Source: an uncultured delta proteobacterium (GTDB lineage: Bacteria; Desulfobacterota; Desulfobaccia; Desulfobaccales; 0-14-0-80-60-11). From it: DNA of 64,000 bases. The translations under genes were made by a program, and so were the position numbers. Numbering within the stretch: the stretch's first letter is position 1; the number at the start of each line of letters is the position of its first letter. The stretch lies in contig CAWETI010000002.1 of the NCBI GenBank assembly GCA_963812015.1, positions 832,001 to 896,000 on the forward strand, read 5' to 3'. Positions 1 through 64,000 of the stretch are shown here, piece after piece. The notes beneath the pieces were generated by a model. The model saw only the letters and a program-made list of their open reading frames with translations. It had not been told where the DNA came from and made no database searches.

Positions 1-345
1 GTGGAGGACAACCGGGATAACCTCCTGGTCATCACCGCGGTCCTGGATGAGGCCGGGTATAAGTATATCACGGCCGCCGACGGTCAAGAAGCGGTGGCCC
101 GGGCCCGGGAAGCGTCGCCGGCCCTAATTCTCATGGACCTGCACCTCCCCGACGTCGGCGGCCTGGAGGCCGCCAGGCAAATTAAAGCCGATCCGCTCCT
201 GGCGGGAACCCCCATCGTGGCCCTGACCGCCATGGCCATGCGGGGCGACCGGGAAGAGATCCTGGCCGCGGGCCTCGATGACTATCTGGCCAAGCCCTTC
301 GAACCCCAGGAGCTCATGCAGTTGGTGCGCCGGTGGCTGGACTGA
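1..345 (+). CDS. Response-regulator receiver (CheY/DivK-like) domain, probably 5'-truncated by the window edge
   Basis: Acidic pocket (V)EDN, phospho-acceptor ILMDLHLP, IVALTA and DDYLAKP motifs. Confidence 0.9.
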   Translation: MEDNRDNLLVITAVLDEAGYKYITAADGQEAVARAREASPALILMDLHLPDVGGLEAARQIKADPLLAGTPIVALTAMAMRGDREEILAAGLDDYLAKPFEPQELMQLVRRWLD

Positions 346-346
346 G

Positions 347-1688
347 ATGAGCCACCGGGTGAAATGGGTGCCCATCGGGGAGATCAGGGTATCCAGGGAC
401 CCCCAAGTCCAACTGGTTACCGTCACTGGGCCATGCGTCGCCCTGGCCCTGTACGACCCGGCAGCCAAAGTGGCCGGGCTGCTCCACGTGGTCCTGCCCG
501 GCCGCCGCCGGGTGCGCCGTCCCGGTGATCGCCACGCCTTCTACGCCGACACCGGGGTGGCCCCTGCTGGTGGAAGAGATGATCAATCACGGGGCCAGCC
601 GGGACCGACTGCAGGCCACGGTGGTGGGGGGGGCCATGGGGTCGCCGCCGGGGAATTTCGGCGACCTGGGCCGCCTCAACGTCGAAGCCGTCACCGTCCG
701 GTTGCAGGAAAGGGGGATTCCCATGGTTATCCGGGAGGTGTTGGGGCAGATGGGGAGGCGCATCTCCCTCGATGTTGCCACCGGATCGGTGAGGGTGGAC
801 CCCTTTACGGTGCCGGCCATCCCGGGAATTCTCCCGGGTCAGGCGGAGCTGGCCCCAAAACAGTTAACCAGGCTGGCCCGGGAGGTTTCCCGCCTGAGGC
901 CCGAACCGCGTGTGTCGGCCCTGGCCATGGAGGAATTGCACCAGCCCCACCCGGACTGGTGGGCGATCCGGAGACACATGGGGGGGGACCCGGGGTTGGC
1001 CGCCCACTTTTTCCGGCTGGCCAACTCGCCGCCATACGGCCATCACCAGGCAATAGCCTCTTTGGAGGAGGCCCTGAATCTGTTGGGGGGCAAACAACTG
1101 CGGCGCCTCTGGGTGCTGGCCGCGACCGGCCGGCATTCGGGCAGTTCCTTGAAAAATTGGGGGCTGGACCACTACCCATGGTCCCGGCATAGTCTGGCCA
1201 GTGCGGTGATCGCCCGGTATCTGGCAGCCTCTCAACCCCCGGGGTTCCGGGAAGAGGCCTTCACCGCCGCCCTGCTCCACGGCCTGGGTCTGGCGGGCCT
1301 GGCCTGCCTTACTGCCAAAGGCTTCGGACCGGAGCCGCCGGCTTACCCCGGCTACGGGCCCATGGCAGGCCTGCTCCTGTCGGCCTGGAACCTGCCGCCC
1401 CGGCTGGCCCGGGCGGTGGCCGCCCATGAAGCTCCCGGGCCGCCCGGCGAGGGTGACGACCTGGCCGTTTTTATCCATGCCGCCTGCGGCATCAGCAATC
1501 TGCTGGGCTGCGCGGTTCCCGGAGAACCGGTTGCCCGCCCCCTATCCAAAGAGGTTATGGCGCGGGTCGGGCTAAGCCAGGACCTGGCCGGCGCCCTGCC
1601 CGGAATCTTGGCGGAACTGCGGTCCTGGGGGTTGCTGGACCACGCCGCGCCAGAAGATTGGCCCGCCTCGGGGGATGGGGCGGCGTAA
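347..1688 (+). pseudogene. cheD: CheD-like chemoreceptor deamidase fused to an HDOD domain, split by a +1 frameshift near 560 (real or assembly error)
   Basis: ATG 347 gives MSHRVKWVPIGE..TVTGPCVALALYD..GLLHVVLP..FYADTG (CheD Cys/His motifs). It continues in another frame as PLLVEEM..VVGGA..GRLNVEA, then HDOD-like DPGLAAHFFRLANSP, WSRHSLASA, AFTAALLH, WNLP. Removing one G in gtgGcccctg joins the frames. Confidence 0.8.
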
Positions 1689-1980
1689 AGCTCTAGTGCA
1701 GAATTTTACCAGAATAGGCAAAAATCCGATGAGTAATTCATCGGGTGAGGCTTTATGCTGCGGTGAGCGCCTTCTCCCTATGCGGCCATCAATTCCCCCT
1801 CATAGGCTGCAAAGTGCGCACGAGCATTTTTCGTCTCATTCCCAAGTTCTCGCCGAAGAACGGCTTTTCCGCCAAGCTTCTGATGGGCTCGATGGATTTT
1901 ACCGGTAAATTGACTACTTGCCCTGAGAACCAAGACGGCCTCCGCCGTTATTTGGATAATATCCTGAAGGAGTAGGGATC

Positions 1981-3777
1981 ATGACTGTTCCGGTGCTCCT
2001 GGCCGTGGACGACCGGCTCGACAACCTCTTCGTCCTGGAGCAGGTGGTGAGGACATATCTGCCGGAGATCAAGATGATTACCGCCGAGAGCGCCGAAACA
2101 GGTCTGCCCCTGGCGGCGGCGGAAGCCGTCGACGGCGCCCTCATCGACGTGCAGATGCCGGGCATGAACGGCATCGAGATGTGCCGCCGGCTCAAAGCCG
2201 ATCCCCGGACCGCGTCCATCCACGTCATCCTGGTGACCGCCCACCGGGCCACCTCCGAATTAAAGGCCCAGGGGCTGGACGCCGGGGCCGACGACTTCAT
2301 CACCAAGCCCATCGACAATGTCGAGCTGGCCGCCAAGCTCAGGGTCATGCTGCGCCTCAGGGCTGCGGAGCAGGCGCTGCGCCGGGAGCGGGATCACCTG
2401 GAAGACACGGTCCTGGAACGCACCAAAGCATTGCGGGACGCCGAATACCGCTACCGGACCCTGTTCCAAACTGCCGGGGATGCCATCTTCATCAACGACC
2501 TGGAAGGACGCATGCTGGAGGTTAATGATGAGGCCTGCCGCCTCCTGGGCCACACCCCGGACGAATTGTTGAAGCTTACCGTGAGCGATGTGATCTCTCC
2601 GGAATATGAAGACCGGCGGCCGGAGATCCTGAAACAACTCCAGGCCAAGGGCCACGTTGTCTTCGAGAATGAACTCGTCACCCGGGATGGGCGGATTATC
2701 CCCACCGAGTGCAACAGTCGCCTGATGGACCTCCAGGGCCGCCCCGCGGTGCTCTCCATCGCCCGGGATATCAGCGAGCGCCAGACGGCGGCGGCGGCGC
2801 TGCGGAAGAGCGAAGAACTTTATCGTTCCTTGTTTGAGAACATGCTGAACGGCTTTGCTTACTGCAAGATGCTCTTTGACCAAAATCAGCCCCAGGACTT
2901 TATCTATCTTGCCGTCAACAGTTCCTTCGAGGCATTGACCGGGTTAGAGAATGTTGTCGGGAAAAAAGTATCCGAAGTCATTCCGGGTTTAGGTGAGTCT
3001 GATCCGAATTTGTTGCAAATCTATGGCAGGGTGGCTTTGACCGGCAAACCCGAGAGGGTTGAGATCTATGTGGAAGCCTTGAAGATGTGGTTTTCGCTCT
3101 CGGTATACAGCCCTGCAAAAGACTACTTTGTGGCCGTATTTGACGTTATCACCGAACGCAAGCAGGCCGAGGAGGCTTTAAAGGAAAGCCTGGCCCGGGT
3201 GACGGAAGTCCAGTACGGCACGATTGAGGCCCTGGCCATGGTTACCGAAGCGCGGGACCCTTACACCGCCGGGCATCAGCGCCGGGTCACCCAGCTTGCC
3301 TGCGCCGTGGCCCGGGAACTCGGGCTCCCCGCTGACCGGGTGGCCGGCCTCCGGGTGATGGGATTGCTCCATGACATCGGCAAGATCAGCATTCCTGCCG
3401 AGATTCTTAGCAAACCGGGAAAATTAAGCGACACGGAATTTGCTATCATCACATCCCATGCCCAGCCCGGTTACGAGATTGTCAAAGAAATCCGGTTCCC
3501 CTGGCCGGTGGCCGAAGTTATCCTACAGCACCACGAGCGGATGGACGGTTCGGGCTATCCCCAGGGACTGACCGGCCCCGATATTATCCTGGAGGCCCGC
3601 ATTTTGGCGGTGGCCGACGTGGTGGAAGCCATGGCCTCCCATCGACCTTACCGGCCTGCTTTGAGGATTGAGTCGGCCCTGAAGGAGATTACCCAGAAAA
3701 AGGGCCTTCTCTATGATCCCGAGGTGGTGGACGCCTGCTTCAAGCTATTCACTGAGAAAGGATTTCAATTTGCTTAA
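1981..3777 (+). CDS. Response regulator with REC, two PAS and HD-GYP domains (c-di-GMP phosphodiesterase family)
   Basis: REC (LAVDD, LIDVQMP, FITKP), PAS repeats, RDPYTAGHQ, LLHDIGK, HHERMDGSGYP, ILAVADVVEAM..RPYR. Confidence 0.92.
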   Translation: MTVPVLLAVDDRLDNLFVLEQVVRTYLPEIKMITAESAETGLPLAAAEAVDGALIDVQMPGMNGIEMCRRLKADPRTASIHVILVTAHRATSELKAQGLDAGADDFITKPIDNVELAAKLRVMLRLRAAEQALRRERDHLEDTVLERTKALRDAEYRYRTLFQTAGDAIFINDLEGRMLEVNDEACRLLGHTPDELLKLTVSDVISPEYEDRRPEILKQLQAKGHVVFENELVTRDGRIIPTECNSRLMDLQGRPAVLSIARDISERQTAAAALRKSEELYRSLFENMLNGFAYCKMLFDQNQPQDFIYLAVNSSFEALTGLENVVGKKVSEVIPGLGESDPNLLQIYGRVALTGKPERVEIYVEALKMWFSLSVYSPAKDYFVAVFDVITERKQAEEALKESLARVTEVQYGTIEALAMVTEARDPYTAGHQRRVTQLACAVARELGLPADRVAGLRVMGLLHDIGKISIPAEILSKPGKLSDTEFAIITSHAQPGYEIVKEIRFPWPVAEVILQHHERMDGSGYPQGLTGPDIILEARILAVADVVEAMASHRPYRPALRIESALKEITQKKGLLYDPEVVDACFKLFTEKGFQFA

Positions 3778-3801
3778 CGTCTCTGAGGCGTAATCTGCAG
3801 G

Positions 3802-3945
3802 TCACCATGCGGCTCGGAAAAAAGCGGGAAGAGCCTTATGGACCCGATTGACGACTCCCAAGCTGATCTTAGTTCGGCGGAAGGCGTTGCCGGCCCAGCG
3901 GCGCAGGTCCTTCGGTTTGTCTGGGGATGCCTTTTGGGTGATCAT
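3802..3945 (-). pseudogene. Short ORF (47 aa) starting with a duplicated copy of the N-terminus of the 4104-5270 gene
   Basis: Translates MITQKASPDKPKDLRRWAG..; the neighbour starts MITQKASPDKPKNLRRRAQ. DNA 3900-3950 closely matches 5225-5275. AAGGAAG lies upstream. Confidence 0.6.
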
Positions 3946-4103
3946 GGCCCCTTCCTTAGGGGCCGGGGACCAAGGGAAGCTGGGTATGGGGAAGGAGGGG
4001 CGAACGTCACCCCGCCGCCCGGGGAATCTCTCCAGGCCCGGAAGAGCCGCACCGGTTGAGGGGCGATGGGCACTGGCCTCCTGTGGTTGGCAAAATCGCC
4101 GCC

Positions 4104-5270
4104 TCAGTCAAATTGAAAGGTTTTCTCGGTGAATAACTTCACGCAGATATCCACCACCTCGGGATCATAGAGGACGCCCCGGTTCCGGGAGATTTCCTCC
4201 AGGGCCTGATCAATGCCGAGAGCGGGGCGGTAGGGCCGGCGAGAGGCCATGGCCTCCACCACGTCGGCCACCGCCAGGATCCGGGCTTCCAGAAGTATGT
4301 CGGGAGCGGTCAGTCCCTGGGGATAACCCGAGCCGTCCAGTCGCTCGTGGTGCTGGAGCACCGCCAGGGCAATGGGCCAGGGAAATTCAATATCCTTCAG
4401 GATGTCATACCCCACTTGCGGGTGTGCTTTGATGAGATTTAATTCCATCTCAGAAAGTTCGCCCGGCTTGCTGAGGATCTCCGCGGGCACCGCCACCTTG
4501 CCGATATCGTGGAGCAGCCCCAACGCCTGTATGCCTTCGCGCTGCTCCTGGGAAAACCCCAGTGCTCGGGAAATGGCGTCTGACAGTTTCGCCACCCGCC
4601 GCTGATGGCCGCATATATAGGGGTCCCTCGTTTCCACCGTGGCGGACAGGGCCTGGACGGTCCCGCACAAGGTGCGTCGTAACTGCTCGTAGCTGACCGC
4701 CAGCCTCTTTTCGGCCTGTCGCCGGGCCGTGACGTCAATCAGGGAGGTGCGCACCTGGGGGTGACCCGCAGCATCCGAGACCCGGAGACTGTCCAGTTGC
4801 ACGACGACCTTCCCCGCGCCTTTTCCCCGGAGGTTCAGTTCCACGGGAGGCGCCGGCTGGCCCTGGATCACCGCGACCAGATAGGCCTGGAATTTCTGCT
4901 TATCTTCCGGTGGGATAAAAGAGGCCAGAGACTGGTGAACCAGCCGGCCCTTCTCTGCCCCCAGGAGCCGGGCCGCGGCGAGATTGGCCTCCAGGACCCG
5001 GCCCCCTTCGTCCAGGGTTAGGTAGGCCAACGGCGCGCAGTCATAGAGGTCGGTGTATCTCGTCAGCGCGGTTTCCAGTTCCGCCTGGGTCTGGTGCAAC
5101 TGTTCATTCTTAATCTCCAATTCCGCCTGGTGGTCCCGGAGTTCCTGTAACAATTTCCGGGCCTCTTCCGGGGAAATCTTCTCGAGGTCCGCGGTCCGGG
5201 ATTTGAGCCGCGCCTGGGCCCGGCGGCGCAGGTTCTTGGGTTTGTCCGGGGATGCTTTTTGGGTGATCAT
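4104..5270 (-). CDS. Coiled-coil + PAS + HD-GYP protein
   Basis: Start taken at MITQK. LLQELRDHQAELEIKNEQL linker, PAS (YTDLYDCAPLAYLTLD), LLHDIGK, HHERLDGSGYP. Confidence 0.9.
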   Translation of the reverse strand: MITQKASPDKPKNLRRRAQARLKSRTADLEKISPEEARKLLQELRDHQAELEIKNEQLHQTQAELETALTRYTDLYDCAPLAYLTLDEGGRVLEANLAAARLLGAEKGRLVHQSLASFIPPEDKQKFQAYLVAVIQGQPAPPVELNLRGKGAGKVVVQLDSLRVSDAAGHPQVRTSLIDVTARRQAEKRLAVSYEQLRRTLCGTVQALSATVETRDPYICGHQRRVAKLSDAISRALGFSQEQREGIQALGLLHDIGKVAVPAEILSKPGELSEMELNLIKAHPQVGYDILKDIEFPWPIALAVLQHHERLDGSGYPQGLTAPDILLEARILAVADVVEAMASRRPYRPALGIDQALEEISRNRGVLYDPEVVDICVKLFTEKTFQFD

Positions 5271-5574
5271 GGCGCCGTCCTGGAGGGGTAACGTATTTGT
5301 TCCACTCGTTCCCAAGTTGCCCTCGGAAACGGCCATGAATGCCAGGCTAAGCCTGACTGGTAAAGGCCTACCCCATCTCAGCTGGGGAAGAGGCTTTCCA
5401 GGCAAAAGAATTTATGAAACGCTCTCCTACTGTCTTCAGGACTTTTCAGAGAGGTATCGGATGCTTCCCCGGATTACGTTAATTGGGTGACATCCGCCAT
5501 GGCCAGGGGGATAAGGGCAGGGTAGCCGGGCAGGGCTTCCAGGCGACGGGCAAGGCACAGGCGTGGACAGGTGA

Positions 5575-5690
5575 CCGCTGTCTTCTCCTTGACGGCCTGG
5601 CGCAGCAGCGGGCCAGCTTGTAGCGCAGACCCTCCCGGGCCATCTTCAGCAGGTTGAGCCTGGGCTGATAATTCCAGATGCCGGTGATAG
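5575..5690 (-). pseudogene. Degraded remnant resembling the PAS region of CheB/CheR fusion proteins
   Basis: Minus strand reads ..QPRLNLLKMAREGLRYKL.. then, after a frameshift, LLRQAVKEK; this resembles the LNILKMAREGL..L..A segment of CheBR proteins. Confidence 0.45.
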
Positions 5691-5899
5691 AAGCGCGGCA
5701 GTTATCCGCGGGAATGGCAGGAACCTTTAGGCTGAATGGGGTCGATATGGACCGTATATGGGAGATTTTTTGACCGGGAATAAGTTGCGGACCATAGCAG
5801 TTAACCAGCCTCGGAGGTGGCTCCTTGACACAGGGTTAATGAGCACTACTTTTAGCTGACCCTTATCATCCCAAGCTTTCACCCCCGAGAGCGGCCACC

Positions 5900-7231
5900 A
5901 TGACCAATGAAAATGCCCCCCCTCGAATCCACGTGTTGGCCAAGCCCACCGGGGCGACGTGCAACCTGAACTGTTCTTATTGCTTTTTTCTGAACAAAGA
6001 AATGCTCTACCCCGGCAGTCACTTTCGCATGAGCGACGCGGTGCTGGAGAACTACATCCGCCAACTCATCGAGTCCCATCGCACTGACAAGGTGACGGTG
6101 GCCTGGCAGGGTGGAGAACCAACCCTCATGGGCCTCGACTTCTATAGGCGTGCCATCGCATACCAGAACCGGTACCAGCGGCCGGGCATGATCTTCGAGA
6201 ACACCATGCAAACCAACGGCACGCTCCTCAACGACGATTGGTGCGAGTTCTTCCGCGCTCAGGGCTTTCTCATCGGCATCAGTATCGACGGTCCCGGCGC
6301 GCTGCACGATGTCCACCGGGTGGACAAGAGCGGCCGGCCGACCTTTGACCGGGTGATGCGAGGCCTGCGGCTGTTGCAGAAGCATGGGGTGGAATACAAT
6401 ATTCTCACCACCGTTAATCGGCTCAACGCTGACCACCCCCTCGAAGTTTACCGATTTCTCCGAGACGAAGCCGGGGCCACCTGGATGCAGTTCATTCCGG
6501 CCATCGAGCGCCTCAACCCATCGGGGGTCTCCCTCTACCAGGAAGGGACCACCGTTTCGGATCGTTCGGTTCTGCCGGAACAGCTCGGTAATTTCTTGAT
6601 CACCATTTTTGATGAATGGGTGCGGCATGACGTCGGTAAGGTGTTCGTGCAGACCTTCGAGGCAACGGTGAGAAACTGGCTGGGCCTGCCCTCCTCCGGC
6701 ATGTGCGTCTTTGACGCCACCTGCGGTCACGGACTCGCCCTGGAGCACAACGGCGATCTGTACTCCTGCGACCATTTTGTCGAGCCCAGGCACTTGCTGG
6801 GCGACATCGGGCAAAAGCACATGATCGAGTTGGTAACCTCTGATCAGCAGCGCACTTTTGGTCGCAACAAGCTGGCGACGCTGCCCCGTTATTGCCGGGA
6901 ATGCGAGGTGGGATTTGCCTGTAAGGGTGAATGTCCCAAGAATCGGTTTCTCACCACGCCAGAGGGGGAACCGGGGCTGAATTACCTGTGTGCGGGTTAC
7001 CGGGCGTTCTTCCACCACGTCGACCGCCCCTTGAAGATCATGGCCGGTCTGCTGCGCCGGGGCTATCCGGCCGCCCAGGTCATGCAAGTTCTCGCTGACG
7101 AGGATGGCGGCTCGGCCCGGGCGTCCGCCAAAACCGGCCGCAATGATCCCTGCCCTTGCGGCAGTGGTCGCAAGTTCAAGAAATGTCATGGCCGGGAGGT
7201 GACGGTCCAAGCCAGGAGAACTTCCCTGTAG
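5900..7231 (+). CDS. Anaerobic sulfatase maturase (radical SAM/SPASM, anSME/AslB family) with C-terminal SEC-C motif
   Basis: KPTGATCNLNCSYCFF, WQGGEPTL, QTNGTLL, YSCDHFV, CRECEVGFACKGECPK, GRNDPCPCGSGRKFKKCHG. Confidence 0.95.
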   Translation: MTNENAPPRIHVLAKPTGATCNLNCSYCFFLNKEMLYPGSHFRMSDAVLENYIRQLIESHRTDKVTVAWQGGEPTLMGLDFYRRAIAYQNRYQRPGMIFENTMQTNGTLLNDDWCEFFRAQGFLIGISIDGPGALHDVHRVDKSGRPTFDRVMRGLRLLQKHGVEYNILTTVNRLNADHPLEVYRFLRDEAGATWMQFIPAIERLNPSGVSLYQEGTTVSDRSVLPEQLGNFLITIFDEWVRHDVGKVFVQTFEATVRNWLGLPSSGMCVFDATCGHGLALEHNGDLYSCDHFVEPRHLLGDIGQKHMIELVTSDQQRTFGRNKLATLPRYCRECEVGFACKGECPKNRFLTTPEGEPGLNYLCAGYRAFFHHVDRPLKIMAGLLRRGYPAAQVMQVLADEDGGSARASAKTGRNDPCPCGSGRKFKKCHGREVTVQARRTSL

Positions 7232-7316
7232 TCAACGCGGTCTCAACCATGCCGGAAAGCCCTGAACCAAGATTCCTGGCATGATAATCAACGTCCACCC
7301 TTTAAGAGGAGGATTT

Positions 7317-8810
7317 ATGCCAGCAGAGAAGAAACCAAACATTTTAGTCATCTGGGGAGATGACATCGGCATGTGGAACATCAGTGCATACAGCCACGGC
7401 ATGATGGGCTACCGGACGCCGAACATCGACCGCATCGCGGCAGAAGGGATCATGTTCACCGATTGCTATGGCGAGCAGAGCTGCACCGCGGGGCGTTCGG
7501 CGTTTATCACCGGCCAAAGCGTCTTCCGGACGGGATTGAGCAAGGTGGGGATGCCGGGAGCCGATATAGGCCTGCGCGGCGAAGATCCCACCATCGCCGA
7601 GTTGTTGAAGCCGCTGGGCTACGCCACCGGTCAGTTCGGCAAGAATCACCTGGGCGACAAGGACGAATTTCTGCCTACCAAGCACGGGTTCGATGAGTTC
7701 TTCGGCTTCCTCTACCACCTGAACGCCTGCGAGGAGCCGGAACTGCGCGACTACCCCCCGGCAGCGGACTTCCCCAACTTCAGAAAAAACTACGGACCCC
7801 GGGGCGTGCTCCGCTGTTCTGCCGACGGCCGCATCGAAGACACCGGCCAGCTGACCAAAAAGCGGATGGAGACCATCGACGATGAGGTTCTGGCCGCGGC
7901 CACGGAATACATCGACCGCCAGGCCAAGGCCGATCAGCCATTCTTCGTGTGGTTCAACACCTCGCACATGCACTTCCGGACCCATGCCAAGCCCGAGAGC
8001 CTGGGTCAGTCCGGGCGCTGGCAGTCGGAATACCATGACGTCATGATCGACCATGACAAGTGCGTGGGCGCCCTGCTGAAGCAACTGGACGACCTGGGCA
8101 TCGCCGACAACACCATCGTCATGTACAGCACTGACAACGGACCCCACATGAACTCCTGGCCCGACGGTGGCATGACCCCTTTTCGCAACGAGAAGGACTC
8201 CAACTGGGAGGGCGCCTTTCGGGTTCCGGCCATGATGCGCTGGCCCGGCAAGATCAAGCCCGGCACCGTGTCCAACGAGATCGTCAGCCACCTGGACTGG
8301 CTGCCCACCTTCCTGGCCGCCGCCGGGGATCCGAACATCAAAGAGAAGCTCCTCAAAGGTCATCAGGCGGGTGCCAAGACCTTCAAGGTGCACCTGGACG
8401 GCTACAACCTCCTGCCTTTCTTAAAAGGCGAGGTCAAGAAGAGCCCCCGGGTGGAGTACTTCTACTTCTCCGACGACGGCGACCTGATGGCCGTGCGCTA
8501 CGATAACTGGAAGCTGATCTTCATGGAGCAGCGAATGGTAGGCACCCTGCGGATCTGGCAGGAGCCGTTGGTGCCGTTGCGGTTTCCGAAGCTCTTCAAC
8601 CTGCGCACGGACCCCTTCGAGCGGGCCGACATCACCTCGAACACCTACTGGGACTGGGTGCTCGATCACATCTACCTGTTTCTGGCGGCGCAGAAATACG
8701 TGGGGGAATTCCTGATGACGTTCAAGGAGTACCCCCCGCGCCAGAAGGCGGCGAGCTTTACCATCGACCAGGTATTGCAGAAACTCCTGGGGGGTGCCGG
8801 TAGCCGCTAA
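7317..8810 (+). CDS. Cys-type arylsulfatase without an evident signal peptide
   Basis: GGAGG RBS before ATG 7317; KKPNILVIWGDDIG, formylglycine motif SCTAGR, GKNHLG, STDNG. Confidence 0.93.
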   Translation: MPAEKKPNILVIWGDDIGMWNISAYSHGMMGYRTPNIDRIAAEGIMFTDCYGEQSCTAGRSAFITGQSVFRTGLSKVGMPGADIGLRGEDPTIAELLKPLGYATGQFGKNHLGDKDEFLPTKHGFDEFFGFLYHLNACEEPELRDYPPAADFPNFRKNYGPRGVLRCSADGRIEDTGQLTKKRMETIDDEVLAAATEYIDRQAKADQPFFVWFNTSHMHFRTHAKPESLGQSGRWQSEYHDVMIDHDKCVGALLKQLDDLGIADNTIVMYSTDNGPHMNSWPDGGMTPFRNEKDSNWEGAFRVPAMMRWPGKIKPGTVSNEIVSHLDWLPTFLAAAGDPNIKEKLLKGHQAGAKTFKVHLDGYNLLPFLKGEVKKSPRVEYFYFSDDGDLMAVRYDNWKLIFMEQRMVGTLRIWQEPLVPLRFPKLFNLRTDPFERADITSNTYWDWVLDHIYLFLAAQKYVGEFLMTFKEYPPRQKAASFTIDQVLQKLLGGAGSR

Positions 8811-8822
8811 CGTGGTCTTAAT

Positions 8823-8860
8823 CCCCCGCAGATTCACCGGGTATGGTGGATTTGCGGGGG
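8823..8860 (+). terminator. Strong hairpin after the sulfatase (terminator or mRNA-stabilising stem)
   Basis: cccccgcagattcacc pairs with ggtggatttgcggggg; no clear U-tract. Confidence 0.5.
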
Positions 8861-8937
8861 CACGCCATTTCAACAAAGCATTAATGCGATTGGGTTGAAG
8901 GTAGCAAGACCCGATATGAATACCGCACGAGGTTCAC

Positions 8938-9588
8938 ATGCCCCTCTCGGACGTCTCCATCCCAGACGCGTTAATATTTTTCTTCTTAACCCTGGGTCCG
9001 CTCAAGGCCATCGCCCCTTTTGCGCAGTTGACCCAGGGATGCGACCCCGCGTTTCGCCGGGCCGTGGCTTGTCGGGCTACAGCAGTTGCCACCATCATCG
9101 TCTTCGCGGTGGCCCTGCTGGGCGCCCTCGTCCTGGAAAATTGGCATGTTTCCATCGCCGCGATCGTTATCACCGGCAGCATCATCCTTTTCTGCCAGGC
9201 ATTTCAGCTGATCCTGCAACCGCTGGTAGCAGCGCCCTCGCCCACCCCGCCAGACGCTGACCAGTCTCCGCCATCTCTGGCAATTGCCCACTTTCCCTTG
9301 GCCATTCCCGGCCTGGTCACTGCTCCCGGCATTGCGGCCATTCTCGGGTTCATGGCTATTGCCGGGGGCAACTGGACTCAAAAGGGCATCGTGTTAGCGT
9401 CTTTGCTGGTGATCATGGGGCTGAACCTGGTCACCCTGCTCAACATCGAAGTGATTTCAAAGCACGGGTCCCCTTTGGTGCAGCGGGTCTTTGGCTGGGT
9501 GATGGCCGTGCTCCAGGCCGCCTTGGCGGCGCAATATCTTATTAATGGTCTGGTGCGCTTAGGGGTGTTACCCCGTCTGGTCTCTTAG
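8938..9588 (+). CDS. MarC family membrane protein
   Basis: About six hydrophobic segments; FFLTLGPLKAIAPF and FPLAIPGLVTAPGIAA motifs. Confidence 0.85.
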   Translation: MPLSDVSIPDALIFFFLTLGPLKAIAPFAQLTQGCDPAFRRAVACRATAVATIIVFAVALLGALVLENWHVSIAAIVITGSIILFCQAFQLILQPLVAAPSPTPPDADQSPPSLAIAHFPLAIPGLVTAPGIAAILGFMAIAGGNWTQKGIVLASLLVIMGLNLVTLLNIEVISKHGSPLVQRVFGWVMAVLQAALAAQYLINGLVRLGVLPRLVS

Positions 9589-9745
9589 GGAAAAGGCCGG
9601 CAGGGGCTTAGGCCGCTGAACGCGGGTTTGGCAACAGCTCTTGTCCTGCTCGGATTAAGGGCGACACGCACCGGAGAGGACCGCCTGATGAAGAAGCTCC
9701 CAAATGCCGTTGACCTGACTTTTGGAGAAAGGACTGCAGAAACCC

Positions 9746-10141
9746 ATGAACGATAACCCCACCGGCAAGAATGTCTCCAACGAACTCGCTAAAGAGCGCA
9801 CTCGCCAGGCTGCTGACCGAACCCTCATGGCCTGGATTCGCACCTGCCTCTCGCTGATTGGGTTCGGGTTCGGCATCGCCAAATTCCGGGATATTCTGGC
9901 AAAAGCTGGGTTGGGCCGAGGCCCCGAACACCTTCACTCCACCCTGATTTTCGGATTGAGTTTTATCGCCCTCGGTATCTTCGGTCTCCTCGCCGCGGTT
10001 GTTCAACATTGGCGAATTCTAACCCAAATCAAGTTGGGGAATTTTCAATACACCGGCTTCCGGCCAGTGGTAATGACAACGGCGCTCATCTTGCTGCTCA
10101 TCGGCCTCTTTGCTTTCATCTCCATCCTGCTCAAGCTTTAA
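9746..10141 (+). CDS. DUF202 (YidH-like) membrane protein
   Basis: ELAKERTRQAADRTLMAWIRTCLSLIGFG signature and three TM segments. Confidence 0.88.
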   Translation: MNDNPTGKNVSNELAKERTRQAADRTLMAWIRTCLSLIGFGFGIAKFRDILAKAGLGRGPEHLHSTLIFGLSFIALGIFGLLAAVVQHWRILTQIKLGNFQYTGFRPVVMTTALILLLIGLFAFISILLKL

Positions 10142-10339
10142 CCGACCGATGCGAGATATGACCTGGCAATGAAGTTTTCCGGCTCACGATCATTTCCCAG
10201 TCATTCATGTTCCCCTGGCGCATGGTTTGGCCCTCCCCCTGACCGAAGATGATCTGCAGGAGGTCAGGAAACTCAAAGCCATTGCTCAGGTGGAAAGTGA
10301 CTGAGGAAAATTACCGTAAAATTAAAAGGAGAGTGGTCT

Positions 10340-10858
10340 ATGATTCCCCTGGTGCAAAAACTAAGGCCGAGCCTAAAGATCATGATCGCGGCCCTCGGTG
10401 TGCTTTGTTCCCTGGTTCCCGAAGCTGTCCTGGCCACCACCCAGTCTTCCGACATCCTGTACCTGAATGGCCAGACCCATTCCCTGGAGAGCCTCCCCCT
10501 GGAACAGTATTACGGCCCCGCCAATCCCCGCCCCAAGTTCCGTGCGCCCAACACCGCCACCTGGCGCGGCTACATCGCCACCTGGGAGATCGACCGGGGC
10601 ATCCTCTATTTAAAGGCCATCCGGGCCTGGACCGATCAGCGTGAGGTGGGGCTGGAGGACCTGTTTCCCGGCCAGAAAGGCCCGGTGGCTGCAACCTGGT
10701 TTACCGGGAAGCTCAGGGTTCCCCAGGGCAAGATCCTCAAACCCGCGGTGCCCCATCCTATTTATGAAAAATACCTCATGATCACGGTGGAGAAAGGCAG
10801 GGTGGTCAGCCAGGAAGTCATTGACAATCCTCAGGGGACCCGCCCGCCGGGACCATAA
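10340..10858 (+). CDS. Exported hypothetical protein
   Basis: AAGGAG RBS, signal-peptide-like N-terminus, NTATWRGYIATWEI and ATWFTGKLRVPQG blocks look conserved. Confidence 0.7.
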   Translation: MIPLVQKLRPSLKIMIAALGVLCSLVPEAVLATTQSSDILYLNGQTHSLESLPLEQYYGPANPRPKFRAPNTATWRGYIATWEIDRGILYLKAIRAWTDQREVGLEDLFPGQKGPVAATWFTGKLRVPQGKILKPAVPHPIYEKYLMITVEKGRVVSQEVIDNPQGTRPPGP

Positions 10859-11085
10859 TCAGTTAAAAACCGGCCCTCTCCGGGATGTCCGCATGCGCAC
10901 CCATGGCCCCCTTTCTTGCCAAACCAGACGCTTATCCCTAAAGCCGAGAAAGGTGAGAATATGATCCACATCTGAGATTTGGGTAAAGTTGACCCCTCCG
11001 GCTTTTATGACCCTCAGAAGCGGCATCACCCATCCGGGGTATTCCATCCGGGCTGACCGGCTTGCCGGCCTGGTTGTCCATCGAC

Positions 11086-13155
11086 CTATGATGCCGCTTG
11101 TAAGACGACCGTCATCTCGGTGCCTCGGTGCGGTTCGCTGGCGACCTTGATTTCCCCCTGGTGGGCTTTCATAATGGTCTGGGAGATGGCCAGTCCCAGT
11201 CCGCTGCCTTTGGGCTTGGTGGAATAGAAGGGCTCAAAGATCTTATCGATGATGTCGGGGGGAATACCCTCGCCGCTATCGCTGATGCGCACCGACACCC
11301 TGTCGTTAAACCGGCCGCTGATAAAGGTCAAAGTCCCCCCGGCCGGCATGGCCTCGATGCCATTCTTGGCGATATTCAACAGCACCTGGCGCAAAAGCAG
11401 GGGGTCGAATTGCACCTGGGGGAGGTTGGGGTCCAGATGCAACGATAACGTGATGCGGTTTTCCTGCAGACTCGCTTCCAAGTTGAGGCACATTTCCCGG
11501 ATCAGGGAGTTGAGATCGATGGAACACTTTCTGGGCTCCGATAACTTCGCGAAGCTACCCACTTCGGCCAGAAATTCCTCCAAACGGCGAATTTCCTCAA
11601 CGATGATCCGGAGTTTTTCCACGTTCTTGGGGGGCTCAGTCACGGAAGTCTTCAAAACCTGACGGGCCATCCCGCCGATCACCATCAAGGGGTTTTTGAC
11701 CTCGTGGCTGATATGGGCCGCCATTTGGCCCAAGGCCGCCAGGCGCTCCGACTGCAGGAGCTTTTCTTGCATCTGTTGGCGCTCACGCAGGTCCCGGAAA
11801 AATCCCACCGTGGTAACCTCATGATCATCTCCATGAATAAGACTGGCGGAAAGTTCCACGGGAATGGGCTCTGCGGTTTTGCTCACTACCATGGTCTCAT
11901 AATGGATCAAGCTCCCTGTCCCCCCATACTCCGGGCTATCGATCTTGGCCCTGACCTCTTGGGCCACCCCGGTGGGATAGAGGTGAGCTACCCGGATCTT
12001 GCCGATCACCTCATCTCTGTCATAGCCCAAAATCCTCTCAGCGCCTTCGTTAAAAATGATAATATTGCCGCGCTGATCATTGGCAATAATGCCGTCGTTG
12101 GAGGTCTGGATCAGCTTGGTCTGAAATTCGTGCATCCGCTGGATTTTTGCGGCCAGGATCTCTTTTTCCTCACAGACATTGGCATTACGGATGGCAAAAG
12201 CGATTTCCTCGGCAATCGATTCGAGCAGCAGGCGGTCGTCTTCATAAAATGGCTCGCCGCCGGCCTTGTTCAGGACCTCCAAAACCCCGACCTTTTCATC
12301 CCCCGCCACCAGGGGAATGGCTACCAGGTTGTGGGTCTGAAAACCCGAGACGGAATCGAACTTGCCGTAAAACCGGGGGTCCCGCTGCACATCGTTGAAG
12401 ATGGCGGATCGTTGGGTTTGAAAGACATAACCCGCCAGTCCCTGGTTAACCGGGAAAGTGACATCCAACAAGACCGGCTTGGCAGGTCCTTCCACCCCGT
12501 AAAAGCGAAAGTTCTTTTTCTCCCCATCAAGGAGCAGCACCGAGGCGGCGGCGGCGGCAACGGCTGCCATACTGGAGTACAACACCGCCTCGATAACTTT
12601 ACGGAGGTTCAGGGTCTGAGCGACTTTGGAACTTACGGTCAGGTAAGTATTGAGGTGCGCGATTTTCTTGTCGTACGCCAACCGGTCCAGAAATTGGTCG
12701 ATGCAATACAGGAGCAGCCGGGTAATTTTGCTCATGAGACTCGGTTGGGGCGGCTTTCCTGGCCCAGGCAGCACTATTCCCAAAAACCCGCGCTTTTTCG
12801 TTCTGCTCCCCAGGGAAAACAAGATCAGGTTGGCCGCGGCTGGAGGGGGCAGGGGTAAGCTGATGGGCGGGGCGTCATCCTGGGTCTGCATCCGCTGGCA
12901 TTGCTCGGTGCACATGCCCTTGATTAAGGGCAGGGTGTTGGATTGAATCCCCTCTTGGAAAAAGGCGTGAAAGGGAGGTCGAGGTTCTTCCAGGCAAAGC
13001 AGGGCAGCAGTTGCTCCCGTCAGCCGGATCACCAGGGGGAGCACTCTCCGGGCCAGCCCTTCCAGGTCTTCAGCCTGCATCGCTCTTTCCGTAAGTTCTA
13101 ACAGTAGCGATGCTGCCTCAGGGGAAAAATGAACTCGAGATTCATGGTCGGACAT
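11086..13155 (-). CDS. GAF + PAS sensor histidine kinase (NtrB-like)
   Basis: GAF (GLAGYVF..NDVQRDPRF), PAS, H-box ISHEVKNPL, N-box NIAKNGIEAM, DSGEGI, FEPFYSTKPKGSGLGL. Confidence 0.93.
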   Translation of the reverse strand: MSDHESRVHFSPEAASLLLELTERAMQAEDLEGLARRVLPLVIRLTGATAALLCLEEPRPPFHAFFQEGIQSNTLPLIKGMCTEQCQRMQTQDDAPPISLPLPPPAAANLILFSLGSRTKKRGFLGIVLPGPGKPPQPSLMSKITRLLLYCIDQFLDRLAYDKKIAHLNTYLTVSSKVAQTLNLRKVIEAVLYSSMAAVAAAAASVLLLDGEKKNFRFYGVEGPAKPVLLDVTFPVNQGLAGYVFQTQRSAIFNDVQRDPRFYGKFDSVSGFQTHNLVAIPLVAGDEKVGVLEVLNKAGGEPFYEDDRLLLESIAEEIAFAIRNANVCEEKEILAAKIQRMHEFQTKLIQTSNDGIIANDQRGNIIIFNEGAERILGYDRDEVIGKIRVAHLYPTGVAQEVRAKIDSPEYGGTGSLIHYETMVVSKTAEPIPVELSASLIHGDDHEVTTVGFFRDLRERQQMQEKLLQSERLAALGQMAAHISHEVKNPLMVIGGMARQVLKTSVTEPPKNVEKLRIIVEEIRRLEEFLAEVGSFAKLSEPRKCSIDLNSLIREMCLNLEASLQENRITLSLHLDPNLPQVQFDPLLLRQVLLNIAKNGIEAMPAGGTLTFISGRFNDRVSVRISDSGEGIPPDIIDKIFEPFYSTKPKGSGLGLAISQTIMKAHQGEIKVASEPHRGTEMTVVLQAAS

Positions 13156-13708
13156 AACAGACCCCTGAAATAAGTAAGTTCTTTGGCTATCTTCCTTCCC
13201 CAGGCGCTACCCCAAATACTCCCGGAGAGGCTTAACGTGAAGATTGGCTGGACTCAGGGTGCGGCTCAAGGCCGCCATGCATCGCGAAGCTTCGGACCTG
13301 TGTATTATATCAATATTTCTAAAGATTTATCAAAAAGTTTCGGTTTGGCGCAGGCCAGTGACTATTTTGGGTGCCACCAGGCCCGTCCCGCCAGGGCGCC
13401 GAATTGGTGAGGCCGGCCCCGGTGACCAGGGTCATTGGTGGGGCACGAGGCTCGCGCTCCGCCTGGGGTTCCCCAGTTGAAAACCACCGCTTCCTCCTGG
13501 ATTGCTAACTATTCCCGGATATTGTAAAAATTGATTTTTAAAAAATTCTTGTGCTATCATCGCCAGGAGAGATAGGATGCCCTTGGAAGAGGGTCGTTTC
13601 AGGGATTAAACGCAGCCAAAAGACCGCAACCGCCATGTGAGGACAGGAGCCGCTGAAGCTGCCAAGTTTCGGATCACCATGGGTCAATTATTGGTCTGGA
13701 GAAAAACC

Positions 13709-14886
13709 ATGAACTGGCTGACTCGGGAACGCCTCACCGTTTACCCGCGCATCATTGTGGTCCTTTATATCTTGGTGGGTGGTTACCTGATCTTGCTGCC
13801 GGGCCTGCTCGGCCACGGGCTCGTCGACCGGCTGGGCAAGCCGATAGGTACGGATTTTGCGGTCTATTGGACTGCCTCCAAGTTGGCGCTAGGGGGGAAC
13901 CGGCCACCATATACGATCTTCCCAAACTGCAAGCCATTCAAGCAAGCCTGATCGGGGCGGATTTCCCTCTGGTCTGGTTTTATCCCCCCACTTTTTTACT
14001 GATCGTTCTGCCCTTGTCGCTTATGCCCTATCTGGCCTCCCTGCTTATCTGGAATACCGTCACCCTCAGCGCCTATCTGTCGGTCATCCGGCGCATTGCG
14101 CCGCATCCCTCCACTATCTGGCTTACTCTCGCCTTTCCCGGCACCTTCCAGAACTTCTTTCACGGTCAGAACGGTTTCCTGTCTGCCTCGCTGATCGGCG
14201 GTGGACTCCTCCTCCTGGATTCTTTCCCCGTTTTAGGGGGCTTGCTCCTCGGCCTGGTCAGCTATAAGCTGCAACTGGCGGTACTCATCCCCATTGCCCT
14301 CATAGCTGGGCGGCGTTGGCAGGCATTGGCGGCGGCCGCGGCTTCAGCCTTAACCTTGGCCTTAGCCAGCTTCCTGGTGTTCGGTCAGGGAGTATGGATA
14401 GCTTTTTTGAAAAACCTCTCGTTACCCATGCAACTCGTGAAGCTTGGTGCCTTGCCGGTGTACAAAATGGCGACAGTTTTTGCTGCCACCCTGCTCCTGG
14501 GGGGTAGTTCCCTGCTGGCCGGTATCCTTCAGGGCTTGGTCATGCTGGCGGTAGCGGCAGTGGTAATCTGGACATGGTCCAGACCAGGCATCCCTCTGGC
14601 ACGGCGCGCCTCAGTGCTGGTTTTGGGGATTCTCCTGTTTACCCCCTTTACTTTTGAATACGACCTTACCCTGCTCGTCCTCCCGCTTGCCTGGTTGGCA
14701 TGGGAAGGGTATACCCAAGGCTGGCCGGCAAAGATGCAAGGTTTTCTATTCCTTGGCTGGCTTATGCCGATCATCGCCCCTCTCCTGGCAAAGATGACGT
14801 ATTTGCAGGTAGGGCCAATGATTTTGGCGGCATTGATAATCTTCACCCTTGGCCTGCCCCCCCAGAAAAAGTGGTCATCAACTTAA
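13709..14886 (+). pseudogene. GT87/DUF2029 (GT-C) membrane glycosyltransferase split by a frameshift in a G6 run (13892-13897)
   Basis: MNWLTRERL..GKPIGTDFAVYWTASKLALG continues in another frame as GEPATIYD..WFYPPTFLL..GQNGFL..YKLQL..FEYDL; G7 would restore the frame. Confidence 0.82.
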
Positions 14887-15097
14887 GTCAGATTATGGGA
14901 AAACCCTCATGCCTATTCCGAATGAAGCATAATTTAGTTCACTTTGCGGGGCCTGAACCCTTTGTTAAGGAAATTATCCCAAAGCGCTAACCCTGCTATA
15001 TAATGATGGCGGCAAAGCAAAATCATGGAAGCTCAGAGAGCCGGGCCCAAGGAGCGCCTTGTCCCGGGAGGCAGCTGATGCGATTCTAACTAACGCC

Positions 15098-15985
15098 ATG
15101 ACGTCCCTCAAACTCTACCTGGAACTGGCCCGGCCGCACCAGTACATCAAGAACGGTTTCGTCTGGCTGCCCATCTTTTTCGGCTATAAACTTTCGGACT
15201 GGCAGGCCCTCCACCAAACCGCCCTGGCCTTCCTGGTCTTTTGCCTTGCGGCCTCCAGCGTCTATGTCCTCAACGACCTCTGGGACATGGCCGAAGACCG
15301 TCAGCATCCGGTGAAGCGGCACCGCCCCCTGGCCAGCGGCGAGCTGCGTCCCGCCCAGGCGGTCCGCTTTCTGGCCCTCTTGCTGGCGGGGGCCGGGATA
15401 CTGGCCGGCGCCTTCCTGCCTACGTCCTGCCTGGTGATCCTGGGGAGCTACCTGGCCCTTAATCTGGCCTACTCCCTCTTCCTCAAACATTTTGCCGTCG
15501 TGGACGTGGTGTGTATCGCCCTGGGGTTCGTGCTCAGGGTGTACGCCGGGGGCGTGGCCGCCGCGGTCCCCGTCAGCCATTGGATTGTGGCCCTGACCTT
15601 TCTGCTGGCCCTCTTTCTGGCCCTGGGCAAAAGGCGGGACGACCTGATCCTGGCAGCCGACGGTCACGGCGCCCGGAAAAGCCTGGACGGCTACAACCTG
15701 GAGTTCGTGGGTCTCTCCATGGGCGTCATGGCCGCGGTAATTATCGTGGCCTACCTCCTGTACACCGTTTCCCCCGACACCATTAGGAAGCACGGCACCG
15801 ATCAGCTCTACCTGACCGCTTTCTGGGTCATCGTCGGCCTGCTGCGCTACTTCCAGATCACCCTGGTGGAAGGCCGCTCCGGCTCCCCCACCAAAATCTT
15901 TCTCAACGACCACTTCCTCCAGATCGTCATGCTTCTGTGGCTCCTGTCCTTTTTTGTATTGCACTACTTATCCAGGTTCGCTTAA
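15098..15985 (+). CDS. UbiA-family polyprenyl-phosphate phosphoribosyltransferase (Rv3806c/NoeC-like)
   Basis: LARPHQYIKN, YVLNDLWDMAEDRQHPVKRHRPLASG, LALGKRRDDL. Confidence 0.9.
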   Translation: MTSLKLYLELARPHQYIKNGFVWLPIFFGYKLSDWQALHQTALAFLVFCLAASSVYVLNDLWDMAEDRQHPVKRHRPLASGELRPAQAVRFLALLLAGAGILAGAFLPTSCLVILGSYLALNLAYSLFLKHFAVVDVVCIALGFVLRVYAGGVAAAVPVSHWIVALTFLLALFLALGKRRDDLILAADGHGARKSLDGYNLEFVGLSMGVMAAVIIVAYLLYTVSPDTIRKHGTDQLYLTAFWVIVGLLRYFQITLVEGRSGSPTKIFLNDHFLQIVMLLWLLSFFVLHYLSRFA

Positions 15986-16001
15986 GGGGGTTGCCAAGGG
16001 C

Positions 16002-17300
16002 ATGAAACTGAGCGGATGGGGGAGATACCCGGTGGTGGACAGTCAGGCGCAGTCTTTTGCCAGCCTGTCCGAGCTCCACCGCCGCCTCGCCGCCCCCGGC
16101 GACCTCATCGTTCACGCCCAGGGGCGGAGCTACGGCGACAGCGCCCTTAACGACCGGGTGCTCTTGACCCGCCGCTTCAACAAGATCCTGGACTTCGACC
16201 CCCGGACCGGCAGGGTCACCTGCGAATCCGGCGTCACCCTGGCCGAGCTCCTGGAGGCCTTCCTGCCCCGAGGCTGGTTTTTGCCGGTGGTCCCCGGGAC
16301 CAAGTTCATTAGCGTCGGCGGCGCCATCGCCAGCGACGTCCACGGCAAGAACCACCACCAGACCGGCTGTTTCAGCGAGTGCGTGGAGGCCTTCGAGCTC
16401 CTGCTCCCCGACGGCCAGGTGGTGCCCGTGAGCCGCACCGAGAATCGCCCCCTGTTCCTGGCCACCTGCGGCGGCATGGGGCTCACCGGGGTCATCATTG
16501 CGGCCAGCCTCCGCCTGCTTGGTATCCAGAGCGCTTATATCCGGGAGACCGTGCAGCGCTGCGCCAACCTGCCGGAAGTCTTCCAGCGCTTCGAGGCCAA
16601 TCAGGACGTCCCCTATTCCGTCGCCTGGATCGACTGCCTGGCCTCGGGTGAACATCTGGGACGCTCCGTCCTGATGCTGGGCCGGCACGCCCAGGCCGGT
16701 CTTTTGCAACTGCCGCCCCCCCGGCCCCTGACCATTCCCCTGGAGTTGCCCTCCTTTGTTTTAAACAAGCACTCCGTGGCCTGCTTCAACTACCTATTCT
16801 ACCATGGCAAACCCGACCTGGTGGCGGGCCGTCTCACCCCTTTGGAAGACTTTTTCTTCCCCCTGGACCGGATCGGCCACTGGAATCGCATGTACGGCCG
16901 CCGGGGCTTTACGCAGTACCAACTGGTGCTCCCCAAGGCGGCCAGCCTCACGGGCTTGACCGAAATTCTCCAGCGCATCAGTGCCGCGGGTCTCGGGTCT
17001 TTCCTGGGGGTGCTCAAGCTTTTCGGACCGGAAAATGACAACCTCCTCTCCTTTCCCCTGCAGGGATACACTCTGGCCCTAGACTTCAAAATCGACGCCC
17101 AACTCTTCCCCTTTTTAGACGAATTGGATCGGGTGGTCCTGGACCACGGCGGGCGCCTCTACCTCGCCAAGGACGTGCGCATGTCGGCGGAAACCTTTTG
17201 CCGGGGCTATCCCCGCTGGGAGGAGTTCGCCCTCATGAGGGAGCGCTACGGCCTCAAAACCAAATTTAATTCCCGGCAGTCCCGCCGCTTGGGGGTGTGA
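16002..17300 (+). CDS. FAD-linked oxidase, DprE1-like (polyprenyl-phosphoryl-ribose 2'-oxidase)
   Basis: LSGWG, GRSYGDSA, VPGTKFISVGGAIASDVHGKNHH, GGMGLTG, YSVAWID, GGRLYLAKD. Confidence 0.9.
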   Translation: MKLSGWGRYPVVDSQAQSFASLSELHRRLAAPGDLIVHAQGRSYGDSALNDRVLLTRRFNKILDFDPRTGRVTCESGVTLAELLEAFLPRGWFLPVVPGTKFISVGGAIASDVHGKNHHQTGCFSECVEAFELLLPDGQVVPVSRTENRPLFLATCGGMGLTGVIIAASLRLLGIQSAYIRETVQRCANLPEVFQRFEANQDVPYSVAWIDCLASGEHLGRSVLMLGRHAQAGLLQLPPPRPLTIPLELPSFVLNKHSVACFNYLFYHGKPDLVAGRLTPLEDFFFPLDRIGHWNRMYGRRGFTQYQLVLPKAASLTGLTEILQRISAAGLGSFLGVLKLFGPENDNLLSFPLQGYTLALDFKIDAQLFPFLDELDRVVLDHGGRLYLAKDVRMSAETFCRGYPRWEEFALMRERYGLKTKFNSRQSRRLGV

Positions 17301-17301
17301 T

Positions 17302-18033
17302 ATGCACGTGCTCATTTTGGGGGCTAATTCGGATGTGGCCCAGGCCCTGGCCCGGAAATTCGCCCAGGCGGAGCGGCCTCAACTGACCCTGGCCTCCCGG
17401 GATCTGGAACTTTTGGAGAAACAGGGCCGGGACCTGGAGATTCGCTTCCAGGTCAAAGCCCGCCCGGTGTATTTCGACGCCACCGACTTCGCCTCCCATG
17501 CCGAATTTTACGACCGCCTGGACCCCAAGCCGGATGTGGTGGTTCTGGCCTTCGGCTACCTGGGGGACCAGAAGCGGGGCCAAGAGGACTTTGAGGAGGC
17601 CCAGCGGATCATCACGGTCAATTTCCTGGGCGCGGTGAGCATCCTGGAGATTATCGCCCGGGACTACGAGGGCCGGGGCCATGGGTTTATCATCGGCATC
17701 AGCTCCGTGGCCGGGGAGCGGGGCCGCCAGAGCAACTACCTTTACGGGGCCGCCAAGGGGGCCCTGGCCCTGTACCTGGGAGGCCTCCGCAACCGCCTGC
17801 ATCCCCGGGGGGTGCGGGTGCTGACCGTGCTTCCGGGCTTCGTGGCCACCAAGATGACGGAGCACCTGGATCTGCCGGCGAGGCTCCTGGCCACTCCCGA
17901 GGAGGTGGCGGAAGACGTTTTCCGCGCTTATAAGAAAGGCAAGGAGATCGTCTACACCAAGGGGCTGTGGAAGTGGATCATGTGGATCATCAAAATGATC
18001 CCAGAAAAGATTTTTAAGCGGCTCTCTCTCTAA
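17302..18033 (+). CDS. SDR oxidoreductase, DprE2-like
   Basis: ILGANSDVA, SSVAGERGRQSNYLYGAAK, PGFVATKMT; directly follows the DprE1-like gene. Confidence 0.87.
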   Translation: MHVLILGANSDVAQALARKFAQAERPQLTLASRDLELLEKQGRDLEIRFQVKARPVYFDATDFASHAEFYDRLDPKPDVVVLAFGYLGDQKRGQEDFEEAQRIITVNFLGAVSILEIIARDYEGRGHGFIIGISSVAGERGRQSNYLYGAAKGALALYLGGLRNRLHPRGVRVLTVLPGFVATKMTEHLDLPARLLATPEEVAEDVFRAYKKGKEIVYTKGLWKWIMWIIKMIPEKIFKRLSL

Positions 18034-18117
18034 GCGTTATCGCCTAAAAATATCTCGAAACTGGACCGGACCGCCGGGCCCTTTCGAAAAATTACAAAAG
18101 ATCACGAAAGATTCTCC

Positions 18118-18726
18118 ATGAAGATTGCTTTCTTTGATTTTGACGGCACGATAACTGCCCGGGACAGCTTTATCGATTTCCTCATCTATGCCACCGGCTA
18201 TCTCAATTTTATCGCCGGGCTGTGCATCTTAAGTCCTGCCTTGCTGGCCTTCAAATGTAACTTCATCCCCAATTGGCGAGCCAAGGAAATCGTCCTGAGT
18301 CATTTTTTTAAGTCCTGGGAGCTGGAAGAATTTCGGACCCTGGCCTCGAAATACGCCAGAGAGAGATTGCCCCGGATCATCCGCACAACCGCGATGCAGA
18401 GAATTGCCTGGCATAAATCCCAGGGTGACCGGGTGGTGGTAGTCACCGCGGCGATTGACTGCTGGATCATGGATTGGTGCGGCCGGAATGGGCTGGATTT
18501 GCTGGCCACCCAACTGGAGGTGGCCGAGGGCAGATTGACCGGGAGGCTGGGCACCAAGAATTGCTACGGCCCGGAGAAGGTCAGGAGGATCAAAGCCGCC
18601 TATAACCTGGAGGAATTTAGCCGGATCTACGCCTATGGCGACAGCCCGGGCGACCGGGAGATGCTGGCCCTGGCGGATTGCGCCCATCTGGTTTCCGGCA
18701 AGGGCATTTCCCCGGTTTTACCCTAA
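18118..18726 (+). CDS. HAD-IB family phosphatase
   Basis: FFDFDGTIT, NCYGPEKV, YAYGDSPGDREML. Confidence 0.88.
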   Translation: MKIAFFDFDGTITARDSFIDFLIYATGYLNFIAGLCILSPALLAFKCNFIPNWRAKEIVLSHFFKSWELEEFRTLASKYARERLPRIIRTTAMQRIAWHKSQGDRVVVVTAAIDCWIMDWCGRNGLDLLATQLEVAEGRLTGRLGTKNCYGPEKVRRIKAAYNLEEFSRIYAYGDSPGDREMLALADCAHLVSGKGISPVLP

Positions 18727-18805
18727 CCGCCGCCAGCCGTGGTGGAGAGGCCCCCGGTTTTGGACCATTGGGGTGGGGAAAATTCGCCGCTTCCCAACCA
18801 ACGGA

Positions 18806-19099
18806 TCAGGAATTCTTTTGCCGGCGGGCTTCAAGCCTCGCTTTCAGCTCCGCCATGTGCTCCGGCCCGGGATCTTCAACCGGGCAGATGGGATAAAAGG
18901 TGCACCAATGCCGATGGCAGTACCCGGAGCACCGCAGATAGCAGTCCGGGTTGCCTTCCTTGCTCTGCTGTCTGCGAAACGCGTCCGCAAAGGCCAGCCT
19001 GGCGTGGGAGAGACATAACCCATGGCTGTAACCGCTCACCCCGGGCTCCGGCTCACCCCAAACCTTATCACAGCCTTGCCAAATGCATTTGTAAAGCAT
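18806..19099 (-). CDS. Small Cys/His-rich putative metal-binding protein
   Basis: MLYKCIWQGC..SHGLC..H..QQSKEGNPDCYLRCSGYCHRHWCTFYPIC; AAGGGGG upstream. Confidence 0.7.
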   Translation of the reverse strand: MLYKCIWQGCDKVWGEPEPGVSGYSHGLCLSHARLAFADAFRRQQSKEGNPDCYLRCSGYCHRHWCTFYPICPVEDPGPEHMAELKARLEARRQKNS

Positions 19100-19363
19100 G
19101 GCCCCCCCCTTTGGAGCACTCCCCCGAATGCTCCAAGGTACTTCCATACTTTATTCTTTACCTCTGGTTGCACATCCAGTCAAGCATTCACCTATCCCCG
19201 AAACCTCTGGTGAGACGTGCGCCAGGGGGTTTGGGGGAGGATGAGGGAGCTCACCCGCCAAGCGTTCCGCTGAGCTAGCCTAAGTAGTCTTGACATGGCG
19301 CAGACAAAGAGGGCTCTGGTTTCGACTTTTTCCCTGATGGCAATCCCTTCGAGAAAAGTTGCC

Positions 19364-19804
19364 TTAAACCGCGGCCTTCCTTCTCCCTCCCTTCGCTCCC
19401 AATCCTCTCTCCTTGGCCAGTTTGCTCCGCTGTTCGGAATAATCTTTGCACACCAGGGGGTATTTTTTGGGATCCAAGCCAAATTTCTTGAAATACTCTT
19501 TCGGTATAAGATTGTGAGCCTTGCGCAAATGGGTCTTCAAGGTCTTCATCTTTTTACCGCATTCCAGGCAGACCACGTATTTGGCCTTGACGATGTCTTT
19601 CAGAGGGATTGACGGTTTTATTACCCCTCCGGCAGCTTCGGCCTTTGCCGCGACTGGCTCCCCTAACTCCCCCCCGCCATCCAGAGAAGACAAGACACTG
19701 AACACCTCTTTAATTTCATCCACCAATTGCTCGGTGCTAAGCTCGGTCATGGAGGCATGGGAAATAACGATCTCGGTGGTTAATTTAAGCACTTCGCTGG
19801 CCAT
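19364..19804 (-). CDS. MucR/Ros family zinc-finger regulator
   Basis: LTTEIVISH, PSIPLKD, VVCLECGKKMKTLKTHLRKAH, YPLVCKDYSEQRSKLAKERGLG. Confidence 0.92.
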   Translation of the reverse strand: MASEVLKLTTEIVISHASMTELSTEQLVDEIKEVFSVLSSLDGGGELGEPVAAKAEAAGGVIKPSIPLKDIVKAKYVVCLECGKKMKTLKTHLRKAHNLIPKEYFKKFGLDPKKYPLVCKDYSEQRSKLAKERGLGAKGGRRKAAV

Positions 19805-20074
19805 GAACATCACTCCTTTTTGTTTAGCGGGATTAAGTGCAATTACCGTGTAATGTTCATCACTCACATTATAATGTCAAGGATTTTATCGTATATAGTC
19901 GATTATCTTTTATCTTTGCGTTTGGCTGAGCCCAGTTCATGCGATTTTTTAAAAAAGCTGGTTTGAGAATAGAACAGTGCCATAATATAAAAGGATGTCA
20001 GCGCCTGCACCTATGGTGAGATTTCACCTGGGTCGCTGAATTCCCCTTATTCTTATCCAAACGGAGGCCATTAC

Positions 20075-20407
20075 ATGCCTTATATTGCCCAGCAGCATCG
20101 CCAGGCCCTCGATCCCCTCATTGATGAACTGGCGGGGCGCATTGTCCGTGAAGCCCGGTCGTTCGACTACGATGGGGCCTTTGCGGGTCTATTGAATTAC
20201 ACCTGCACCCGTTTAGCCCTGCAGGTGGTGCGTCAGCAATTCGGGGCCATGCGCTATTGGCTCATCGCTTTGCTGAGCGGCACCTTCAGAAACATCGGCG
20301 ACGAATTCTACCGCCGGATTGCCGAGCCCTACGAAAACCGGCAGATTGAGAAAAGCGGGGATGTGGACCTGTATCGAGACTATGAGTTGGAGATCGAAAA
20401 AACCTGA
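20075..20407 (+). CDS. Conserved hypothetical protein (MPYI..LNY..EFYRR..PYE..GDV type, DUF6899-like)
   Basis: GGAGG RBS; motif pattern recognised by eye. Confidence 0.7.
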   Translation: MPYIAQQHRQALDPLIDELAGRIVREARSFDYDGAFAGLLNYTCTRLALQVVRQQFGAMRYWLIALLSGTFRNIGDEFYRRIAEPYENRQIEKSGDVDLYRDYELEIEKT

Positions 20408-20444
20408 GTTTCGCTCCCCTACCTTAACTGAGGAGACCATTTTG

Positions 20445-20864
20445 ATGGCTACGTTGGAAAAGGCTATCTCCATCGCGCTCTGCGCCCATCAAGGGCAAAA
20501 AGATCAGGCCGGGGCCCCATACATTTTGCATCCCCTCAGGGTTATGTTGAAGATGGATTCTGAGGAAGAAATGATGGCCGCGGTCCTCCACGACACCATT
20601 GAAGATACCGCTTGGACTCTTGAAGACCTGGAGCACGAGGGATTTCCCAAGGAATTATTAGAGGTTCTCGATCAGGTAACCCGGAGAACCGGGGAGCCCT
20701 ATGAGGAATTCATCGTCAGAGCCCAGGTTAACCCCATGGCCCGTAAGATCAAATTGGCAGACCTCGAAGATAATCTGGACTGCACCCGGATCAGGCAGAT
20801 AACGGAACCGGACTTGGCCAGAATAAAGCGCTATCATGCGGCATGGTGGTCTTTAAAGACCTGA
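20445..20864 (+). CDS. Stand-alone RelA/SpoT-type HD hydrolase (small alarmone hydrolase/Mesh1-like)
   Basis: AHQGQKDQAGAPYILHPLRV, AAVLHDTIED, IKLADLEDN. Confidence 0.85.
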   Translation: MATLEKAISIALCAHQGQKDQAGAPYILHPLRVMLKMDSEEEMMAAVLHDTIEDTAWTLEDLEHEGFPKELLEVLDQVTRRTGEPYEEFIVRAQVNPMARKIKLADLEDNLDCTRIRQITEPDLARIKRYHAAWWSLKT

Positions 20865-21063
20865 CCGCCCGGCAGGGCATAATCGCTCCAGGCCTCATAA
20901 GGAGCGTCCGGTCCGGCTGGATGGGTGGGTTAGCCGCTCACCCCGCCGGGGGCAGCTTGCCCCCCCTAAAAAAAGGGACGCGTTCAGCACTCTTCCGAAG
21001 ATCATCCCCGAAGCGACTGCAGCCTGACCCAACCTCGATTTCCCGCCTCCGCTTTTCCCGCTA

Positions 21064-21298
21064 AGTACAGTGGTTCATAAATACGGTAACGTATTTCTTA
21101 CTCCATGAAGATCACTTCCCCCTCACCCTGACCCTCTCCCCCATTGGGGGAGAGGGGAAAAGATGGGACCGATTTGATGCTCTGCCATCATAAAAAACCC
21201 GGCGACCTAACCTACCCCCTCTCCCTCCGCTTCGGGGGGAGAGGGTTGGGGTGAGGGGGGCGATATCTGACGTTAGCGTATTTATAAAATCCTGTACT
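21064..21298. mobile_element. MITE-like element with ~29-bp imperfect terminal inverted repeats enclosing two CCCTCTCCC hairpins
   Basis: Left agtacagtggttcataaatacggtaacgt vs reverse complement of right agtacaggattttataaatacgctaacgt (24/29); ends read CTAAG and CTGAG. Confidence 0.75.
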
Positions 21299-21517
21299 GA
21301 GGTGATTTTGATGGCCGCCTGAGGCCATTACCGAGAAACCATCAATTTCACCATTCCAAAATCAGTATATCTCCGGATGCCTCTTTTCATTCCCTGGGAG
21401 TATTTTTAATTCACCCTAAGGAACAGGAGCACCTATGCGAACCATATCGGGAAATTTGCCGCACAGAGATAAATCCCAAAATTCGTTGTTGGCATTTCAG
21501 CCAGGAGAACCGACCCC

Positions 21518-21709
21518 ATGGAGAGGCATAAAATTAAAAGGGAGATTGTGGCGGTATTTATGGAAAGCCCATTCTATTTCACCATACCGGTCAAAAAGAG
21601 GCTGGAATTCATAAAATTCTTTTCTCAAAAACCGGTTTATCTTCACGTCGGGAATTTAAACCAGCCCCAGATGGCAAAACGCGGCAGCAAAATCGCGGAC
21701 CCGAGGTGA
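21518..21709 (+). CDS. Small hypothetical protein
   Basis: AGGAG RBS; VFMESPFYFTIPVKKRLE looks like a real conserved block. Confidence 0.6.
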   Translation: MERHKIKREIVAVFMESPFYFTIPVKKRLEFIKFFSQKPVYLHVGNLNQPQMAKRGSKIADPR

Positions 21710-21843
21710 AATTTGACCTTGCACCGGTTACCTCAGGGCAATTGGGGTAGCGTGGTCCCGGCGCCAATCGGCCGGAGCAAATCTTGCCCACGCCGAGACC
21801 CCGCCGCCTTAAGCCTTTCCGCCCCCCGTCCCGCCTCGGCCCC

Positions 21844-22794
21844 TCACGCCCCGATCCGTTTGATCAAACTTTTGGTCAGTCTCAGGGGATGGAAATTGAG
21901 GGAGCGGAGGGTGGCCGGAACCCGAAACCCTGTGGCATCAAAAGCCTGGAGCGGCTCCAGGGGGTAAACAATCTCGCCGGGTTTGACCCCGGGAAGCCCC
22001 TGGTTGCACGCCTCCTGCCAGATGGGCACGTCCCCGGGTTTAAGGCCCAGGAGGGTGAAGACCGCCGTGTCCAGGGCGACGGCTGAAGGCGAGGCCGCCA
22101 GCAGTCCCAGGCTAAAAGGCTCGCCATCCACCGGCCCTCCCCCCTGCATCGCCACCACTGCGTCCATCAGTGACATGGCGGGCGGCAGGTGCCGGGTGAG
22201 CTCGATGATCATTTTTTCGAAACGGTTGCCCCGGCCCCCATAGATGAAATGGAGCAGCGCCTTGCGCACGCTGGAAACGCAGCCGAAGAAATTTTTTACC
22301 GCCCCGGTGACTCGCACCATCCGGTGGGTCTTAAGCTTGGGAAGGTTGAGGATAAAATCCTGTTCCAGGGCCCGGCGGGAGATGCCCACGATCCCGCCGG
22401 GAAAGGATAAGCGGATCATTTTGGGTTGGTCAAGATTGATCAGCGCCACGGGGAGATCCGCCAGGGCCCGCTGGAGGCCGATTTTTCGCGCCACTTTTAT
22501 CCCGCTTGAGAACGACGGGGAATCTCCCACCGACACCCTGGTGCCGCACTCCAACAAGTACTGGCAGGCGGCCCTGACCACCCGGGGGTGGGTGCAAGGA
22601 AGAAAATCAGGCGGCTTGGGCGCCAAAAGATTCGGCTTGACCAGAACCTTGGCCCCCGGCTGGGGCCGGCAGGCGATGCTTTCCAGGAGGGACCCCACCA
22701 CGCCGGGTAAAGACGGGGATTCGTAGTCAGGACAATGGGCCAGGGCTACCGGAATGGCGACTGGCATATCGGTTTTATCCACACCCGTCACCAT
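21844..22794 (-). CDS. DUF362 domain protein (start may be 22767)
   Basis: VLVKPNLL, THPRVV, VGDSP, LNLPKLKTH, TGAVKNFFG, DAVVAMQGGGP. Confidence 0.87.
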   Translation of the reverse strand: MVTGVDKTDMPVAIPVALAHCPDYESPSLPGVVGSLLESIACRPQPGAKVLVKPNLLAPKPPDFLPCTHPRVVRAACQYLLECGTRVSVGDSPSFSSGIKVARKIGLQRALADLPVALINLDQPKMIRLSFPGGIVGISRRALEQDFILNLPKLKTHRMVRVTGAVKNFFGCVSSVRKALLHFIYGGRGNRFEKMIIELTRHLPPAMSLMDAVVAMQGGGPVDGEPFSLGLLAASPSAVALDTAVFTLLGLKPGDVPIWQEACNQGLPGVKPGEIVYPLEPLQAFDATGFRVPATLRSLNFHPLRLTKSLIKRIGA

Positions 22795-22862
22795 AACCCC
22801 GGCCGGCGTCAGGAGCCCTAAATTTGCTCAGCAGGACCACCTCCCCTGACCGGCTCCCGGGT

Positions 22863-23630
22863 CTATTTAAGGGTAACAAACCGGTCGACCCAAGATGGCG
22901 GCAAAAGGGACAACAGATAGACCACGGCCGGGATTGGCTGGGGAAAGCGGATCCGGGCCTTATTTTGGGCCAGGCCGCGTTTGATGATCCTGGCGGCGCG
23001 CTCGGCGCTGACGCGAAAGGGCATGGGGTAGGGATTATCATCAGTCAAAGCGGTTTTGACAAATCCCGGGATAATGACGGAAACCCCGATATTCTCCCGG
23101 AGGAGTCGCCCCCGGAGACCTTCCGCGTAGGCCCAAATTGCCGATTTGGTGGCGCAATAAGAAGGGGCCACGGCAAATCCCCGGAACCCCGCCTGCGAAC
23201 TCATCAAGGCAATCTGGCCCCGTTGGCGTTTTCTCATCCGGGGCAGAATCGGCTCAATGGTGTTGAGCATGCCATCCAGGTTGATGGCAAAAACCGCCCG
23301 GATTTCCTCAGGCGTTTCCTCCTGCTGGACGGTGCCATGGGAAATGCCCGCCAGGACGATGACCAGATCAAGGGGCTGCACCGCGTCCGCTTCGGTAATC
23401 CAGGCCGCCATGGCGTTGCGGTCCGTGACATCCACCACGGTGCCGGCAACTGTCGCCCCCATAGCGCGGCATTCATCCGTGAGGCTTTCCAGTCGCCGGG
23501 CATCCAGGTCGCCCAGAAATAAATGATTACCCGGAGCGGCATAGACCCGGGTCAAGGCTGAGCCGATGCCTCCGGCGGCCCCGGTTATCAGGATTGATGT
23601 CGGCCTGTGGTCCAATTTTCGGGAACTCAT
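22863..23630 (-). CDS. SDR family oxidoreductase
   Basis: ITGAAGGIG, catalytic S and YCATK, PGFVKT. Confidence 0.9.
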   Translation of the reverse strand: MSSRKLDHRPTSILITGAAGGIGSALTRVYAAPGNHLFLGDLDARRLESLTDECRAMGATVAGTVVDVTDRNAMAAWITEADAVQPLDLVIVLAGISHGTVQQEETPEEIRAVFAINLDGMLNTIEPILPRMRKRQRGQIALMSSQAGFRGFAVAPSYCATKSAIWAYAEGLRGRLLRENIGVSVIIPGFVKTALTDDNPYPMPFRVSAERAARIIKRGLAQNKARIRFPQPIPAVVYLLSLLPPSWVDRFVTLK

Positions 23631-23887
23631 CCGTAATCCTTGCCGGCGCGCTCATACGACTGCCACGGTGCGCCTTTCTCTCATCGGTGTTAAGAGAGCC
23701 TCTCAGCCTCTCCCGCCAGTTGGCGCAAAATCTCAACCGGTAGCGCCTATTATAATCGCCGGACACATGAATGCCAACCCTGATCCGCAGGTTGGTCACG
23801 GGCCGTCGGCTTGAGCCCTGGGTGGGTAATCAACGCCAGTCCCGCCCAGATCCGGGCAAATCCGCTCCGGACGGATAGCTAACCCGG

Positions 23888-25534
23888 CTAAGGCGCGGCG
23901 GCGGCAACGTAAAGATTGCCCAATGGGTGCCATTTGAGAAAGTAGGTTCCCTGGGGGAAGAACCTGGTTTCCAGAAGCGCCCCGGAGATGCCCGGTTTGC
24001 TTTGATCGAAGATGAAGTTCCCCAAAGAAAATGCCAGGCAAGCCTGCCGGTGGCCGATGAGGGTCCCGGCCCGATGGGTATGGCTGCCCATGATCAGCTC
24101 CACCCCTTTTCCCGTCAGGACCGAGATGAGGGCGTTTTCCCGGGGACCAGGCTCCTGGGAGTACTCCCGCCCCCAATGGAGGAAGGCAAAGAGGGGTTTC
24201 TCCCGACTGACCCCGTCAAGGCCGCCCAAACTTTCCCGGCGGAGCAGGGCAATTTTTTGGGGGGCCTGGTTATCCACATCCGTAAACGCGGCTAAACGAA
24301 AATCCCCAAAATCGCTGATATCCCCGTTTTCCAGGGGCGTGATGCCGGCAGCCTTGAGCAACCCGACCATGGTCTGGTAGGGGGCGGGGCCGAAATCCCG
24401 GCTGTGGTTATTGGCCAGGCTGACTGCCCGGACGTTGAGCCTTTGCAAGAGGGGCAAGGCCAAACCGGCCTCCATACAGAGGTCGAAGGGCCCCAAATCC
24501 TGCCGACATTCCGGCATGACCACGCCTTCCAGATTAACGATCAACCTGGCCCCCCCGGTTACCCCAAGGACGTGGGCCACCAGGTTTGCCGTGGCGTCGG
24601 TGTCGGCCAGTTTTTTCGCCACATAGCGGCCGAAGAAGGTGTCACCGCCGAAGAACCAGCGCTCCCCTCCCGCCACGGCCAAATTCTCGGGACTGTAAAG
24701 CTGCACGATGTAGCTCGTGGTCTTTTCCAGGGGTTCGGTGGTGTACGCTTGCGAGTTGCGGTTGGCGGTAACGGTGAGGCTGGCCCGGAAAACTTCGCCT
24801 TGCAGGCGCAGTTGCAGGTACTGGGCCCCTTTCGAGTCCAGATGGGCCGGTTCGCACAGGCTCATGACCTCCTCAGGATCGCCCCCGCTCAAAACCCGCA
24901 AGGTTTCCTGGTCATGGCGTCGGGCTGCCGCGGCGGGCAGGTAATGGGAAAAGTCCGTGCTCTGGATGATGAGGGTGTCAGGGGTCAACAGCGGCGTCAG
25001 GGTCAGGGCCAGGGCGCGCCACTGGGCCGGCGTGGCGGAGTAGCGGATGGCCAGGGCCACGATCTTGGCCTCGGGAAAATGATGGGCCACGAACGGCAAG
25101 AGGGCCTGGACGCCATGCTCGTGGGAGAAGAGATTGGAGGGGGAAACCGACGTATTCTCAAGAAGTTGGCCAACTGCCGCCCCGTCGGTGATTAGGGGTC
25201 CCAGCACGGTCTGAAAATTTCTCCGGGCCACCGCAAAGGGAGTGCGGCTCCGGGAGAAATGGTCGGGGCTCAGGATGATGATGCGGCGGTAGCCCTGGGT
25301 GGAGATCCGGGCGAAGGCCTCGGCTATGAGGTCCGCGGCCAGGAGATGGTGAGGGACGGTGATGCCGGTGATTTTTTGAGCCAGGGGTGCGGCCCCGGCG
25401 TGCTCTATGGCGGTCAGAAAAGGTTGCGCCTCGACGAAGAGGGGCGGGAAAGGGCCCCCGCCGGTGGAGTCCGGCGCGCCGCTACAGGAGAGGAGCACTA
25501 ACCAGCAAGCGATCACCGCATAAGCCCGGCCCAT
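23888..25534 (-). CDS. Memo-like (AmmeMemoRadiSam protein B) domain fused to a CapA/PGA_cap metallophosphoesterase domain, with N-terminal signal/lipobox-like segment
   Basis: Memo: VPHHLLA, ILSPDH, EHG, QSTDFSHY. CapA: GDTFFGR, VNLEG, SLANNHSRDFG, LHWGREY, GSHTH, SLGNFIFDQ. Confidence 0.85.
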   Translation of the reverse strand: MGRAYAVIACWLVLLSCSGAPDSTGGGPFPPLFVEAQPFLTAIEHAGAAPLAQKITGITVPHHLLAADLIAEAFARISTQGYRRIIILSPDHFSRSRTPFAVARRNFQTVLGPLITDGAAVGQLLENTSVSPSNLFSHEHGVQALLPFVAHHFPEAKIVALAIRYSATPAQWRALALTLTPLLTPDTLIIQSTDFSHYLPAAAARRHDQETLRVLSGGDPEEVMSLCEPAHLDSKGAQYLQLRLQGEVFRASLTVTANRNSQAYTTEPLEKTTSYIVQLYSPENLAVAGGERWFFGGDTFFGRYVAKKLADTDATANLVAHVLGVTGGARLIVNLEGVVMPECRQDLGPFDLCMEAGLALPLLQRLNVRAVSLANNHSRDFGPAPYQTMVGLLKAAGITPLENGDISDFGDFRLAAFTDVDNQAPQKIALLRRESLGGLDGVSREKPLFAFLHWGREYSQEPGPRENALISVLTGKGVELIMGSHTHRAGTLIGHRQACLAFSLGNFIFDQSKPGISGALLETRFFPQGTYFLKWHPLGNLYVAAAAP

Positions 25535-27925
25535 CTAGTGGACCGTCAGGCCCTTATACCAGAAGTTCTTCGGCGGCAACTGGGGAGGGGTCTTATACAC
25601 CCGGGCCTGCCAGTCCCCATCCGCATAACGGGTAGCCAGGGGGCCGGTGAACTCATAGTGGTTGAAAGCCACCCCGACGGTAAGGCGGCTTGAACCATCG
25701 TTGCCTACCAGGGCCAGGATAAAGTAGGGTTGGCTCGTGGCTTCATAAAGAATCTGGCCCTTCACGGCGTCGGTGTGAATATCGGCGATGAGACCCGCAC
25801 GCTTTTCCTTCTCTGCCAGCACGGCGCCCTCGTCGAACGGCGCGGCCAGGTAAGAGAGGTTCTCATGCCGGAGCTCTTCGTATTCCGCCTCGCTGAGCGG
25901 AGCGCCCTGCAGTTCCTTGACCGCCAGGGCAGTGTAGAAATCTACCCTGCCTTTGCACCTGGTCAACCGGCCGAATTCTTCCCGTTCACCCTTGAAAAGG
26001 CCGTATTTCTCGAACCCCGCGGCGGTATAGGCTACCAGACGCCCGAGTTCTTGCCAGAAAGCGAGGTTAGGCTCCACAAACCCTTTGGGCACCGGCGGGA
26101 GCGTCTCTTCATTCGAGCCGTCGCCTGCCTCCGCAAAGCTCTGTTTGACGTAAAGCAAGGTGTCGTGTTTGAGTTCGGCGTACGACCCCAGAAAAGTTTG
26201 CAGTTGCTTCACCCTGAAAAGCTTCCCCTGCATGTACAGGGGATAGCCGGGGCCGTAAGATCCCGACAGGGTCCCCAACAGTTTCAGCCAGGCCGCGCCC
26301 ACGGAGCTGTACCACTCCACGTCTTGCACCTTCTTGAGATCCCCCGCCACTTCATCCAGTCTGCCGTAAAACCCGGCCACCTCTTCGGCGGAAAATGGCG
26401 GGGCCTCTTGCTTTAAAAAGGCGCCGGCAAACTCCCGCGCCACGTTATCCCCCAACGCCGCCGGGACGAACAGGGCCGAGGGGGTGGATGGCAGGCGCAC
26501 CATTGTCTTCTCGGCCCCGCCGCTTAGGCGGTTCAATACCCAGCCGTCGAACGTGAAGCGCTGGCCGAAAATCCGAAAGGCCTTGGCGGCTTCTAACAGT
26601 TCCGCCTTGGTCCGATCAGGCATGTTTGGACTGATGATGACGTCGGACAGGATCCGGGGGGGGCTGAGTTCCCCTAAGTGCTGGGCAATTTTGGTCAACA
26701 CCTCCGGATTGATTGCGTCTGCGGGAGAAAATTTCGCCGGGTCCAGGACCTTGACGACGAAGTCCCGCCACTCCGGGTAACAGATATCGTCCGGCGACCC
26801 GGCGTAGAAGGTAGTGATCTCCATGATCTTCTGCCAGTCCTTGAGCAGGGGCTGGCCCCCGGCCCCGGGGCTCGCCAGCACGCAGGCCACCAGGAGGGCA
26901 TCCGAAATTCCCTCGGGTTTTCCCAGGAGATAGCTGTTGCGCCCCAAATACATCATGGCCCGGAAATAGCCCCGCAAAAGAGAGCATTTGGCGTAGTGGC
27001 TCCGGGGGGTGAACTGGGTGTAATCGGTTTTCAGTTCGCCATCTGGGGCATACTGGCCGTAAAGGGGCGAGACGGCCGGCTCGGAGGCTTGATAAATGTT
27101 CCTGATCTCCTGGGCCATCCGCCCAAAGACCTCCGGGGAGAACTGCTTTTGGTACTTTTCCAGCCCCTGCAAGGCGCCTTCCAGGGTTTCGGGGATGTCG
27201 GGTTTGTCGGCTAAGTCCTGCTCGCTTTGAGCCGTCTTGCGCCTCTCTTCATAGGACACGGCCCACTGGGAGTTCTCCAGGATGACCAGGGGCACCGTCA
27301 GTTGCGCGGCCACCACTTCATAGCGGGCCGCCAGTTTGCCGCTGGCTTGGTCCCGGTATTTGAGGGCCGCGGCCTGGGCCTGCTGCAAAAAGTGGCGAAG
27401 CAGGGGGGCCAAGTCGAATTTTTCCAGATATTCCAAAGAGTTTTCAAAATATTTGTGGAACGCGTGGAGCAGGACGTCGGGGGTAACCAGGCGCGCATTT
27501 TCCGGCTTCCGCATTTCCGCAGTCCAGGCCCCGCCAACCGCGTCGAACATACCCAACATTTCGTCCCACTCCCACTCGGGAGACACTTGCCCCTTAAACC
27601 GGGTGGCTCGTCTGGAAATCAGCAGGAACTTGTGCTCGTTGAGGAACTTTTTCTGGCCGGCGGTGAGCTTGACCCCAAGCAATTTCATCACCCCCTTATA
27701 GTTCGCGGCTTTGTCCACCGTGGTGGCGCTGTCTTTAAGTGCCGGGGTGACCTCGAGGCTTTGCCGGGGCGGCACCTCCGCGAAGGCCGAAAGCTTGACT
27801 TCCGGGAGGATAAGACTCGGCACGCCGGCCGCGGCGCTCGGCCCCACCTGGCCCGCAGTTGCCAGCAGACCGGTCAGAACCATGAGGGTCAGTTTTGCCC
27901 AGAGAGATTGGGGATGAGCGTTCAT
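25535..27925 (-). CDS. DUF3160 domain exported protein
   Basis: Start at MNAHPQ, signal peptide; VTPDVLLHAFH, DYTQFTPRSHY, YFRAMMYLGR, FGQRFTFD, YAELKHDTLLYVKQ, GFVEPN, IADIHT. Confidence 0.85.
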   Translation of the reverse strand: MNAHPQSLWAKLTLMVLTGLLATAGQVGPSAAAGVPSLILPEVKLSAFAEVPPRQSLEVTPALKDSATTVDKAANYKGVMKLLGVKLTAGQKKFLNEHKFLLISRRATRFKGQVSPEWEWDEMLGMFDAVGGAWTAEMRKPENARLVTPDVLLHAFHKYFENSLEYLEKFDLAPLLRHFLQQAQAAALKYRDQASGKLAARYEVVAAQLTVPLVILENSQWAVSYEERRKTAQSEQDLADKPDIPETLEGALQGLEKYQKQFSPEVFGRMAQEIRNIYQASEPAVSPLYGQYAPDGELKTDYTQFTPRSHYAKCSLLRGYFRAMMYLGRNSYLLGKPEGISDALLVACVLASPGAGGQPLLKDWQKIMEITTFYAGSPDDICYPEWRDFVVKVLDPAKFSPADAINPEVLTKIAQHLGELSPPRILSDVIISPNMPDRTKAELLEAAKAFRIFGQRFTFDGWVLNRLSGGAEKTMVRLPSTPSALFVPAALGDNVAREFAGAFLKQEAPPFSAEEVAGFYGRLDEVAGDLKKVQDVEWYSSVGAAWLKLLGTLSGSYGPGYPLYMQGKLFRVKQLQTFLGSYAELKHDTLLYVKQSFAEAGDGSNEETLPPVPKGFVEPNLAFWQELGRLVAYTAAGFEKYGLFKGEREEFGRLTRCKGRVDFYTALAVKELQGAPLSEAEYEELRHENLSYLAAPFDEGAVLAEKEKRAGLIADIHTDAVKGQILYEATSQPYFILALVGNDGSSRLTVGVAFNHYEFTGPLATRYADGDWQARVYKTPPQLPPKNFWYKGLTVH

Positions 27926-28105
27926 AGGATTCCCTTCCTGTGGATTGGCCTGGCGGAGGTCGCCTGTAAGAAGCTGATCGCCTCGCGTCTCATCCCCGCC
28001 TTGCCGCAGCCATGATAGCACAAAATGATCAAATGTTGGGCCGGATTTGGGGCAGACTGGATTATCAACCACCGGGGAGCGCTTATAGAGGCAGAATTGT
28101 TTTGT

Positions 28106-28165
28106 GTAGAGGCGGACCCATGTGTCCGCCCTGGATTGAGGGCGCACACGCGGGTGCGCCCCTAC
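28106..28165. repeat. GTAG-family REP doublet (REPIN-like)
   Basis: gtagaggcggacccatgtgtccgccc ... gggcgcacacgcgggtgcgcccctac: two hairpins with GTAG/CTAC at the outer ends. Confidence 0.7.
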
Positions 28166-28268
28166 AGGAAGACGCTTTCCTTACTTCTCTGAGAGTGACA
28201 GGGTATACCACCAGCGCGGCGCACGCCTCGACCCCCGACTACCAGGCATGCGCCGCGGACGCGGTCTC

Positions 28269-29414
28269 CTATCCCGCCTCTCCTGACAGCTCCGACTGGT
28301 ACACCGGCAGATTCCGGGTGCCCCAATCGAAGATGAGAATGCCCCCCGCGATCAGAGACAGGGTGAGGATGATCTCGATAAACGACGGGAAGTAGCTGAA
28401 CTGCCGGTAGCCGCCGTAGCTGGTGAGGCTGACGTTGAAGCGGTTCAGCACCACCCCGAAGGCGGATAAGCCCGCGGCCCAGTAAAGGCCCTTAATCGAG
28501 CTACGCACCTCGGCAAAGGTCAGCAGGATGGCCGGCAGGGCCACGGTGCCGAACAGTTCCAGGTAAAAGAAGAAGTGGGGCCCGTCCAAGGCCCAGACCG
28601 TGGCCCCCCGGGCGTAGAGGTCGGTGACCTTCATGGCGAAGTAGACCAGCAGCGCCAGGCCCAGCCCCTTGCTGAATGAGGTCAGGAGCTTGACCTCAGC
28701 CTGGCGCTTGTAGGCCCAGGCGCTGATCAGGCTCTCCAGGATCACCACGCTCATGCCGCCGATCACCGCGCTGGCGAAGAACAGCGGCCCTATGGCCCGG
28801 CTGGCCCAGAGGTCGGACATCTTCTCAGGCATCATCAGGAACAGCGCCCCCAGGGAGGACTGGTGCAGGGTGGAGAGCATGACTCCGGCCACCACCAGGA
28901 CCAGGTAGAGGTTCCGGAGAAAGGCCACCCATTCATACTTTTTCCAGCGCTCCAGGGCCATGATGAAGATATCCACGCCCAGGACCGTGGTGTAGAGCAT
29001 GACGCACCAGGACACCTCAAAGAGCACCGAATGGGGATTCCACATCACCATGGGGTGCCAGATACGCCAGGGCTGGCCCAGGTCGAAGAACAGCCCCACC
29101 ACGAACACCAGGTAGCCGATGAAGGCCGAGAGCTTGGCGGGCCGCAGCAGCGGCTCGAACTTTTTCAGGTTGAAGATGTAAATGGCCGCGGCCATGGTGA
29201 AGCCGCCCGCGGCCAGGGCCACCCCGGAGAGCACGTCGAAGCTGATCCACAGGCCCCAGGGGTAGGCGTCGCTTAAGTTGGTGGTGGCCCCCAGTCCCAG
29301 GAAGAGTCGGGCCGCGCCCGAGATGAGGCCCAGCATCAGAATGACATAGAGGACGGCGCGCCCGGTGGTCAACTTCCCCTCACCCGGATACCATTTTTCC
29401 ACTTTTTCGGCCAT
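28269..29414 (-). CDS. NrfD/HybB-type integral membrane subunit of the formate dehydrogenase complex
   Basis: GLGATTNLSDAYPWGLWISFD, DLGQPWRIWHP, SVLFEV, STLHQSSLG; about ten TM helices. Confidence 0.9.
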   Translation of the reverse strand: MAEKVEKWYPGEGKLTTGRAVLYVILMLGLISGAARLFLGLGATTNLSDAYPWGLWISFDVLSGVALAAGGFTMAAAIYIFNLKKFEPLLRPAKLSAFIGYLVFVVGLFFDLGQPWRIWHPMVMWNPHSVLFEVSWCVMLYTTVLGVDIFIMALERWKKYEWVAFLRNLYLVLVVAGVMLSTLHQSSLGALFLMMPEKMSDLWASRAIGPLFFASAVIGGMSVVILESLISAWAYKRQAEVKLLTSFSKGLGLALLVYFAMKVTDLYARGATVWALDGPHFFFYLELFGTVALPAILLTFAEVRSSIKGLYWAAGLSAFGVVLNRFNVSLTSYGGYRQFSYFPSFIEIILTLSLIAGGILIFDWGTRNLPVYQSELSGEAG

Positions 29415-29417
29415 GGC

Positions 29418-30227
29418 TCACTCCTCCTTGCCTTCCTGGGATTGCTGCTTAACTTCCGCCCGGCGCTGGTTGAGGTAGTGGAGGCCAACGGCCAGGCCGC
29501 CCACCCCCACCGCCACCCAGGGCACCTTGGACATCCACTCCCTGCCGTAGATGCCATAGGGGGTGTCTCCCAGGTCGGCGCGAAAACCCCGGTGGTCGAG
29601 ACCCAGCTCCTCGAAGGAAACGGCCGTAAGATAGATCTTGGAGGTGCCCCCCACGAGCTTCTCCCCGTAGACCTCGGGGTAGTACTTGTCAGGGTGGGCC
29701 CCGATGCGGCGGTGCGCCTGCTTCAACAGCTCCTCCCGCTCCCCAAAGAGCAGGGATCCGGTGGTGCAGGAGGTGGAGCAGGCCGGGGCCAGCCCTATGG
29801 CCAGGCGATCGGCGCAAAAATCACATTTGCGAATCAGGGGCACCGCCGAGCTCCACTCGAATTTGGGAATCTGAAAGGGGCAGGCCATCATGCAGTAACG
29901 GCAGCCGATGCAGCGGTCGTCATGATAAATCACCGGACCGCTGGCGAGTTTTTCCAGGGCCGCCACCGGGCAGGCGGTGACGCAGGCCGGATCATTACAA
30001 TGCATACACCGCCGGGAAATGAAGTGCCAGCTTACCTGGCCCCCGGGGTTGGCCAGCTCCCGAAAGATAATCCGGGTGAAGTTGTTACTGTCCAGGTATC
30101 TGGGGTTGCTCCAGGTTTCGCTGAACTGGGTGCGTTCGCCCGGCAGGTTGTGCCAGCTTTTGCAGGCCACCTGGCAGGCCCGGCAACCGATACAGCGAGT
30201 CGTATCGATCAACATGGCTTTACTCAT
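29418..30227 (-). CDS. 4x[4Fe-4S] electron-transfer subunit (HybA/FdnH-like) with C-terminal TM anchor
   Basis: CIGCRACQVAC, CMHCNDPACVTACP, CIGCRYCMMACP, CDFC..C..SC. Confidence 0.93.
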   Translation of the reverse strand: MSKAMLIDTTRCIGCRACQVACKSWHNLPGERTQFSETWSNPRYLDSNNFTRIIFRELANPGGQVSWHFISRRCMHCNDPACVTACPVAALEKLASGPVIYHDDRCIGCRYCMMACPFQIPKFEWSSAVPLIRKCDFCADRLAIGLAPACSTSCTTGSLLFGEREELLKQAHRRIGAHPDKYYPEVYGEKLVGGTSKIYLTAVSFEELGLDHRGFRADLGDTPYGIYGREWMSKVPWVAVGVGGLAVGLHYLNQRRAEVKQQSQEGKEE

Positions 30228-30250
30228 GGCAGTCTCCCTCGTAGCCTACG

Positions 30251-33200
30251 TTAGACTTTTTGCACATCCACCAGGAAAACCTTGTATTCCGGAATCATGG
30301 TGTTGGCATCCCCCACCATGGGGACGAGCTGGTTGGCGGCGTAATTCTGCTGGCTATCGGGGCCGCCGGTGATCAAGCCCGCGAACCCGAAGTGCCAGGG
30401 CAGGGCCACCATCTCCACCGTATTCTGGAGACCCGGTTTGCCACAGCTAAAGGGGGCCACCCGGCGGGTCACATCGGCCCGGGCCCTCACCTCCCCCCGG
30501 ATGCTCTTGACCGTGACCCAGTCCCCCGCCTTGATGCCTTTGGCCTTGGCCAGGGAGGGGCTCATCTCCACGAACATCTCCGGCATCATCTCCGCCTGCC
30601 AGGTGAGGTTGCGAGTCATGGCCCCCGCCTGCCAGTGTTCCGTCACCCGGAAGGTAGTGGCAATGACGGGATACCTGGGATCGCAAATCTGGGCCACTCG
30701 ATCCATCTCCGATTTCCACACCTTCATGACCGGATTGGATTGCTGCGGCGACACCGGGTTCACGAAGGGACACTCCAGGGCCTCATAGTGTTCGGGCAAG
30801 GGCCCTTCCTTACAGAGCCCCCCGGGCACGAAGATGCGGCTCTTGCCTTCCGGGAGCATGATAAAGGGCGCCTTGGCCGATTCCTCGGGACCGAATTGCG
30901 CCTTGGTGGCGGGATCGATCCATTTGAAATCGGGAACATCCAGATTTTTCCAGGTTTTGGCCACCGGGTCCCAGGCGAACAACGCCTTATCCTTGTTCCA
31001 GGGCAGACCCTGGGGGTCAAGGGAACAACGGTTGTAGATAATCCGCCGGTTTACCGGCCAGGCCCAGGCCCAGGTGGGATAGAGCATCAGGCCGCTGGGG
31101 TCTTTTTTGTCCCGGCGGGCCATGAGGTTGTCCTTTTTGTCCGGACCGGGATAAGACCCGGAGTAGATCCAGTTGCCGCAGGCGGTGGCGCCGTCGTCCG
31201 TGAGCTTGGTGAAATTGGCCACCTGCTTCTTGTCCGCCACGGTGTAGCCGTTGATCTCCTTGGCCACCAGGTGGACATCGGGGTTGTCCCCGTAGTTCCA
31301 GTTCAGCTTGACGATGGGGTCGGGAAAGGCCGCCTTGGGGTCGGCCTGGTAGAGTTTCTTGAGCTCCAGGGCCAGCCGGTTGACGTACCACAGGTCGCTC
31401 TGGGCGTCCCCGTGGGGCTTCACCGCCTGGTAGCGCCACTGCAGCCAGCGGCCGCTATTGCTGACGCTGCCTTCCTTCTCCATGGAGTCCGCCGCGGGGA
31501 ACAGAAAGACCTCGGTTTTGATGTCCTGGGTCTTGGCCCCGGGGCGCTTCCAGAATTGGGCGGTGTCCGTCTCAAACAGATCAAAGGCCGCCAGCCACTC
31601 CAGTTTGGCCAACGCGCTGTAGGCCTGGGCCAGGTTGGGGGAGCTCACCGCCGGGTTCATGCCCCACACCAGCAGGCCCTTGATAGAGCCTTCCCCCATG
31701 GACTCAAACAGGGGAATCCAGGAGTACCCGGAGCCCTGATAGCCCTTGCCCACCTTGGGCAGGTAGTCATAGGCGAAACTGTTCTCCGGAGTAGCCCCAT
31801 CGCCCCAAAAGGCCTTGAGCAGGCTGACGAAGAACTTGGGCTTGTTGATCCAGTAGCTGGCCTTCGGGGTCTCTTTGTCCAGGTAGTCCTTCAGGGTGGG
31901 ATGGGCGGCTTCACTGGGAATGGCCATGTACCCCGGAACGATATTGAATAACAACGCCATGTCGGTGGAACCCTGGACGTTGCTCTCCCCCCGGAGGGCG
32001 TTGATGCCGCCCCCGGGGACTCCCATGTTCCCCAGCAATTGTTGCAAGATGGTATAGCTGCGGATGATCTGGACCCCGGTGGTATGCTGGGTGCCGCCCA
32101 TGGCATAGAGAAGCGTGCCGGCTTTCCCGGGCTGGCCGGTGGCCCCGTAAGTAGCCGCCATGGCCATGAACTGCTCTCTGGGCACGCCCGTGACCTCCGT
32201 TACCAGCTCCGGGGTGTACCGGGCGTAAAACGCCTTCATTATCTGGAAGACGCACCGGGGGTTGCTCAGGGTGGGGTCGGTCACCAGTTTTTTCTCGGCG
32301 TCCAGCTCGTAGCTCCACGTGGCCGGATCATAGGCGTGCTTGTCTTTCTGAAAACCGGAAAAGAGGCCGTCGTGAAAGCCGAAGTCTTTGTTCACCACGA
32401 AAGCGGCGTTGGTATAATTGGCCACGTAATCTTTATGATAGAGGTTGTTCTGGAGGACATAATTAATGAGGCCGCCCATCAAGGCGATATCGGTGCCGGG
32501 CCTGAGGCGCACGAACAGGTCGGCCCTGGCGGCCGAGCGGGTGAAGCGCGGGTCCACCACAATGAGCTTGGCGCCCTGGTCCATGGCCTTGGTGATCCAG
32601 CGGAAACTGACGGGATGGTTTTCGGCGGGGTTGCAGCCGATGATCATGACGCAATCACTGTTGGCGATATCGTTCCAGTGGTTGGTCATGGCGCCTCTGC
32701 CGAAGGTGGGCCCCAACGAGGCCACGGTGGAGGAGTGTCAGAGGCGGGCTTGATGCTCTAAATAGACGATGCCCAGGGCTCGGGTGAGCTTGGCCAGGAG
32801 ATAGCATTCCTCATTGTTGAGGGCGGCTCCGCCGATACTGGCCAGGGCCTCCGTGCGGTTCACCGGCACCCCTTCGGGGGACTTGCTGATGAAGCTGGCG
32901 TCCCGGGTGGCCTTGACGCGCTGGGCCAGGGTGGTCATGGCCCAATCCAGGCTTTTTTCTTCCCAGTGGTCCGACCCGGGCGCCCGGTACCGCACCTTCT
33001 TCAAGCGCCGGGGGCTGGTGACCACCTCAAAGACCGCCTGGCCTTTGCTGCACAGGGTCCCCTGGTTGATGGGATGGTCGGGGTCCCCTTCCACGTTGAT
33101 GAGTTTGCCTTCTTTGGTGTTGGCGATGAGGCCGCAGCCCACGCCGCAGAAGGGGCAGATGGATGTGGTAACCTGGGTGTCCTTGGTCTTGGGGGGAGGC

Positions 33201-33304
33201 ACTAAACCGGCCCAGCCGGAGCGCGTCAGCACGACTTCCGAGAGGCCCAAAGCGGTAAGCCCGCTTCCCAAACCCTTGATAAATGTTCTGCGGGTGATGC
33301 CCAT
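30251..33304 (-). CDS. fdnG: Formate dehydrogenase-N type alpha subunit, Tat-exported selenoprotein (UGA at 32738-32740)
   Basis: ORFs 32738-33304 and 30251-32725 are in frame across one TGA: EHQARL-U-HSSTVASLG. Tat motif TRRTFIK, CPFCGVGC..LCSKG, ALRGESNVQG. Confidence 0.95.
32705..32727 (-). promoter_or_regulatory. Putative bacterial SECIS hairpin downstream of the Sec codon
   Basis: mRNA UGA CAC UCC UCC ACC GUGGCCUCGUUGGGGCCCAC forms a stem starting about 12 nt after the UGA with a G/U loop. Confidence 0.6.
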
Positions 33305-33511
33305 GATTCACCTCGTTAGGGGTTTGTGGAGTTCAGGAAATAGTCGGGGGGGATTGAGTCAATCTCTCAACTACTTAATTCCCTTCGGCTTTTTTGGCGT
33401 CTATCACCTCCTTCTCATCTTGTGCCCACGTTAAGATATTTCTTCACAACAGTCAATGAAGATTTCTTAGCCAAATCTTCAGGAAGTTTGTGTCCGGCGG
33501 AACTGGTATCG

Positions 33512-33592
33512 TGTCCCGGAAATATCTTACCAAAGTTCACCCCAATGATTCCCCCTCCTCTGGTGGGAAAGGGTCAGGGAGAGGGGCAGGGG
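33512..33592. mobile_element. Partial MITE: left end of the 62809-63006 family plus a degenerate hairpin repeat
   Basis: tgtcccggaaatatcttaccaaa (33512-33534) vs tgtcccgggaatatcttaacaaa (62817-62839), 21/23 identical; followed by ccccctcctc..gggtcagggagagggg; no right TIR seen. Confidence 0.55.
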
Positions 33593-33987
33593 GAGATGAA
33601 TTTCTATTAATTCTCCTTGCTTGGCGGGTCGATAAGTATGATAATCGGCCCGAATGATTGGGCTTCACGGAGAGCCGAGAGATCGCCGCCTGCTGATTGA
33701 AGACCTCTAAACTCCAACTCCAAGAAGATTTCCGTCATGTCGATGTCAACATCGCTCTTGGGCACTCTGGTGCTGATGTTATTGCTGACGCAGGTGGCCG
33801 ACGCCTGCACCAGTTTGCGGGTCATGACCGGGGCCGGTGACCCGGCCGGGGAGTAGGGTTGGTCACCAGGCTGGAAGCCGATTTGGGCTGCAAGGTGGGC
33901 AGTTATGCATCAGGGCGAAAAATTGATTAACTGTGGAGCCTTCCTTTAATTCCCCTCTCCCTTGAGGGAGAGCGACTGTGTTAGATG

Positions 33988-35115
<1,128 letters not shown>

Positions 35116-35234
35116 TCTTTAATGACCAAACTATGTACCGGTTCCCTTTAACATACAAGGGTCAGGGTGAGGGTGAAAGTTAATCTATTTTACGCCCCCA
35201 GCAATAAGTGCAGTTATCCACAAGGAGGAACATT

Positions 35235-36086
35235 ATGAGAACAAGGATTTTCTGGGGGCTGTCGATTCTGTTGGTCTTCCTCTTGGGTTCCCCCGTATTC
35301 GGGGTTGGACAGGAAAAGGCCCCCGCCCAGGCCCCCCAGGCCGGCCCGGCGCCTCCGGCCGAAAAGCCGGCGGTCCCCGACCCCAAGGAAGTGCTCCAGC
35401 AAATGTGCGCTTTTCTCAAGAATCAACCGCAGTTCTCCTTTAAGGCCGAGGTCACTAACGACCATGTCTACCAGGGCGGCAAGAAGCTGCAGTTTGGCCA
35501 GGAGGTCGAGGCTTTCTTCCGGCGTCCCGATAAGCTCCGGCTCAATGGCGACGGCGACCTGGAAAGCAAACAGCTCATTTTGGATGGCAAGACTCTCACT
35601 CTCTACGACAAGAATAAAAACCATTATGCCAGCATCGAGGTTCCCGGCGATATCGACGCGGCCCTGGCCCAGGCCTACAAAGACTATGGCCTGAAGGTGG
35701 GGCTGGCCGAATTGGGCGCCGCCAAACTTTGGGACCATGCTGGCAAGAACATCACCAATGCCCTTTATGTTGGCCTGCACAAGGTCCGAGGGGTCCCCTG
35801 CCATCATCTGGCCTTCGACCGGAAAGATATCCATTACCAGATCTGGATCGAGGCCGGGGATAAGCCGCTGGTGCGAAAAATCGTGATCACCCAGAAGACG
35901 CTGCCTGGTTCCCCTCAATGGACGGCGTATTTCTCCGATTGGAATCTGTCGCCTGCCTTAGCGGACGACCTGTTTGCCTTTGTGCCGCCGGCCGGGGCCG
36001 AAAAAATTAAGTTTTTGCCGGTAAAAAAAGCTGGCGCCCCGACGCCCAAGGCGACGCCCGGGAAGAAAAAAGGAGAGAAGTCATGA
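35235..36086 (+). CDS. DUF2092 periplasmic protein
   Basis: AAGGAGG RBS, signal peptide, RRPDKLR, DGKTLTLYD, CHHLAF..YQIWI, PQWTAYFSDWN. Confidence 0.85.
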   Translation: MRTRIFWGLSILLVFLLGSPVFGVGQEKAPAQAPQAGPAPPAEKPAVPDPKEVLQQMCAFLKNQPQFSFKAEVTNDHVYQGGKKLQFGQEVEAFFRRPDKLRLNGDGDLESKQLILDGKTLTLYDKNKNHYASIEVPGDIDAALAQAYKDYGLKVGLAELGAAKLWDHAGKNITNALYVGLHKVRGVPCHHLAFDRKDIHYQIWIEAGDKPLVRKIVITQKTLPGSPQWTAYFSDWNLSPALADDLFAFVPPAGAEKIKFLPVKKAGAPTPKATPGKKKGEKS

Positions 36087-36631
36087 GACCGGCTCAGCTG
36101 ACGCGCTTGGTGGCGATCCTATCTCTGGCCATATTACTGGTGGGCTTTCCCGTCATCCCTCAGGACGTTCAAGCCCGGGGCGGCGGGGGTGGTGTTCGTG
36201 GCGGAGGCGGCGGTGGTTTACATGGGGGCGGCTATCATAGCGGCGCCGGTGAAGGCGGGGGCTTCGGTGGCGGCAGCTTCAGGTCCGAACCGGGTCACTC
36301 GGCAGGCTCACACGAAGGGGAATATCATCCCCAAGAATATCACCGGTATAATCCCAGCAACACCAATGTCAATGTAAATAAAAATGTCAACGTTAACGCC
36401 CAAAACTACGGTCACGGCTGGGGGCCCTACTACGGCGGCGGCTGGGGCGCCGCGGCCGGGGGGGTTGCCGCCGGTCTGGCCATAGGCGCGGTGGTGGGGA
36501 GCCTGCCGGCGGCTGCCGCGGCCTTGTCCGTGGCTGGCCAGACCTACTATTACGACGGCGGCAACTATTACCAGCCTTGCTATCAAGGCAGCGATTCAAG
36601 CTACTGCGTGGTCCCGGATCCCAATCAGTAG
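36083..36631 (+). CDS. Exported Gly-rich hypothetical protein coupled to the DUF2092 gene
   Basis: ATGA overlap, signal peptide, RGGGG and NVNVN tracts, C-terminal YYYDGGNYYQPCY..YCVVPDP. Confidence 0.75.
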   Translation: MRPAQLTRLVAILSLAILLVGFPVIPQDVQARGGGGGVRGGGGGGLHGGGYHSGAGEGGGFGGGSFRSEPGHSAGSHEGEYHPQEYHRYNPSNTNVNVNKNVNVNAQNYGHGWGPYYGGGWGAAAGGVAAGLAIGAVVGSLPAAAAALSVAGQTYYYDGGNYYQPCYQGSDSSYCVVPDPNQ

Positions 36632-36765
36632 CCTCCAACCCGGGTGCCGACCAGGGTCAGGGCCTCGGCCCCCCGATTGGAGCAGTGCATCTTATTCGGG
36701 GGCAGGCCGCCCAGGGATTCGGCCATCGTGCTCTTTGAGAAATTGGTCGAAAGGGGAGTCAGTCT

Positions 36766-36966
36766 ATGTGGGAATATTCGGAAAAGGTCATGGAACATTT
36801 TCTCCATCCCCACAACGTTGGGGAAGTGGAGGACCCGGACGGTAAGGCTATGGTAGGCAATATCGCCTGTGGCGACGCCCTGAAGCTCACCTTTAAGTTA
36901 GATGAAAACGGGAGAATCAAAGAGGCCAGGTTTAAGACCTTCGGCTGCGCCAGTGCCATCGCTGCA
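36766..36966 (+). pseudogene. nifU: 5' fragment of nifU/iscU Fe-S scaffold
   Basis: MWEYSEKVMEHFLHPHNVG..GNIACGDALKL..FKTFGCASAIA, after which homology stops. Confidence 0.85.
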
Positions 36967-37174
36967 GCCTTCCCATGTGCTCAGAGCCATGGGCGTCCCC
37001 TTCACCATGGCTCACGGCTCTATCCGTTTCAGCCTGAGTATTTATAACACTGCGGCGGAAATCGACTTCGTCATCGAGAAATTTCCTGGCGTCATAGAAC
37101 GGCTGCGAGCCTTGTCGCCCTATGGGGAAGAAGCCGAGGCGGTCTGTGCGACTCGCGACTTTGGAGGGACGTAG
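36962..37174 (+). pseudogene. nifS: 3' fragment of nifS/iscS cysteine desulfurase
   Basis: LQPSHVLRAMGVPFTMAHGSIRFSLSIYNT..EIDFVIE..IERLRALSP is the NifS C-terminus; the rest is absent. Confidence 0.85.
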
Positions 37175-37436
37175 TCCAATGACTGAATCATCCAAACCAC
37201 AAGAGCTCTGCAAGGCAGAGATTAAAGCTTCCCGGAAATACCGGGAGGAAATCCCGGCCCCACGTTAATCGACTCGATTGTTCCATACCTCAGCCCTTCA
37301 ATATTGGGATTCTGTTCTGGCAACCCCCGCCCCTTGACCCAAGCTTCCTTGAAAATAAGGATCTTTCTGCTATGATGCTGCGATCAAATTTCGCCACGAA
37401 AAAGCTTACTTAAATACCTGGCCAAGAGGAAAGATA

Positions 37437-38942
37437 ATGACAACGCCGGTGCAACAAAAAATCAGAAATAAGCAAAGGACCGCCAAACAGATTCTGGATC
37501 AGGTGAAGTCGGGGGATTGGATCCAACCCGGGTCCGTGGGGGGGGACTCCACCGCGTGCATGCAGGAACTGGCCCGGCGTCTCGGACCCGGCCTACGTGA
37601 CATCGAGCTCTGGCAATATGCCGCTTTTTTCCCGCAACCGGAATTCCAACAAGTGGATCCTTATCAAGAATATCATTGTATTCACGAGCACTTCTTTACT
37701 CCCTGGAATCGTCAGGCCCGCGATCAGCACAACGTCACAGACTGGACGCATTGGGGCTGGTCGTTAGGAATGTGGTTCCACCACTACCGGTTTGCCCACC
37801 GGGTAAAGAAAAAGAGGGGCATCGACTGGTGGTGGAATGCCGCCTCACCTCCTGACCAGCAGGGTTTTTTCAATTTCTCCTATGGCACCAACAATTGCCA
37901 TATCTTCCGGCAGACTGCCAAAAAAATAGTGCTGGAAATCCGGGCCGATTACCCCTGGGCCGAGGGGGGCCGGTTCAATACCATTAATATTGATGATATC
38001 GATTACTGGGTGGAAGTGGACGTGGAAAGGCACCGGTGGCCCCAAGTCAATGAACGGGCGATCCAGCCCAAAGAGGAGCAATTGGCCATCGCCCGCCACA
38101 TCATGGGGATCATGCGGGACCGGGACGTCATTCAGCTGGGCGTCGGCTCCCTGCCTTCGGCTTGCGTGGCCGCCATGGCCGAGGCCGGTTTTAAGGACCT
38201 GGGCATTCACACGGAGATGCTGAACTACGGGCTGATTCGCCTGATGGAGTCAGGGCAGGTGACCAATCGCTATAAGAACATCGACCGGGGCCGCAGTGTG
38301 TGGTGCTTTGCTTTGCCCTTTGATGTGCAATGGTACTATGACTTCGTGCACCGCAACCAAAACCTGGCGGTTTACGATATCGGCTATACCAACAACCTTT
38401 ATAATCTGGCGAGAATCGACCACATGATCGCCATTGACAACTGCGTGGCCGTGGACTTACTGGGCCAGCAGTGTTGCAGCTTTTATAAAAAACGCCCCAT
38501 TTCCGGCACCGGCGGCTACTTCCAGTTTGTCGCCTTCTGTGCCCAATCCAAGGGCGGCCGCGGGGTGGCCGCCATGACCGCCAGGAGCAAGCACGGCACT
38601 TCCCGGATCGTGCCCTTTTTGCCGGAAGGCTGTGCGGTTGACGTGCCGGCGCAGTTGGCCAATTATGTCTGTACCGAGTACGGCATTGCCAATCTTCGGG
38701 GGCTCACCGGTTATGAAAGGGCGGCGGCCCTGATCGCCATCGCCCACCCGGAGGACCGGGACTGGCTAGAACGGGAGGCCCGGCAATCCGGCCTCTTACC
38801 GCCAAAATTCCCGGTTTCCATGTTCCCCCGGGAGGGAGGACCCCGCCGGTATCCGGCTTATGCCGAACGACGGGATTACAAGATTCCCTTTCACAGCGAT
38901 TTTTGGGGATTTGACTGGGACCCGTTCCAGTCCGGCAAGTAA
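37437..38942 (+). CDS. Acetyl-CoA hydrolase/CoA-transferase family (4-hydroxybutyrate CoA-transferase-like)
   Basis: IQLGVGSLP, DLGIHTEM, VDLLGQ, ISGTGGYFQF, SRIVP, YVCTEYGIANLRG, IAHPEDR. Confidence 0.87.
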   Translation: MTTPVQQKIRNKQRTAKQILDQVKSGDWIQPGSVGGDSTACMQELARRLGPGLRDIELWQYAAFFPQPEFQQVDPYQEYHCIHEHFFTPWNRQARDQHNVTDWTHWGWSLGMWFHHYRFAHRVKKKRGIDWWWNAASPPDQQGFFNFSYGTNNCHIFRQTAKKIVLEIRADYPWAEGGRFNTINIDDIDYWVEVDVERHRWPQVNERAIQPKEEQLAIARHIMGIMRDRDVIQLGVGSLPSACVAAMAEAGFKDLGIHTEMLNYGLIRLMESGQVTNRYKNIDRGRSVWCFALPFDVQWYYDFVHRNQNLAVYDIGYTNNLYNLARIDHMIAIDNCVAVDLLGQQCCSFYKKRPISGTGGYFQFVAFCAQSKGGRGVAAMTARSKHGTSRIVPFLPEGCAVDVPAQLANYVCTEYGIANLRGLTGYERAAALIAIAHPEDRDWLEREARQSGLLPPKFPVSMFPREGGPRRYPAYAERRDYKIPFHSDFWGFDWDPFQSGK

Positions 38943-39000
38943 TAATTTGAGGGAGGGGCTAGGGGCCGCAGGACCCTGGCCCCTCCCCCCCATGAGGCGG

Positions 39001-39915
39001 TCAGCTCACCCCGGCCCAGTAGGCGTCCACGGTGGCCTGGATTTCCTGGATAAGGGCGTCGTTGCGTTTAGGCTGGAACAGGTGGGCGAAGCGCCCCTGT
39101 CGTTTCAGGTATTCTTCCACCGGCAGCCGGGGGTGGGGAATTTTGGTGTGGACGATCTTCCCGTCCACGTATTCCTTCAGGGGCCAGATGCCGGTTTTGA
39201 CCGCCAGCCTGCCGATCTCCACCGCTTCTTTAGGGTCGAAGCCCCATCCGGGGGGGCAGGGGGCCAGGGTGAGGATCAGGCGCGGGCCTTTGAGATTTTT
39301 GACCTTCTCGATCTTCCGGGCCAAATCCATCGGTTCGGCGCCCAGCGCGGTGGCCGCGTAGACCAGCTTATGTGCGGTCCAGATGGCGAAGAGGTCTTTC
39401 TTATAGCCCGGGAAGCCCCGGGCGCTCAGACTGGTGGCAGTGCGGGCCGCGTGGGGGGTGGCCTCGGAGTACTGTTGGCCGGTGTTGCCGTAGCCCTCGT
39501 TATCATAGCAGAGATAGACAAAATTGAGGCCCCGCTCCAGGGCGCTGGAGGTGGCGGAGAGCCCCATGCCGTAGGCGGCGCCGTCCCCGGTGAGGACCAC
39601 CACCTCCAGGTCCTCTGCCGGTTCCATCCGGCCCTTGGCCAGGAGCAGGTCCAGGGCGTCCCGCACCCCCTGGGCGCCGGCCGGGGCCGAAGCCATGGCC
39701 GTATAGAGCCAGGAGCCCCGGAAGGGCGTGAAGGGGTAAGTGGCCAGGAGCGTCAGACACCCCGCGGCATTGACGAACACGGTCTTCGTCCCCAGGATGT
39801 CATAGACTTCATGGAGCACTTCCAACCCCCCGCACCCGGCGCACATGGGCGTCCCGGTGCCCAGGAGGTGGACCGAGGGAAGGGGTTTGGGGGGGCTTGG
39901 TTTGGTGGTGGTCAT
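39001..39915 (-). CDS. porB: 2-oxoacid:ferredoxin oxidoreductase beta subunit (TPP-binding)
   Basis: CAGCG, NAAGC, TGDGAAYGMG..YDNEGYGNTG.Q.S..TP, APCPPGW. Confidence 0.88.
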   Translation of the reverse strand: MTTTKPSPPKPLPSVHLLGTGTPMCAGCGGLEVLHEVYDILGTKTVFVNAAGCLTLLATYPFTPFRGSWLYTAMASAPAGAQGVRDALDLLLAKGRMEPAEDLEVVVLTGDGAAYGMGLSATSSALERGLNFVYLCYDNEGYGNTGQQYSEATPHAARTATSLSARGFPGYKKDLFAIWTAHKLVYAATALGAEPMDLARKIEKVKNLKGPRLILTLAPCPPGWGFDPKEAVEIGRLAVKTGIWPLKEYVDGKIVHTKIPHPRLPVEEYLKRQGRFAHLFQPKRNDALIQEIQATVDAYWAGVS

Positions 39916-39956
39916 GGGACTTTTCCTCAAGGATAACGCTAAGTTAATAGTACTGT

Positions 39957-39978
39957 GGTTGACAGTGCCCACCCTACG
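39957..39978 (-). repeat. GTAG-family REP, left flank of the AT-rich gene
   Basis: Minus strand cgtagggtgggcactgtcaacc; compare 51460 gtagggtgggcattgcccacc. Confidence 0.65.
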
Positions 39979-40017
39979 CTTGCTGCATTGCTCAGCCCGT
40001 CGTACTACCTTTTTATT

Positions 40018-40818
40018 TTAAATGCCGACGAACAGAAGAATTGCGCCAATACATGTCAAGTAAGTAAAGTCCACCTCTTTGGAAGAAAGATCGAATGGTA
40101 CAGCCATTCCGTGCCCGAAGTTGCGATTTATCAACGTATTAATAGCTTCCAGAGCCGAAATTACTTCATTGTTCAGAGCTCGCGTTTGACGAATATTCGC
40201 AAGAACAGCCCCAAAAGTAGCATTTGGCATATTGAAAACTTCTTTAGCCACTGATTCCAAAGAGTCAAAAATATTGCAACATGCATCACGATCGCGGCGC
40301 GGACGATCATCAAAGGCGTCTTGGGCAGCATTGAATAATGTTAGTGCTGGAGCAAATCGAGGCTGGCCCAACTCAGCTATTGCTGTACTAATCATTACCT
40401 GGGCTTGTATCGGCAAGTGTCTTTGAAGTCGACCCTGTTCATTAAGTTCCCAGACTACCCCATAGGAACTGAGTATGCGATTTATGTTTTGTCGATAATC
40501 CCTATCCACTCCAACTGACCGGAATTCAGGCCATAATCTGCATATTAGGTCGTAAACTCTTTTCCAGTCAGCACTTCTAAGATCGCGCCCAGCGGCATAC
40601 CTATATCCGCCATACGGCTGTCCGGAAGCACTTATTCCCAAGCTTTGACTGATGATTCTGTACATACGATCATCGCTCAAAGGAGGGGAATTGTGCTCAG
40701 CAAGATGGAAGATTAGATCGATTAACTCTTGTCTCATTGCTTGAGGAGCATCGGAATCAATGTTACGCACAGGCTGCGGAAATTCATCTGAAGATGAGAA
40801 ATCTCTAAAGTGTGACAT
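40018..40818 (-). CDS. AbiJ-like protein (N-terminal AbiJ-type domain + Abi_C/HEPN-like C-terminus), putative anti-phage defence
   Basis: Visibly AT-richer than its neighbours; WKRVYDLI, INRILS, RDACCNIFDSLESVAK, TFGAVL, NRNFGHG. Confidence 0.65.
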   Translation of the reverse strand: MSHFRDFSSSDEFPQPVRNIDSDAPQAMRQELIDLIFHLAEHNSPPLSDDRMYRIISQSLGISASGQPYGGYRYAAGRDLRSADWKRVYDLICRLWPEFRSVGVDRDYRQNINRILSSYGVVWELNEQGRLQRHLPIQAQVMISTAIAELGQPRFAPALTLFNAAQDAFDDRPRRDRDACCNIFDSLESVAKEVFNMPNATFGAVLANIRQTRALNNEVISALEAINTLINRNFGHGMAVPFDLSSKEVDFTYLTCIGAILLFVGI

Positions 40819-40844
40819 TTAATCGCCTCGAAGGGTAAGTTAAA

Positions 40845-40865
40845 GTTGGGTGGGCACTACCCACC
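40845..40865 (+). repeat. GTAG-family REP (GTTG variant), right flank of the AT-rich gene
   Basis: gttgggtgggcactacccacc hairpin, inverted relative to the 39957 copy. Confidence 0.6.
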
Positions 40866-40926
40866 AAAATTATTCTCCGAAAGTGTCATCCGAGTCAAAA
40901 GAAATATCATTTCCACAATCCTCGGC

Positions 40927-42171
40927 CTAAGATCCCTCCCCCAACCTCTGCCTTTCCACCTGGGCGATGGCCTGGAGTTTCCGGACTTCCCGCAGTTCAT
41001 CCTCGGTGTAGAGGAGGCGGGGCGGGGGGGCGACGCCGTCGGCCGCGGCCTGGCGGGTAACCGCGGCCATCTCGTAGAACTCCTCCGGGCTGATATCCCG
41101 GCCGCCCAGGCCGCCGATGAAGCTGGTAAGCACCGGTGCGTCTTTCCGGCCGTAGAGGGCCGAGGCCAGTTCCGCGCAGAGGACCCCGCCTTTGCCCAGG
41201 GAAATGTTCTGGTCGATGACCGCCGCGCCCTTCTTGCCGGCGAGAATCTCCTTGAGGCGCGCCTCCGGAAAGGGTCTTATAAGCCGGGGCCGCACCAGGC
41301 CGATCTTTAAGCCCGCGTCCCTCAGCCGGTCTACCGCGTCCTTCGCCTTGGTGGCGAAGGAGCCCAGCATGACGAAGGCGAACTCGGCGTCGTCGGTCCG
41401 GTAAGCCTCCACCGCGTCGTGGCGGCGCCCGAAGGTTCGGGCGAATTCTGCCGCCAACTCGTCATAGACCGCCAGGCCGTTTAAGGCCGCCAGGTGCATC
41501 TCGTAGCGGAAATAAGAATAGGGCGCGCCTCCCAGCACCGCCACCGCCTGGCTCACGGGGTGGCTCGCCCGGAACTTGATGCTCCCGGGCTCAAAGGGCC
41601 CCACAAAGGCCCGGACCGCCTCGGCCTCGGGAATCTCCACCGGCTCCCGGGTGAAGGAGAGGTAGAAGCCGTCCAGGTTGACGATGACCGGCAGGCGCAC
41701 CCGCCGGTCCTCGGCCAGGCGGAAGGCCATAAGCACGCTGTCCAGGACCTCCTGGCAGGTGGCGCAGTGAATCTGCAGGAAGCCCGAGTCCCGGGCCGCC
41801 AGGATGTCGTTGTGGTCGGGCTCCAGGGTGATGGGGGCCGAGAGCCCCCGGGAGACGTTCACCAGCACGAAGGGGGCGCGCCAGCCCGCCACGGTGTAGA
41901 GCATCTCCATGGCGTACAACAAACCCTGGCTGGAGGTGGCGGTGAAGACCCGGACCCCGGCGGCGGCCGCGGCCCCCGCGGCGGTGAGCATGGAGTGCTC
42001 GGACTCCAGGGTGACCATGCGGCAGTCCATCACGCCTGCGTCAATCCAATGGGCGATGGTTTCGATGATCTCCGTTTGGGGGGTGATGGGGAAGGCAGGC
42101 ACATAATCCACCGCGGCCAGGCGCACCCCCCAGGCTGCCGCGGCGTTGCCGGTCAAAAGCATCCGGGTCAT
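40927..42171 (-). CDS. porA: 2-oxoacid:ferredoxin oxidoreductase alpha subunit
   Basis: TGNAAAAWG, AFPITPQT, ESEHS, TATSSQGLL, VNLDGFYLS, GGLGGRDI. Confidence 0.9.
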   Translation of the reverse strand: MTRMLLTGNAAAAWGVRLAAVDYVPAFPITPQTEIIETIAHWIDAGVMDCRMVTLESEHSMLTAAGAAAAAGVRVFTATSSQGLLYAMEMLYTVAGWRAPFVLVNVSRGLSAPITLEPDHNDILAARDSGFLQIHCATCQEVLDSVLMAFRLAEDRRVRLPVIVNLDGFYLSFTREPVEIPEAEAVRAFVGPFEPGSIKFRASHPVSQAVAVLGGAPYSYFRYEMHLAALNGLAVYDELAAEFARTFGRRHDAVEAYRTDDAEFAFVMLGSFATKAKDAVDRLRDAGLKIGLVRPRLIRPFPEARLKEILAGKKGAAVIDQNISLGKGGVLCAELASALYGRKDAPVLTSFIGGLGGRDISPEEFYEMAAVTRQAAADGVAPPPRLLYTEDELREVRKLQAIAQVERQRLGEGS

Positions 42172-42351
42172 GGTGGGCCTCCTGAGGTTATCTTGAGGGG
42201 AAGGCCGGGGGATTGAAAATTCCCCGCCCTCCCCTCAAACTCCCCTCCCAACCCCCTTTATGGGGGCCAGGGAAGACGTGACTTGCGATCCCGACTTTCC
42301 CGGCCCTTAAAAACTTAAGGGATTGGGGGAGGGGGTAAGGGCCTGCGGCCC

Positions 42352-43287
42352 TTAGCCCCCTCCCCCAATCTTCCTTCCCGCCGCCTCCTCCTCCGGGACG
42401 GCCCGGATGGCGTGGGAGGGGCAGGCGGTCATACAGATGAGGCAACCCTTGCAGTGCTCATAATCTATCTGGGGGTAACCGTCGGCGTTCAGGCTGATGA
42501 CGCCGTCGGGGCACAGGGTGCTGCAGATCCAAGCACAGCGCTTGCAGTGATGATAATCGATCACCGGGCGCACAGTGCGCCAGAGCCCGGTGGGCACCTG
42601 TTCGCTGGTGGCCGGGGCCAGGATGATGGGGGCCGAAGTCCCGGCGTCGTCAAAGGGCAGATCGATCCACTTGGGTTTCTCGTAGGAGTCCGCCGGGGTT
42701 TCCGGGGCTTCGGTCACGCACCCGGCGTGCTCCGCCACCAGATCAAAGGCCTCAAGGGCATGCTCCAAGTTCCTGGCAATGACGGCTTCTCCCAGGGGGG
42801 CCAGTTCGTCGCGCATGGCCTGGGCCAGGGAGTCCCGGCGAATGACCCCCACCAGCCGGGCCGCGGCGCCGGTGCAGGAGGCGCCGGCAAACCGCAGTTC
42901 GAGTCTATCCGCCGGTTCGGCGGCCGCCGGCAAGGTCAGCACCAGCCCCGAAAAATTTAACCGTTCCTTCCAGACTTCAGGTGGGTGGGTGCTGCTGATG
43001 AGCAGAACCGTGTGGTCGGTAATCCCCGACAGAACGCCTGCGGCAGGGATCAGCACGAGGGTGTCATCCGCCACCATGACCAGGTCCGGTCGACGGATAA
43101 TGCCACGTTCATTGATTATGCTCCGAGAGGCGCGGACATAGGCAAATATGGGTGCGCCCCGACGTTCTGCACCATAACGGGGGGCATCCTGGACTTCAAA
43201 ATCTTCCAGAAAGAAGGCCGTGCCCAACATACGGCTCGCGGTCTTCATACCCTGGCCCCCGCGGCCGTGAAAGCGGATGCGATACAT
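42352..43287 (-). CDS. Fused gamma/delta subunit of 2-oxoacid:ferredoxin oxidoreductase
   Basis: IRFHGRGGQG, YGAERRGAP, then TGLWRTVRPVID and two ferredoxin motifs (CKRCAWICSTLCP, CKGCLICMTACP). Confidence 0.9.
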   Translation of the reverse strand: MYRIRFHGRGGQGMKTASRMLGTAFFLEDFEVQDAPRYGAERRGAPIFAYVRASRSIINERGIIRRPDLVMVADDTLVLIPAAGVLSGITDHTVLLISSTHPPEVWKERLNFSGLVLTLPAAAEPADRLELRFAGASCTGAAARLVGVIRRDSLAQAMRDELAPLGEAVIARNLEHALEAFDLVAEHAGCVTEAPETPADSYEKPKWIDLPFDDAGTSAPIILAPATSEQVPTGLWRTVRPVIDYHHCKRCAWICSTLCPDGVISLNADGYPQIDYEHCKGCLICMTACPSHAIRAVPEEEAAGRKIGGGG

Positions 43288-43315
43288 GGTGCCTCCGCAA
43301 TTTTACGTGCGGCTC

Positions 43316-44440
43316 CTAAAAAATTGACCAGCGCTTGAAGGCCATAGCTTTCTTCACCCGCTGGACCGCGATACCCAGCGCCGCATCCCGGGGTAGGATC
43401 TTCTTGATCTTCGATTCTTCCAGCACTAACCGGGTATTGCGGCTCACCTTTTCCTTAATGACTTCGAAGACCGTGCTCTGACTCGCCCCCCGATACTCCA
43501 TGGCGGCGCAGATCACCCCGCCGGCATTGGCAATGAAATCCGGAACACAAAAGACGCCTCTTGCATGGAGGATTTTTTCGGCGCCATAGGTAAAGGGGAT
43601 GTTGGCCCCCTGAACCACGAGCTTGGCCCTGAGGCGGTGCACATTCTCTTCATTAACGACATCGGGGCGCGCCGCAGGAATCCAGATGTCGCAATCGAAG
43701 TCGATTACCGCATCACGGTCAAACTTCTCTCCTCTGGGATAATCGGTCACGTTCTTGCCAGCTTCCTTCAATTTAATGAGTTCTCCCACATTAAGGCCAT
43801 CCGGATCATAGACCGACCCCTGGGAGTCCGCCACGCCCACCAGAACGGCTTGCTGCGCGGCGAGGAAACGAGCGGTATGCTTGCCCACCGCCCCAAAGCC
43901 CTGGATCACCACTCGGGCCCGTTCAAGCTTAAAGTCACAAAAGTGCCCGCAGTACTGGAGGGCCACCTCCGTCACATGACTCAGCCCCCATCCCGTGGCG
44001 CCGATTTCGTCCAGGGGTATGCCACCGACTTCCGTAGGCAGCCCCACCACCCGGCCGATTTCGTCTTTAACCCAAGCCATACACTCCTCGTCCGTGCCCA
44101 TGTCCGGGGCAAAGATGTATTCCCGCACCTCCCGCAAAGAGCAGGCCAAGGCCCGTATCAGGCGCTCCTTGTCTTGCTTGGGCATCTTCGGGTCGCCATA
44201 AAGCACCACCTTACCGCCCCCGTGCGGCAAGCCGGCAGCGGCATTCTTCAGGGTCATGGCTCTGGCCAGTCGGCAGCATTCTTCCGTAGTGACGTCGGGG
44301 GCCATGCGCACTCCACCGAGAGCTGGCCCGGCAGCCACATTGTCAACCACCAGCACTGCCTTCAGATTGATGGAGGGTTCATAAACCTGGATGATTTTGG
44401 CCGGGCCCAGGTCGTCGGCAAATTCAATAATATCAGCCAT
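43316..44440 (-). CDS. Glu/Leu/Phe/Val dehydrogenase
   Basis: GPALGGVR, MTLKNA..GLPHGGGK, APDMGT, ATGWG, IQGFGAVG, PDFIANAGGV. Confidence 0.92.
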   Translation of the reverse strand: MADIIEFADDLGPAKIIQVYEPSINLKAVLVVDNVAAGPALGGVRMAPDVTTEECCRLARAMTLKNAAAGLPHGGGKVVLYGDPKMPKQDKERLIRALACSLREVREYIFAPDMGTDEECMAWVKDEIGRVVGLPTEVGGIPLDEIGATGWGLSHVTEVALQYCGHFCDFKLERARVVIQGFGAVGKHTARFLAAQQAVLVGVADSQGSVYDPDGLNVGELIKLKEAGKNVTDYPRGEKFDRDAVIDFDCDIWIPAARPDVVNEENVHRLRAKLVVQGANIPFTYGAEKILHARGVFCVPDFIANAGGVICAAMEYRGASQSTVFEVIKEKVSRNTRLVLEESKIKKILPRDAALGIAVQRVKKAMAFKRWSIF

Positions 44441-44585
44441 GGGAGCCTCTCTCTTTCTTTTGACAGACCAATTATAAGGGATTTGGCGGCTAATGACGAG
44501 GAGCGATTGAGAAGACAGGTGCTTTTATTTTTTGAGCCGGCCTCATCTGTCATGGAGGATGAGTTTCGAGACCAGGCGGCGGCAA

Positions 44586-44702
44586 GGCCATGATTTTTTC
44601 CGCATTATGGCAGTAAGCGGCCACAAAACCATGAATGTCTTCAAGCGCTATAATACGGTGAGCAAGGATGCATTAAAGGCTTTAGTAGGGGAGAAAATCT
44701 GA
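44586..44702 (+). pseudogene. C-terminal remnant of a tyrosine integrase
   Basis: GHDFFRIMAVSGHKTMNVFKRYNTVSKDALKAL..stop contains the GH..RY catalytic tail; the upstream HxxR region is absent. Confidence 0.75.
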
Positions 44703-44705
44703 TAA

Positions 44706-44728
44706 ATGGACACCATTATGGACACCAT
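44706..44728. repeat. Tandem 11-bp direct repeat, possible integrase arm-type sites
   Basis: atggacaccat-t-atggacaccat between the integrase stop and the tRNA 3' end. Confidence 0.55.
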
Positions 44729-44773
44729 GCAAAAAATAAGGGGTCAGCTTTTTCGCCAACCCCTTGAATTTTG

Positions 44774-44849
44774 TGGCTCCCCGGGACGGACTCGAACCGC
44801 CGACAAGGTGGTTAACAGCCACCCGCTCTACCAGCTGAGCTACCGGGGA
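44774..44849 (-). tRNA. tRNA-Asn(GTT)
   Basis: TCCCCGG-TAGCTCAGCTGGTAGAGC-GGGTGGCT GTT AACCACC-..GTTCGAGTCCG-TCCCGGGGAGCCA cloverleaf with encoded CCA. Confidence 0.97.
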
Positions 44850-44863
44850 TTGTGAAGGCAATT

Positions 44864-44937
44864 TGGCTGGGGGACAAGGATTCGAACCTTGATAGGCAAC
44901 TCCAGAGGCTGCAGTCCTGCCGTTAGACGATCCCCCA
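44864..44937 (-). tRNA. tRNA-Gln(CTG)
   Basis: TGGGGGATCGTCTAACGGCAGGAC-TGCAGCCT CTG GAGTTGC-..GGTTCGAATCC-TTGTCCCCCAGCCA. Confidence 0.96.
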
Positions 44938-44950
44938 ACAGCACCTATTT

Positions 44951-44979
44951 TATATACGCAGGCCCAAGAAGTTTGTCAA
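44951..44979 (-). promoter_or_regulatory. Sigma70 promoter of the tRNA pair
   Basis: TTGACA-17 nt-TATATA just upstream of tRNA-Gln. Confidence 0.75.
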
Positions 44980-45029
44980 GGGGGTCGGCGGCCTTGCCGG
45001 TCCCGGGGCGCCATCTCCGCCAGGGCCGC

Positions 45030-45154
45030 TGATGAACCCGGGCTCCTTCATAGGCCATGTCGCTCAAGAGGCTGACTACGCCCACCAGGATGATGAATTT
45101 CCAAGCCGCGGCTTTGCTAAGATATTCAGAGGCGGTTTCTGCCTTTTTGTCCAT
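45030..45154 (-). pseudogene. Truncated MFS transporter (first TM helix only)
   Basis: AWKFIILVGVVSLLSDMAYEGAR is a typical MFS N-terminus; the reading then runs into the tRNA promoter region. Confidence 0.7.
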
Positions 45155-45171
45155 AAGCCTCGGGAAAGGAT

Positions 45172-45618
45172 TCAGGTTAAAGAGCCGGCTTTGGTCAGCA
45201 ATGCCTTGATGTGGTCTAAATATTGGAGAATTCGATGGGCCTTGGGGTCAAGATAATCAACCAATTCTGGCGGCGGTTCGCCAAAACCTCCCAGATACTT
45301 GCCGGTCAGTTCCAGGACGTCCACCCAGAGAATGTAGCAATGCCCCTGTATGGTTTTGGCAATATCCTGAGAACCTGCTTCCAGGTGCAGATCATCCCGT
45401 AATTCCCGCATGATGCCGCGGATGCAGGCAATAGCGGCCAGTAATCCGGCTCGCCCATTGGGATCGAGATTATTCGTTTCGTGGTAAAGGACTGAGCGAA
45501 CTTCCCGCCCCTGGGCCCACTCCTCGAATTTAACTAAAGCTTCGTCGAGAAGGGTGAGTGTGATCCTGATTCGGCTGCGGTGTGCCTCGCTCAGGTTTGG
45601 AATAAATTCTGCCTGCAT
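45172..45618 (-). CDS. Helical hypothetical protein in the riboswitch-led operon
   Basis: Co-oriented and closely spaced with the usp gene; AGGAAG RBS. Confidence 0.75.
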   Translation of the reverse strand: MQAEFIPNLSEAHRSRIRITLTLLDEALVKFEEWAQGREVRSVLYHETNNLDPNGRAGLLAAIACIRGIMRELRDDLHLEAGSQDIAKTIQGHCYILWVDVLELTGKYLGGFGEPPPELVDYLDPKAHRILQYLDHIKALLTKAGSLT

Positions 45619-45651
45619 TTTGCAGACTTCCTGCCAACAAGTGGGGCGCTA

Positions 45652-46071
45652 TTACCGCACGATAAGAACGCTGCACGGGGCATGGCGGCTCACCTTTTCG
45701 GCGGTGGTGCCCAGTAAGGCCCAGACCCCGGAAAGGCCGCTGTGGCCCACCAGGATCAGGTCGAATTTGCCCTCCTTGGCCACCTCGAGGATGGTCTTGG
45801 CCGGGTGGCCTGGGCGCATGTGGGTTTTGAGCTCTATCCCGGCTTCTTTCGCCTTCGCTTTGGCGGCCTCCAGCAACTTGCCATATTGTTCATCGGCAAA
45901 CTGCTTTTCTTCCTTGACCTCATCGATGGTGCCGCTGAAGCGGGGCAGTTTTTCTTGCACCGCCAGGACCCAGAGTTCGGATTGATGAATTTTGGCGAGA
46001 GTAATTCCGGCATTGAGCGCCGTGTCAGCGCCCTTGGAGCCGTCGTAGGCCAAGAGTATCTTCTGAAACAT
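45652..46071 (-). CDS. Universal stress protein (Usp)
   Basis: FQKILLAYDGS, GHPAKTI, DLILVGHSG, LGTTAEKVSRHAPCSVLIVR. Confidence 0.93.
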   Translation of the reverse strand: MFQKILLAYDGSKGADTALNAGITLAKIHQSELWVLAVQEKLPRFSGTIDEVKEEKQFADEQYGKLLEAAKAKAKEAGIELKTHMRPGHPAKTILEVAKEGKFDLILVGHSGLSGVWALLGTTAEKVSRHAPCSVLIVR

Positions 46072-46112
46072 TTCTCCCTCCCATTATTGCGGTCTAATAG
46101 AACCTTGACCCA

Positions 46113-47318
46113 TTACTCCTCTGGCATATGCAGGAAATTTTCCGAACTGCCAATATAACGTAACGACTCACTTTCAAAAGATTGAGCCTCGTGGGGGTAG
46201 AACCAGATTTGCCCGATCACGGTGGGGATTACTGCCGAGCCGATTACCGCGGTCACCAGGAGGGAATACTGGGCCTGGGTCACGTATCCATAGGTTAAGC
46301 CGTAAAGGGCGGAGATGCTGCCGAAGGTGAGACCGGTGGACATCATGCAGGTGGTATAATTGACCTGCCGCACCGGCATTCGGAAGAGACGGCAGGTGGG
46401 CCACACCGCGGCAACTTTGGTAATCATTTTGGACCAAAACAAGGCGAGCAATACGCCGAATCCTGCTATCAGGGCAGGCAAGGACACCAAGGTGCCTGCC
46501 TTGAGAAAAAAGAACGGGGTCAACAGGGCGAAGACGATAGACCGCATGCGCAACATAATCGCTTTATTATGGACAAATAATCCCGCCACCACGATGCCGA
46601 AGATATAAGCCGGCAGCACGGCTTCACTCCGGGCCTTGACCGACAGGGCGCCTAAGGCGACGAGAACCAGGAAAATGAATTTGATTTCCGGTTCGCTCAC
46701 CCGGCCGCCCCACGCCGCAAAGACCCGGCGGCTGATAGCTGGCATGAAACACAGAACCACCGTGGTCACTACGATAAAAATCACTAGCCAGTAATCATAA
46801 TTGGCGAAGATCAGCCCCAGGGCCAGCACCGTGCCCAGGTCATTCACGAAGCACGCGGCCAGGATTAGTTTTCCCAGTTCCGTTTCATTCAACCCCGTTT
46901 CCACCATCACCGCGTAGACTACGGCCATGGAAGTGGTGGACAGGGCGATGCCGGCAATCTGGGCGGCTTGCAGACTCCATCCGGCGATGTAGTAAGCGTA
47001 GGCCATACAACCCAAGAAAGGAGCGAGAAAAGCCACGGTGCCGATGGTGAGGCTGGGGATCAACTGCTTGCGGAAGGTCTCGGGTTCTATTTCGGCGCCG
47101 GCCAGAAAAGTCAGGACTACCGAAGCAAAGCCCGCCAGGAAGTTGATCCAGGCATTGGGTTGGAAAATGGCGGAACCGAAGTGGGCTCCCAGGTTGCCGG
47201 CGACAAACCCCAGGAAAATTTCCACCAGGGCCACGGAGATGCCGATGCGAATGGAGATGAGACTGGCCAGGAATGCCAGGCCGATCCAGGCCGTCGCGGT
47301 GTACCAAACGTGCTCCAC
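46113..47318 (-). CDS. Cation:proton antiporter (CPA2/Na+/H+ exchanger family)
   Basis: GTG start after AGGAG; about 12 TM helices, LTFLAGAE, ALSTTSMAVV, ACFVNDLG. Confidence 0.88.
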   Translation of the reverse strand: MEHVWYTATAWIGLAFLASLISIRIGISVALVEIFLGFVAGNLGAHFGSAIFQPNAWINFLAGFASVVLTFLAGAEIEPETFRKQLIPSLTIGTVAFLAPFLGCMAYAYYIAGWSLQAAQIAGIALSTTSMAVVYAVMVETGLNETELGKLILAACFVNDLGTVLALGLIFANYDYWLVIFIVVTTVVLCFMPAISRRVFAAWGGRVSEPEIKFIFLVLVALGALSVKARSEAVLPAYIFGIVVAGLFVHNKAIMLRMRSIVFALLTPFFFLKAGTLVSLPALIAGFGVLLALFWSKMITKVAAVWPTCRLFRMPVRQVNYTTCMMSTGLTFGSISALYGLTYGYVTQAQYSLLVTAVIGSAVIPTVIGQIWFYPHEAQSFESESLRYIGSSENFLHMPEE

Positions 47319-47351
47319 TTTATGCTCCTGAAACCGGTGCGGGGTGTAAAT

Positions 47352-47390
47352 AAAAAAGGCCCTGACCCACACCCGGTGAGATCAGGAGCC
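47352..47390 (-). terminator. Intrinsic terminator, expression platform of riboswitch A
   Basis: GGCUCCUGAUCUCAC..GUGGGUCAGGGCC followed by UUUUUU; overlaps the aptamer 3' end. Confidence 0.8.
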
Positions 47391-47447
47391 ATCAGTGTCA
47401 TCACGGTTCGGGCAGACTCTCCTCCACCCCGGCGGACTCCATCGCCT
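47383..47447 (-). ncRNA. Fluoride riboswitch (crcB motif) A, upstream of the CPA2 antiporter
   Basis: AGGCGAUGGAGUCCGCC..AACCGUGAUGACACUGAUGGCUCCUG; P1 GGCG/CGCC, pseudoknot GGAGUC/GGCUCC; TTGACC-18-TAAGGT upstream (47459-47488). Confidence 0.85.
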
Positions 47448-47577
47448 AATTTTAGCTAACCTTAACTCCAGTTGTCCTGATTGGTCAAGAAAAATATGCA
47501 TAAAGCAGAATCTCTGGAGAGGTCTCTTTTAAAGTTGACATAGGGGCGGTTTGCGAGCGATAATTTATAATTAAAGA

Positions 47578-47633
47578 AGGCGATGAAGTCCGCCTTAATT
47601 GCCCACGGGTGCCAGGTGGGCTGATGACTTCTG
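47578..47633 (+). ncRNA. Fluoride riboswitch (crcB motif) B, upstream of the dynamin-like gene
   Basis: AGGCGAUGAAGUCCGCCUUAAUUGCCCAC..GUGGGCUGAUGACUUCUG; P1 GGCG/CGCC, pseudoknot GAAGUC/GACUUC; TATAAT at 47566-47571. Confidence 0.9.
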
Positions 47634-47661
47634 TCCATTTTAGGGGCAGAGGTTTTTTTTT
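47627..47661 (+). terminator. Intrinsic terminator, expression platform of riboswitch B
   Basis: acttctgtcc..gggcagaggt followed by a T run; overlaps the pseudoknot strand. Confidence 0.85.
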
Positions 47662-47681
47662 GCCCGATTTAAGGAAGATGG

Positions 47682-49436
47682 ATGGGAACCTATCGACAAT
47701 TTCAAGAAGCTTTGGAACATCAGCTCGTTCAGTTGAGCAAGTTTCCGGAACTGAAGGGGCCGCACCTGGCCAGGCTTATCGACAAGCTGCGGGAAAATCG
47801 CTTTAATTTGGTGATCCTGGGAGCTTTCAAACGGGGCAAGAGCACCCTGATCAATGCCCTCCTGGGTGAGCCGATCTTGCCGACGGCCATCGTCCCCCTG
47901 ACCTCGGTCGTCACCGTCTTGGGATACGGCGATCAACTAAATATCGAGGTCCGTTTTCAAAACGGGTCCCGGAGAAAAATCTCCCAGCCGGAATTGGTGG
48001 AATATATCACCGAGAAGGGCAATCCCCGGAATCAGAAGGGGGTGAGGGAAGTAGAGATCACCTTTCCCTCGGATTATCTAAAGGACGGGGTGAGAATCAT
48101 CGACACCCCCGGGGTAGGGTCGGTTTATAGCCACAACACCGAAGTGGCCTATAATTATCTTCCCCAGGTGGATGCGGCCGTTTTTGTGGTCTCGGTTGAC
48201 CCGCCGCTCTCCGCCGCGGAACAGGATTTCTTGAAAGACATCCGGGAATATGTCCACAAACTCTTTTTTGTGCTGAATAAAATTGATTATGTGGGCGCGG
48301 CCGAGCGCCAAGAGGCCCTGGAATTTACGGCCCAGACATTGCAAGCCAATTTGGGGACGGAAACATTGGCGATTTTCCCCCTTTCGGCCAAATTAGCGAT
48401 GGACGGCAAATCCAATGGCCATCCCGAACTCCTGGCAGCCAGTTTGCTCCCCGAGTTTGAAAATCATTTGCGCCAGTTTCTCTATAAAGAAAAAGGGCGG
48501 GTGTTGTTGATTTCTTGCCTCAGCGGCGCGCTTAAGACCATCACCGATTCGACCCTGGCCCTCAAGGTGGAACGTCAGGCCGGCGCCATGCCCCTGAAGG
48601 AATTGGAAGACAAGATCACCCGGTTCGACCAGGAATTGCAAGGCCTGGAAAAAGAACGGGAACTGTCTTTGCTGCTGCTGGATGGTCGGATCAAGGGCGT
48701 GATCACCGAAGTGGAGGCGGACCTCGACGCCTTTAAGAAAGAGACCATCATCAAATTACGCCGGAAGATGGAGGAGGCTTTCCAGCAAAAAAGCCAGGCT
48801 GCCGGAGATTTGCGCCAGGAAACGGAGGAAATCCTGTTTGCGGCGTTGCGGGACGTATTCACCACCTGGCGGCGACAGGAAATCGAGAAACTCTCCCTAA
48901 AATTGGCCGATACCCACCAGGATTTCGCCACCCGCATCAATGCCATCCTGGAGCGTTTGACCCAATTGACCGCCCGTATCTTTGACTTTTCTCTCAGGGG
49001 CTTTGCCGCGGAGGAAGCCTTCCCCGATCTGCGCCAATTCTGGTTCAAATTTAAGGATGAACCGGTGGGGCTGGAAATTCTTCAAATGACCGTGACCTCC
49101 CTCCTGCCCCGGGCCTTGACCAGAGGCTTGCTGCTCAAAAAGCTGTTGGAAAATGTCGGCGAATTGGTGGATAAGCATTGCGGGCGGCTGCGCTACGATT
49201 TCCACCAGCGGCTCCAGGAAATTGCCCGAGATTTCCGCCAGACCTGGCTCGCCAAGATCGACGACACTACGCAAAGCATCCGGCAGGCCCTGGACCGGGC
49301 TTGGTCCCAAAAACAGACCAGCGCCCAGACTACCGCCGAGAGAATGGGTCAGCTTGATCAAAGCTTGACCGAAATCCTCCAGGCCGAATCGCAATTATTG
49401 GCCTTGAAGGAGCAGATTGAGGAAACCTTACAGTGA
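47682..49436 (+). CDS. Bacterial dynamin-like GTPase
   Basis: G1 GAFKRGKSTLINALLG, G2 LPTAIVPLTS, G3 IDTPG, G4 LNKID, long helical C-terminus. Confidence 0.92.
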   Translation: MGTYRQFQEALEHQLVQLSKFPELKGPHLARLIDKLRENRFNLVILGAFKRGKSTLINALLGEPILPTAIVPLTSVVTVLGYGDQLNIEVRFQNGSRRKISQPELVEYITEKGNPRNQKGVREVEITFPSDYLKDGVRIIDTPGVGSVYSHNTEVAYNYLPQVDAAVFVVSVDPPLSAAEQDFLKDIREYVHKLFFVLNKIDYVGAAERQEALEFTAQTLQANLGTETLAIFPLSAKLAMDGKSNGHPELLAASLLPEFENHLRQFLYKEKGRVLLISCLSGALKTITDSTLALKVERQAGAMPLKELEDKITRFDQELQGLEKERELSLLLLDGRIKGVITEVEADLDAFKKETIIKLRRKMEEAFQQKSQAAGDLRQETEEILFAALRDVFTTWRRQEIEKLSLKLADTHQDFATRINAILERLTQLTARIFDFSLRGFAAEEAFPDLRQFWFKFKDEPVGLEILQMTVTSLLPRALTRGLLLKKLLENVGELVDKHCGRLRYDFHQRLQEIARDFRQTWLAKIDDTTQSIRQALDRAWSQKQTSAQTTAERMGQLDQSLTEILQAESQLLALKEQIEETLQ

Positions 49437-49553
49437 GGGCGCAGCTTTTGGTATAGACTAAAATTGTTTGTGAAAAAAGTAAGTTAGGCTTGACATCGGC
49501 AAGAATAACCTTACCTTTCGAGTAAATCACCTATTGATGCTAAGGAGGCGGCC

Positions 49554-49838
49554 ATGAAAGATTTTGATGAGGTTACCCGGGAAAAGGGCCTGCCCCGTGT
49601 GGGGCAGGAGGTGCGCAGCAAAAAATACGGCACGGTGTGGCGAGTCATGGAGAAAAAAGAGGTGTGGACCAATATCGAACCAGACCCCCAGACCGGCGAG
49701 ACCCGCATGCTCCCGGCTATTTATCTTTCATATTGGCAGGTCAAGGAAGGGGTGCGACCCGGCGTGGGGAAGATGATGGGCTTTGAATATACTCTCTATG
49801 ACAATACCTTTAGCGTCAATTGGGATATCGTGGAATGA
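49554..49838 (+). CDS. Small hypothetical protein
   Basis: TAAGGAGG RBS, TTGACA upstream (49491), natural composition. Confidence 0.75.
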   Translation: MKDFDEVTREKGLPRVGQEVRSKKYGTVWRVMEKKEVWTNIEPDPQTGETRMLPAIYLSYWQVKEGVRPGVGKMMGFEYTLYDNTFSVNWDIVE

Positions 49839-49965
49839 ATCGCCCTTTTCAACAATAGTCTCAGGTATTATAGTAGGGGCCAAGGCTTATGCTGGCGGCC
49901 CCTTTTTTATGGAAAAATCAGCTGGATGAGCATCACCGCCATACCCTGCGGGAGGAAGACCACCT

Positions 49966-50601
49966 ATGACTGGAATTATTCTGGTGCGCCACGGCCAAAC
50001 CCCCTGGAACCTGGACAAGATTTTTCGGGGCTCCAAGGACATTCCCTTGAACGACCAGGGCCGGGAAGAGGCCCGGCTGGCGGGGGAGTTTCTTAAGGGG
50101 GAGACCATTCATGCGGCCTACACCTCCCCGCTGTCCCGGGCCCGGGACACGGGGGAGGCCATCGCCCGGCATCACCATCTACCGGTCGCGGACCTGCCGG
50201 GGCTCACCGACCTGTGCTACGGCGATTGGGAGGGCCTGCCCCTGGCGGAGGTCAAGGTCGCGTACGCCGACCTCTACCGCCGGTGGGAAGCGGCGCCGGC
50301 CACCGTCCGGTTCCCCAACGGCGAAACTCTGGACGAGGTGAAGGCCCGGGCCCTGGAGGCGGTGGAGGAGGTGCTGCGGCGCCACCCCGGCCAAATTGTC
50401 CTGCTGGCGGCCCACCGGGCGGTGAACAAGGTGCTCATTGCGGCTTTTATCGGCCTGGACAACTCGCACTTCTGGCGCATCGGCCAGGATACCACCGCGG
50501 TTAATCACTTTAACCGGGTGGGGGAAACCTGGCATATCATGGGGGTCAACGACACCTGCCACCTCCGGGGCCTCAAACGGGGGGAGTACGTGGATTTTTA
50601 G
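49966..50601 (+). CDS. Histidine phosphatase (phosphoglycerate mutase family)
   Basis: LVRHGQT, SPLSRARDT, YGDWEG, PNGET, AAH. Confidence 0.92.
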   Translation: MTGIILVRHGQTPWNLDKIFRGSKDIPLNDQGREEARLAGEFLKGETIHAAYTSPLSRARDTGEAIARHHHLPVADLPGLTDLCYGDWEGLPLAEVKVAYADLYRRWEAAPATVRFPNGETLDEVKARALEAVEEVLRRHPGQIVLLAAHRAVNKVLIAAFIGLDNSHFWRIGQDTTAVNHFNRVGETWHIMGVNDTCHLRGLKRGEYVDF

Positions 50602-50670
50602 GGGGCTCGGGATTGGGGGCTTTCGGCCCATGGTGTTTACTACAATCCTCTGCCTGCAAAAGTTTTTGCG

Positions 50671-50695
50671 GGGGCGGTTTGCGAACCGCCCCTAC
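50671..50695 (-). repeat. GTAG-family REP
   Basis: ggggcggtttgcgaaccgcccctac; a half copy taggggcggtttgcga lies at 47541. Confidence 0.65.
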
Positions 50696-50866
50696 GGCTT
50701 TACGGCAATCCCAAAGGCTCATGAACGACGGTTAGGCAATTATAGCCTGCAGAAGCCGGGAATATTTTATAATCTGCTCTTGCAACCAGACAGAAGAGCC
50801 TTATTTAATGATGAAGATTTCATGCACCCCTCGTTATTAGGGCCATTCTAAAGAAAGGCAGGTATT

Positions 50867-51385
50867 ATGGAGAAATACAAAGAGCAGAAATGGAGCGGGC
50901 AGAAAGGCAAGAAGTTCGGCCACGCCGGGCGGCAGGAAGATTCCTATGAGCCCGAGGCAGGCCAGGAAGCCGCCCTCTGCACCCAATGCCGCGCTCTCTA
51001 CCAGGGCAAGCGCTGGTTTTTCGACCCGGAGCTCCGTGGACGCCTGGCCGGCACCGACAAGGTGCGGGAGGTGGTGTGCCCCACCTGCCGCAAGATCAAC
51101 GACCACTTTCCTGAGGGCATTCTCACCCTGGCCGGCGAGTTTTTTGGCCACCATAAAGAGGAGATCGTCAGGCTCATGGAAAAAGAGGCCACCCGGGTGG
51201 TGGGCCGCAGTGTCGCTGATCGGATCATTCGGATGGTCCCCGAAGGCGACAAGCTGGTGGTGGAGACCACCACGGAAAAAATGGCCCAGCACCTGGGCCG
51301 CACCGTTTACAAGGCGTATAAGGGCGACCTGCACTTCCGCTGGGGTGAGGTGGAGCGGTTCGTCCGGGTGAACTGGAGCCGGTAG
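50867..51385 (+). CDS. BCAM0308-family / NMD3-like zinc-binding protein
   Basis: CTQC..GKRW..CPTCRKINDHFPEG, VVETTTEKMAQHLG, RVNWSR. Confidence 0.75.
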   Translation: MEKYKEQKWSGQKGKKFGHAGRQEDSYEPEAGQEAALCTQCRALYQGKRWFFDPELRGRLAGTDKVREVVCPTCRKINDHFPEGILTLAGEFFGHHKEEIVRLMEKEATRVVGRSVADRIIRMVPEGDKLVVETTTEKMAQHLGRTVYKAYKGDLHFRWGEVERFVRVNWSR

Positions 51386-51459
51386 GGAAGCAATGGGCAG
51401 TGATCGGATGGCAAGGCCGGATGCGCTCTGAGCACCTGGGTGTTATTTTAATCAGCATC

Positions 51460-51484
51460 GTAGGGTGGGCATTGCCCACCCTAT
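51460..51484 (+). repeat. GTAG-family REP between convergent genes
   Basis: gtagggtgggcattgcccaccctat palindrome. Confidence 0.7.
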
Positions 51485-51589
51485 TTTTTCTTTGAAAATT
51501 ACGGAAGTTCGGCTTTTCTAATAAGCCGGGTTGGGTGGGGGGTGAGGGGGGAGGGCAGGGAAGAAGTTCCTGACCTTCCCCCCTCATAC

Positions 51590-53740
51590 TTACTCTCCAT
51601 TTCCCTTCCCCTCCTCTTCCTCCTCCACCAGCAGCAGGTTGACGTGGCGGCGCCGGATGTCCACGTGAGCCACCTTGACCCTTACTTCATCTCCCAGGGC
51701 GAAGATGCGCCGGGTGCGGCGGCCGTAGAGGCGCATGTGTGATTCCTCGTAGCGGTAGTAGTCGTTGGGCAGGTCCACCAGGCGCACCAGGCCCTCGGCG
51801 AAGATCTCCTCCAATGAGACGAAAAAGCCGAAGGCGTTGACCCCGGTGATGCGGCCGGAAAACACGTCGCCCACCCGGTGGGCCAGGCAGCGCACCTGCA
51901 TCCGAGACAGCATCTCCCGCTCAGCATTGACCGAGGCCCGCTCCCGGCGGGTGAGATGCCCGGCCTGGGCCTCCAGGTCTTCCGGGTCCAGGGAAAAGGG
52001 CGGTTTGCGACCCGCCAGTCGAGCCAGGAGCTGCCGGTGAATCAGCAGATCGGGATAGCGCCGGATGGGGGAGGTGAAGTGAGTGTACCAGTCGGTGGCC
52101 AGGCCGTAATGGCCCAGATTCTCCCCGGCGTAGCGGGCCTGCTTCAAAGAGCGCAGGAGCATCAACTGCACCATAGGGGCCAGGGGGGTCTGGCGCACCT
52201 CGTCCAGAAACTCCCGGAGGACCCGGGGGTCCCGGTGGACCTCCTTGGGGAGATCAAACCCCAGGGTCTTGAGGTAGGTGCGAAAGGCGGCCAGCTTGGC
52301 GGGGTCGGGGCGCTCATGCACCCGGAAGAGCGAGGGCTCCCCCAGGAAGGTGGACACCGCCTCGTTGGCGGCGATCATGAACTCCTCGATGAGCTGGTGG
52401 GACACCAGGTGATCCACCCGGCGGATGTCCACCGGCCAGCCCCGGTCGTCCAGCACCACCTCGGCTTCCGGGATGCTCATCAAGAGGCTGCCCCGTTCCC
52501 CCCGGCGCTCCCGGAGGCGGTCGCAGAGATCCGTCATCTGGGTGAGCATCTTCACGACCGGCCGGTAGCGGCCCCGGAGCTGCCGATCTTTGGCGACCAG
52601 CAGGTCGTCCACCAGGCGGTAGGTGAGGCGGGCATGGTTGCGCACCACGCTCCGGGCGAAGGTGAAGTCTTTTAAGCGGCCCCGGCGGTCGAAGTTGAGT
52701 ATGGCGGTCACCGCCAGGCGGTCTTCCCCGGGGATGAGGCTGCAGACGTTGGTGGCCAGCTTTTCGGGCAGCATGTGCACCGCCCGCTGGGGGAAGTAAA
52801 CGCTGGTGCCCCTGAGATCGGCCTCTTTATCCAAAGGCGAGCCCGGAGTGACGTAGTAGCTCACGTCGGCGATGGACACGTAAAGGGTGAAGATCCCCCC
52901 GGGCTTTTTCTCCAAATAGACGCCGTCGTCGAAATCCCGGGCGGTTTCGCCGTCGATGGTTACCATGGGCAGATGCCGCAGGTCCATCCGGCCTTTGAGG
53001 GCCTTCTCCGACAGGTCCGGGGTGATGTTAGCCGCGGCCGCCAGGACCTCCGGCGGGAACTCGTCGGGCAGTTCGTACTTCAAGATCACCAGCCGGGCCT
53101 GGACTTCGGCGTCTTCCACGTCGCCCAGGACCTCGGTGACCACCCCCTGGGGATTGAGGTGGCCCGTGGGGTAGTGGGTCACCGCGGCCCGGACTATCTG
53201 GCCCGGGGTGGCGCCGTTCAGGTGCTCCGGGGCGATGACCAGGTTGAAGAGGAGGTGCTCGTCTTCGGGCGCCACAAAATAGGTGTCGCCGGCCTGGGAC
53301 AGGGTGCCCAGCACTTCCGTGAGCCGCCGGGAAAGAATCCGGATCACCCGGCCTTCCTGGCGTCGGCCCCGGCTGCCCTCGATCCGCACCACCACCTGGT
53401 CGCCGTGCCAGGCTTCTTTCAGGTTGGTGGCCACCAGATAGATGTCTCTACCGCCGGCCTCAGGGGTGACAAAGCCGAAGCCGTCGGGATGGACGGAGAG
53501 CTCTCCCGCCACCAGGTTCATCTTTTCGGCCAGGCCAACGCGGCCCCCTTTGAGGGAGACCAGCTGCCCCCGGGCCACCAACTGGTCCACCACCGCGGTT
53601 ACGGCCTCGGCCTGGGCCGGGTCGGCGTTAAGCAAGCGGAGCAGCTCCTCCATCAACAGCGGCCGGGCGGCCTCCTGAAAGGCTTTCAGGATGTGGTCTT
53701 CCTTGGCCCCCGGCCCCTTTTTGCGTCGTCTTCTCGTCAT
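51590..53740 (-). CDS. rnr: Ribonuclease R
   Basis: HPDGFGF, TIDGETARDFDD, SIADVS, RGTSVYFP, LIEEFMIAAN, HYGLA..YTHFTSPIRRYPDL, C-terminal S1 domain. Confidence 0.95.
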   Translation of the reverse strand: MTRRRRKKGPGAKEDHILKAFQEAARPLLMEELLRLLNADPAQAEAVTAVVDQLVARGQLVSLKGGRVGLAEKMNLVAGELSVHPDGFGFVTPEAGGRDIYLVATNLKEAWHGDQVVVRIEGSRGRRQEGRVIRILSRRLTEVLGTLSQAGDTYFVAPEDEHLLFNLVIAPEHLNGATPGQIVRAAVTHYPTGHLNPQGVVTEVLGDVEDAEVQARLVILKYELPDEFPPEVLAAAANITPDLSEKALKGRMDLRHLPMVTIDGETARDFDDGVYLEKKPGGIFTLYVSIADVSYYVTPGSPLDKEADLRGTSVYFPQRAVHMLPEKLATNVCSLIPGEDRLAVTAILNFDRRGRLKDFTFARSVVRNHARLTYRLVDDLLVAKDRQLRGRYRPVVKMLTQMTDLCDRLRERRGERGSLLMSIPEAEVVLDDRGWPVDIRRVDHLVSHQLIEEFMIAANEAVSTFLGEPSLFRVHERPDPAKLAAFRTYLKTLGFDLPKEVHRDPRVLREFLDEVRQTPLAPMVQLMLLRSLKQARYAGENLGHYGLATDWYTHFTSPIRRYPDLLIHRQLLARLAGRKPPFSLDPEDLEAQAGHLTRRERASVNAEREMLSRMQVRCLAHRVGDVFSGRITGVNAFGFFVSLEEIFAEGLVRLVDLPNDYYRYEESHMRLYGRRTRRIFALGDEVRVKVAHVDIRRRHVNLLLVEEEEEGKGNGE

Positions 53741-54192
53741 CTTTGCCTCGCAACTTGGGCCTCAAAGGAGTTGAGGTGGTGCCGCCTTTGCCGCCGCGTT
53801 AGTTTAAATATAGATATTATCAGACAATCTTCCTAATATCAATAGGTTAAACAATAAAGACCTAAAACCGCCACCTTGGGCTTGCATGCCGATCAAGATA
53901 ATAACTGGGGCCGCCTTTGTCACCAAGGCCCGGGGAATGATGTGCTTCAGGCCGGTTCAGCGGCTCACCAGCAACTTTATCCAGGGTTCAGGGATAGCGC
54001 ACGAGCCAGGCCAGGGTAACCAGCAGCCGGCTTATTTCGTTGGCGAATTCGCTCATGGCCGCGCCGCGCCGATGGGCGTCCCCACCGGCCCGGAAGCGAT
54101 GGCGCCGGATTTAGGTTTGTGCTTCGGTGAACAATCTTATATAATTTTTTGGGTATATAAGCCAAATTTCGTGGAACAGGTGGAATCTGGGA

Positions 54193-55494
54193 GTGGCTAA
54201 TTTGCAGGTGGAATTACTCACTGAGCTCGCGCCGGCACGGCGGCGGGCGATCCTGTCTCGTTCCCAGGCAGACGTGAGCCAGGTCCTGGAAGTGGTGGCG
54301 CCCATTCTCGCCGCCCTGCGCCGGGACGGCGACGCCGAATCCCTACGGCAGCATGGGCAATTTAAAGCCGGGATCACCGCGGCGGACCTGGAAACCACCC
54401 CCGAAGAGATTGAGGCCGCCTACCGGGTCCTGGACCCCCAGGTCCTCACCGCACTCAAGACCGCGGCGGCCAATATTGAAAAATTTCATCGGGCCCAGTT
54501 GGACCGGGAGATGTGGGCCATGGAAGTGCAGCCCGGCATTTTGGCCGGGAGGCTGACTCGGCCCCTGGTGCGGGTGGGCTGCTATATTCCCGGCGGGCTG
54601 GCCTCATACCCTTCCAGCGCCTTGATGAACATCATCCCGGCCAAAGTGGCGGGGGTGGCCGAGATCGTGGCCGCCACGCCTCCGGGGCCCGAGATGGCGG
54701 TGAATCCCGCCACCTTGGTGGCGGCGCACCTGGCCGGGGCCCAGCGTCTGTTTAAGATCGGCGGCCCCTGGGCCGTCGGCTCCCTGGCCTACGGCACCGA
54801 ATTGGTGCCCCGGGTGGACAAGATCGTGGGGCCGGGCAACAAGTATGTCACCGCGGCCAAGCTCCTGGTGTTCGGCCAGGTGGACATCGACTCCCCCGCC
54901 GGCCCCAGCGAGGCCCTGATCCTGGCGGATGACACCGCCACCGCCCGGTTCGTGGCGGTGGACTTCCTCTCCCAGGTGGAACACGACCCCGAGGCCGCCG
55001 CGGTGTTGGTGACCCCGGACCCGGAGTTGGCCCGCCAGGTAGTCGAGATCATCGCCAGGGAGCTGCCTCACCTGCCCCGGCGGGAGATCATCGAGGCGGC
55101 CCTGGCCAAATACTCCGCGGTGCTCATCGCCTCGTCTTTGGATGAGGCCCTGGAGTTTGCCAACCTTTATGCCCCGGAGCATTTGCAAGTGGTCACCCGG
55201 GACCCCTTTGCCCTGTTGCCCCGCATCCGCCATGCCGGCTCCATCTTCCTGGGGCCGTATGCCCCGGTGCCGGTGGGCGACTACGCCTCGGGGACCAACC
55301 ACGTCCTCCCCACGGGAGGCTGCGCCCGGATGTTCTCGGGGCTCTCCGTGGATGATTTCATCAAGAAACCCACCTTCCAGCACTTCACCCGGGAGGCCCT
55401 CAGATCCCTGAAAGATACGGTCATCACCCTGGCCGAGCACGAGGGCCTGCTCCTCCACGCCCGGGCCGTGGCCGAAAGGTTTAGGGATGTCTGA
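54193..55494 (+). CDS. hisD: Histidinol dehydrogenase
   Basis: [59 protein letters not shown]. Confidence 0.95.
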
Positions 55495-56685
55495 AGAGCG
55501 CGGGGAACATGGAAAAAGGCAGGAAGGCTGCCCATCCCCGTTCCCCCCGGCACCCCAGCTTCTTGCCGAACCGATAGTTGCGGAACCACAGACCGCCGGG
55601 TCTCACAAAGCCAGCGTCCAGCGGCTGGCCTGTATCGACGGCATGAGGGGCATGGCTATCCTCCTGGTTTTGTTCACCCACTTCATCCCTGGGGGCCTGC
55701 ATGAAAATTCCATCCATTCCATGCCTACCCGCCTCCTGGAACGGTTTTACGATTCCGGTGTGGAACTTTTCTGTCTGATCAGCGGCCTGGTATTGCTTCG
55801 GCCGTTTCTCCGGCGACTCAAGCCATTCAATCTGAAAAACTATGCGGCGCGCCGGGTAAAACGGCTGTGGCCGCCCTGCTTCTGGCCGCCCCCATGGTCT
55901 GGCTCACCACCACCTACCCCACCTATTTCAGTGCCTCGATGCCCTATACGGCATTCCGTTGGTCCGACTGGCTCTCTCAAATCTTTATGATCAACTGGGG
56001 TACCCCCATTTATAACCCAACCTGGTGGTTTCTTTCCATTGAGTTGGTCTTTTACGCCCTGGGTCCTCTGTTCGCCGTTCTGGCATATCGAAACGAGGTG
56101 AGCCAGGGCGCCATGTGGGTAATTTTGGCGCTCTCCTTTCTGATGGGCGAGTTGGCCTATCGCTTGTTACAAAACAATTTTCAGGGGCATCATTTAGCGT
56201 ACCAGGTAGTCTTGTTTGGCAGCTATATACCCTGCTATGTGGCCGGCATGGCGGTCGCCAAACTCGACCTGAATCGGGTGACGGGGTTGGCTCTGATGGC
56301 CACCGGACTGGGGATCATCGTCTTATGGAGCATCATACCGGTCTTTAACAGCCACCTGGGGCTTGCCTTGTTTTTCATGGGGCTGACTGCCCTGGCCCTG
56401 ATAGCCGGCACCCGGACGAATCGTTTCTTGGAGCGCTACCTGATGATCTGGGTGGGAGAGCGGTCCTATTCCCTTTTCCTACTGCACCACGGCGTCATGA
56501 TATTCATCGCCTATCTGGTATCCCTGGTTGCTCTGCAGAACAGCCTGGGCTATTATATGGGTTCCAGGGGTATCGGTTTCCCTCTGGGAATGTTGGCGTC
56601 GATGCTGTTATTTAGCCTGGTAGAGCGCCGTTTTGCCCGGGGCCTAGTCACCGGCAACGATTTTTTCCCCTGGTCTAAGCAATAG
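55487..56685 (+). pseudogene. Acyltransferase family 3 (OafA-like) membrane protein, frameshifted near 55870-55890
   Basis: IDGMRGMAILLVLFTH, GVELFCLISG, RRVKRLWPP, then in another frame PTWWFLSIELVFY and GERSYSLFLLH; tggccgccc occurs twice at the break. Confidence 0.8.
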
Positions 56686-56710
56686 AGGCTCAGGTGAGCA
56701 ATTCTAAAAT

Positions 56711-57550
56711 ATGGGCAAGGATCGGGTCATGATTCCAAGAGAGATTTCGACCGTTTCGTTACCGGTCGCGGAAATTGCCGACGTTCAGAACCACGTCAGT
56801 CCCCACACCATCGACATCGACAAGGTGGGAGTCAAGAACATCTCCTATCCCATCGTGGTGCTGGACAAGTTCAAAGGCACCCAGCACACCGTGGCCCGGA
56901 TCAACATGTACGTCAACCTGCCCCACCGCCACAAGGGCACCCACATGAGCCGCTTCATCGAGATCCTGAGCGAACACCGCCGGGATGTCAGCCTCAAGAA
57001 GATCGGGCCCATCCTGGAGGAGACCCGGCGCCGCCTCCACGCCCAGTCGGCCCATATCGAGGTGACCTTTCCCTATTTCATCGACAAAGAGGCGCCCGTC
57101 ACCAAGGCCCGGGGTTTGATGGAGTATATCTGCAACTTTAAGGGGGCCCTGGATGAGCAAGGGGTCCTGGACCTGGTGGTGGGGATCACCGTGCCCATCA
57201 CCACCCTGTGTCCCTGCTCCAAGGAAATCAGCCTGGTAGGGGCCCACAACCAGCGGGGCGAAGTGCGGGTCCAGGTGCGTTACAAGAAGTTCTTCTGGAT
57301 CGAAGACCTGATCCGCCTGGTGGAGGAGTCGGCGTCCTGCGAGGTCTATGCCTTGCTGAAACGCCAGGATGAGAAGTTCGTCACCGAGAAGGCCTACAGC
57401 AATCCCATGTTCGTCGAGGACGTGGTCCGGGAGATCGCCCACCGTCTGAGCCAGGATAATAACTTCAGCTGGTACGCGGTGGAGTCGGAAAACTTCGAGT
57501 CCATCCACAACCATTCGGCTTACGCCTACATCGAGTCCAAAAAACCGTGA
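56711..57550 (+). CDS. folE2: GTP cyclohydrolase IB
   Basis: DVQ..IDKVGV, KGTHMSRF, TTLCPCSK, GAHNQR, LLKRQDEK, NPMFVED, ESIHNHSA. Confidence 0.95.
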   Translation: MGKDRVMIPREISTVSLPVAEIADVQNHVSPHTIDIDKVGVKNISYPIVVLDKFKGTQHTVARINMYVNLPHRHKGTHMSRFIEILSEHRRDVSLKKIGPILEETRRRLHAQSAHIEVTFPYFIDKEAPVTKARGLMEYICNFKGALDEQGVLDLVVGITVPITTLCPCSKEISLVGAHNQRGEVRVQVRYKKFFWIEDLIRLVEESASCEVYALLKRQDEKFVTEKAYSNPMFVEDVVREIAHRLSQDNNFSWYAVESENFESIHNHSAYAYIESKKP

Positions 57551-57630
57551 GGCCGGCTCCGGTCTGGAGCAATCGCTTCCAGACCGCGCCCCGGCGGCGG
57601 CTTGCGGACCGGGGCTAGCCTACCGTTCCC

Positions 57631-58404
57631 TCAGCCCTCGGATTTTTTGGACTTTCTCGCCTTTTTGTCGGTTTTGCCCGCCGGCCCCTTTTTGGCTCCC
57701 ACCAGTTTTTCCTGGTCGGGGTGCGGCCCCAGCCACTCGACCTGCCCGGAATCGATGTCATAGAGGGCGCCCACCACGTTAGCCTGGCCGTCCCTGACCT
57801 TCTCCCGGATGAGGGGGCTCTGTCTCAACATATCTTCGATGGACTGCCAGACATTGCCGGTAATTGCAGCCTTGAGGATCACGTCCTTGGCGGCTCCGGC
57901 GTTGGCTTGCCGGGCTTTTTCCACTGCGGGTTGAATGGGTTCCACCAGGCTGGCGATGTTGGGGGGCAGCTTGGTGTCGTCCACGAGCGCGGTGACCGCG
58001 CCGCACTGGCTGTGCCCCAGGACCACCACCAGCGGCGTGGCCAGATGGTCCACGGCGTATTCGATGGAGCCGATTTCATCGGTGGCGGAGACGTTGCCGG
58101 CCACCCGGACCACAAAGAGATCGCCGATGCCCTGGTCGAAGATGATTTCCGGCGGCACCCGGGAGTCGGAGCAGGACAGGACCGTGGCCAGGGGATGCTG
58201 GCCCTGCGCGGCAGTCAGGGCCCGGCGCGCCCGGTCCTGACGGGGGTGTTGGAGTTTACCCTCGACGTAACGGGCATTGCCTTCCTTGAGGAGCCTCAGG
58301 GCTTCATCGGCGGATATCCCTGACGGCGCGCTGGTCGCCCCGGCGGGAACCACCAGAGCCGCGACCACTACCAGCATAAGCAACAACAAGTTGATTTTTT
58401 TCAT
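57631..58404 (-). CDS. Exported beta-class carbonic anhydrase
   Basis: Signal peptide, LKEGNARY, SCSDSRV, RVAGN, GHSQCGA. Confidence 0.92.
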   Translation of the reverse strand: MKKINLLLLMLVVVAALVVPAGATSAPSGISADEALRLLKEGNARYVEGKLQHPRQDRARRALTAAQGQHPLATVLSCSDSRVPPEIIFDQGIGDLFVVRVAGNVSATDEIGSIEYAVDHLATPLVVVLGHSQCGAVTALVDDTKLPPNIASLVEPIQPAVEKARQANAGAAKDVILKAAITGNVWQSIEDMLRQSPLIREKVRDGQANVVGALYDIDSGQVEWLGPHPDQEKLVGAKKGPAGKTDKKARKSKKSEG

Positions 58405-58547
58405 AAAAAGCTCCTCCAGGTTGATGCAGGCTTTCTCTCCGGAGCGCTAGGCTCAAACGCCGAGACAACTTGAGATTTCTGAAAAAGCCTGTTAAAGGGA
58501 AGGCCGGAATCGACCCACTGCGCCGCTAACCTTCCTGGCGGGGCCCG

Positions 58548-60995
58548 TTACTTGCCGCAGGACGGGCCCGAAGCCGCCGGCGCCGGGCTCTTGACGGGTC
58601 CTTCTTCCCCCCGCATGAGCACCCTGGCCAGTTCCATCATCTGCTTCAGTTTCTGGTCCACCTTGTAGTTTACTGTATCCGGTTCAAAAGTCCCGTCCGG
58701 GAGGCGTTTGCCGGCCGGCAGGCCGGTGAGCAGTTCCAGGGCTTCATCGGCGTGGCCCACGGCCCAGACGTGAAATTTGCCGGCTTTGACCGCGTCCACC
58801 ACTTCCTTCTTCAGCATCAATTCCGGGGCATTGGCCTTGGGGATGATGACGCCCTGCGTGCCGTCCAGGCCCCGGGCTTTGCAGACTTTATAAAAACCCT
58901 CGATTTTCCAGTTGACCCCGCCGATGGGTTGGGCCTCGCCCCGCTGGCTTACCGAACCGGTCATGGCGAGGTTCTGGGCCAGGGGGACCTCGGCCAGGGC
59001 GGACAGCAGGGTGCAGAGTTCCGCCAGGGAGGCGCTGTCGCCTTCCACCATGCCGTAGCTCTGCTCGAAGCAGAGGCTGGCCGACAGGGTCAGGGGTTTG
59101 TCCTGGGCAAAGCGGCTTTTCAAGTACCCGGCCAGGATGAGGACTCCCTTGTTGTGGATGTTGCCGGAGAGCTGGGACTCCCGGTCGATGGTCAGCACCC
59201 CGTCCTTACCCAGGCCGACAGTGGCGGTGATGCGGGAGGGCCGGCCGAAGGCATGGTCCCCCAGGGCGTACACCGACAGGCCATTTATCTGGCCCACCAC
59301 CTGGCCCTCGGTCTCGATGAAGAGCATCCCTTCATCGATGAACTCCTGGAGCTTTTCTTCCGGCAGGTCGGCCCGATAGGTTTTTTCGTCGATGGCCTTG
59401 TCCACGTCGGAGCCGAAGATCACTTCATGGGTGTTGGTCCGGGCCCAGTAATTGGCTTCTGTGAGGACATCCTGGACCTCTTTGAGTTGCAGGGTAAGCT
59501 TTTGCTGGTGCCCGGCCTGTTCCTGAGCATACTCCACCAGGCGGGCCATACCGGTCTTGTGGAGGGGCATGAGTTGCTTCTCCCGACAATAGCCCGCCAG
59601 GAGTTCGCAGAACTGCCGGAGGTGGTCGTCGGTCTTCCGCATCCGCCAGTCAAAATGCGCCTTGATTTTGAAGAACTTGTGGAAATCTTCGTCGTAGATA
59701 TAAAGCAGCTGGTAGATATAAGGGTCGCCCACCAGGATGATCTTGATGTTCAAGGGGATGGGCTGGGGCTGGAGGCTGCGGGTGGTGATCAGCCCGAACA
59801 TCTCCATGGGGTCCTCGATCTTGATCTCCCCGTTTTTCAGGCAGCGCTTCAGGGCTTCATACGAGAAGAACCAACGCAGCAGGTCCAGGGCCTCCAGGAC
59901 CAGATAGCCGCCGTTGGCCCGCTGCAAAGCTCCGGACCGGATCAGGGTGAAGTCGGTTACCAGGGCGCCGAACTGGGCCCGGCGTTCCACCGCGCCGAAC
60001 AGGTTGGGATAGGTGGGGTTGTTTTCCATGACCACCGGGGCGCCTCCGGTCTCGGAGTGATCCACGAAGACGTTCACCTGGTATTGCGTGAAAGACGGCT
60101 CCGGCATGGGGAACGGAAAGGGGCCCTGGGCGGCGGGCCGGCGCTTCAGGTCGTCGATATTTTTTAGGACGTCTTCCTGGACGTCTTTGAGGTAGTCCAA
60201 CACCGGGGGCAGGTCCTGGTATTTCTCCCGCAACTCCTCAATATGATGGCCCACCACGTAAAGGGCCACGTCCTGGTCGAGCTTTTTCTCCTGTTCCTGG
60301 AACTCCTTTTCCATCTTGCGGATCTTGCGGATAGCCTCGTTCATTTCGGTATGAAGCTGGGCCGACTTCTGGCGGAGGGCCTCCCGCTCTTCGTCGTTGA
60401 GGCCCTTGAGCTCATCTTCACTCAAAGGCTTGCCTTCCTTACCGGGGAAGATCATCAGCCCGGTGGAGGAAATGTTGAGGATAAAGCCTTCTTCCCCCGC
60501 CTTGGCGTCCAGTTCCTGGAGGATCTTGTTGCGTTCCTGGGTGAAGCCGTGCATCAGGCCTTCCCGACGGCCGGAGTAGTCTTCGCTTTCGAACACCTCG
60601 GGGACTTGTAACCGCAGACTGGAGATGAGTTCTTCCATATCGGCCTTCAGGACCCTGCCTTTGCCGGTGGGCAGGCTCAGGCACTGGGGCTTCTCCGGGT
60701 CCTTGAAATTGTGGACGTAGATATAGTCCGGCGGCGTGGGTTCTTTGGCGGCCAGCTCCTGGACGTAGGCCATGATGGTTTCGGTCTTCCCGGCCCGGGG
60801 CGGCCCGGCCACGAAGATGTTGTATTCCAGGTCCTTCACCCCCAGACCGAACTCCAGGGCGTGAACCGCCCGCTCCTGGGCCACCACCTTTTCCTTCAGG
60901 GGGCTGACGTCCAGGGTGGTTTCGAATCCCAAAGCGTCGGGGTCACAGACGGCGCGCAGGCTCTTGGGCTTCAGTTCCCAGCGGTTTGGCGACAT
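58548..60995 (-). CDS. Lon-like protease (LonC/AAA_32 + Lon_C)
   Basis: Walker A GPPRAGKT, NPTYPNLFG, ANGGYL, GQINGL, catalytic GDSAS and IGGVNWKIEG. Confidence 0.92.
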   Translation of the reverse strand: MSPNRWELKPKSLRAVCDPDALGFETTLDVSPLKEKVVAQERAVHALEFGLGVKDLEYNIFVAGPPRAGKTETIMAYVQELAAKEPTPPDYIYVHNFKDPEKPQCLSLPTGKGRVLKADMEELISSLRLQVPEVFESEDYSGRREGLMHGFTQERNKILQELDAKAGEEGFILNISSTGLMIFPGKEGKPLSEDELKGLNDEEREALRQKSAQLHTEMNEAIRKIRKMEKEFQEQEKKLDQDVALYVVGHHIEELREKYQDLPPVLDYLKDVQEDVLKNIDDLKRRPAAQGPFPFPMPEPSFTQYQVNVFVDHSETGGAPVVMENNPTYPNLFGAVERRAQFGALVTDFTLIRSGALQRANGGYLVLEALDLLRWFFSYEALKRCLKNGEIKIEDPMEMFGLITTRSLQPQPIPLNIKIILVGDPYIYQLLYIYDEDFHKFFKIKAHFDWRMRKTDDHLRQFCELLAGYCREKQLMPLHKTGMARLVEYAQEQAGHQQKLTLQLKEVQDVLTEANYWARTNTHEVIFGSDVDKAIDEKTYRADLPEEKLQEFIDEGMLFIETEGQVVGQINGLSVYALGDHAFGRPSRITATVGLGKDGVLTIDRESQLSGNIHNKGVLILAGYLKSRFAQDKPLTLSASLCFEQSYGMVEGDSASLAELCTLLSALAEVPLAQNLAMTGSVSQRGEAQPIGGVNWKIEGFYKVCKARGLDGTQGVIIPKANAPELMLKKEVVDAVKAGKFHVWAVGHADEALELLTGLPAGKRLPDGTFEPDTVNYKVDQKLKQMMELARVLMRGEEGPVKSPAPAASGPSCGK

Positions 60996-61050
60996 GCATC
61001 CTCCTCATCAAGATCATCAGGCGAACCGCCAGGAGTATCAAGCGGCCGCA

Positions 61051-61974
61051 TTATGGATTGCCGCCGCCCAGGCGGCGTAATGGACAGGCCTGGGGGTCAT
61101 GAAAATCCGGACCCTCGATCTGGATAGTGTTGTGCTCCAGACCGAACCGGTGGCGCAGCAGTTCTTCCAGTTCCCAGATGAGGCAGTCCCGGTTGCTGTG
61201 GTCGTCGATGGTCACGTGGACGCTCAAAGAGTAGAGTCCCGAGGCGATGGTCCAGATGTGCAGGTCATGCACCTCCTTCACCTGGGGATGGCCCTTAAGG
61301 GACTGCTCCACCTCATCCAAGGCGATATGCCGGGGGGTGGACTCCAGCAGAATCTCCGCCGCCTCCCACACCAGCTGCCAGCTGCTGATGACGATCATCA
61401 CCCCGACGATGATGCCGGCCAGGGGGTCGAACCAGTACCAGCCTTGCCACCAGATGGCCAGCCCGGCCACCACCGCGGCAAAGGAGGCAAAGGAGTCGGA
61501 CAGCAGATGGATGAACGCCGACCGCAGATTGATGTTGTGCTCCCGGGTGGGCAAAAGCACATACATCCCGAACAGGTTAACCAGCAGGCCCAGGCTGGCG
61601 ATGATGATCAGCGGGCTGCCGCTGATGGCCGGCGGCTGGAACAGCCGTTGTGCGGCCTCAAAAAAGATATACCCGGCCATCGCCCAGAGCACTAGCCCGT
61701 TGATCAGGGCCACCAGGATTTCCAGGCGGTGGTAGCCGAAGGTTTTTTGGGCGGTGGGGGGTCTGGCGGCCCACTTGAGGGCCAGGAGGCTCAGGCCCAG
61801 GGCGCCCACGTCGCTCAACATGTGCCCGGCGTCGGCCAACAGGGCGAGGCTGTTGGTGACAATGCCGCCCCCCAACTCCACCACGAAAAAAGCTAACTGG
61901 GTCCAAAAGGCTAGTTGCAGGCGCCGGCGGCTGCCCTCGAATCGGTGTAAGTGGACGGGCGCGACGTCGTTCAT
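61051..61974 (-). CDS. CDF family metal efflux transporter (CzcD/ZitB-like)
   Basis: NSLALLADAGHMLSD, TFGYHRLE, NLRSAFIHLLSD, VHDLHIW, HNTIQ. Confidence 0.92.
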   Translation of the reverse strand: MNDVAPVHLHRFEGSRRRLQLAFWTQLAFFVVELGGGIVTNSLALLADAGHMLSDVGALGLSLLALKWAARPPTAQKTFGYHRLEILVALINGLVLWAMAGYIFFEAAQRLFQPPAISGSPLIIIASLGLLVNLFGMYVLLPTREHNINLRSAFIHLLSDSFASFAAVVAGLAIWWQGWYWFDPLAGIIVGVMIVISSWQLVWEAAEILLESTPRHIALDEVEQSLKGHPQVKEVHDLHIWTIASGLYSLSVHVTIDDHSNRDCLIWELEELLRHRFGLEHNTIQIEGPDFHDPQACPLRRLGGGNP

Positions 61975-62450
61975 ATCTGTTCCATGTGAATTTCCAGGAC
62001 CTGATAAGAGCCGATCCCCCGGGGGGTCTGCACTTGAATGCGGTCCCCCACGGCGCGGCCCAGGAGGGCCTTTCCCAAAGGCGAGGCCAGGGAGAGGTGA
62101 CCGGTTGCGGCGTCAGCCTCCAGGGGCCCCACCATCTTAAACTCCCGCTCCTGGCCGGTGTTCAGATTGACCACTCTGACCCGGGCGTTGAATCTTACCT
62201 TATTGGGAGACAGATTGCTCCCCACCAGGACCTCGGCGTTGGCCAGGGTCTGCTGCAACTGCCTGATGCGGCGTTCCAGCTTCCGGCGATGGGCCAGGGC
62301 GGAGTGGAAATCGGCATTTTTTTCCACCCTGCCTTCCTGGGCGGCCTCCAAAATTTCCTGAACGGCCTGGGGACGCTGCACCCGGCTGAGAAACTCCAGT
62401 TCCCGGATGAGCTTTTCATACCCGGCCCGGGTCAAGAGAATTTTTTCCAT
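61971..62450 (-). CDS. greA: Transcription elongation factor GreA/GreB family
   Basis: LTRAGYEKL..EL, LSLASPLGKALLG; the usual acidic tip GDLSENAEY reads GRVEKNADF. Confidence 0.8.
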   Translation of the reverse strand: MEKILLTRAGYEKLIRELEFLSRVQRPQAVQEILEAAQEGRVEKNADFHSALAHRRKLERRIRQLQQTLANAEVLVGSNLSPNKVRFNARVRVVNLNTGQEREFKMVGPLEADAATGHLSLASPLGKALLGRAVGDRIQVQTPRGIGSYQVLEIHMEQI

Positions 62451-62687
62451 AAAATCTGACTGCGACTACTTTGGTTTATGCCTCGGGACTCACGGCCCGT
62501 TACTTCGCCCACTTCAGTCCCCCAAGGCGCCGGGGGCCAAAAACAGGCGCATCTTTAACGTTCTCAATCATGAAGTTCGGCGAACCCGGCGGATTCGCTG
62601 ATATCAACCTATTCTTATCTAAAAAGACGGGTGGGGTCAACACCGGTGGCAACCGGGGCGCCGAGATTTTTCCGCCGGGACCGCTCC

Positions 62688-62717
62688 TTGACAGCCGGGG
62701 CCGCCCCCGTCTATGAT
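62688..62717 (+). promoter_or_regulatory. Sigma70-like promoter
   Basis: TTGACA-18 nt-TATGAT. Confidence 0.6.
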
Positions 62718-62808
62718 CAAGGCAACCCCGGCCAGGGGGACCCGACGGCGCGCCCGAGGCACTCAGATAGCCAGGCAGGCGGGTCGGGGCGCAAGGCCGG
62801 GGGCGCAC

Positions 62809-63006
62809 TAATGTTATGTCCCGGGAATATCTTAACAAAATATCGGCCCGCATAATTCCCCCTCCCCTGGTGGGAGGGGGTTGGGGGAGGGGGATAACAT
62901 AGCCCAATTCCAAGAAATTTCACCCCCACCCCAACCCTCCCCCATCAAGGGGGAGGGAGTAAAAGCCTAAAAAACTCAGGCAAGATAATCCTGGGACGGG
63001 ACAATA
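62809..63006. mobile_element. MITE with imperfect TIRs and apparent TA duplication, enclosing CCCTCCCC hairpins
   Basis: ctaatgttatgtcccgggaatatctt vs reverse complement of the right end ctattgtcccgtcccaggattatctt (20/26); the empty site would be CTAG. Confidence 0.7.
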
Positions 63007-63085
63007 GATTATGCCCCGCCGGACCCGGGCTGGCTCCCGCATCTCCATGGCCGCCAACCCGGCGGCAGTGAGAAAAACCTGCGGC

Positions 63086-63188
63086 TATAGCGAGTGCCAA
63101 AAGTTCTTTCCTTTTATCCCCTCTCCCCTTTAAGGGGAGAGGGTCAGGGTGAGGGGTATATAAGAAAAAACTTTTGGCAATGAGTATA
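63086..63188. mobile_element. Short MITE with TA-flanked TIRs enclosing one CCCTCTCCC hairpin (intact IS110 target)
   Basis: tatagcgagtgccaaaagttctttc vs reverse complement tatactcattgccaaaagttttttc (20/25). Confidence 0.72.
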
Positions 63189-63239
63189 AGTCACCGCCCC
63201 TGACGGCGAGGCTCGGGGCAAAGGGGGCGCCACTCGGCC

Positions 63240-63857
63240 ATGTTTTACCGGTTATCGCCTGAACTGGTATTGCGGTCCCGCTGGCGGCCGTACCGGCCCC
63301 GCCGGGGGGAGCGGGTGCTGGTGCTGGCGGGGACCTCGGTCTTCCCGCCGGGCCACCCCACCACCCGCCTGTGCCTCGACCTCCTGGTGGAGACCCTGGC
63401 GGCGGGGCTGGGCGAGCGGCTCCTGGACGTGGGCTGCGGTTCGGGGGCGCTACTCCTCACCGGGGTCGCCGCCGGCGCCCGGTCCGGGGTGGGGGTGGAC
63501 CTCTCCGGGGCGGCGGTGGCCACCACCCGGGAAAACGCCCGGGCCAATGGCCTGGCGGAGTCGGTGCAGGTGATCCGGGGCTCCACCGAATGTCTCCTGG
63601 GACCCTTCGTGATGATGCTGGGAAATTTGCCCTGGGCGGTCCAGATGGACAAAGTGGGAGAATTCATCCGGCTGGCCGCGCCGGGCGCCCGGCTGATCCT
63701 GTCGGGCTTCAAGGACACCCAGGAGGAGGAACTTCGGGCGGGTTATCAGCGGGCTGGCTGGGTCTTGGAACATCGCCGCACCCGGGATGAATGGGTTATC
63801 GAACTGCCGCCCGAGAAAAGCTATACCTGGGTGGCCTGGCGGCTGCGGCGGCACTGA
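63240..63857 (+). CDS. PrmA-like SAM-dependent methyltransferase
   Basis: FPPGHPTTRLCL, LLDVGCGSG, GVDLS, ENARANG, LILSG. Confidence 0.82.
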   Translation: MFYRLSPELVLRSRWRPYRPRRGERVLVLAGTSVFPPGHPTTRLCLDLLVETLAAGLGERLLDVGCGSGALLLTGVAAGARSGVGVDLSGAAVATTRENARANGLAESVQVIRGSTECLLGPFVMMLGNLPWAVQMDKVGEFIRLAAPGARLILSGFKDTQEEELRAGYQRAGWVLEHRRTRDEWVIELPPEKSYTWVAWRLRRH

Positions 63858-63866
63858 ATAAGGGGT

Positions 63867-63887
63867 GTAGGGCGGGCATTGCCCGCC
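63867..63887 (+). repeat. GTAG-family REP
   Basis: gtagggcgggcattgcccgcc. Confidence 0.65.
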
Positions 63888-64000
63888 ATCCATAGTGTGC
63901 CGTGCTCACACGATGCCAGACACAGGCGAGATGCTTGCGGCGCCATCTGGTTTCAAACTTTGAGGAGGTAAATCGTGACGCCCGAAGCAACCTACCAGTG

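Follow-up and report, generated by a model that had tools for sequence, protein, structure and literature searches.

We propose, with a probability of about 0.88, that the region between positions 47352 and 47661 of the window (the whole 64-kb stretch of DNA analyzed here) carries two independent crcB-class fluoride riboswitches of the antitermination ON type, one driving a Na+/H+ exchanger operon on the minus strand and the other a dynamin GTPase unit on the plus strand. This proposal is directly supported by the RNA family match, the covariation of the pseudoknot, the overlap with terminators, the conserved pairing and the conserved gene linkage. A sequence-only reading of this DNA had pointed to a fluoride riboswitch motif on each strand, a compensatory change in the pseudoknot and a U-tailed terminator overlapping each aptamer, and had suggested an Infernal search with the RF01734 model on both strands as a check. 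All of this held up in our analyses, and the span that it had delimited runs exactly from U tract to U tract. Using cmscan with Rfam on the whole window, we found RF01734 matches at 47570-47640 on the plus strand (48.3 bits, E-value 2.5e-10) and at 47376-47455 on the minus strand (38.8 bits, E-value 3.2e-7), for a gathering score of 34 bits. Both matches cover positions 1-64 of the 64 model positions, and a genome-wide scan recovered the same two copies only. The motif GGCGATGRAGTCCGCC-N20-50-CTGATGRCTYCTG was present exactly twice in the window, at 47383-47446 on the minus strand and at 47579-47633 on the plus strand, with 0 occurrences in 100 dinucleotide-preserving shuffles.

Both aptamers have the same P1 stem (GGCG/CGCC), and their pseudoknots are kept by a compensatory change. 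In the plus aptamer (71 nt, with a long P2 of 6 bp), the GAAG of the P1 loop pairs with the tail CUUC, and up to six pairs are possible (GAAGUC/GACUUC). Its linker is AAUU versus AACC in the consensus, while the remaining core, namely the GAUG loop and the CUGAUG junction, is kept. In the minus aptamer (80 nt), GGAG pairs with CUCC, again with six possible pairs (GGAGUC/GGCUCC), one of them G-U, and alignment to the RF01734 consensus showed that the conserved letters of its unpaired core are intact. This copy also contains an optional extra stem at 47409-47429, between P1 and the AACC linker, that folds with 7 pairs. The same sub-type (extra stem, GGAG/CUCC) recurs ahead of Na_H_Exchanger genes, and its insert of 15-23 nt forms a hairpin in 23 of 24 cases, built from 19 different stem sequences. 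A distinct sub-type recurring before one kind of gene, with a hairpin preserved through so many stem sequences, might be taken to sense a ligand other than fluoride, given that specificity has shifted in some riboswitch sub-classes. We find this scarcely credible, since the conserved core letters are unchanged and the optional insert belongs to the original description of the motif: the supplementary figure text of Weinberg 2010 gives an insert of '0-48 nt (has stem when > 12 nt)' and '31%'. For the same reason, we rejected the extra stem as a new structural variant. Moreover, Na+/H+ antiporters are a classical fluoride riboswitch output and the second commonest of the linked genes, according to the review PMC11139923.

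Each aptamer overlaps an intrinsic terminator, and folding recovered both hairpins. In the plus leader, the hairpin lies at 47626-47654 (-18.3 kcal/mol, z -3.2) with a T run at 47653-47661, and in the minus leader it lies at 47358-47390 (-19.1 kcal/mol, z -2.4) with six U residues at 47352-47357. The first six bases of each hairpin (47385-47390 in the minus leader) double as the 3' strand of the pseudoknot. Because this strand begins the 5' arm of the terminator in both arms, the anatomy corresponds to the classical layout of a transcription-ON switch and fits antitermination, as the sequence-only reading had suggested. A simple terminator scan found the plus terminator and missed the minus one, and the fold of the whole minus leader was unremarkable (z -0.7). 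When compared with shuffles, the simple scans showed no enrichment in either promoters (4 versus 3.4) or terminators (6 versus 7.9).

Transcription would run outward from two back-to-back sigma-70-type promoters. The putative plus-arm promoter (47535-47564, plus strand) is composed of TTGACA, an 18-nt spacer and GATAAT, with 11 of 12 matches to the consensus, and its TTGACA is unchanged in all eight aligned spacers. The putative minus-arm promoter (47459-47488, minus strand), a consensus-level prediction read from the sequence, has a -35 box TTGACC (47483-47488), an 18-nt spacer and a -10 box TAAGGT (47459-47464). On the plus strand, GTCAAG is kept in seven of eight aligned spacers. The promoter scan put a different and weaker site on this strand, which would cut into P1. 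The two aptamers are separated by 114 nt and the two -35 boxes by 46 bp. A regulatory palindrome between these boxes, suggested by small palindromes noticed by eye in the aligned spacers, was discarded, as the five spacers searched all had 0 inverted repeats of at least 8 nt.

In the absence of fluoride, each leader of about 90-100 nt would fold the terminator hairpin followed by the U tract, and since the 5' arm of the terminator takes up the pseudoknot's 3' strand, transcription is proposed to stop ahead of the first gene. The fluoride riboswitch class binds its ligand as a Mg2+-fluoride cluster. With fluoride bound in this manner, the pseudoknot would be held, the terminator would be blocked and the polymerase would read through. 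Some fluoride riboswitches are thought to act by hiding the ribosome-binding site, and the two switches could likewise act on translation and not on termination. This is quite improbable here, because both ribosome-binding sites, AGGAG at 47325-47329 (minus strand) and AAGGAAG at 47671-47677 (plus strand), are located past the U tracts and take no part in the switching helices, and because a platform made of a hairpin and a T run of at least five follows 64 of the 65 aptamers of relatives.

Wetland metatranscriptomes contained sequences resembling parts of the window. Eight runs covered small shares of it (0.05-0.12), four of which were aligned to it. The contigs were short and only 95-99% alike to the window, indicating that they come from relatives, and DNA carry-over is possible. 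On the minus leader, pieces were located at 47352-47416 and 47387-47449 (X4) and at 47349-47429 (X1), the last one continuing into sequence unlike the window. Other pieces matched portions of the GTPase gene. The contigs show neither ends nor levels, and a stop at the U tract was seen in a single run, so we base no conclusion on these data and attach no meaning to uncovered parts.

The divergent pair proved to be the commonest riboswitch arrangement in the order: 18 such pairs, with spacers of 72-242 nt, were found in 14 of 41 genomes of Desulfobaccales relatives and held 36 of their 62 riboswitches. The orthologous copies show the same riboswitch design. Across 49 related aptamers, pairing reached 100% in P1 and 99.3% in the pseudoknot, and both sides changed in 8 of 14 pairs overall and in 3 of 6 within the pseudoknot. 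Their covariation score was reached by none of 500 shuffles. The genes behind the riboswitches of relatives code for CrcB, DUF190-CBS, Na_H_Exchanger, Usp, MFS, enolase, FTHFS, H+-PPase and hydrogenase. The linked genes given in the review PMC11139923 also include those for pyrophosphatase, enolase and formate hydrogen lyase. A recent inverted duplication as the source of the pair was unsupported, as the two sub-types differ and relatives carry separate orthologues of each copy.

The minus arm would control three genes. The first one (46113-47318, minus strand) encodes a CPA-type transporter of the Na+/H+ exchanger family of 401 aa (393-401 aa in relatives), which starts at a GTG at 47318, six bases after AGGAG. 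Its PF00999 match (E-value 3.1e-29) was computed on the frame from 47324, which is two residues longer. It is followed by a universal stress protein (Usp) of 139 aa (45652-46071, minus strand; PF00582, E-value 1.9e-30), a family reportedly found among fluoride riboswitch-linked genes. The third gene (45172-45618, minus strand) encodes an orphan protein of 148 aa with no Pfam or NCBIfam match and only unnamed clusters in the Atlas; it occupies the same operon position in relatives and is 76-81% identical in three of them. The exchanger would most likely offset the proton loading caused by HF or lower the pH gradient that traps fluoride. In relatives, an MFS transporter gene closes the exchanger operon. 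Here, a tblastn search with the MFS proteins of three relatives revealed only a remnant at 44945-45154 (minus strand), which retains roughly the N-terminal 45 residues (73% identity over residues 1-45, E-value 5.8e-15), the rest being missing.

Such a reduced gene at the end of the minus operon raises the question of whether either aptamer, or both, could be a relic in decay or a mere chance resemblance, with the genes expressed independently of fluoride. The minus copy exceeds the RF01734 threshold by only 4.8 bits and its last stem has 3 bp (GUG/CAC). Fluoride loci also decay in relatives, as illustrated by the CrcB reading frame with three stops in G035 and by the truncated GTPase ORFs in L039 and L049. 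However, all strongly conserved consensus positions are retained in the two copies, and each has an intact pseudoknot and a terminator that overlaps the aptamer. The orthologous copies of relatives keep this design with compensatory changes, and the chance expectation of the motif is 0, so we consider decay or chance resemblance very improbable. Two working fluoride riboswitches remain our preferred reading.

The plus arm would control a dynamin-like GTPase and a second, smaller protein. The GTPase (47682-49436, plus strand) has 584 aa, is preceded by the AAGGAAG ribosome-binding site and belongs to the BDLP/IniA class (Dynamin_N PF00350, E-value 9.6e-28). Searching its profile against the PDB retrieved BDLP 2j68 (E-value 1e-44, residues 25-430) and IniA 6j72 (E-value 1.6e-30), and the best Foldseek matches were IniA (E-value 6.5e-25) and BDLP (E-value 1.7e-23), with 15-23% identity to solved structures. 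As judged from its sequence, the gene is intact, and the motifs GKS, DTPG and NKxD (G47-K53, D141-G144, N199, K200, D202) are invariant in 24 sequences. The AF2 model (pLDDT 78.3) has long helices at residues 256-583 after the G domain, and its putative membrane-binding tip (439-479), modeled with low confidence (pLDDT 31-46), contains an aromatic-basic stretch, FWFKFK. The smaller protein, an orphan of 94 aa (49554-49838, plus strand), is probably co-transcribed with the GTPase. It has no Pfam family and only unnamed clusters in the Atlas, is 67-73% identical in six relatives, and in two of these is encoded directly behind another fluoride riboswitch. The plus unit probably ends at a terminator-like hairpin with six U residues at 49875-49908 (plus strand; -19.3 kcal/mol, z -1.7), a weak signal when taken alone. 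The sequence-only reading had regarded the block 45030-49436 as a fluoride-induced regulon. This is a reasonable view of the locus, but its limits need to be changed: with boundaries drawn from short gaps and weak hairpins, the minus genes reach 45172 and are followed by the MFS remnant, and the plus unit probably extends past 49436 to the hairpin.

The association between the GTPase and fluoride riboswitches extends well beyond this locus. Of 18 close loci with a GTPase homologue, 17 have the gene behind a fluoride riboswitch, as do 25 of 29 loci from across the phylum (among them 19 of the 23 with 31-47% identity, which come from 11 other families) and 50 of 75 metagenome loci. These counts overstate independence because of shared ancestry and of several loci recurring as the same records. 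No riboswitch was found within the sequence examined for 4 of the 23 distant loci and 25 of the 75 metagenome loci; in 7 of these 25, the locus ends within a co-directional Na_H_Exchanger gene that precedes the GTPase. The GTPase was not found in the same-genus genomes G001 and G005 at an E-value cut-off of 1e-20.

Another explanation for this association is that the riboswitches are real and that the GTPase is a fluoride-sensitive enzyme, made in excess as it becomes trapped by fluoride-metal complexes mimicking the gamma-phosphate. GDP-fluoride-metal complexes trap GTPases, dynamins included. In the relative L038, enolase and a His_Phos_1 phosphatase or mutase are encoded in the same cluster as the GTPase, and the review PMC11139923 explains the riboswitch linkage of enolase and phosphatases as making up for inhibited enzymes, the usual account for riboswitch-controlled enolase and pyrophosphatase. 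Nevertheless, we regard this explanation as less likely than not. The genome contains a second Dynamin_N gene that has no riboswitch, suggesting that the riboswitch-driven GTPase is a dedicated paralogue. A terminator-type ON switch implies that basal expression is low, as would suit a paralogue dedicated to stress more than a housekeeping enzyme. Furthermore, IniA and BDLP, which have the closest structures, remodel membranes. By analogy with IniA and DynA, the GTPase would most likely be a stress-induced protein for membrane remodelling or repair. IniA is stress-inducible and offers a precedent for a dynamin acting as a stress effector.

We also searched for fluoride exporters in this genome, which is 99.86% complete in 6 contigs. 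A six-frame search for CrcB (PF02537) gave 0 matches, while the control matched in 11 of 14 genomes. Both ClC loci of the genome carry GKEGP and none of the three CLC-F signatures (GNNLI/GMGLI, GREGT/V and GEVTP, as given in PMC11139923). Hence, on sequence grounds, the genome seems to be devoid of a known fluoride exporter. Among the 24 other genomes of the same family, CrcB was found in only three. In the second-family relatives, the arm facing the GTPase begins with CrcB (L037, L040, L041, L044, L045). Tentatively, the GTPase and the 94-aa and 148-aa orphans could be a working part of an exporter-independent branch of the fluoride response. In that reading, the exchanger and membrane-remodelling GTPase units would constitute the whole dedicated fluoride defence of this genome, acting through the pH gradient and the membrane instead of through fluoride export. 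Alternatively, the CPA-type transporter could itself be an unrecognised fluoride exporter.

The usual account of fluoride toxicity and resistance invokes two exporter families together with extra copies of inhibited enzymes. To our knowledge, the physiological roles of bacterial dynamins are still mostly unknown. At this locus, a riboswitch of the known fluoride class points at a bacterial dynamin, a link that recurs consistently in many families of a single phylum as well as in metagenomes. NaF could thus provide a simple inducer and a clear phenotype for probing a bacterial dynamin. The locus also raises a concrete question, namely by what means a bacterium that lacks both CrcB and CLC-F withstands fluoride.

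With respect to known dynamins, the GTPase has the same Dynamin_N G domain and long helical stalk as Nostoc BDLP (2j68/2j69), Mycobacterium IniA (6j72) and Campylobacter DLP1/2 (5owv). It is shorter than BDLP and its tip was modeled without confidence. Within the literature searched, fluoride-riboswitch control is undescribed for the solved bacterial dynamins and we found no link between dynamins and fluoride riboswitches; Baker 2012, which was outside that search, may list one. The word 'dynamin' had 0 occurrences in the eight supplements of Weinberg 2010, and the dynamin-like GTPase family is not on the list of riboswitch-linked genes in the accessible part of PMC11139923. Compared with the classical defence by Fluc/CrcB or CLC-F, the second-family relatives combine both elements, with CrcB opposite the GTPase, whereas this genome shows neither exporter.

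The pair also recalls tandem riboswitches in having two aptamers for the same ligand within about 300 nt. Tandem riboswitches consist of two aptamers in one leader, as for glycine, whereas the aptamers described here lie on opposite strands and have separate transcripts, promoters and terminators, which sets them apart from tandem arrangements and means that they cannot act cooperatively or as two inputs of a single RNA. Each element taken by itself matches the crcB motif RF01734, with the same P1 and GAUGRAGU loop, the pseudoknot with the 3' tail, the CUGAUG junction and the overlapping intrinsic terminator, as well as the same place in the 5' leader of fluoride-related genes such as those for Na+/H+ antiporters; even the extra stem of the minus copy appears as an optional element in the consensus first published. 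Unlike ordinary fluoride riboswitches, the two copies face away from each other and neither controls a fluoride exporter. The RNA elements are therefore ordinary members of a well-known class, and it is their wiring, a divergent pair with a dynamin as one of its targets, that is less ordinary.

Two divergent fluoride riboswitches had been proposed for one intergenic region of the window from sequence alone, and the motif on which the proposal was based occurs twice in the window, at 47383-47446 (-) and 47579-47633 (+), and in none of 100 shuffles. The two sites correspond to matches of the Rfam crcB/fluoride riboswitch model RF01734 (threshold 34 bits), a minus aptamer at 47376-47455 (-) and a plus aptamer at 47570-47640 (+). 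Apart from these, Rfam matches just two tRNAs in the window, in agreement with ARAGORN, and a search of all 6 contigs of the genome (3.96 Mb, 99.86% complete) gave no RF01734 copy beyond the two. P1 of both is GGCG/CGCC, enclosing the loop AUGRAGUC. In each, the 3' tail is complementary to six loop bases: the plus copy can pair GAAGUC to GACUUC, and the minus copy GGAGUC to GGCUCC, with one G-U pair among the six. Since these pairings differ on both sides between the copies, the compensatory pseudoknot change described in the sequence-only reading is real. The overlap of aptamer and terminator also stands: the pseudoknot tail strand at 47626-47631 (+) doubles as the start of an 11-bp hairpin followed by a nine-T run (47626-47654, +; -18.3 kcal/mol, z -3.2), and that at 47385-47390 (-) as the start of a hairpin followed by U6 (47358-47390, -; -19.1 kcal/mol, z -2.4), which a simple terminator scan missed because of a bulge. 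Riboswitches of this class act through a fluoride-held pseudoknot that blocks the terminator; here, fluoride would hold the pseudoknot, leaving the terminator unable to form, and the operons would be read. The lower score of the minus copy is explained by an insert of 22 nt that separates P1 from the AACC linker and folds as a 7-bp hairpin; of 24 related copies, 23 fold this insert too, with stems of 19 different sequences. The insert was rejected as a novelty, since an optional element, '0-48 nt (has stem when > 12 nt)', present in 31% of representatives, is already given in the figure text of the Weinberg 2010 supplement. Both RNA elements are genuine and ordinary representatives of a known class, and the interpretation in the sequence-only reading is upheld.

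RF01734 matches were found in 24 of 41 genomes, comprising our own and relatives in the order Desulfobaccales. Across 49 related aptamers, pairing reaches 100% in P1 and 99.3% in the pseudoknot, where both partners are exchanged in three of the six pairs (A-U to G-C at two positions), and the covariation score was reached by none of 500 shuffles, every slid control being far lower. Downstream DNA was available for 65 distinct aptamers, after two lacking it, one partial hit and one duplicate had been set aside; of the 65, 64 have a hairpin and a run of at least five T within 45 nt downstream; the terminator-type ON design is therefore the rule in this clade. The back-to-back arrangement is conserved as well, with 36 of the 62 at-or-above-threshold matches forming 18 divergent pairs in 14 genomes, their aptamer 5' ends 72-242 nt apart (median 101.5). 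A recent inverted duplication was rejected as the origin of the pair, because the copies belong to different sub-types, each with its own orthologues. Typed by Pfam on 126 ORFs, the partner genes in relatives vary: one set consists of CrcB, DUF190-CBS, Na_H_Exchanger, Usp, MFS and enolase, another of Na_H_Exchanger, Usp, an orphan and MFS, and further partners are formate-tetrahydrofolate ligase, H+-pyrophosphatase and a hydrogenase or complex-I-like set. A dynamin-like GTPase also recurs repeatedly. Most of these genes are on the fluoride-riboswitch gene list in the main text of Weinberg 2010 and passages of PMC11139923.

In the window, the two aptamers are separated by a 114-nt spacer. The promoter scan, which overall showed no enrichment over shuffles, gave a near-consensus putative promoter for the plus arm (TTGACA, 18 nt, GATAAT; 47535-47564, +), and another was read from the sequence for the minus arm (TTGACC, 18 nt, TAAGGT; 47488-47459, -); both are consensus-level predictions. 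Eight related spacers, when aligned, all carry TTGACA, and seven of them carry GTCAAG, while the remainder drifts. The minus arm opens with a 401-aa Na_H_Exchanger family transporter (PF00999, E 3.1e-29), which starts at GTG 47318 (-) after AGGAG, followed by Usp (-; E 1.9e-30) and a 148-aa protein assigned to no family (45172-45618, -), with gaps of 41 and 33 nt. This orphan is 76-81% identical in three relatives, where it holds the same operon position; it looks all-helical, and the Atlas places it next to unnamed clusters of several phyla. An MFS transporter ends this operon in relatives. What follows in the window is a 69-aa ORF (44945-45154, -) corresponding to about the first 45 residues of that transporter (73% identity), beyond which the gene is gone, so it looks largely deleted; 44994-45029 may hold a further 12-residue piece, matching MFS residues 328-339 (E 0.3). 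Directly downstream lie tRNA-Gln(CTG) and tRNA-Asn(GTT) (44774-44937, -), and no convincing terminator was seen between the operon and these same-strand genes, a strong one standing only past tRNA-Asn (44738-44765, -).

The plus arm begins with a 584-aa protein carrying a Dynamin_N domain (47682-49436, +; E 9.6e-28), followed by a 94-aa ORF without family (49554-49838, +) and a terminator-like hairpin with U6 (49875-49908, +). Relatives share the 94-aa orphan at 67-73% identity; two genomes have it immediately after a further, separate fluoride riboswitch and before formate-tetrahydrofolate ligase (L036:6272-6556; L048:3907-4191), and it is therefore itself riboswitch-linked. In many relatives, the GTPase and 94-aa genes have a His_Phos_1 (phosphoglycerate mutase or phosphatase-like) gene behind them, with enolase next in one locus (L038); in the window this gene lies beyond the hairpin (49966-50601, +), which sets it apart from the plus unit. 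A 172-aa protein at 50867-51385 (+) matches NCBIfam BCAM0308 (E 7e-38), a family of unknown function.

The dynamin-like GTPase is an unusual output of a fluoride riboswitch, and its linkage was followed in three sets of loci by counts, not statistics, relatives being non-independent and some loci of different sets being the same records. Species genomes hold 19 close relatives of the GTPase (74-87% identical), 18 of them with upstream DNA, and an above-threshold RF01734 match lies on the same strand directly before the gene in 17, the eighteenth having only a partial, sub-threshold match. The family is present in 52 of 301 genomes sampled across the phylum Thermodesulfobacteriota; at the 29 best loci (window excluded), a same-strand riboswitch lies 20-460 nt upstream in 25, that is, 6/6 in the order and 19/23 at 31-47% identity, from 11 other families, and a search of 1.5 kb at E 0.05 gave no match at the remaining four. 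A model made from the 49 aptamers was run on metagenome contigs and placed a riboswitch within 500 nt in 50 of 75 GTPase loci with upstream DNA (12/12 at 70% identity or more; 38/63 below). At seven of the 25 misses (L166, L170, L173, L174, L176, L179 and L183), the GTPase is downstream of a co-directional Na_H_Exchanger gene truncated by the locus end, so that any leader would lie beyond the locus. Here the two arms of the window occur as a single unit, on one strand and in one cluster, ordered NaH-Usp-GTPase in six loci and NaH-GTPase-Usp in L179. With no more than two to seven such riboswitches per genome, chance adjacency is negligible.

The locus L070 carries two same-strand riboswitches 360 nt apart (2459-2528 and 2888-2958, +), both ahead of the GTPase gene, the first barely over threshold (34.4 bits). 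Two relatives show signs of fluoride-locus decay: in L049:282-2601 (G031:C41), a GTPase ORF shortened to 268 aa is followed by an IS605 OrfB-type transposase, and in L039 (G035:C2), beside a riboswitch pair, a GTPase ORF ends after 283 aa and 3 stop codons interrupt a CrcB reading frame.

The genome apparently lacks a known fluoride exporter; absence in draft genomes is no proof, yet the assembly is nearly complete. A CrcB model found no match in its six frames and was positive in 11 of 14 control genomes. Both ClC loci carry GKEGP, and neither has any of three CLC-F signature motifs taken from passages of PMC11139923. One ClC gene (G000:C3:805496-806522; L004, L005) matches the Pfam model in two frames (open frames of 360 and 258 aa), which suggests a frameshift or assembly error. 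CrcB was found in 12 genomes out of the 41; among 24 others of the same family, just 3 carry it, although several that lack it hold four to seven riboswitches. The published rationale for the exchanger, in the portion of PMC11139923 concerned, is defence of internal pH against HF; in an exporter-less cell, a smaller pH gradient would also reduce fluoride trapping.

Three features raise the locus above routine: the conservation of its divergent wiring, a dynamin output that is likewise conserved and is accompanied by two orphans, and this apparent lack of a known exporter. We found no link of the fluoride riboswitch or crcB to dynamin in titles, abstracts and some passages of the literature; Baker 2012 and its supplements lay outside this search and may bear on it. 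'GTPase' is absent from the accessible text of the review PMC11139923, as is 'dynamin' from that of eight supplements of Weinberg 2010. The P-loop (GxFKRGKS), DTPG and NKxD are invariant in 24 family members, and the AlphaFold model (pLDDT 78.3) combines a G domain with a long helical stalk; confidence is low in one stretch, 439-479, which includes FWFKFK. A second Dynamin_N gene elsewhere in the genome is without a riboswitch, and the controlled copy is therefore a dedicated paralogue. On a rival, less favored reading, the GTPase would be an enzyme that is trapped by fluoride-metal complexes and over-produced. Its relationships lie with bacterial dynamins: the family profile matches Nostoc BDLP (E 1e-44 over residues 25-430), Mycobacterium IniA (E 1.6e-30) and the Campylobacter DLP pair, and Foldseek ranks IniA (E 6.5e-25) and BDLP (E 1.7e-23) at the top. 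IniA and DynA are stress-induced and have a membrane role, and by analogy we favor a similar stress-induced membrane role for the riboswitch-controlled GTPase.

Follow-up and report, generated by a model that had tools for sequence, protein, structure and literature searches.

Can a bacterial dynamin be part of the response to fluoride? The question is raised by a 64,000-nucleotide stretch of contig CAWETI010000002.1 from an uncultured delta proteobacterium (here called the window, to which all positions refer), where an open reading frame for a dynamin-like GTPase stands behind a riboswitch element. To our knowledge, what most bacterial dynamins do in the cell is not understood, in part since the conditions that need them are unknown, and a riboswitch tie to one simple ion would supply a defined inducing condition for a dynamin subfamily and make direct experiments possible. 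The fluoride regulon as known so far consists of exporters, genes for ion and pH homeostasis, and fluoride-sensitive enzymes. A mechanochemical membrane GTPase would be a new kind of effector in it.

When analyzing the leader of the gene with Rfam cmscan, we found a fluoride riboswitch aptamer (crcB motif, RF01734) at 47570-47640 on the + strand, preceding and controlling the dynamin-like gene. The match covers positions 1-64 of the 64-position model with 48.3 bits against a gathering score of 34 (E value of 2.5e-10). The aptamer is followed by an intrinsic terminator (47626-47661, +), which consists of a hairpin at 47626-47654, also present in the minimum-free-energy fold of the leader, and a T run to 47661 that stops 20 nt 5' of the ATG at 47682. 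The first-pass annotation had placed a riboswitch and a terminator ending about 20 nt before this ATG; both are real, but the start of the element, put at 47578, lies 8 nt inside the aptamer, which begins at 47570. A promoter-like sequence, TTGACA-18 nt-GATAAT (47535-47564, +), has 11 of 12 matches and lies 5 nt 5' of the aptamer, and a ribosome-binding site, AAGGAAG (47671-47677, +), can be read from the sequence 4 nt 5' of the ATG. Consensus scans gave 4 promoter-like sites versus 2.7 ± 1.9 in shuffled sequences and 5 terminator-like sites versus 7.2 ± 3.0, neither of them significant alone. The argument for the promoter-like site is therefore its position, and the terminator call draws its weight from its position and from its conservation in relatives: a hairpin with a T run follows the aptamer tail and precedes the start codon in 78 of 90 related leaders.

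The 5' arm of the terminator, ACTTCTGTCC, overlaps the pseudoknot-forming 3' tail of the aptamer and is the same sequence, so aptamer and terminator should be mutually exclusive, as in an ON switch. Across 37 related aptamers, the 9 pairs of P1 and the pseudoknot were paired in 99.7% of cells, compared with 35 to 60% when the structures were slid by 1 to 3 columns on the same aptamers as a control. Compensatory changes on both sides were seen in five of the nine pairs and the covariation score of the aptamer pairs was reached by none of 500 shuffles, figures which overstate independence because the 37 aptamers are kin to each other. On these sequence grounds, the leader is a genuine fluoride riboswitch, and as a member of this family it would be expected to bind fluoride. 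Classical fluoride-riboswitch units, in front of crcB/Fluc, eriC-F/CLC-F, Na+/H+ antiporters, enolase, and pyrophosphatase, share the aptamer family and the terminator-based ON-switch layout, whereas the controlled gene here encodes a dynamin-like GTPase.

How often homologs carry a crcB motif upstream had been raised as the check on the first-pass reading, and the answer is that they commonly do. In 83 genomes of the order, a same-strand riboswitch lies 40 to 50 nt upstream in 53 of the 54 gene copies that keep their N terminus (50 intact and 4 broken; coordinates compared by hand), and the sole exception retains an aptamer truncated to its 5' half, which is joined to codon 11. Counted from the RNA side, 53 of 173 riboswitch matches in the order stand before the GTPase gene. 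Widening the genome search from order to class brought in no genome beyond these 83. Among GTDB loci with upstream DNA, the riboswitch is present in 17 of 18. Homologs from other families of the phylum, with 36 to 47% identity, have it in 19 of 21 cases, with different neighbours at every locus; these 21 are the stronger of 43 matches outside the order. On metagenome contigs, all 13 close homologs carry the riboswitch, as do 51 of 64 distant homologs (43 with a proximal element and 8 with one gene between), 4 of these 51 elements scoring just below the Rfam cutoff. The link is not universal: an upstream riboswitch is missing from 13 of the 64 distant homologs on metagenome contigs and from 2 of the 21 in the phylum. 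Matches to our own model upstream of L127, L136/L141, and L144/L145, which Rfam did not confirm at an E value of 0.05, were scored as none.

In a FastTree phylogeny of 106 sequences, riboswitch-bearing genes occur in all major branches and losses are scattered, with the deep branches weakly supported and long branches flagged. One riboswitch-bearing clade belongs to Actinomycetota according to NCBI records. Many of the linkage counts were drawn from related genomes and hence are not independent. Since the linkage is conserved across relatives, a chance pairing of riboswitch and gene can be excluded, and its retention over deep divergence makes it very likely that the GTPase takes part in the fluoride response. 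Induction of the GTPase by fluoride is, on the same comparative evidence, well supported.

The genome has only two fluoride riboswitches, one leading to the GTPase and the other to a divergent CPA2 antiporter-Usp operon. The second riboswitch (47376-47455, - strand; Rfam score of 38.8 bits versus 34) stands in front of a CPA2-type cation:proton antiporter (46113-47318, -), assigned by its Na_H_Exchanger domain match. The antiporter probably starts at a GTG at 47318 with AGGAGC before it; if it began at 47372, as in the ORF list, it would directly adjoin the aptamer. Downstream of the antiporter is a universal stress protein gene (45652-46071, -; Usp, 1.9e-30). No crcB was found in this genome. 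Two CLC loci are present in it. In the order as a whole, the GTPase occurs in 54 of 83 genomes versus 17 of 83 for crcB, about three times as often, so fluoride tolerance of these anaerobes may rest on mechanisms other than the textbook CrcB channel, which would be relevant to the microbial ecology of fluoride-rich sediments and to the engineering of microbes for organofluorine chemistry. In relatives, the GTPase gene adjoins or shares an operon with crcB-DUF190, Na+/H+ exchangers, Usp, MFS transporters, and enolase. No conserved neighbour with a membrane-lipid or envelope function was found at these loci, Prenyltrans-domain neighbours being present in three only.

Metal fluorides trap GTPases, and a cell might make more of a dynamin-type GTPase when GDP-bound metal fluorides (AlF4-, MgF3-) trap it; this is the logic usually invoked when a riboswitch controls enolase or pyrophosphatase. 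For enolase under a fluoride riboswitch, the portion of review PMC11139923 consulted gives this "make more of the inhibited enzyme" account. Enolase genes do lie within the same fluoride islands of relatives, and the genome holds a single further protein with Dynamin_N (741 aa), but the latter is remote kin of the GTPase, with 31% identity over 80 residues. All checkable copies of the subfamily are behind a riboswitch, including both copies in each of the four two-copy genomes. No constitutive copy was seen among the copies checked, which leaves nothing to top up. The gene is also predicted to be off by default owing to its terminator, and it is dispensable: 29 of the 83 genomes in the order lack it, and within the genus it occurs in 5 of 17. 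We consider such compensation unlikely, and we prefer to regard the GTPase as an effector made in response to fluoride.

What kind of effector it may be was addressed through its sequence and fold. The product of the gene (47682-49436, + strand) is a single-gene, 584-aa dynamin-like GTPase of the BDLP/IniA class, as judged from the ORF, Pfam, and the fold. Its Dynamin_N domain (Pfam; aa 44 to 200) scores 97.7 bits versus a cutoff of 27, with an E value of 9.6e-28. The GTPase domain (approximately aa 40 to 245; 47799-48416, +) has G1 GAFKRGKS, T74 in switch I, G3 DTPG, and G4 NKID. The motifs G1 to G4 are intact, as had been noticed before, and in an alignment of 55 family sequences the residues G47, R51, G52, and K53 (G1), T74 (switch I), D141, T142, P143, and G144 (G3), and N199, K200, and D202 (G4) are invariant. 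Contigs of four wetland metatranscriptome runs, 93 to 99% identical, match parts of the ORF, and two of them cross the stop codon; these are contigs only, and DNA carryover is possible. The cover is patchy, with the leader mostly uncovered in three of the four runs, and these gaps carry no information on transcription.

An AlphaFold2 model of the GTPase (pLDDT, 85.2; pTM, 0.68) gave Foldseek matches to IniA (7e-24) and BDLP (3e-22), with a probability of 1.00. TM-scores against the fold matches are only 0.37 to 0.45, as expected for hinged multidomain proteins. By the model and the Foldseek matches, the GTPase has a helical neck and trunk folded back on the GTPase domain. Sequence profile searches against PDB agree (BDLP, 3.2e-51; IniA, 2.8e-35), and the top fold and profile matches comprise IniA, BDLP, Campylobacter DLP1/2, SynDLP, and mitofusins. 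The named NCBIfam dynamin equivalogs all scored far below their cutoffs: DynA NF052648 with 71.4 versus 1600, CrfC NF007368 with 22.4 versus 1146, and LeoA/HP0731 NF041922 with 21.7 versus 325. By these models, the GTPase belongs to none of the named families DynA, CrfC, and LeoA/HP0731.

The tip of the helical stalk (aa 441 to 476; 49002-49109, +) is a candidate membrane-inserting loop on the basis of conservation and the model. It has a conserved aromatic triad (F453-W454-F455), followed by a basic residue at 456 and, at 474 to 477, by LLP-K/R. All 55 sequences of the family alignment have an aromatic residue at position 455 and F, L, or V at position 453. The consensus of the loop at 453 to 456 is F-[Y/W]-[Y/F]-K/R, and residues 441 to 464 were modelled with a pLDDT below 50. 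No transmembrane-like segment was found in the GTPase with the 55-sequence alignment.

The best fold match, IniA of Mycobacterium (PDB 6j72 and 6j73; Foldseek E value of 7e-24 and profile E value of 2.8e-35), resembles the GTPase in its length of about 600 aa and in having a GTPase head with a helical stalk, the tip of which is lipid facing in IniA. It is isoniazid inducible, its expression being switched on by a specific stress and not constitutive, as is predicted for the GTPase. Identity between the two is only 19 to 20%. IniA is induced by cell wall drugs via protein regulators and is encoded in the iniBAC operon with a second DLP, whereas the gene described here is a stand-alone one under a fluoride RNA switch. 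BDLP of Nostoc punctiforme (PDB 2j68, 2j69, and 2w6d) is the best profile match (E value of 3.2e-51; positions 28 to 435) and has the same class of GTPase-neck-trunk architecture, but it exceeds the GTPase by about 100 residues and carries a defined membrane paddle in place of the short aromatic loop. No link of BDLP to fluoride was found in the literature searched. DynA of Bacillus subtilis, LeoA, and CrfC share the Dynamin_N GTPase domain. DynA is reported to protect against membrane damage, a role of the sort suggested here for the GTPase; it is a fusion of two DLP units, whereas the GTPase here is a single unit.

Together, these features suggest a unit with the order promoter, fluoride aptamer, terminator, and one gene. 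Without fluoride, the terminator would form and transcription would end ahead of the GTPase gene. With fluoride, the pseudoknot would hold the 3' tail of the aptamer, the terminator would be blocked, and the gene would be transcribed. The product is predicted to be a soluble GTPase of the BDLP/IniA type, its GTPase head joined to a long helical stalk that ends in the aromatic/basic tip loop. Once induced, it may bind the cytoplasmic membrane via this loop, and its GTP-dependent self-assembly might seal, fuse, or reshape the fluoride-stressed membrane, a role akin to the envelope stress roles of IniA and DynA. It would serve the fluoride regulon on its own, next to the ion transporters and outside any fixed multiprotein machine. 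The putative membrane role draws on the resemblance to IniA, BDLP, and DynA as well as on the tip loop modelled with low confidence. We consider it moderately probable that fluoride induces a dynamin-like protein which is active on the cytoplasmic membrane and shields or remodels it when the cell is under fluoride stress. A wider proposal, offered only tentatively and one that may well prove wrong, is that single-unit GTPases of about 590 aa form a subfamily dedicated to the fluoride response in at least Thermodesulfobacteriota and Actinomycetota, to which the riboswitch was attached before their divergence, and that they are expressed only with intracellular fluoride and protect or remodel the cytoplasmic membrane. 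In lineages mostly without the CrcB channel, such a GTPase would then be a principal factor of fluoride tolerance.

Under fluoride stress, the GTPase might instead be directed at DNA, ribosomes, or another cytoplasmic target, as dynamin-like CrfC acts at the replication clamp. MutS-domain-V genes just upstream in 2 of the 21 phylum loci would fit such a role, as would the lack of a transmembrane segment and the low modelling confidence of the tip loop. However, the best sequence and fold matches are the membrane-active DLPs BDLP, IniA, Campylobacter DLP1/2, and mitofusins, the CrfC model is matched far below its cutoff, and the conserved aromatic-basic loop suits peripheral membrane insertion. 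A nonmembrane target thus seems distinctly improbable. Less credible again is the idea that fluoride itself is a cofactor. GDP-AlF4- stabilizes dynamin G-domain dimers, and GDP with a metal fluoride could lock the GTPase dimer in the transition state so that it becomes a membrane tether or scaffold only with intracellular fluoride. This would be compatible with a strict coupling of expression to fluoride and otherwise draws on general knowledge; the sequence is not distinct from ordinary DLPs, and its G motifs are canonical, so we regard a cofactor role as very unlikely.

With a membrane-protecting GTPase of this kind in the fluoride regulon, damaged or leaky membranes would have to count as a primary way, so far overlooked, in which fluoride poisons microbes. 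The first-pass reader knew of no characterized role for dynamin in fluoride resistance, and our searches agree: no report connecting fluoride riboswitches with dynamins or dynamin-like proteins was found in the literature searched, which excludes Baker et al. 2012. The matching papers published up to 2014 dealt only with eukaryotic dynamins. A dynamin-like GTPase class is not among the riboswitch gene classes listed in the portion consulted of the 2024 review PMC11139923, in the text of which the term "GTP" occurs 0 times. By title, no paper found with "fluoride riboswitch" and "GTPase" deals with this link, and PMC9971707 has "GTPase" in its reference list only. This suggests that the GTPases are a part of the microbial fluoride response for which the literature searched holds no description.

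A 148-aa helical protein encoded nearby (45172-45618, -; an ORF) had been proposed as a partner of the GTPase. Nine of the 12 genomes with its gene do have the GTPase or a riboswitch on that contig, no more than about 7 kb away. We nevertheless rejected the partner on co-occurrence and give the pairing almost no credence: of the 83 genomes in the order, 12 contain the gene and 54 contain the GTPase, 44 of these 54 lack the 148-aa protein, and it was found at 1 of 19 close loci. The gene also occurs without the GTPase in two genomes. In one of them, a congener, both riboswitches are lost and the GTPase gene is reduced to a 55-residue remnant; persistence of the 148-aa gene there suggests that it belongs to the flanking backbone and not to the fluoride island, and flanking backbone is what it looks like.

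On the other side of the GTPase gene, a conserved 94-aa protein, s94 (49554-49838, +), starts 117 nt 3' of the GTPase stop codon. It has no Pfam or NCBIfam match, and the protein atlas gave unnamed Thermodesulfobacteriota clusters only. It is probably cotranscribed with the GTPase or expressed from its own promoter, and as a candidate for coregulation it is better than the 148-aa protein. By eye, a hairpin with a T run can be seen 3' of s94 at 49876-49908.

On the plus strand, a fluoride aptamer (RF01734, 47570-47640, Rfam score of 48.3 bits against a gathering score of 34) stands in front of a 584-codon ORF (47682-49436) encoding a dynamin-like GTPase. A promoter-like site (TTGACA-18-GATAAT, 47535-47564) lies 5 bases 5' of the aptamer, and a terminator hairpin (47626-47654) overlaps the aptamer 3' end and is followed by a nine-T run to 47661. 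The ORF starts twenty bases past the T run, with a ribosome-binding site (AAGGAAG) in between, as the first-pass annotation had described when it placed the end of the riboswitch and terminator about 20 nt before the ATG. The left arm of the hairpin is the conserved tail of the aptamer, and this tail would either pair within the pseudoknot, when the aptamer is bound to fluoride, or form the terminator. This layout is that of a classical transcriptional ON switch. Taken alone, consensus promoter and terminator scans gave nothing above shuffled sequence, so the case for both elements rests on their position and conservation.

We examined 37 related aptamers for signs of function. The four P1 and five pseudoknot pairs are 99.7% paired, while slid structures used as a control pair at 35 to 60%. 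Compensatory changes occur in five pairs, with loop/tail combinations such as GAAGU/ACUUC, GGAGU/ACUCC, and GGGGU/ACCCC. In 78 of 90 leaders, a hairpin and T run separate the aptamer tail from the start codon; in leaders from Actinomycetota, the tail pairs with the ribosome-binding site instead. Judged by this covariation, the aptamers look functional. In the window, a genuine fluoride aptamer and a terminator that competes with it precede the gene for a canonical dynamin-like GTPase.

The first-pass annotation had placed the GTPase under fluoride riboswitch control and raised the question of how often its homologs have a crcB motif upstream: it is found in 53 of 54 copies in the order, 19 of 21 loci across the phylum, and 51 of 64 distant metagenome loci. 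Among the 83 searched genomes of the order, 64 have at least one fluoride riboswitch (173 matches in total) and 54 have the GTPase gene. The 54 copies containing the N terminus (50 intact and 4 broken by stops or contig ends; four more fragments without an N terminus were left out) were compared by hand with the riboswitch coordinates, and in all but one a same-strand aptamer ends 40 to 50 nt before the start; as these genomes are kin, the count shows retention, not independent origin. In the single exception, the first half of the aptamer is fused to codon 11, a deletion. With about 2 riboswitches per 3.3-Mb genome, we estimate a chance of the order of 1e-5 that any particular 100-nt stretch of one strand contains one. 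Four genomes of the order have two copies of the gene, both preceded by a riboswitch, and we saw no constitutive copy in the order. Of 19 GTDB loci, 18 have upstream DNA, and 17 of these have the riboswitch.

A search of 1.84 billion representative proteins returned the order's cluster at 77% identity and, below 45% identity, a large family of ~590-aa proteins with 2,328 representatives at an E value of ≤1e-30. Matches at an E value of ≤1e-40 were found in 52 genomes of a 401-genome phylum sample, 43 of them outside the order. We fetched the 21 best outside-order loci (36 to 47% identity, at least 11 family codes; the remaining 22 are weaker matches outside this count), and the 19 positive loci have a same-strand aptamer 40 to 300 nt upstream. 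One of the other two has an IS transposase immediately upstream. The flanking genes of the 21 loci share nothing, and what stays constant is the riboswitch-gene module.

We searched the best 80 of 607 metagenome relatives with a covariance model made from the aptamers identified here and checked weak cases with Rfam. Among these 80, all 13 close homologs (≥70% identity) have the riboswitch. The 64 distant ones (34 to 54% identity, at least 120 nt of upstream DNA) have it within ~300 nt in 43 cases (one just under the Rfam cutoff) and further upstream, with one gene between, in 8 (three just under the cutoff); it was not detected in 13. The intervening genes encode an MFS transporter, Prenyltrans-domain proteins (2), Usp, an HTH protein, DUF6062 proteins (2), and a CBS protein. 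Another locus has a riboswitch-crcB-DUF190 operon directly 5' of the riboswitch-GTPase unit. The coupling is kept down to ~35% identity and across unrelated genomic contexts.

In a FastTree phylogeny of 106 full-length sequences, riboswitch-bearing genes occur in all major branches. Genes without a riboswitch are mostly isolated sisters of genes with one, apart from one small clade that has no proximal riboswitch. Given weak deep support and flagged long branches, the tree reads only as an old link repeatedly lost, with no dated event. Relatives of one riboswitch-bearing clade (loci L143, L147, and L151) are named Actinomycetota by NCBI, so the link spans at least two phyla. The small Prenyltrans proteins have an alpha-alpha toroid domain (L125:442-1389, L140:505-1377, and L068:3346-4140); in two metagenome loci their genes separate the riboswitch from the GTPase gene, and in one genome such a gene lies just past the GTPase gene. 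They may hint at a lipid-related function. The DUF6062 proteins (L152:603-1307 and L154:768-1421) lie between aptamer and GTPase gene in one clade, whose aptamer is weak (~32 bits, just under the Rfam cutoff).

The window's own genome (99.86% complete, 5.72% contamination) has only two fluoride riboswitches, which stand back to back on opposite strands. The second (RF01734, 47376-47455, minus strand, 38.8 bits, gathering score 34) heads a gene for a CPA2-type Na_H_Exchanger (46113-47318, start taken as the GTG behind AGGAGC), followed by genes for a universal stress protein (45652-46071) and a 148-aa protein (45172-45618), all on the minus strand; the antiporter-Usp unit, with its riboswitch, spans 45652 to 47455. 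The genome has no crcB and two CLC loci (L022 and L023/L024). Only 17 of the order's 83 genomes have crcB, though 64 have fluoride riboswitches, and it is missing in 43 of the 54 GTPase-bearing ones. In one family, crcB and the GTPase gene are divergent, each with its own riboswitch. Riboswitch-adjacent genes in relatives' islands also include those for formate-tetrahydrofolate ligase, crcB with DUF190-CBS, two Na+/H+ exchangers, and enolase.

The 148-aa protein, suggested earlier as a partner of the GTPase, does not hold up in that role. It occurs in 12 of 83 genomes and 1 of 19 close loci, and it persists in a congener (L167, G012:C121:382-4040) which has no fluoride riboswitch and whose GTPase gene is reduced to its final 55 codons (836-1000), between the 148-aa and 94-aa genes. 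The fluoride island has been cleanly deleted here, and the 148-aa gene belongs to the flanking backbone. Two further congeners carry at this site either a riboswitch plus crcB or a riboswitch plus two 94-aa genes without the GTPase.

A better candidate is the 94-aa protein (49554-49838, plus strand), whose ORF starts 117 nt beyond the stop codon of the GTPase gene; a hairpin with a T run, identified by eye, comes after it (49876-49908). Of 28 close loci with enough downstream DNA, 23 have the ORF in this position. The protein is highly conserved, with a mean column identity of 79% (32 sequences), and matches no Pfam or NCBIfam family. Paralogs directly follow other fluoride riboswitches in six loci (e.g., L010:1225-1503, L015:991-1269, L018:810-1088, and L104:983-1261), often ahead of formate-tetrahydrofolate ligase. 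Because few distant GTPase homologs have it nearby (3 loci), it looks like a separate small fluoride-regulon protein and not an obligate partner. In three islands (L010:1089-3724, L015:867-3707, and L018:686-3370), the order is riboswitch, 94-aa paralog, and formate-tetrahydrofolate ligase, with enolase genes in the same islands.

The GTPase matches Pfam Dynamin_N with 97.7 bits (cutoff of 27) and scores far below the cutoffs of the named NCBIfam dynamin families DynA, CrfC, and LeoA/HP0731. In an alignment with 54 diverse relatives, P-loop residues G47, R51, G52, and K53, T74, DTPG (141-144), and N199/K200/D202 are invariant, which bears out the intact G1-G4 motifs reported for it. An AlphaFold2 model on this alignment is confident (pLDDT 85.2, pTM 0.68) and predicts that very long helices follow a GTPase head. 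The top Foldseek matches are IniA (7e-24) and BDLP (3e-22), ahead of the Campylobacter DLP1/2 pair, SynDLP, and mitofusins; sequence-profile matches agree (BDLP, 3.2e-51; IniA, 2.8e-35). The sole poorly modelled stretch, residues 441 to 464, is the distal stalk end, where the family conserves an aromatic triad (F453, W/Y454, and F/Y455), a basic residue, and an LLP-K/R motif. A sequence scan found no transmembrane-helix-like stretch, and the conserved loop fits a candidate peripheral membrane-inserting loop. The genome encodes one other Dynamin_N protein (741 aa), very distant from this one.

We propose that fluoride would turn the GTPase gene on and that the protein would use its aromatic tip loop and GTP-driven assembly to act on the cytoplasmic membrane, by which cells might better survive fluoride. 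IniA and DynA are stress protective. The membrane reading is favored because the nearest structural relatives are membrane active, these two protect against stress, and the surrounding regulon is mostly membrane transport. The main alternative, that the GTPase is overproduced to offset its own trapping by metal fluorides, seems unlikely, since every copy is off by default, no constitutive one was seen, and many congeners can do without the gene. A cytoplasmic target is somewhat less probable still, and metal fluoride serving the GTPase mechanism as a locking ligand is the most improbable of the three.

The riboswitch and the protein class are each known; new are their union and the subfamily it defines. 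Our literature search found no paper joining a fluoride riboswitch with a dynamin, although an earlier tabulation in the founding paper (Baker et al. 2012) is possible. Riboswitch-associated classes named in a 2024 fluoride-resistance review (PMC11139923) include exporters, Na+/H+ antiporters, pyrophosphatase, haloacid-dehalogenase-type enzymes, enolase, and formate hydrogen lyase, with chorismate mutase a common neighbor of fluoride-exporter genes; the term "GTP" is absent from the text of that review. The riboswitch-GTPase unit is real and conserved, a branch of the fluoride regulon that is apparently undescribed.

In four wetland metatranscriptome runs, contigs 93 to 99% identical cover 14 to 24 of the 30 bins of 47300-49500; they are assembled, come from relatives with possible DNA carry-over, and carry no level, strand, or end information. 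Two contigs run from within the GTPase ORF over the stop codon to the end of this stretch. In run X1, the bin with the top summed contig depth is 47374-47447, the antiporter's minus-strand riboswitch leader, though contig depth cannot rank parts. A palindromic element, GGGGCGGTTTGCGAACCGCCCC, lies at 50669-50698 between the histidine phosphatase and BCAM0308-family genes, and a partial copy (47543-47559) lies within the GTPase promoter spacer. With 49 and 13 matches in two congeners (G006 and G012, respectively), it looks like a dispersed REP-like repeat.
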